A stretch of DNA of 20,000 bases, taken from IMG/VR virus record IMGVR_UViG_3300044233_005517. One strand, 5' to 3'. The notes under the pieces are model-generated. The model was not told the origin of the DNA, ran no database searches, and saw nothing but the letters and a program-made list of their open reading frames with translations. This document shows positions 1 to 20,000 of this stretch, in pieces. A program made the position numbers and the translations under genes. Source of the stretch: an uncultured virus (IMG/VR IMGVR_UViG_3300044233_005517) (lineage: Duplodnaviria; Heunggongvirae; Uroviricota; Caudoviricetes). Each line of letters starts with the position of its first letter. Positions within the stretch are counted from its first letter, which is position 1.

Positions 1-410
1 GATGATTTACTTGACTTTTCTGTTAAAATTTCATTTCCACGATTACCATAATAACCAACAGCGGAAGCAGAAATAAAAACTTTTGGTCGCGTCTTGCATC
101 CGTCCATCAACTTAACAAGTTTTCTGGTCAGGTCAATCCTGCTATTATAAATTTTCTTCTTATTCTTCCTTGTCCATCTTTTGATAATAGGTTCACCAGC
201 AAGATTGATAACCGCATCACATCTTTCTAATGTAGCGATAAGATGATTATCAAATGCTGTTGTTTGTAATAGTTGTGGCTTGGGACCTAAAGCTTTTCTT
301 GCTTTTTCTATATTGCGAACATAGCAAACGACTTCATGTTCATCCGACAAGAGTCTTTTTACTAAATTGCTCCCTATAAACCCTGTTGCCCCTGTTAAAA
401 ATACTTTCAT
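1..410 (-). CDS. TIGR01777/YfcH-like NAD(P)-dependent epimerase/oxidoreductase, 5' part (runs off window)
   Basis: Manual translation from ATG at 410 (SD GAGGA): MKVFLTGATGFIGSNLV...DAVINLAGEPI..RWT...SRIDLT...FISASAVGYYG. Rossmann GxxGxxG plus motifs typical of this family. Not in the ORF track because it is truncated. Confidence 0.9.
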   Translation of the reverse strand, partial: MKVFLTGATGFIGSNLVKRLLSDEHEVVCYVRNIEKARKALGPKPQLLQTTAFDNHLIATLERCDAVINLAGEPIIKRWTRKNKKKIYNSRIDLTRKLVKLMDGCKTRPKVFISASAVGYYGNRGNEILTEKSSKS

Positions 411-426
411 TTTATCCTCGTTTTTA

Positions 427-533
427 ATAGCGAGATTGTTGTTTCTTCGCAACAACAACGCTAGGCTTTCATAAAAAAGGCACTCACTTTAAAGCCATTG
501 GTGAGCTTCGATTAACAAAGTGTATCTCGCTAT
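427..533 (-). ncRNA. Candidate structured RNA / 5' leader (multi-stem, possible pseudoknot)
   Basis: Ends pair perfectly over 10 bp (ATAGCGAGAT/ATCTCGCTAT). Internal hairpins CTCAC/GTGAG and TGTTGTT/AACAACA. Loop GGCTTT is complementary to downstream AAAGCC. Begins just after a TTGACA-18-TATAAT promoter. Confidence 0.55.
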
Positions 534-537
534 GGAT

Positions 538-567
538 ATTATAGATGATATTTTTAGGAATTGTCAA
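538..567 (-). promoter_or_regulatory. sigma70-type promoter
   Basis: TTGACA (567-562), 18 nt, TATAAT (543-538). Confidence 0.75.
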
Positions 568-916
568 TATTATTTTCGTAATATTGCTCTGTCTGATATT
601 TCTTAACCAATTCTATTAGTGTCTTTTCTTGAATTCCCAAAAACCTCGCAGCCTCTCGTTTTGAGCTTGTTGCAGAAAGAGCATATTTTAGAACAGCATC
701 AGAAATAATATATTTAAGAGATTGCCAAACAGGGAAGCCATAGAACTTTCCCTTCATCAAGTCTCTTGTTGCGACCTCTAATTTTAGCCCAACAACCTCT
801 TCCAGTGAAAGATTAGAAAGGTACACTTCCAACTCTTCGTTTGATTTGCCTTCTTCTCTTAATTTTTTTGATAATGAATAACTTTTATTTTTACCGCTAT
901 TCTTTCTCTTCGTCAT
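554..916 (-). CDS. Protein with C-terminal Fis-like helix-turn-helix
   Basis: ALSATSSKREAARFLGIQEKTLIELVKKY resembles the Fis/HTH_8 pattern AL...K..AA..LGI...TL...KKY. Confidence 0.6.
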   Translation of the reverse strand: MTKRKNSGKNKSYSLSKKLREEGKSNEELEVYLSNLSLEEVVGLKLEVATRDLMKGKFYGFPVWQSLKYIISDAVLKYALSATSSKREAARFLGIQEKTLIELVKKYQTEQYYENNIDNS

Positions 917-1172
917 TTGCTAATCCAAGAATACCATATCCGGCAATATCCTTAAACGGAGATTCACCAAAAGCATCTTTTTCATTAGCAATTCTAAAAA
1001 GCTTATCCACAATTCTTGTGATTGCTAACATGTTTTTATATTGGTGTGGTTCTATGCCGTTTGGATATAATACTTTTAGTATTTCTTCTGATTTTTTAAA
1101 AGAGCTGCCGTATGCTTTATTTTTTAAATCGACCAGTTTACCGATTTCTGTTCCAATTTTTTCAAAACTCAT
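897..1172 (-). CDS. DUF1599-like / all-alpha NTP pyrophosphohydrolase-like (nucleotide-modification-associated) protein
   Basis: KNKAYG...RIVDKLFRI...ESPFKDIAGYGIL motif pattern. Likely start ATG 1172 after SD GAGGT, rather than 1283. Confidence 0.6.
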   Translation of the reverse strand: MSFEKIGTEIGKLVDLKNKAYGSSFKKSEEILKVLYPNGIEPHQYKNMLAITRIVDKLFRIANEKDAFGESPFKDIAGYGILGLANDEEKE

Positions 1173-1188
1173 CAAAACCTCTTTAGGG

Positions 1189-2049
1189 TTAAGTGTCAAA
1201 GTCGATGGTGCCTTCTCCTGAATCAAAAACTTCATCGCTAGCTGCTTCAGCATCTGCTTCATCTTTTTCTTTTTCGTACTCATCAGTTGTTGGCTCTACG
1301 ACTTCAGTGCTTAACTCTGCTTCATATTTATCAAAATACATTTTAAGATTTGTGATTAAATAATCACGAAATGTTTTTCGATCTTTATCATCGCTTAATA
1401 TAGCATAAGAGTCAACAATATTTTTCTCTATTTTGTCGTAGGTTTTAGCAGCCATATTTCTGCCAGTCTCTTCTTGACCTTCAAGACCAAATGCCTCTTC
1501 TTCATCTTCAGGAATTTTATCATCAGCATCAATATCAATAAACATATCTTCTGGAGAGGATTCTTCCTCGTCATCATCAATTTTAATATCGATTTCCTCA
1601 AGAGGCACTTCCATTTCTATTTCAGACCCAGCTTCATCATTAACATCTTCTGCTGCAAGAAGTTTAGAAACGGCATCTAATAGATTAGCTCTAAAAGATT
1701 CTCTTTGTTCTGTTGACGTAGTGAGGGTTTTATAATCAGTTTCAATCCCTGGTAGGATTTGCTTAAGTAATTCTTCCAAAAGATTAATAGCGGTGGAGGA
1801 GTGTGGTGCGTTCTCCACCTCTTTTTTTGCTTCCACTATTAAATGTCTAATCAGTTTTCGTAATTCTAAATTTTCATCAACACGACTCGTTTTTTTAATT
1901 GCTCTACGACAGATTTCTCTGACGATTGAACGAAGCTTTGCTTCATTTTTATCATCATCCTTTTCTCCAGTTACAACAACAGCACTACTTGCCATAGAAG
2001 AGATTTCATTTTGAATCATGTCCATTAAAAAATTTTTAGAATCACTCAT
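1189..2049 (-). CDS. Acidic hypothetical protein (possible head/internal or scaffold-like protein)
   Basis: 286-aa ORF, very D/E-rich, with two E-x(1-2)-LR-x-(I/L)(I/V)R amphipathic motifs. Confidence 0.75.
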   Translation of the reverse strand: MSDSKNFLMDMIQNEISSMASSAVVVTGEKDDDKNEAKLRSIVREICRRAIKKTSRVDENLELRKLIRHLIVEAKKEVENAPHSSTAINLLEELLKQILPGIETDYKTLTTSTEQRESFRANLLDAVSKLLAAEDVNDEAGSEIEMEVPLEEIDIKIDDDEEESSPEDMFIDIDADDKIPEDEEEAFGLEGQEETGRNMAAKTYDKIEKNIVDSYAILSDDKDRKTFRDYLITNLKMYFDKYEAELSTEVVEPTTDEYEKEKDEADAEAASDEVFDSGEGTIDFDT

Positions 2050-2296
2050 TTTTATTTTCCTGCAAGAAATTTACTTCTTCTTCTAGTTTTTTTATTTGTT
2101 CATCCATGCGCCTTGTTATTCTGCGAAGTTCAGTTAACTGATGTTTCATTAAATCAATTCTTCTTCTATCTGCGACAGTTTTTGGACGCAATGAATTTAA
2201 ATTATCTTGAAGAGATTGAATCCACACTTGAAATGGTGGAGCTTTCCCTTCATTAATGAGAAAGTTTTTTGTTATTTTATTTAACAAATCTTTCAT
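2042..2296 (-). CDS. Hypothetical coiled-coil protein
   Basis: 84-aa ORF overlapping the start of the next gene; heptad-like C-terminus. Confidence 0.7.
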   Translation of the reverse strand: MKDLLNKITKNFLINEGKAPPFQVWIQSLQDNLNSLRPKTVADRRRIDLMKHQLTELRRITRRMDEQIKKLEEEVNFLQENKNE

Positions 2297-2299
2297 AAT

Positions 2300-2509
2300 T
2301 TATTCTTCTGTTGTTGTTTTTCTCGCCCAGCTTCTTCTGGTTCTTTTAGGTTTTTCTTCAACCTCTGACTCTTCAGCTGCTACAGCAACAGGTGCAGGAG
2401 CAGGTTCTGGTGTCGCTTCGACAACTGGTTTTGCTTCTACTTTTGGAGCCTCTTCTTTTTTCGCTGCTTCCATAGCAGCCAATTTCCTCATTCTTCTTTT
2501 CCGTGCCAT
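2300..2509 (-). CDS. Low-complexity protein with basic termini and an A/P/E-rich linker
   Basis: 69 aa, SD GAGGT upstream, fills the gap between neighbours. Confidence 0.65.
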   Translation of the reverse strand: MARKRRMRKLAAMEAAKKEEAPKVEAKPVVEATPEPAPAPVAVAAEESEVEEKPKRTRRSWARKTTTEE

Positions 2510-2521
2510 TGTATTATACCT

Positions 2522-3358
2522 CTATTTGCACCATTTTTCAACAAGTTTAGCGTATGTTTGTTGTCTTGCATTTTCACGAATATCGCGACCTTTTGGAAGG
2601 AAAGACTCATTAAGATTTTCTTCGGAAACCTCTTCTTGGATCTCTTCAGATTCTTCAAGCTCTTCTGCTTTTTGTTCTTCGATGTTTTCTTCGACTTCTT
2701 CTTCAAGTGAAACTGCAACCCCATCTCCTGCTTCAGCACCAACAGATTCTGCGGCATTATCAGACATCATTTTATCTGTTGTAGTTTCTTCGTTGATGTC
2801 CTCATCGAACATTTCTTGGATCACCCCACGAATAATATCGCGCAATTGTGACTCGTTTAATTTTTTAGACATTTTATTATCTCCTAGATTTTCATTATAA
2901 CCCATTTGTATTGTAGCAAATGGAGCACCACTAAATAAAGGCACAATACCCTTACTTTTCATTTCATCTTCCCAGTCACGAAAAATCATATTTCCACATT
3001 CATATGCTTCACGTTCCATTTCACGAAGGTGAGCATCTGCTTGAGCATATCCCTCATTTGTGTTTGAAATATTATTAAATTCACCCCGACAGTTTTGGGC
3101 ATGATGAACCAACTCGTGAGAAAAAGATCTCATCAAGTCTTTTGGATGGCGACCAACAAAATAAAGATTAACTTCCCTTGTTTCAGGGTTGTATGAGGCA
3201 GTTTTTCCTAAAGCATTTAAAGAATTTTGATCACTCTTCACAAAGTTGACCTTCACATCTTCATTGAACTTAAGTTGTTTTTTTGAAGTATTATAAAGGT
3301 TTTCCAACAACTCAAGGAATAAACTAAAATCTTTATTATTTGATTTTGGACCATTCAT
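2522..3358 (-). CDS. HExxH zincin-like metallopeptidase domain fused to an acidic domain
   Basis: DLMRSFSHELVHHAQ...EMEREAY. In-frame internal start at 2872 with SD AGGAG. Start ATG 3358 (or TTG 3364). Confidence 0.7.
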   Translation of the reverse strand: MNGPKSNNKDFSLFLELLENLYNTSKKQLKFNEDVKVNFVKSDQNSLNALGKTASYNPETREVNLYFVGRHPKDLMRSFSHELVHHAQNCRGEFNNISNTNEGYAQADAHLREMEREAYECGNMIFRDWEDEMKSKGIVPLFSGAPFATIQMGYNENLGDNKMSKKLNESQLRDIIRGVIQEMFDEDINEETTTDKMMSDNAAESVGAEAGDGVAVSLEEEVEENIEEQKAEELEESEEIQEEVSEENLNESFLPKGRDIRENARQQTYAKLVEKWCK

Positions 3359-3391
3359 TAACAATAAATAGTCTCCTGGGACATTAAATGA

Positions 3392-3589
3392 TTATAACTT
3401 AATGATTATCATATGTTCCTCTTCCGTTTCTTGGGATTGCGGTTCTCCATATGATGAACTTTGGGATGGATAGTATAAGGGCAATTCTAAACGAGGTCTT
3501 TTTCTTTCTTCTTCTTCACGTTGACGTTTTTCTTCCTCAATGATTATTTCAATCGGAATATTTTCCCAAGGTTTTTTTTCATCGCCCAT
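3392..3589 (-). CDS. Hypothetical protein
   Basis: ORF track 3392..3625. ATG 3589 avoids overlap and follows a TAGTTA motif. Confidence 0.6.
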   Translation of the reverse strand: MGDEKKPWENIPIEIIIEEEKRQREEEERKRPRLELPLYYPSQSSSYGEPQSQETEEEHMIIIKL

Positions 3590-3599
3590 AATGTAACTA

Positions 3600-3872
3600 C
3601 TATTTCCTATTTCCTTTCGACTCAAGTTTTAACAAACCTAAATTTATTTCTTTTATTTCGCCATACGATGTTATAACTCTGGCTGTGTAAAAAACCCTAT
3701 CATTAAAAAAAGTGCGGAGACTTACTTTTTCTATAATGGCGTATGTCTTCTCGCCAGTACCTAATTTTGTCCAGGATACAAGATCTCCCTCTTTAAATCT
3801 TTTTTTTAATGAATATCCAATACCTTCATTATGGTTTTGCTGCCCACTCAATGTATGAGTAAATACACTCAT
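3600..3872 (-). CDS. GDLV-motif SH3/KOW-like small protein (isolated copy)
   Basis: FKEGDLVSW followed by alternating beta-strand pattern; start uncertain. Confidence 0.6.
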   Translation of the reverse strand: MSVFTHTLSGQQNHNEGIGYSLKKRFKEGDLVSWTKLGTGEKTYAIIEKVSLRTFFNDRVFYTARVITSYGEIKEINLGLLKLESKGNRK

Positions 3873-4299
3873 TGGTTAACTTACGAAAGTTTTTATCGTC
3901 AATATATAAATTTAATCTTTCGGCAAGTTTTCTACCACGCGCCCAAGCTTCTATTTCTTCAGTTAAAGTTTCAACACGATAATCTTTTGATTTTTCAATT
4001 CTTTTATTAGATGCAAATTCATTCATCTTTGATTGGGCAGGAAACTTTTCTTCATATTTAGAGCTGTTTTGATGGATTAAGAGATGACCGCATTCGTGGA
4101 GAAGAGAATATAATCTTTTTTCTATACTTTGCCTTTTAGAAATTGTGATATATTTTCCATGGAAAAAAATCTCATCGCGCACACAATAATCTTCATCAAC
4201 AGACCACCCTTTATTATCTAACCATACGCACAACAGTGCGAAACCATCAGTGAACATTTTTTGTTTAATTTTTTGCGTTTTTGTAAGTTTTTTTGCCAT
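3829..4299 (-). CDS. HExxH zincin-like metallopeptidase
   Basis: LYSLLHECGHLL with downstream EEIEAW; SD GGAGG; own promoter. Confidence 0.7.
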   Translation of the reverse strand: MAKKLTKTQKIKQKMFTDGFALLCVWLDNKGWSVDEDYCVRDEIFFHGKYITISKRQSIEKRLYSLLHECGHLLIHQNSSKYEEKFPAQSKMNEFASNKRIEKSKDYRVETLTEEIEAWARGRKLAERLNLYIDDKNFRKLTNECIYSYIEWAAKP

Positions 4300-4324
4300 A
4301 GTATACCTCCAACTTGGTAAAGAT

Positions 4325-4353
4325 ATTATAGCAAAATCAGGGGGTTATGTCAA
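4325..4353 (-). promoter_or_regulatory. sigma70-type promoter with extended -10
   Basis: TTGACA-17-TATAAT, TGn before the -10. Confidence 0.85.
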
Positions 4354-4383
4354 GAGGGAAAAAAGTGTAGTTATTTTAAGGGG

Positions 4384-5367
4384 TTATGAACTTTGTGTTA
4401 ATGCTGTCAATGCGTTAGCACCATTTCCGCTATTGTAAAGTGCATTAACTTGTCCTGTTGATAGAGCGGTACTCCAAATTGATATTTCGTCGAAATTCAT
4501 CGTTGCTTGTTTGGTTCCATTAAAGTTATTACCAAAATAAACATTTTCATCATCTAAAAATTGTTTTTGGAAATATCTGCCAGGTTGAGAATCGTCTGCA
4601 TAGCCAAAATCAGTGTTATTTATAAACATTTTGAATCTTCTGTTTGTCGCATCCGTGTCTCCATCCACAACAAATACAAAATGATTCCACCCCTCATAAT
4701 TTGACGAATCGTCATTTCCCCAAAATGTAAGTCCTGCGTGTGGGGTTGATGGGTCACGAGAATATACCAGCGGTTGACCTCGGTAAGTACCAAAATAAAA
4801 TCCGTAAGTAGCTCCACTGTCTAAATTTCCAAAAATTCTATAATTATTTAACTTATAAGATTCTCCTTCTACCATCGAAAAATACATCCACGCTGATACA
4901 GAAAAAGAACCAGAAAACAAAGTTCCCCAATTCGCCCTTTCCTGTATTGTCCCAAGATTGACACTTCTTGCACTATACTCGGCTGGAAATTGGAAAGAAT
5001 AACTACCAGAAAATACTGGATCTGTATCAAAGCCAAAATTCGTTTCGCTGGTAAAAGATCCTGTATAATTGTTTGTGCCCAATACATTTGTCACATATTG
5101 TGAACCAGATGTTTCAAAATCATAATAAGCGAAAGGTGTGATGTATGATGGCGGGGTTGGACCTGGCGATCCAGAAATCTCTTCTCTTGGAAAAATACTT
5201 GATGGGTTGCCCAATGTAGAAACATATGGAGCACCAGTTAATCTAATTGTGCGAGCATTTGGAACACCAAGAGAGAATGGTGCTTGAATTTGATTATCAC
5301 TTAAATCTGTATAATCTTTTGACCCCGAAGAAAGGGTGGTGATTATATAATCGTTGGTATTTGACAC
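4384..5367 (-). CDS. LamG / concanavalin A-like lectin domain protein (likely virion-associated)
   Basis: AYYDFE...FSVSAW...WNHFVFV...FINN...FDEISIWSTALSTGQVNALYN, typical LamG-like signature. Confidence 0.85.
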   Translation of the reverse strand: MSNTNDYIITTLSSGSKDYTDLSDNQIQAPFSLGVPNARTIRLTGAPYVSTLGNPSSIFPREEISGSPGPTPPSYITPFAYYDFETSGSQYVTNVLGTNNYTGSFTSETNFGFDTDPVFSGSYSFQFPAEYSARSVNLGTIQERANWGTLFSGSFSVSAWMYFSMVEGESYKLNNYRIFGNLDSGATYGFYFGTYRGQPLVYSRDPSTPHAGLTFWGNDDSSNYEGWNHFVFVVDGDTDATNRRFKMFINNTDFGYADDSQPGRYFQKQFLDDENVYFGNNFNGTKQATMNFDEISIWSTALSTGQVNALYNSGNGANALTALTQSS

Positions 5368-5384
5368 TAAAATAATTAGTATCT

Positions 5385-5678
5385 TTAATCTTTTACATTC
5401 CTAAAAGCACAATGAATACCACGGAATGCTTTACGATCAATCTTTAGCTGAATTCCAGAGTCAAGAAAACTATAATCTAAAATAGCATCACCACATCGGT
5501 CAATGATTTTTGTTGCATCGGCTTTGTTGCTATAGACCCAAACAAAACCATCTTTTTTATCAGCATTACAATCGACAATGTGTGATTCTGATTCTGGTCC
5601 ACCACCTTTACCTTTGAAGTGATCTCTGATTTCTTTTAATGTTGGTTTCTCTTTTAATAGTTGTCCTTTGATAGTCAT
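5385..5678 (-). CDS. Hypothetical protein
   Basis: 97-aa ORF, SD GGAGG, start 1 nt after the exonuclease stop. Confidence 0.75.
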   Translation of the reverse strand: MTIKGQLLKEKPTLKEIRDHFKGKGGGPESESHIVDCNADKKDGFVWVYSNKADATKIIDRCGDAILDYSFLDSGIQLKIDRKAFRGIHCAFRNVKD

Positions 5679-5679
5679 T

Positions 5680-6270
5680 TTATTTTCCTCCGTTTAAGTA
5701 AATGTTAAAAAGTGTTTCCATTGATTTAGCAGTTGCTAAAGCATCATAATAAGAACGATGACGTTCGTTATCTTTGATTTGGTTATTGGTTGATTCAAAA
5801 AGAACATCAGCAGATGCCCTATAGCCTTTAATGTGATCTACAATCATTAAAAATTCTAAAATAGATGCACTATCAATTGTGCGACTGTAAAAATCTCGAT
5901 GAATAGTCTTGTCTGCTAACCGATAAAGTCTTTGCAAGAAACTATAGTCAAAATTTGCATTATGAGCAAGAATTTTAACGGGTTTTCTGTCAATACCCAA
6001 TACATCATCCAAACGATTTCTGATGTATTTTATTGCTTCTTTTGGAGTTCTTCCGTGCTTGTGGACCTTATTTAGATCAATCTGATTAACTTCCATCGCT
6101 CGTGGAACAGTGGCTATCTTTTCTTCTTTGATATAACAATCAAATACAGGTTGAATAACTTCGCCTGGTTTCCAAAGGATCCCACTAATCTCTAAAAGAG
6201 AATGCTCTTTAGGATCAAGACCGCCCGTTTCAACATCTAAAACAATATATTGTTGCTTATCTCTAAACAT
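5680..6270 (-). CDS. DEDDh 3'-5' exonuclease (DnaQ-like)
   Basis: ExoI LDVETGG, ExoII HNANFD, ExoIII HRSYYDA. Confidence 0.9.
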   Translation of the reverse strand: MFRDKQQYIVLDVETGGLDPKEHSLLEISGILWKPGEVIQPVFDCYIKEEKIATVPRAMEVNQIDLNKVHKHGRTPKEAIKYIRNRLDDVLGIDRKPVKILAHNANFDYSFLQRLYRLADKTIHRDFYSRTIDSASILEFLMIVDHIKGYRASADVLFESTNNQIKDNERHRSYYDALATAKSMETLFNIYLNGGK

Positions 6271-6276
6271 GTGATT

Positions 6277-6305
6277 ATTATACGAAAACTATTGAAAATA
6301 GTCAA
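6277..6305 (-). promoter_or_regulatory. sigma70-type promoter, leaderless
   Basis: TTGACT-17-TATAAT, 6 nt before ATG 6270. Confidence 0.75.
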
Positions 6306-6314
6306 GAAAAAAGG

Positions 6315-6815
6315 TTAATAGTTTAAAAAATCTAACCAAGCTTCGGGGGTTTCCCCGTGAATGTATTTGAATAAACTAACTTTTGGTTGAATGGGAGTGT
6401 TTTTCAATGTTAGTCCGGCATCTTTGGGTGATTTATCACCCTTATGTGTGTTGCATTTAGCACAACAAGCTACCAAGTTTTCCCAAGAGCTTTTGCCGCC
6501 TTTTGACTTTGGAACAACATGATCCACCGTAAACCTTTTTCGATTTAATTTTTTGCTACAATATTGACACTCTGAATTGTCTCGGAGTAAAATATTTGTT
6601 CTTGTTAATTTAACGCCAAAGGGGAATCTAAAGATAAAATCAACTAATCTTACGACTGCTGGAACTTTAAATCTTTTATTGGGGGAGTTAATCCATTTAT
6701 CTTCATATTCTTTAATGATTTCTATTTTTTCCTGGAAATACATAATCATTGCTTTTTTCCAAGATACTTGTTTTATCGGTCTGTATGCAGCGTCTAATAC
6801 TAAAACAGGTGACAT
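6315..6815 (-). CDS. HNH endonuclease (McrA/HNH_5-like)
   Basis: VLVLDAAYRP N-terminus; RDNSECQYC...TVDHVVPKSKGG..SWENLVACCAKCNTHKG. Start ATG 6815; the ORF-track start lies inside the tRNA. Confidence 0.92.
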   Translation of the reverse strand: MSPVLVLDAAYRPIKQVSWKKAMIMYFQEKIEIIKEYEDKWINSPNKRFKVPAVVRLVDFIFRFPFGVKLTRTNILLRDNSECQYCSKKLNRKRFTVDHVVPKSKGGKSSWENLVACCAKCNTHKGDKSPKDAGLTLKNTPIQPKVSLFKYIHGETPEAWLDFLNY

Positions 6816-6836
6816 ATCAATTCTAAATAGTGTTAA

Positions 6837-6909
6837 CACTCCCGGCAGGACTCGAACCTGCAACCTTGAGATTAGAAGTCTCCTGCTCTTCCAATTGAGC
6901 TACGGAAGT
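6837..6909 (-). tRNA. tRNA-Arg (anticodon TCT)
   Basis: ACTTCCG/CGGGAGT acceptor stem, D-arm GCTC..GAGC, anticodon loop CT-TCT-AA, T-arm GTTCGAGTC; no encoded CCA. Confidence 0.95.
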
Positions 6910-6910
6910 A

Positions 6911-6937
6911 AAAGCGGGGGAGTAAACATTATCCCCC
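6911..6937 (-). terminator. Possible intrinsic terminator / processing hairpin
   Basis: GGGGGA-N10-TCCCCC followed by GCTTTT, between the DUF2490-like gene and tRNA-Arg. Confidence 0.45.
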
Positions 6938-6965
6938 TTAATATTTTATTTGTTTTATTTAATTT

Positions 6966-7589
6966 TTAAAGGCTCAATGTTGCGCCAAGACCAACAACGT
7001 GGCTATTTGCCGCATCTGTATCTAGACCTGTCGTCCAAAGCATATAAAACGCATTAACGCCCATTACTTTGTTCAGATCATAACCAACACCAAGCGTTGC
7101 TCGGTTTTCTTCTACACCGTCAACAGTAACATAAAGTTCATCTGAAACCGAAAGATTTAGTCCAGCAACCTTTGTACCAGCAACAAGTGCGGTTCTGCCA
7201 CGAAATGAATTGTCTCCATCAAAAGAGCGCATTTCAAGGCGTGTAACAGAGTCAAGTGTTAGCTTGTCGGACAAAATTCTCAAATCTGCTCCAACATAAG
7301 GACGTTGCTCGTCATCACTTGTGTTACGATAACCAAGAGTTACAGTCATGCGATTTGCAACCGCACCCAACGTAACGCTCAAGTCAGTGTGTTGTCGAAG
7401 AAGGTCAGCTTCGTCATTAAGGCGAAACTGTTCTTCAAGGTTTAAAGTGATTCCTGGTGTAACTTCTGCTGAAGCTCCAAGAGTAGCCCATACTTGGGCA
7501 TCGTCAGCCGCTGCTGCTGTATCAGCAATCATTGCCAAAGCAATCGCGGTCAGACCGATTCCAAGAATTTTTTTTGTTTTATTAGTCAT
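6966..7589 (-). CDS. DUF2490-like outer-membrane beta-barrel protein
   Basis: Signal peptide (KKILGIGLTAIALAMIADTAAA), then DDAQVW, EEQFR, EQRPY, RLEMR, RGR, DELY, ENR, GVGY, YM and an alternating terminal strand. SD AGGAG before ATG 7589. Confidence 0.8.
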   Translation of the reverse strand: MTNKTKKILGIGLTAIALAMIADTAAAADDAQVWATLGASAEVTPGITLNLEEQFRLNDEADLLRQHTDLSVTLGAVANRMTVTLGYRNTSDDEQRPYVGADLRILSDKLTLDSVTRLEMRSFDGDNSFRGRTALVAGTKVAGLNLSVSDELYVTVDGVEENRATLGVGYDLNKVMGVNAFYMLWTTGLDTDAANSHVVGLGATLSL

Positions 7590-7621
7590 AATACTAACTC
7601 CTTTTGTTCCCAAATAGGGAA

Positions 7622-7694
7622 AGCCACAGATAGGACTTGAACCTACAACCTATGGTTTACAAAACCATTGCTCTACCAGTTGAGCTACTGTGGC
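7622..7694 (-). tRNA. tRNA-Thr (anticodon TGT)
   Basis: GCCACAG/CTGTGGC acceptor stem, ATGGT-TT-TGT-AA-ACCAT anticodon arm, GTTCAAGTC T-arm; no encoded CCA. Confidence 0.96.
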
Positions 7695-7776
7695 ATAATG
7701 TGTGATTAATAGTTTTTTCTAACGAACGTTTTACAAACTAGGACAATCATAATTAGATAAAACAATGCAATAACTT

Positions 7777-7992
7777 TCATAATTTTACAATTTCCTTACA
7801 ATGTTCTTTCCTACAAGGTTTGTTGCAAGTAGAAAAACATTTACCAAACTCATATTTCTTTTTTATCGTTTTTGAACAAATGTCTGAACAGACACTCGCA
7901 CATTCATAAAATTCTTTTTTGCATATAGTATTTTTTTCTGAATCGCATTTTGAGAACGACAATAATATAATTGATGCAAGAATAATTTTCAT
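7777..7992 (-). CDS. Small exported Cys-rich protein (possible lipoprotein)
   Basis: Hydrophobic N-terminus ending in FSKC; 8 further Cys including two Cx3Cx3C sets. Confidence 0.65.
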   Translation of the reverse strand: MKIILASIILLSFSKCDSEKNTICKKEFYECASVCSDICSKTIKKKYEFGKCFSTCNKPCRKEHCKEIVKL

Positions 7993-8018
7993 AATATTAC
8001 CATATTAACGTAGATTGT

Positions 8019-8291
8019 TTAATACCAAATGCTTAAATGCATTTTTTTCACTTCTTTGGTATCTTCGCCGTATTCATCAATGCATAGTGTTAACGGTTCA
8101 GATCTATTATCTGTACAACAACCAATACGTTTATTGTTCAATTTCCACTCTCTAAAAACTTGACATCCTTTTCCATCTTTAGAATGAATCTCATTTACTA
8201 ATTTAGCAGTTGAATACTCTACTCCTATTTTTCCAGATAAAAAAATGCCAATAATAATTGAGCACATTATCGCAATAAACGCATCTTTCAT
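8019..8291 (-). CDS. Membrane-anchored hypothetical protein
   Basis: N-terminal hydrophobic helix; 4 Cys in the soluble part; upstream promoter. Confidence 0.65.
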   Translation of the reverse strand: MKDAFIAIMCSIIIGIFLSGKIGVEYSTAKLVNEIHSKDGKGCQVFREWKLNNKRIGCCTDNRSEPLTLCIDEYGEDTKEVKKMHLSIWY

Positions 8292-8301
8292 TTGTACTAT
8301 A

Positions 8302-8330
8302 ATCCTATCAATTTATTTTTAATCTGTCAA
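8302..8330 (-). promoter_or_regulatory. sigma70-type promoter
   Basis: TTGACA-17-TAGGAT. Confidence 0.6.
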
Positions 8331-9236
8331 CAAAATTTTTCGATATTTTAATAAAGCAAGCTCTTTGGCTTTAGCTTCAATCATTAGATCAAACTTGTGC
8401 CCACAAGTGTCGATTGGCTTGTAGACATAATCTGAATGTGCTTGTGGTAAGCAGTCGTTTTGTTGTTCTTCTCGTCTTGATTCTGATAAGTGGCAAACTG
8501 GGGTTACATCATCCCAGCTTTCCATCGCATAATCAAGCGCCTCATCCAAGCATATAGATCCAGGGTGTAGATCATGGTGATGGTAATCAAAAACAATGGG
8601 ACTGCCAATATCCAAGTACATATATTTATAAAGTTCTTCGGTAGTAAAGAGCGAAGCTTTGTCGTCATTTTCAACTGTTAACCTTCTTTTAAGATTGTCA
8701 GACAATCTATCAAAATTTCTACAAAATCGATATGCTGTCTCTCGCTTGTCTTCGTATGCTGCGCCGATATGAATATTGATCTTGTTATAGTAACTAGGCT
8801 CAAAACCCATTAAGTCAAAAATTTCAGAGTGATGTTCCAAATCAGTCACAGTATTTTTAACAATGCGTTCTTCTTTGGCAGCAAGTTTATTGAAGGGACC
8901 AGGATGAAAAGTCAATCGTTGATTTACTTGAGTTGCATAATCACCCGCCTCTTTGAGTGCCTTGGTGATTTCTTCATAGTCGGGAAGTTGCTCAAGTTTG
9001 TATTCTGACGCCCAAGGAAAAATATTAGAGGACATACGATAAAACTTGATATCGTGCTCTTCATTCCATTGTATAATTTTAAGTAAATCTTTGCAATTTT
9101 GCAAAGCAAGTTCAGAAGCATAAGGCAAACCTTTCTCAAGAAAAGTTCGCTTAATCATGCCACGATTTGTAGTGATTCTTTTGCTTTTAGGTAAATTTGA
9201 AAAGCCCATATTAATGCAGGCATATCCCAGTCTCAT
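8319..9236 (-). CDS. uvsE: UV DNA damage endonuclease (UVDE)
   Basis: MRLGYACIN, FYRMSS, RLTFHPG, INIHIG, LTVENDD, VFDYHHH, HLSESR, AHSD, MIEAKAKE. Confidence 0.95.
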   Translation of the reverse strand: MRLGYACINMGFSNLPKSKRITTNRGMIKRTFLEKGLPYASELALQNCKDLLKIIQWNEEHDIKFYRMSSNIFPWASEYKLEQLPDYEEITKALKEAGDYATQVNQRLTFHPGPFNKLAAKEERIVKNTVTDLEHHSEIFDLMGFEPSYYNKINIHIGAAYEDKRETAYRFCRNFDRLSDNLKRRLTVENDDKASLFTTEELYKYMYLDIGSPIVFDYHHHDLHPGSICLDEALDYAMESWDDVTPVCHLSESRREEQQNDCLPQAHSDYVYKPIDTCGHKFDLMIEAKAKELALLKYRKILLTD

Positions 9237-9242
9237 ATTGGA

Positions 9243-9271
9243 ATAATACTACATTAAATGGGCTATGTCAA
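9243..9271 (-). promoter_or_regulatory. sigma70-type promoter, leaderless
   Basis: TTGACA-17-TATTAT, 6 nt before ATG 9236. Confidence 0.7.
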
Positions 9272-9282
9272 TGAAATATAGG

Positions 9283-10518
9283 CTAGAACTGCTCTTCTTC
9301 GGTAGAACCCTTAAGGGCTAAAGTTGAGGAATCTCCATCACTTACGATTTGAGAAATCTTATCAAAATAGCCTGTTCCAACTTCTCTTTGGTGCTTGACT
9401 GCGGTAAAACCATTATCAAGCTCTCCAAATTCTTTCTGTTGGAGTGCTGAATATGCAGCCATTCCAGTTTTTTCATAATCTTTTGCAAGCGTAAACATAC
9501 TATGATTAAGAGCGTGAAATCCAGCAAGAGTTACGAATTGGAATTTATATCCCATTTTTTCCAACTCTTTTTGGAATTTAGCAATTGTTTCTTTATCCAA
9601 GTGCTTTTCCCAATTAAAAGATGGAGAACAATTATAAGCCAAAAGCTTACCGGGAAATTTGGCATGAATTGCATCAGCAAACTTTTGCGCTTCTTCGAGA
9701 GAAGGGGTTGATGTCTCCAGCCACAACAGATCAGCATAAGGAGCATAAGCAAGCCCACGAGCAATGCCCATATCCAAACCACCAGTAATTTTATAAAAAC
9801 CTTCTGGGGTTCTTTCGCCGGTCATAAATGGATGGTCTCTTTCATCTACATCAGAAGTGATTAGTTTTGCAGAGTTTGCGTCAGTTCTTGCAATCAAAAC
9901 TGTCGGCACATCACACACGTCGGCAGCCAATCTTGCAGAAACAAGCGTTTTAATAAACTGCTTTGTCGGCACAAGAACCTTGCCTCCCATATGTCCGCAT
10001 TTCTTTTCTGAAGCTAACTGATCTTCAAAATGAACACCAGCAGCACCAGCTTCAATCATGCCCTTCATTAGCTCATATGCATTAAGAGGACCACCAAAGC
10101 CTGCTTCAGCGTCGGCAACAATAGGGACATAATAATCATGTTGTACACCACCCTCAACACTCTCAAGCTGATCAGCTCTCTGGAATGCTTTATTAATTTT
10201 TTTAACAACAGCAGGGACAGAGTTTGCAGGGTAAAGAGATTGGTCAGGATACATATCCCCAGCAAGATTTGCGTCAGCAGCTACTTGCCAACCGCTCAAA
10301 TAAATTGCCTTAAGTCCTGCTTTTACTTGCTGAACAGCTTGGTTTCCTGTGAGAGCACCAAGACTGCGAACGGCATCTTTTTCGTGCAAAAGCTCCCATA
10401 GTTTATTAGCTCCATCTTTTGCTAATGTATATTCAATTTTTTTGCTGCCCCTCAAGGAAAGCACCTCTTCTTTAATATATGGGCGCTCAATGCCATCCCA
10501 TCTATATGGTAATACCAT
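9283..10518 (-). CDS. aceA: Isocitrate lyase
   Basis: [30 protein letters not shown], catalytic [40 protein letters not shown]. Confidence 0.98.
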
Positions 10519-10532
10519 ATTATACTCCTTCT

Positions 10533-12074
10533 TTAGTTAATTAATTCGTAACACTTTGGTGTCAAGAAATCGTCTAGATTATCTGATAAACACATCTCTT
10601 TTGTCAAGTTAAAAGTTGCTTCATAGTTTTCTAAATTGCTATATTTTTCTAATTCTTCTCTCAATACTTGATTAAGGTGTGCGTCATTTAATACAATTCG
10701 GTTATCAAGAATAACTTCATGATGTTTCCATTGCCAGATTTGCGCTCTTGATATTTCTGCCGTAGCTGCATCTTCCATAAGATTATTAATCGGAACACAG
10801 CCATTTCCATTAATCCAGGAATTCATATACAAAAACATTATGTTAATATTTTCTCTTAACATCTTTTCGGTACAAACACCAACTGGAGAGGTTATTAAGT
10901 CACCAACAGAAATATGTCTTGTGAGTGTCTTTTTTCTGCTTATTTGATTTGGCTTATCCATATGGGCATCGAAGACTTCTTTAGCAATAGGAACGAGACC
11001 TGGATGTGCAACCCAAGTTCCATCATGACCTTCTAGAACCTCACGTAATTTATCAGCACGAACTTTATTCATAGCTGCTTCATTTGCTTCTGGATCGTTT
11101 TTGATTGGGATTTGAGCAGCCATACCACCCATAGCATGAACTCCGCGCCTATGACAAATATCAATTAATAATTGAGAATAAGATTTCATAAAATGAGAAT
11201 CCATTCCAACCGTAGAACGATCAGGCAAAACAAAGTTTTTATCGTGTTTAAAGCATTTAATATAAGAAAAGATATAATCCCATCTGCCACAGTTTAGTCC
11301 AGCTGAATGTTGCTGAAGTTCATATAAGATCTCTTCCATTTGAAAAACAGCAGGAAGGGTCTCAATAAGGACCGTTGCCTTTATCAATCCAATATTAATA
11401 TCAACATAATCTTGAGCAAATTTAAACACATCATTCCACAATCTTGCTTCTCTTGCATGTTCCAACTTGGGCAGATAAAAATAAGGACGAGTCCCGTTTT
11501 CTAAAAGTGTTTTATAATTATTAATGAAGTATGTTCCAAAATCAAAAAGAGAAGCGCGTATCGGACTATCATCAACAAGATAATTTTTCTCTAGTAGATG
11601 AAGACCTCTTGGTCTCACAAACAGAACAGATGTTTTGTCATTTAAACTATACTTCTTTCCATTTTTTGGGTTTGTATATTCTATGGTTCTTTCTACAGCG
11701 TCACGAAGATTAATCTGTCCTTGAATACAGTTTTCCCACGTAGGGCAGTTAGAATCTTCAAGGTCTGACATATAAACATTAGCACCAGAATTAAGAGCAT
11801 TAATGATCATTTTCCTTACTGGAGGTCCCGTTATTTCTACACGACGATCTTTAATATCTTCTGGGCATGGCTCACATTTCCAACCTTCATCAGCTTTATC
11901 AATCTTGGATCTTGGATCGTCTATCTTGATTGAAGAATTATTTTGTAATTCACTATAGAATTCTTGTCTTTTGTTTAATAAAGAATTTATTCTATCGTCA
12001 AATTTGTTGTGAAGTTCGTTTAAAAATTTTTTTGTTTCGTTTGTTAATATAGAGTCTACTATTTCTTGATTCAT
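10533..12074 (-). CDS. aceB: Malate synthase A
   Basis: [74 protein letters not shown]. Confidence 0.98.
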
Positions 12075-12484
12075 TTCTTGCCTTTCGGATGTCTTATTTC
12101 ATAGTAATAATATTTTATTGCATGGTCTTTACATAATGTTTTATAGTTTGACCAATGTAACCATTTAGAGGAGCAATAAATTTTTCCTTTATCACCACAA
12201 GTTTCGCAAGTATAATAGCTTATTCTTTGAGCAAAATCAATTATTTTTTTTAGATGTCGGTCAACTGGTTCATATTCAACGTTTAATACTCCAAATTTAG
12301 TTTCAATTTTAGTAATTTTAAAATCGTCATATCTTCCGTCATCAAATTCATTTATAAAAAAATCCAAAGACATGCACATGTCTTGGATTATGGCATTCCA
12401 ACCAAGACCGCTCTCTATAATCAGGTCTTTGTCGAATAAGTGTCCATAATTTTTTATAATATCTAAATTTTTCACAATTGCCAC
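12071..12484 (-). CDS. Conserved phage-type hypothetical protein with Cys/His Zn-binding C-terminus
   Basis: GW..II...KIETKFGVLNVEY...SYYTCETCG..G...TLCKDH; stop overlaps the aceB start (ATGA). Confidence 0.7.
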   Translation of the reverse strand: MAIVKNLDIIKNYGHLFDKDLIIESGLGWNAIIQDMCMSLDFFINEFDDGRYDDFKITKIETKFGVLNVEYEPVDRHLKKIIDFAQRISYYTCETCGDKGKIYCSSKWLHWSNYKTLCKDHAIKYYYYEIRHPKGKK

Positions 12485-12503
12485 ATACTAATTATAAAGC
12501 AGA

Positions 12504-12535
12504 AACAAAAAAAGGGAAGGTCCGAAGACCTTCCC
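12504..12535 (-). terminator. Rho-independent terminator with cUUCGg tetraloop
   Basis: GGGAAGGTC-TTCG-GACCTTCCC followed by TTTTTTTGTTT. Confidence 0.92.
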
Positions 12536-12591
12536 CTCAAAATCATTGTGACTTTTGTTTACTTTTTAAAGAAGAAATATAATTTTTTTAT

Positions 12592-12873
12592 TTAACCAGA
12601 AACTTTGGTCGTTGGGAATCGACCACGAACGTTTTGGTTAAAGAAACGACCCTGGGAAGTCGCGTTTGTAAGTTCAGTCACAACCTTTTGTGGTACGCCA
12701 GTGAAAGCGTATGTTTGACCCTTTGACATAGAGACAGTTAGCTTTTCTGCTCCTGCGTCATAGGATACGTTTGAGATGAGTGATGATTTAGTGTTAGACA
12801 TATTTTGTTTCTCCTTGTTTGCGCCGAAGCGCTCCTTAATTGTTGATGTTATCTTACTATAAAGATTTTTCAT
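12592..12873 (-). CDS. KTSC-domain protein
   Basis: SSLISNVSYD...LTVSM..GQTYAFTGVP..V..L..ATSQGRFFNQNVRGRF. Two in-frame starts (12873 with GAGG; 12801 with AAGGAG). Confidence 0.85.
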   Translation of the reverse strand: MKNLYSKITSTIKERFGANKEKQNMSNTKSSLISNVSYDAGAEKLTVSMSKGQTYAFTGVPQKVVTELTNATSQGRFFNQNVRGRFPTTKVSG

Positions 12874-12897
12874 TGTCAACCTCTTTTTTTATTTTTT

Positions 12898-13095
12898 TTA
12901 CTTACCGAGACTTTTTGCTTGGTCGGTAGAATAAACATAGGTATACGCACCTTTGTTATAAGCTGGGGCAACAGAACGGCATTTTCGCAAAGTTTCACGG
13001 GTTGCCGCAATGTCACCACAACCAAGGCACGTTTTATACCCAAGTTCTGCTCGTTTTTTATTAAATTTGTTTGAACATTTAATACAACTCGACAT
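12898..13095 (-). CDS. DksA/TraR-like C4 zinc-finger protein
   Basis: CIKC...RAELGYKTCLGC; ATG 13095 lies 7 nt after a -10 box. Confidence 0.6.
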   Translation of the reverse strand: MSSCIKCSNKFNKKRAELGYKTCLGCGDIAATRETLRKCRSVAPAYNKGAYTYVYSTDQAKSLGK

Positions 13096-13102
13096 TGAAA
13101 GC

Positions 13103-13131
13103 ATGATACCAAGGGGGGCGGGGCATGTCAA
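13103..13131 (-). promoter_or_regulatory. sigma70-type promoter, leaderless
   Basis: TTGACA-17-TATCAT with TGn extension. Confidence 0.75.
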
Positions 13132-13198
13132 GTTTTTTATGAAAATAATGCAGTTTTTTATATTCAGGCTTCGCTTCGCGCCGCGCCGGTAAATTTCT

Positions 13199-13441
13199 CT
13201 AGGGGTTTTTTACTAATTTTATGTCTTTAGTGCTATAAACGCCGGTTGTACCATCAGTAAATCGAATTTTCCACGTTTCATAGCCAGGGGAGGTTCTAAA
13301 GTCGTGCCCGTGAAGAGGATAAAGCACAATTGCCCAATCTTTAGGGTCATTATGAGGCTCATCCCACTCAAATTGTGGAGATTCCCAATAACTAATCCTT
13401 TTTACCTTTACAAGTGATCCTTTTTTGATTATTTTATTCAT
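13199..13441 (-). CDS. GDLV-family SH3/KOW-like small protein
   Basis: IKKGSLVKV...WAIVL...WKIRF...IKLV. Confidence 0.65.
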   Translation of the reverse strand: MNKIIKKGSLVKVKRISYWESPQFEWDEPHNDPKDWAIVLYPLHGHDFRTSPGYETWKIRFTDGTTGVYSTKDIKLVKNP

Positions 13442-13452
13442 AATCTCAAATA

Positions 13453-13677
13453 TTAACACTCTTTAACTAATGTTATCTCATCTATACCCAAAAATACAGT
13501 ACTTTGTGCCGCAAACTTAACTTTATATCCAGTCATATTTAATTTTTCCATGACTTCGGACACAATGATACCGTTTTGACCCAAATATTGTTCACCTACC
13601 GGATTATTGGCAAAAGTTGCTTCACCCCATGTGGATAACTTAACTAAATCACCAAAATTAAAGATTTTATCATCCAT
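13453..13677 (-). CDS. GDLV-family SH3/KOW-like small protein
   Basis: FNFGDLVKL...GIIV...YKVKF...ITLV; likely start 13677. Confidence 0.7.
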   Translation of the reverse strand: MDDKIFNFGDLVKLSTWGEATFANNPVGEQYLGQNGIIVSEVMEKLNMTGYKVKFAAQSTVFLGIDEITLVKEC

Positions 13678-13876
13678 TTTTGCTAAAAGCCTCGCATTTT
13701 GCACGATTTTCCACCCAAGTTGCAAATTTTTGACGCAAACTTGTTAAGTGGTCATACTTCCATCGCTCTCGCTCGCTTAATTTAGTCACATCTTGGCGAA
13801 TATAGCGTTCGATTTCGTTATAAACTGCCCAATCAAGCATTAGCAGCTCTTCTTCGTTTAAATTATCAAAGTTCAT
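13670..13876 (-). CDS. Hypothetical helical protein
   Basis: 68 aa, coupled to both neighbours. Confidence 0.65.
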   Translation of the reverse strand: MNFDNLNEEELLMLDWAVYNEIERYIRQDVTKLSERERWKYDHLTSLRQKFATWVENRAKCEAFSKNG

Positions 13877-14160
13877 TACTCTGCCCGTGAACGAATATCA
13901 CGCAGATTGCCTTCTTTATCGAAAGTTGCTTCAATATAGCCGCCATCAAAGGTTAGCATATAATCGTTCCACTCGTCCCAATCTAAATTTGCTCGTTTTA
14001 ATAGTTCTAATAGAACTTCTTTATCTGTTTTTTCCATAAAAGAGTATTTTAACTCATCCTCCAGTAAATCTTGACGCATTTTAAGCGCAAATTTTAACAT
14101 TATTAAAAATATAAGACCAAGCGTCCACAACATTTCAGAAGTAAACACTTGAAAGATCAT
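13876..14160 (-). CDS. Hypothetical protein with N-terminal transmembrane helix
   Basis: MLWTLGLIFLIMLKFAL hydrophobic segment. Confidence 0.65.
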   Translation of the reverse strand: MIFQVFTSEMLWTLGLIFLIMLKFALKMRQDLLEDELKYSFMEKTDKEVLLELLKRANLDWDEWNDYMLTFDGGYIEATFDKEGNLRDIRSRAE

Positions 14161-14162
14161 TA

Positions 14163-14396
14163 TTACGACCGTTCCTTGGTCAATTCAAACTCGGCTTCCT
14201 CCCAGTAGAGTTCTTTGCATTGTTCATTCACATATAAAACATAAATGGGCTTACTTTTATCATATGAAAGGTGATAATCGATTTCAGGTCCAGTTAAAAT
14301 TTGAGAAATAACTGCTACAGAGCCATGAAGTCTTTCAGGAACAGACTCAACCTTTTTAAACCTTACTAAATCGCCAATTTTATATTTATGAGCCAT
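14163..14396 (-). CDS. GDLV-family SH3/KOW-like small protein
   Basis: YKIGDLVRF. Confidence 0.75.
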   Translation of the reverse strand: MAHKYKIGDLVRFKKVESVPERLHGSVAVISQILTGPEIDYHLSYDKSKPIYVLYVNEQCKELYWEEAEFELTKERS

Positions 14397-14643
14397 TTAC
14401 ATCTGCCCTCGAAAGAAGTTTTAATTGATTGTCGGTATACCATCCGTTACTTCGTCCTACATCACACCAGTTTATTTGATAAATGCCGGTTGTTCGCGTC
14501 TGCACAGTTGTGACTTCCACAACCTTCACAAAACCAATCCAACGATTATATTCAATATTGCTTTCAGCTTCTCTCCATCCAGGAATATATTCAACCAAGT
14601 CACCAATTTTAAACTTTGGTTGATGATATGATTTCAAACTCAT
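14386..14643 (-). CDS. GDLV-family SH3/KOW-like small protein
   Basis: FKIGDLVEY...YQINW...LKLLSRA. Confidence 0.75.
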   Translation of the reverse strand: MSLKSYHQPKFKIGDLVEYIPGWREAESNIEYNRWIGFVKVVEVTTVQTRTTGIYQINWCDVGRSNGWYTDNQLKLLSRADVNGS

Positions 14644-14854
14644 TTCGATTTAAAATCCTTGTTTGATCAGTTGTGGCGAATCGCACCCTATAATTGTATT
14701 GGAATGGTTTTTCTGTACCAGATTCATCAACATTTGACCACTTTTTGCGAACAAGAATAACACCAATATCACCTTTTTTAAGCCAGTCCCACACAGGGTC
14801 TACAATTCTAATTAGATCGCCAACATCGGCAACGTCTTTATTCAGCATTATCAT
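14609..14854 (-). CDS. GDLV-family SH3/KOW-like small protein
   Basis: DVGDLIRI...GDIGVIL...YRVRF...FEII. Confidence 0.75.
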   Translation of the reverse strand: MIMLNKDVADVGDLIRIVDPVWDWLKKGDIGVILVRKKWSNVDESGTEKPFQYNYRVRFATTDQTRILNRNEFEIISSTKV

Positions 14855-15068
14855 TTCCTCTCGCTAAAATCTTTAAGTACCAACGGGTTTTTGGATCAAC
14901 GCGAATCCACTCATTCGCAGTCCATCCACCCCATTTCACAAGAACATCATATTCGTTGTGAGGTTGGGGCTTTAAATCTATAACAACACCCGTTTCGCCA
15001 TCTCCGTAAACAGAATCATTTCTTATTAAATCGCCAATCTTATGACGTTTAAGCTCGTGCTTGTTCAT
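14838..15068 (-). CDS. GDLV-family SH3/KOW-like small protein
   Basis: HKIGDLIRN...GVVID...LVKW...LKILARG. Confidence 0.75.
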   Translation of the reverse strand: MNKHELKRHKIGDLIRNDSVYGDGETGVVIDLKPQPHNEYDVLVKWGGWTANEWIRVDPKTRWYLKILARGNDNAE

Positions 15069-15267
15069 TGTTGCTCCGTTTTATCAAAACTACGTTATAT
15101 ATTGGGCGAACAATCGGGCGAGGCTTATAGGTCCATTTGATCTTTGCCCAACCCATATCACCAAAGAGCGAAACACAAACACCGTAAACCTCGTGAACAG
15201 GATTAAAAACTAAATCGCCAATTTTGGGATATTCGCCGTCTTTGTATGTTTTATGAAGTGTATCCAC
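15049..15267 (-). CDS. GDLV-family SH3/KOW-like small protein
   Basis: PKIGDLVFN...GVCV...KIKW; likely GTG start 15267 after CGAGGG. Confidence 0.7.
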   Translation of the reverse strand: MDTLHKTYKDGEYPKIGDLVFNPVHEVYGVCVSLFGDMGWAKIKWTYKPRPIVRPIYNVVLIKRSNNEQARA

Positions 15268-15460
15268 ATTGCCCTCGCGCAATTAGATAAAGATTGTTTT
15301 CTTTAATCCAATATTCTTGCTCATTGTTCCACAAACATCGATACTTGGTTGTACGACCAACCTTGATTGACATTGTGACAATACCATAGCCATGTGTTTC
15401 AGTGGCTTCAAACTTCTTTTCTCTTACGAGATCTCCTACTTTAAATCTAAACTTGTTCAT
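15251..15460 (-). CDS. GDLV-family SH3/KOW-like small protein
   Basis: FKVGDLVRE...GIVT...YRCLW...LYLIARG. Confidence 0.75.
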   Translation of the reverse strand: MNKFRFKVGDLVREKKFEATETHGYGIVTMSIKVGRTTKYRCLWNNEQEYWIKENNLYLIARGQCGYTS

Positions 15461-15668
15461 CTTTATTTATTTTTATTAACTTATCGGAGGTCGTCCAAAA
15501 AGTGCCGTAGTCTAGCCAATGCACCTTTACTTGATCAAAAAAGTTTTCTTTGTCAACCTCCACAACAACACCCCAGCTTTTATATCCGTTTGGGTGTCGC
15601 GAGTTCTCCTTAACTAAATCACCAACCTTAAGACCCTGAAAGTCAAATTTAAGCTGTGTTTTCGACAT
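15447..15668 (-). CDS. GDLV-family SH3/KOW-like small protein
   Basis: LKVGDLVKE...GVVVEV...VKVHW; likely start 15668. Confidence 0.75.
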   Translation of the reverse strand: MSKTQLKFDFQGLKVGDLVKENSRHPNGYKSWGVVVEVDKENFFDQVKVHWLDYGTFWTTSDKLIKINKDEQV

Positions 15669-15873
15669 TCTTGGTTCCTTCGGCAATAATATATAGATTT
15701 GTGTTCTTTTCTGAAACATATTGCCCAGTATTGACCCAGCGAATAACCGAGTTATGCGGAAATGCCCTGACAACAACGCCGAATCCAACAAGTTCGTTAT
15801 TCACATCTCCAACAAACCCAACTAAATCGCCCACACTTGTTGGGCAAGTCATTTTCGCGAGTGGTCGCTTCAT
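15649..15873 (-). CDS. GDLV-family SH3/KOW-like small protein
   Basis: SVGDLVGF...GVVV...VIRW...LYIIAEG; ATGA overlap start 15873. Confidence 0.75.
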   Translation of the reverse strand: MKRPLAKMTCPTSVGDLVGFVGDVNNELVGFGVVVRAFPHNSVIRWVNTGQYVSEKNTNLYIIAEGTKNVENTA

Positions 15874-16067
15874 GCTACCTTCTCCAAGTCCCACTCACTA
15901 AACCTTACAGTGTGACCAGATGTTAGTCTAACAAGGTATGGATAGTTTCGCGCCTTATAGTTGACATCGATGCAAACTCCATAAAGGTCATTTTCCAGCT
16001 GATTAAGGATTTTTACCAAGTCTCCTGGAAATACTTCGTCTTCTGAAAAGTTTATGCCCATTAACAT
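15870..16067 (-). CDS. GDLV-family SH3/KOW-like small protein
   Basis: FPGDLVKI...GVCID...YLVRL...LEKVA; start 16067 or 16061. Confidence 0.7.
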   Translation of the reverse strand: MLMGINFSEDEVFPGDLVKILNQLENDLYGVCIDVNYKARNYPYLVRLTSGHTVRFSEWDLEKVA

Positions 16068-16270
16068 GTCTTCACCATCCTTAAACGAGTGCTTGAATAG
16101 CATTGTTCATCTGTGTTTGGACCACCTGCCCAATATACACGAACGAACTGCTCAATACCTGTTAGATCCCAATCTTCAACATTAATAACAATCCCTATCG
16201 TTCCCATCGGTGGATGACGGTTTGGATGATATGTTGCGTCCAATTTTACTAAATCTCCAATCTTAAACAT
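16061..16270 (-). CDS. GDLV-family SH3/KOW-like small protein
   Basis: MFKIGDLVKL...GIVIN...VRVYW...LRMV; TAATG coupling. Confidence 0.75.
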   Translation of the reverse strand: MFKIGDLVKLDATYHPNRHPPMGTIGIVINVEDWDLTGIEQFVRVYWAGGPNTDEQCYSSTRLRMVKTC

Positions 16271-16455
16271 TATGCCCTCGTAAGATTTTCTAAAAGTTTT
16301 GTGGGATACCAATCTTCAGTGCCACAGCTCCAACGAACCAGACAGATTTCCCATGAAACGCCCTCTTCCGCGCTCAAGACAACGCCTCGCTCTCCTGCAT
16401 CAAACATGGAATTTTCTTTTAAGTTCCATATTACTAAATCGCCTACTCTAAACAT
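16270..16455 (-). CDS. GDLV-family SH3/KOW-like small protein
   Basis: MFRVGDLVIW...GVVL...LVRW...LLENLTRA. Confidence 0.75.
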   Translation of the reverse strand: MFRVGDLVIWNLKENSMFDAGERGVVLSAEEGVSWEICLVRWSCGTEDWYPTKLLENLTRA

Positions 16456-16693
16456 TGTTTGCCCTCGCTAATACTTCTGTTTTTTCCCAAGATGTTTCAC
16501 CGTGTATAATTGACAGTGGTGCGTTACATGTCCAATTGATTAGCGCATAACGTTGCAGCGGTCTTGTAATGCTGTCTGCGCTTTCTCCTATTTCTATCAC
16601 AACACCTATCTCTGGCTTGTCACCCGCAAGTATGTCATACTCATTTGGATTCCATCTCACCAAGTCGCCCACTTTAAATTTATTATAATCCAT
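16448..16693 (-). CDS. GDLV-family SH3/KOW-like small protein
   Basis: FKVGDLVRW...GVVIE...LINW...EVLARA. Confidence 0.75.
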   Translation of the reverse strand: MDYNKFKVGDLVRWNPNEYDILAGDKPEIGVVIEIGESADSITRPLQRYALINWTCNAPLSIIHGETSWEKTEVLARANNV

Positions 16694-16930
16694 TTATGCT
16701 GCCTGAACAACATCAAGGTCAATGTCGTGATAAATCCAATATTTGCCTTGAACAAGTCCATGTCCGATTCCTGCCCACTTAACATAAACAAGGTGACTGC
16801 AAGACTCATCCATGCATTCGGTATGATCTACTTCTTCTGAATGAATCACAAGACCGACAGTATCTCTTTGAATGTCATCAATGTAATTGAGAGTGGTTTC
16901 TTTTAGTTTTACAAGACTTCCGACTTTCAT
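16694..16930 (-). CDS. GDLV-family SH3/KOW-like small protein
   Basis: MKVGSLVKL...GLVI...YVKW...LDVV. Confidence 0.75.
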   Translation of the reverse strand: MKVGSLVKLKETTLNYIDDIQRDTVGLVIHSEEVDHTECMDESCSHLVYVKWAGIGHGLVQGKYWIYHDIDLDVVQAA

Positions 16931-16936
16931 GCCCTT

Positions 16937-16965
16937 ATTATATGTAATTAAATAAGGTTTGTCAA
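16937..16965 (-). promoter_or_regulatory. sigma70-type promoter, leaderless
   Basis: TTGACA-17-TATAAT, 6 nt before ATG 16930. Confidence 0.85.
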
Positions 16966-17007
16966 TTGGTAATTTCCCTAAATCTGAAAATTTTTTTGGG
17001 GGATTTT

Positions 17008-17268
17008 TTAGGGGCTTGCTTTTGCCACAAGTGATAATCTGTCTTCGCGCTGTAGGTAGTGGGTTTCCCCTGAAGGAAGTAGGATGTGATAGTAGTGGTT
17101 TTTGATTTCTTGGCTTCGACCTGAACGTGTCATTCTGTAACCGGCTTTTTCTCTATGAGTGACCATGCCCGTTAAATAAAATGGTCTTTCTGAACGTTTC
17201 CATTCTTGGAAGTTTATGTAGGGTCTTTGAAAGACTACAAGGTCGCCTATCTGAAACTTATACTTCAT
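17008..17268 (-). CDS. GDLV-family SH3/KOW-like small protein
   Basis: FQIGDLVVF...GMVT...YHILL...LSLVAKA. Confidence 0.75.
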   Translation of the reverse strand: MKYKFQIGDLVVFQRPYINFQEWKRSERPFYLTGMVTHREKAGYRMTRSGRSQEIKNHYYHILLPSGETHYLQREDRLSLVAKASP

Positions 17269-17512
17269 CTTTAAAATGTCCTATAGGGTATATTCCATTG
17301 CGTAATTTTAAGACTTTTCCATCTGCTCTGCGAATTTTGTACACATAGTAAGCAACACCGTCAAAGACTTCATCAGATTTTCCTATTACAACTGCGGGAA
17401 TTGTGTCAGGTGGCTGAAGGTTTGCTCTTCTTGCTTCATGCATTGAGAGATTGCTTGTTGAGCGTTGTACAATGCATTCGACCAAATCTCCTACCTCAAA
17501 CTCAAATCTCAA
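17258..17512 (-). CDS. GDLV-family SH3/KOW-like small protein
   Basis: FEVGDLVEC...AVVIG...YKIRR; TTG start with SD GAGGT. Confidence 0.7.
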   Translation of the reverse strand: MRFEFEVGDLVECIVQRSTSNLSMHEARRANLQPPDTIPAVVIGKSDEVFDGVAYYVYKIRRADGKVLKLRNGIYPIGHFKDEV

Positions 17513-17539
17513 AATTTTACCTCGGTATTGAAAACGTAT

Positions 17540-17625
17540 CTAGGCGACCCCAGGGTATCCCCGTATAGGGTAGGACCTACATTCCGGGGGAGGGGTGGGA
17601 CTTACCCCACACCCAGCCCCAAAAC
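17540..17625. other. GC-rich non-coding island with short palindromes and G/C runs
   Basis: ACCCCAGGGT, GTAGGACCTAC, GGGGGAGGGGTGGG and GTGGG..CCCAC in an otherwise AT-rich window. Confidence 0.6.
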
Positions 17626-17629
17626 ATTT

Positions 17630-17812
17630 TTAATGGGTAATTCCCCTAACCACAATCTCACCTGTCTGTATTAGGGTTTGTGCTGTGCGCTGGTAATGAC
17701 CTTGCAGGTTAAGGATAAACCCGGTGTCCATTAGGTCTTGAAAGAAAGAAACAATTTCGTCCCATTCCATTTGTCCATCTTCATACTGAATGATCCTGTC
17801 AATAAAGTTCAT
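17630..17812 (-). CDS. Small conserved phage-type protein (YExG...FQxLxDTG...LQGHYxR pattern)
   Basis: ATG 17812 with SD GGAGG; MNFIDRIIQYEDGQM...FFQDLMDTGFILNLQGHYQRTA. Confidence 0.75.
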   Translation of the reverse strand: MNFIDRIIQYEDGQMEWDEIVSFFQDLMDTGFILNLQGHYQRTAQTLIQTGEIVVRGITH

Positions 17813-17847
17813 GTTATCGTCCTCCAAGTCCCTGTTATTATTATTGT

Positions 17848-18102
17848 TTATTCCCATACTCGAAGTTCCCAATTGTCCAGGTCTTCTTGTGGAACGATCT
17901 GAACACGAGATTGACACTGGGGCAAAAACTTGTTGATGTGTTTAGAAGTTGTGACAGACCACTTACGCTCTGTCTTGTAATCAACAGTAGGTCCACGAAC
18001 TGCTACAGGGGTTTCGTAAGAAAATAAAACTTCAAGGGTTCTTCCGTTTGGAAGCTTGCTGACTACTACTGTTTGGTTTGATCCGATGTTCTTGATTCTC
18101 AT
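17848..18102 (-). CDS. Small conserved phage-type protein (FSYxTPVA / SxTTSKHIN pattern)
   Basis: LFSYETPVAV...KWSVTTSKHINKF; SD GAGGAG. Confidence 0.8.
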   Translation of the reverse strand: MRIKNIGSNQTVVVSKLPNGRTLEVLFSYETPVAVRGPTVDYKTERKWSVTTSKHINKFLPQCQSRVQIVPQEDLDNWELRVWE

Positions 18103-18150
18103 TATGATTTCTCCTCAATCCTTTTGGTTAATGGTAGATGGTTAATGGTT

Positions 18151-18330
18151 CTAGTATGCGTACGACTCGCGAGCATACCCGTCATTGTTAGCGAAGTGCA
18201 TCCAATAAATGTCACGACACAAGTCACGAAGTTTTTTAGTTGATAGGGTAGGATCGACATCTTTTCCGAATCCTTCCAAGAAGTCGAGTAGTTCAATTCG
18301 TGAAGCGTTTTTGATTTCTGTCAAGTTCAT
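18151..18330 (-). CDS. Small hypothetical protein (59 aa), leaderless
   Basis: Manual translation MNLTEIKNASRIELLDFLEGFGKDVDPTLSTKKLRDLCRDIYWMHFANNDGYARESYAY; ATG 6 nt after the -10. Confidence 0.7.
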   Translation of the reverse strand: MNLTEIKNASRIELLDFLEGFGKDVDPTLSTKKLRDLCRDIYWMHFANNDGYARESYAY

Positions 18331-18336
18331 GGTTAT

Positions 18337-18405
18337 AATATATCTCCTCTGATCATGTTTGTCAAATGGTAAATGGTTATTTATTATCTTTTCTGTGCAA
18401 ACCCT
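18337..18405 (-). promoter_or_regulatory. Module repeat plus sigma70 promoter (copy 1)
   Basis: AGGGTTTGCACAGAAAAGATAATAAATAA (18405-18377) starts 40 bp upstream of TTGACA-17-TATATT. Confidence 0.8.
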
Positions 18406-18500
18406 TAAAGCTGGGACATCCAGAAAAGGACAAGCCCGATGGTATAAGTAAGACCACCAATAACGATGATTGCTGTTTTGTTTTTTAGTTCGTTATTCAT
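18405..18500 (-). CDS. 31-aa single-TM microprotein, leaderless
   Basis: MNNELKNKTAIIVIGGLTYTIGLVLFWMSQL; ATG 6 nt after the -10; TAA overlaps the next repeat. Confidence 0.6.
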   Translation of the reverse strand: MNNELKNKTAIIVIGGLTYTIGLVLFWMSQL

Positions 18501-18506
18501 GCTCTT

Positions 18507-18575
18507 ACTATACCTCGGTGTTATTCAGATGTCAACAAAAAAACTGATTTATTTAATCTTTTTTGTGGAAACCCT
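18507..18575 (-). promoter_or_regulatory. Module repeat plus sigma70 promoter (copy 2)
   Basis: AGGGTTTCCACAAAAAAGATTAAATAAA starts 40 bp upstream of TTGACA-17-TATAGT. Confidence 0.8.
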
Positions 18576-18768
18576 ACAGTCTATCTTCAATGCTCCCGAT
18601 TAAACCTTTGTCATCAAAAGCAATTGAGCACATGCGAATGGGATAGCCAATGATTGTGCGCTTGACCACTTCACACCGAAAGTCTGCGATATCCCATAAG
18701 TCGTTGTCAAAGACATACAGCAGCGGGACAGTGATTAACCCTATTATCATTAAACCTTTTTTGATCAC
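18574..18768 (-). CDS. Small membrane-anchored/exported protein
   Basis: N-terminal hydrophobic segment, 2 Cys; TAG overlaps the repeat. Confidence 0.6.
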   Translation of the reverse strand: MIKKGLMIIGLITVPLLYVFDNDLWDIADFRCEVVKRTIIGYPIRMCSIAFDDKGLIGSIEDRL

Positions 18769-19001
18769 TATCGAGAACCTCCCACAGAAACAGACGCATC
18801 AGGACGATAAGCCGGGATCCGTCGAAGGACCATGCAAGCAACCTTGCCATCATTAATCAGTTCAATAGCGGCATTCTGATATTTCTCATGCATGTCATAT
18901 ACCATTCCAGTGTCTACAAGCTCCTGAATGAAATCAATTCTTTCATCCTGGTTCATAAGGTTATTTGAAAAGCGATCCATTTTCTCTAAAATCCCGAACA
19001 T
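18768..19001 (-). CDS. Small protein, apparent paralog of 17630..17812
   Basis: FIQELVDTG...YQNAAIELINDG vs FFQDLMDTG...YQRTAQTLIQTG; SD AAGGAG. Confidence 0.75.
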   Translation of the reverse strand: MFGILEKMDRFSNNLMNQDERIDFIQELVDTGMVYDMHEKYQNAAIELINDGKVACMVLRRIPAYRPDASVSVGGSR

Positions 19002-19043
19002 AATTTTTCTCCTTTATGTTTCGTTTGATTGTTTATGTCTTGT

Positions 19044-19112
19044 ATTATAAGGGAAGGAACAAAGGTAGTCAACAAAAAAATGATTATTTATTATCTTTTC
19101 TGTGATTACCCT
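19044..19112 (-). promoter_or_regulatory. Module repeat plus sigma70 promoter (copy 3)
   Basis: AGGGTAATCACAGAAAAGATAATAAATAA starts 40 bp upstream of TTGACT-17-TATAAT. Confidence 0.8.
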
Positions 19113-19138
19113 TATTCCTTCCGGGACAGTGTTAATGC

Positions 19139-19297
19139 CTATGCAGGCTGAATCCAGAACTTATATCCTGGACCATATTGCTCTTGTCTCTTCTTACAGA
19201 TACCAAGTAGCTTATAAGGATTGTCCATCAATCCGGTTGACAATGGGACAGTGAATGTCTGACCGTTCGGTGTTTGCATCATTAGTTCCATACGCAT
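19139..19297 (-). CDS. Small hypothetical protein (52 aa)
   Basis: Manual translation MRMELMMQTPNGQTFTVPLSTGLMDNPYKLLGICKKRQEQYGPGYKFWIQPA; SD AAGGAG. Confidence 0.65.
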   Translation of the reverse strand: MRMELMMQTPNGQTFTVPLSTGLMDNPYKLLGICKKRQEQYGPGYKFWIQPA

Positions 19298-19311
19298 TAT
19301 TATGAGTCTCC

Positions 19312-19548
19312 TTATCCTAGGTTGATGGGTGTTTGATTGCCAAGAGAGACAACGGGTGAACCATCATTCATGTGTTCGGTCGTGTGACCAGTGTATACAA
19401 CGATCTGAAAGTCGTTGTCAGATTCCATAGATGCTTCTGCACGAAATAGATGGCGCATGGCAACTTGAAGATCTCCACGTGATTCGATAAGCTCACGAAG
19501 GTCGTTAGCAAGAGTGATGATTTTAATTTTCTTATCAGTGTTTGTCAT
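19312..19548 (-). CDS. Hypothetical protein
   Basis: 78 aa, SD AAGGAG, own promoter. Confidence 0.7.
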   Translation of the reverse strand: MTNTDKKIKIITLANDLRELIESRGDLQVAMRHLFRAEASMESDNDFQIVVYTGHTTEHMNDGSPVVSLGNQTPINLG

Positions 19549-19585
19549 GTTTGGTTCTCCTTATGACTAATTGTTTATACTGTGT

Positions 19586-19654
19586 ATTATGACAGAGTGG
19601 ATTGTGAAAGTCAATAATTATTTATTATTTATTTCACTTTTTTGTGTAAACCCT
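19586..19654 (-). promoter_or_regulatory. Module repeat plus sigma70 promoter (copy 4)
   Basis: AGGGTTTACACAAAAAAGTGAAATAAATAA starts 40 bp upstream of TTGACT-17-CATAAT. Confidence 0.8.
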
Positions 19655-19836
19655 TATTCGGGTAAGTCCTCCATCTTTTCTGCCATTTCTCTTAACTCTC
19701 TGGATGCCCACTCGTCAAGGATGGCATGTGCCTTTTCTTTCAATTCGACTGGGATCCCATCTACATTGCTTGCGTGATACAAAAGATCATCAAGAATCTT
19801 ATAAAGTTTGTAATCAGGTTTGTCTCTGTAATTCAT
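19654..19836 (-). CDS. Small hypothetical protein, leaderless
   Basis: 60 aa; ATG 7 nt after the -10; TAA overlaps the repeat. Confidence 0.7.
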   Translation of the reverse strand: MNYRDKPDYKLYKILDDLLYHASNVDGIPVELKEKAHAILDEWASRELREMAEKMEDLPE

Positions 19837-19843
19837 TATGTGT

Positions 19844-19912
19844 ATTATCTCAAATTAAACTTTGAATGTCAATAAATAAATTAATCTTATTTATCTTTTC
19901 TGTGAAAACCCT
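19844..19912 (-). promoter_or_regulatory. Module repeat plus sigma70 promoter (copy 5)
   Basis: AGGGTTTTCACAGAAAAGATAAATAA starts 40 bp upstream of TTGACA-17-GATAAT. Confidence 0.8.
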
Positions 19913-19937
19913 GATCATGTTGTAAAACAGGACAGTG

Positions 19938-19966
19938 ATTATATCATGTTTATCAGGGCTTGTCAA
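19938..19966 (-). promoter_or_regulatory. sigma70-type promoter with extended -10
   Basis: TTGACA-17-TATAAT with TGn; no complete ORF before the next repeat. Confidence 0.8.
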
Positions 19967-20000
19967 CCCCTGTTTTTACGTTTATTACGTTTCACTTTAT

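Follow-up and report, generated by a model that had tools for sequence, protein, structure and literature searches.

Does the short stretch between a phage promoter and the oxidoreductase gene behind it encode an RNA with a conserved fold and, if it does, to which class of RNA does it belong and what might it do for the phage? The question arose from a sequence-only reading of the DNA referred to here as the window, the whole stretch of 20,000 nucleotides that was analysed, which stems from an uncultured virus of the Caudoviricetes (IMG/VR record IMGVR_UViG_3300044233_005517). That reading had proposed a promoter-driven structured RNA with a closing helix, two hairpins, a possible pseudoknot and an alternative fold, and had named a phage sRNA, a ribozyme and a riboswitch-like leader as candidates. 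The gene content of the window, and IMG/VR contigs identical to it over the 3.9 kb compared, suggest that it is part of a large phage genome. Among annotated phage records, there was no real DNA match to the window, and two neighbouring proteins were likewise without a match.

Layout of the element and conservation of its fold

The positions of the features are collected in Table 1. The helices P1, P2 and P3, the complementarity of the P2 loop hexamer and an internal 5-mer (463-459) were each found on the minus strand where the sequence-only reading had placed them. The element follows a sigma70-type promoter sequence (567-538) that is matched in 12 of 12 positions with an 18-nt spacer; the window contains four such perfect matches compared with 0.07 expected, and TTGAC-type boxes occur at the end of the 120-aa gene in many homologous loci. 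Transcription had been thought to start at 533, which is indeed promoter-proximal, but the spacing from the -10 box makes A531 the more likely start within a range of 533-531. Taken alone, the 107 nt fold with -29.1 kcal/mol (z = -2.62), and 3 of 200 shuffled sequences fold equally well. This single-sequence signal is modest, and the structure is settled because of the homologs.

Table 1. Features of the element and its surroundings, in window coordinates.
Feature	Position	Strand	Remarks
Structured non-coding RNA	427..533	minus	about 105-107 nt in the window phage; from the fold and models R1/R2
-35 box	562..567	minus	within the last codons of the 120-aa upstream gene
-10 box	538..543	minus	part of the 12/12 sigma70-type promoter match
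P1 5' strand (closing helix)	524..533	minus	10 bp with 427..436
P1 3' strand	427..436	minus	immediately 3' of P3
J1/2 linker	506..523	minus	A/U-rich (family median A+U 0.79), length and sequence variable
P2 hairpin	483..505	minus	505-501 pairs with 487-483
Pseudoknot 5' strand	491..496	minus	P2 loop hexamer, complementary to 469-464
Pseudoknot 3' strand	464..469	minus	pairs with 496-491
Variable linker	470..482	minus	in the window lineage with a U-run, 478-473
Conserved unpaired U-R-G 3' of the pseudoknot	461..463	minus	G in 79/86 members
P3 hairpin	437..457	minus	457-451 pairs with 443-437; purine-rich loop 450-444
Upstream 120-aa gene	554..916	minus	phage-clade marker, holds the -35 box; neighbour of the RNA, partner role not implied
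Shine-Dalgarno (419-415) plus oxidoreductase gene of the TIGR01777 family, starting at 410	1..419	minus	exchangeable cargo between the RNA and tmRNA, outside the element

Homologous loci were collected by way of the 120-aa upstream gene, which has 225 relatives and for which an alignment of 50 was used as search seed. With this seed, 80 of 157 viral loci, 80 of 423 metagenome loci and one MAG locus were fetched, leaving 110 downstream regions after the removal of duplicates. Model R1 gave 68 matches in 100 sources and the core model R2, built from 51 sequences including a diverged subfamily, gave 75 matches in the same 100 sources; the window RNA, which was included in both training sets, scores 87.1 bits with R1 and 60.6 bits with R2. 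Models, pattern hits and second copies together yielded a family of 86 distinct parsed cores, many of them closely related, to which four were added later. The automated parse misassigned P1 or P3 in about ten rows, and the statements on P1 rest on separate alignment and fold analyses. Searches with loose DNA patterns returned mostly chance hits: R1 found 8 matches in 100 of the resulting loci, of which the one in L402 is probably due to chance, and the loci of one such pattern set were checked by blastn only. The weak R2 hits in G021 and G044 and the second hits in G028 and G042, which are without the pseudoknot, were rejected. Two further loci that look degenerate, G033 (L295) and L274, were left out of all counts; the copies they carry where the RNA usually lies (L295 2920-3060, L274 2884-2973) are probably decayed or very diverged.

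The comparison of the homologs shows a minus-strand RNA that folds into the closing helix P1, an H-type pseudoknot (P2 and a further 5-6 bp) and P3, and whose linkers tolerate inserts. From 5' to 3', the family is arranged as P1, an A/U-rich linker, P2, a variable stretch, the pseudoknot 3' strand, U-R-G, P3 and P1, with a median length of 129 nt. The P2 loop consists of 3 nt, the 6-nt pseudoknot strand and a further 3 nt, the segment after the hexamer having this length in 74 of the 86 members. The variable stretch reaches up to about 85 nt, often has a hairpin of its own and ends in most members in a purine-rich 5-mer (U-R-A-A-R), which the window lineage has replaced by its U-run. P3 has a purine-rich loop across the family and is directly followed by P1 in most members. 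Conservation is focused on the closing pairs of P2, the loop of P3 and the bases next to the pseudoknot, and the linkers drift; the U of U-R-G, found in 86 of 86, is conserved by construction, as it was demanded by the parser. In one sub-lineage, an extra covarying helix named P0 forms around the P1 5' strand as a second pseudoknot, as seen in 11 members picked for it (L256, L280, L286, L366, L378, L290, L309, L457, L257, L401 and L254).

In the first alignment, 89.9% of the cells were paired, compared with 32-45% in slid controls, and 21 of the 26 pairs had double changes. This strong covariation among homologs from related phage contigs backs P1, P2 and P3, that is, the closing helix and the two hairpins, and the compensatory changes also bear out the pseudoknot, which had been put forward only as a possibility. 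P1 was able to pair in 85 of the 86 members in a lenient test, as opposed to 44-57 in shuffled controls. Five pairs of the pseudoknot are firm and the sixth is variable. Among 51 sequences, pair 2 occurs as G-C (22), A-U (16), U-A (6), U-G (4) and C-G (3) with zero mismatches. Kinship was controlled for with a quick tree built from the neighbouring protein, with many forks open; of its 103 rows, 77 have the RNA next to the gene. The changes counted on this tree for the 5' side, the 3' side and the pair were 20/21/22 for pair 2, 5/5/5 for pair 3, 4/4/4 for pair 4 and 7/7/9 for pair 5, and these near-equal counts mean that nearly all changes are paired. In a blind test, a pattern with the six pseudoknot bases left open gave 56 distinct hits, 24 with a downstream landmark; nine paired in 5 of 5 positions, compared with 0.5 when the letters were shuffled. 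Seven of the nine had already been collected, and the new ones, L600 and L615, neither of them used in modelling, have previously unseen, fully paired hexamers. In the model-fitted alignment A3, G-U pairs exceed A-C pairs (94 against 25), which favours an RNA on the minus strand. Judged by this sequence evidence, the element belongs to a real, well-supported family of structured RNAs of large phages (roughly 185-205 kb) without a match in Rfam.

The alternative fold, in which the 5-mer 463-459 was to compete with P1, did not hold up beyond the complementarity itself: its ensemble probability is 0.0003, its energy -15.0 as opposed to -22.2 kcal/mol, and it is possible, with perfect complementarity, in 2 of the 86 members. 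By this modelling, the alternative helix is a by-product of the window phage's own P1 sequence, 7 kcal/mol worse than the conserved fold.

Genomic context and distribution

The first downstream element, classed by rough scripted rules with ORFs judged from their N-terminal sequence, is a tRNA-Gly gene in 25 of the 86 members, a tmRNA gene in 22, an ORF in 22 and a new promoter in 7; nothing lies within 260 nt in 6, and none was found in 4. The 22 ORFs fall into about ten unrelated N-termini. This comparison shows an RNA that is independent of the gene behind it and that usually heads a unit carrying tRNA-Gly and tmRNA. A U-rich tract lies 3' of the core in 55 members. In the window's phage, the order is RNA, TIGR01777 oxidoreductase, 114-aa gene, IscU and tmRNA, which marks the genes between the RNA and tmRNA as cargo. 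The TIGR01777 assignment has 339 bits against a cut-off of 207 for the full gene in L001, where the cassette of the oxidoreductase, the 114-aa gene and IscU spans 3507-5126; other phages have other genes there.

Several observations concern the locus itself. The 120-aa gene marks the stable-RNA locus and carries its -35 box. Its protein (554-916, minus strand) has no Pfam, PHROG or NCBIfam match, and the nearest named Atlas cluster, a Fis-type HTH_8 (0.85), is a lead only. The tmRNA genes are just 238-249 nt long in L001 (5132-5369), L238 (3453-3701), L241 (3470-3714) and L249 (3093-3335), compared with 312-408 nt elsewhere in the clade. A deep branch without the RNA behind the 120-aa gene (L308, L312 and L313) has a different short, shared and internally repeated motif at the same intergenic position.

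When R2 was applied to 50 whole viral records, 35 matched at E up to 0.05, two of which were rejected as chance and one was set aside as degenerate; the 15 records without a match are all fragments, 6-81% complete. The RNA is present in six of the six records that are at least 90% complete (185-205 kb), all of which are in the R2 training set, five having been chosen via the protein and one because it bears the RNA. Two records have a second genuine copy, and 11 copies have a location other than beside the usual gene: most are surrounded by short genes, and some are placed after the end of a gene and ahead of a new promoter. On the neighbour-protein tree, the presence of the RNA beside the 120-aa gene changes at least 10 times. 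The interior of the RNA is gone in L389 (about 1775-1800), a sister lineage of L390 with flanks 83-85% identical, where only the P1 arms are left before the tmRNA, in one contig that could be an assembly artefact. This loss, together with the 15 unmatched records, suggests that the RNA may be dispensable.

A single copy came from a MAG. There, the same type of phage gene precedes it and a tmRNA follows, and the copy is probably on a phage contig in the bin; in a sample of 150 genomes from the phylum to which this MAG belongs (26 candidates scored per genome), R2 had no match. Contigs from RNA runs (4 of 11 runs, all small shares) cover the flanking genes and leave 427-533 uncovered, a pattern in which contigs cannot show absence.

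Relation to known RNAs and possible functions

No family of Rfam 15 reached the gathering threshold on the RNA in the window, in 12 related loci searched whole or in two members searched alone, the best score on the window being 21.1 bits against a cut-off of 100. The single exception was tmRNA_permuted, a spill-over from the adjacent tmRNA in the 12 related loci, and at E up to 10 nothing was found on the RNA either, in line with the statement of the sequence-only reading that no known family could be assigned. A literature search, which lacked most subscription papers, found no published description of the RNA family. The available passages of Fremin et al. 2023 (PMC10690425) give 8,495 candidate RNAs predicted from the intergenic regions of IMG/VR; motif and contig-name searches of the accessible tables, which may hold no sequences, gave 0 hits, and this candidate list may include the RNA motif or a fragment of it. 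In the main text of a 2026 preprint on prokaryotic non-coding clusters (10.64898/2026.10.21.760802), the word phage is absent. The novelty sits in the RNA class: none of the known families passed its membership test; orphan phage RNA as a broad category is already known.

The species 1 and 2 RNAs of T4 (rnaC and rnaD) are likewise small stable RNAs, 119-139 nt in length, inside a phage tRNA cluster, and their function is given as unknown in the passages available of PMC9697503. However, they had no match with R2 (filters off, E up to 5), their predicted folds differ, and they are classed as late RNAs, whereas the window RNA follows a sigma70-type promoter. They are analogues in context only and not homologs, and the present family adds an unrelated second example to the long-standing puzzle of the role of stable RNAs in phage tRNA clusters.

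Our leading reading, held tentatively and with somewhat less than even confidence, is a stand-alone stable RNA that is cut from the stable-RNA transcript and acts in trans by binding a protein through its fold; among the options raised beforehand, "phage sRNA" fits best. The independence from the downstream gene, the paired ends, the promoter at the 5' end, the U-rich 3' flank and the neighbourhood of tRNA and tmRNA genes point to a discrete stable RNA, and the presence in all near-complete records, the second copies and the relocated copies were counted in favour of its standing alone. The host polymerase of the sigma70 type would transcribe the RNA from the promoter at 567-538, and its 3' end would arise either in the U-rich tract that follows P1, through termination or cleavage, or from an RNase P cut at the next tRNA or tmRNA and subsequent trimming; the paired ends would stabilise the product. 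The weakest step is the next one, in which the RNA would act in trans by its shape, binding a host or phage protein, and not by base pairing with a target. No antisense seed is evident, given that the linkers are A/U-rich and not conserved, and the conserved junction and loop bases, as opposed to the drifting linkers, suggest shape recognition rather than antisense pairing. The protein might be contacted via the pseudoknot junction and the purine-rich P3 loop, and the RNA could serve as its decoy or scaffold; examples of such a protein would be a defence nuclease that binds RNA, or a factor of translation or transcription.

A precedent for a decoy is the phage pseudo-ToxI, which, like the type III antitoxins ToxI, antiQ and CptI, has an H-type pseudoknot with A-rich flanks and binds protein (available passages of PMC5086642). 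Type III antitoxins, however, consist of tandem repeats of about 35 nt with a terminator and a toxin gene according to the same passages, whereas the phage RNA is a single unit in all parsed members, three times longer, and has a closing helix and P3. No repeat was listed at 427-567 among the 20 largest repeat families of the window; the neighbours are varied and no toxin gene was seen behind the RNA.

New small covarying RNA folds with a compact conserved core are the usual origin of new classes of ribozymes, riboswitches and RNA-protein complexes. The retention of this RNA next to tmRNA and tRNA-Gly genes in a clade of large, uncultured phages points to an RNA-level step in host takeover or counter-defence. 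We see a small, though appreciable, chance that the RNA, with its compact core of pseudoknot and hairpin that is near-universal in one clade of large phages, is the founding member of a new catalytic or ligand-binding class that cuts or gates the tRNA/tmRNA transcript, or a trans-acting counter-defence factor against host RNases. With about 90 natural variants and a defined structure, its function is directly testable.

The stable-RNA transcript offers another role, in cis. At its usual locus, the RNA lies immediately behind a strong promoter, and a tRNA, tmRNA or ORF comes first within 260 nt in 69 of the 86 members; in most members, an element in the same orientation lies no more than about 100 nt from the pseudoknot, which also fits a cis role, and the frequent U-rich tract behind the core counts for it as well. 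By analogy with known leaders, the folded 5' end might protect the precursor against decay, guide its processing or modify the polymerase for read-through of the untranslated tRNA/tmRNA region. The put element of HK022 and the EAR elements are read-through elements that modify RNA polymerase, put consisting of two stem-loops behind the promoter that do so in cis. A description of put is absent from the available passages of PMC4496710. We nevertheless consider such a leader unlikely: in many relatives the same promoter position leads straight into tmRNA with no RNA between, a new promoter follows the RNA at once in 7 of the 86 members, with several such copies behind a gene end, and P1 closes only once the whole RNA has been made.

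A new ribozyme would likewise be compatible with the compact pseudoknotted core, its dozen or so conserved junction bases and its free peripheral inserts, and with the indifference to the downstream gene and the occasional second copies; weighing these sequence features, we regard it as rather unlikely. The theta (HDV-like) ribozymes of gut phages, which are also structured RNAs beside phage tRNA genes, provide a tRNA-associated precedent in the passages available (PMC10879173), where they are proposed to cut the tRNA 3' trailer and are built as a nested double pseudoknot whose catalytic C lies in J4/2. In contrast, the phage RNA has a single core pseudoknot and another topology, is located upstream of tRNA-Gly in 25 of the 86 members and lies 5' of tRNA and tmRNA genes, whose 5' ends RNase P already makes. 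The order of loop-pseudoknot, short conserved junction, P3 and closing helix loosely recalls the phage-associated pistol ribozyme as presented in the accessible passages of PMC6154101, with which it shares a pseudoknot of the six-bp type between the first hairpin loop and a strand leading into P3. However, according to these passages, P2 of pistol lies between the hairpin and the pseudoknot strand, whereas the third helix of the phage RNA closes the whole RNA, and the fixed 2-nt G-U cleavage junction to P3 is absent, as is an Rfam match to pistol. At E up to 10 no ribozyme family matched, and the confirmed members with checked context all belong to one phage clade. A hammerhead reading of the P2 3' strand and the A-rich 5-mer was rejected, the strand covarying as a helix and the positions not being conserved.

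It is improbable, though suggested by analogy, that the RNA is a ligand-binding aptamer with a fold related to the core of the fluoride riboswitch (crcB, RF01734), which would sense its ligand to control termination or would serve as a sponge. Both share the H-type pseudoknot and similar conserved surrounding bases: in the phage RNA, the loop bases A-U are followed by a first pseudoknot pair that is G-C in 81 of the 86 members, the sixth pair is U-G in 24, and there is a conserved A three bases upstream of the pseudoknot 3' strand (74/86) and a U after it. These features are, however, common to H-type pseudoknots. In the aptamer of B. cereus, the accessible passages of PMC8004769 describe the G7-C44 and U12-G39 pairs, an A37-U45 linchpin and U38 in the binding pocket; in the phage RNA, A or C takes the place of U38, and of the two positions that precede the 3' strand, U occupies one in 6 and the other in 5 of 86. 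The phage RNA is also enclosed by the closing helix and P3, its loop has three extra bases, and neither the window nor two typical members matched crcB at E up to 10. Whereas the fluoride riboswitch lies in the 5' UTR of fluoride-related genes and has an expression platform, the phage RNA precedes tRNA, tmRNA, varied ORFs and promoters, and no transporter gene, no crcB-like or otherwise consistent downstream gene and no conserved switch were seen.

A riboswitch-like leader that controls TIGR01777 translation through the alternative fold is not supported; it is very improbable and largely refuted. The window does have the complementarity, and the start of the gene is 17 nt away from P1, but, apart from the rarity of the alternative helix, the Shine-Dalgarno sequence lies outside P1 and is unpaired (p of at least 0.94), the gene comes next in 4 of the 86 members, a close relative whose upstream protein is 90% identical has another gene there, and in 47 of the 86 the RNA is followed by a tRNA or tmRNA gene, which offers no start codon for a leader to control.

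Other features of the window

Two tRNA genes on the minus strand (6837-6909 and 7622-7694) flank a DUF2490 gene. Adjacent genes for a UvsE endonuclease, an isocitrate lyase and a malate synthase A lie at 8319-12074 on the same strand, all above the NCBIfam cut-offs, so that both glyoxylate-shunt enzymes are found in one phage. Many short ORFs of 60-115 aa with a shared N-terminal K-(I/V)-G-D-L-V-like motif occupy 13200-17500 (minus strand), and ORFs similar to this set surround the relocated RNA copies. The region 16900-19970 (minus strand) looks like an early, variable region, with repeated promoter-like units (direct repeat families D1, D2, D7 and D11) among short genes and two further perfect TTGACA/TATAAT matches.
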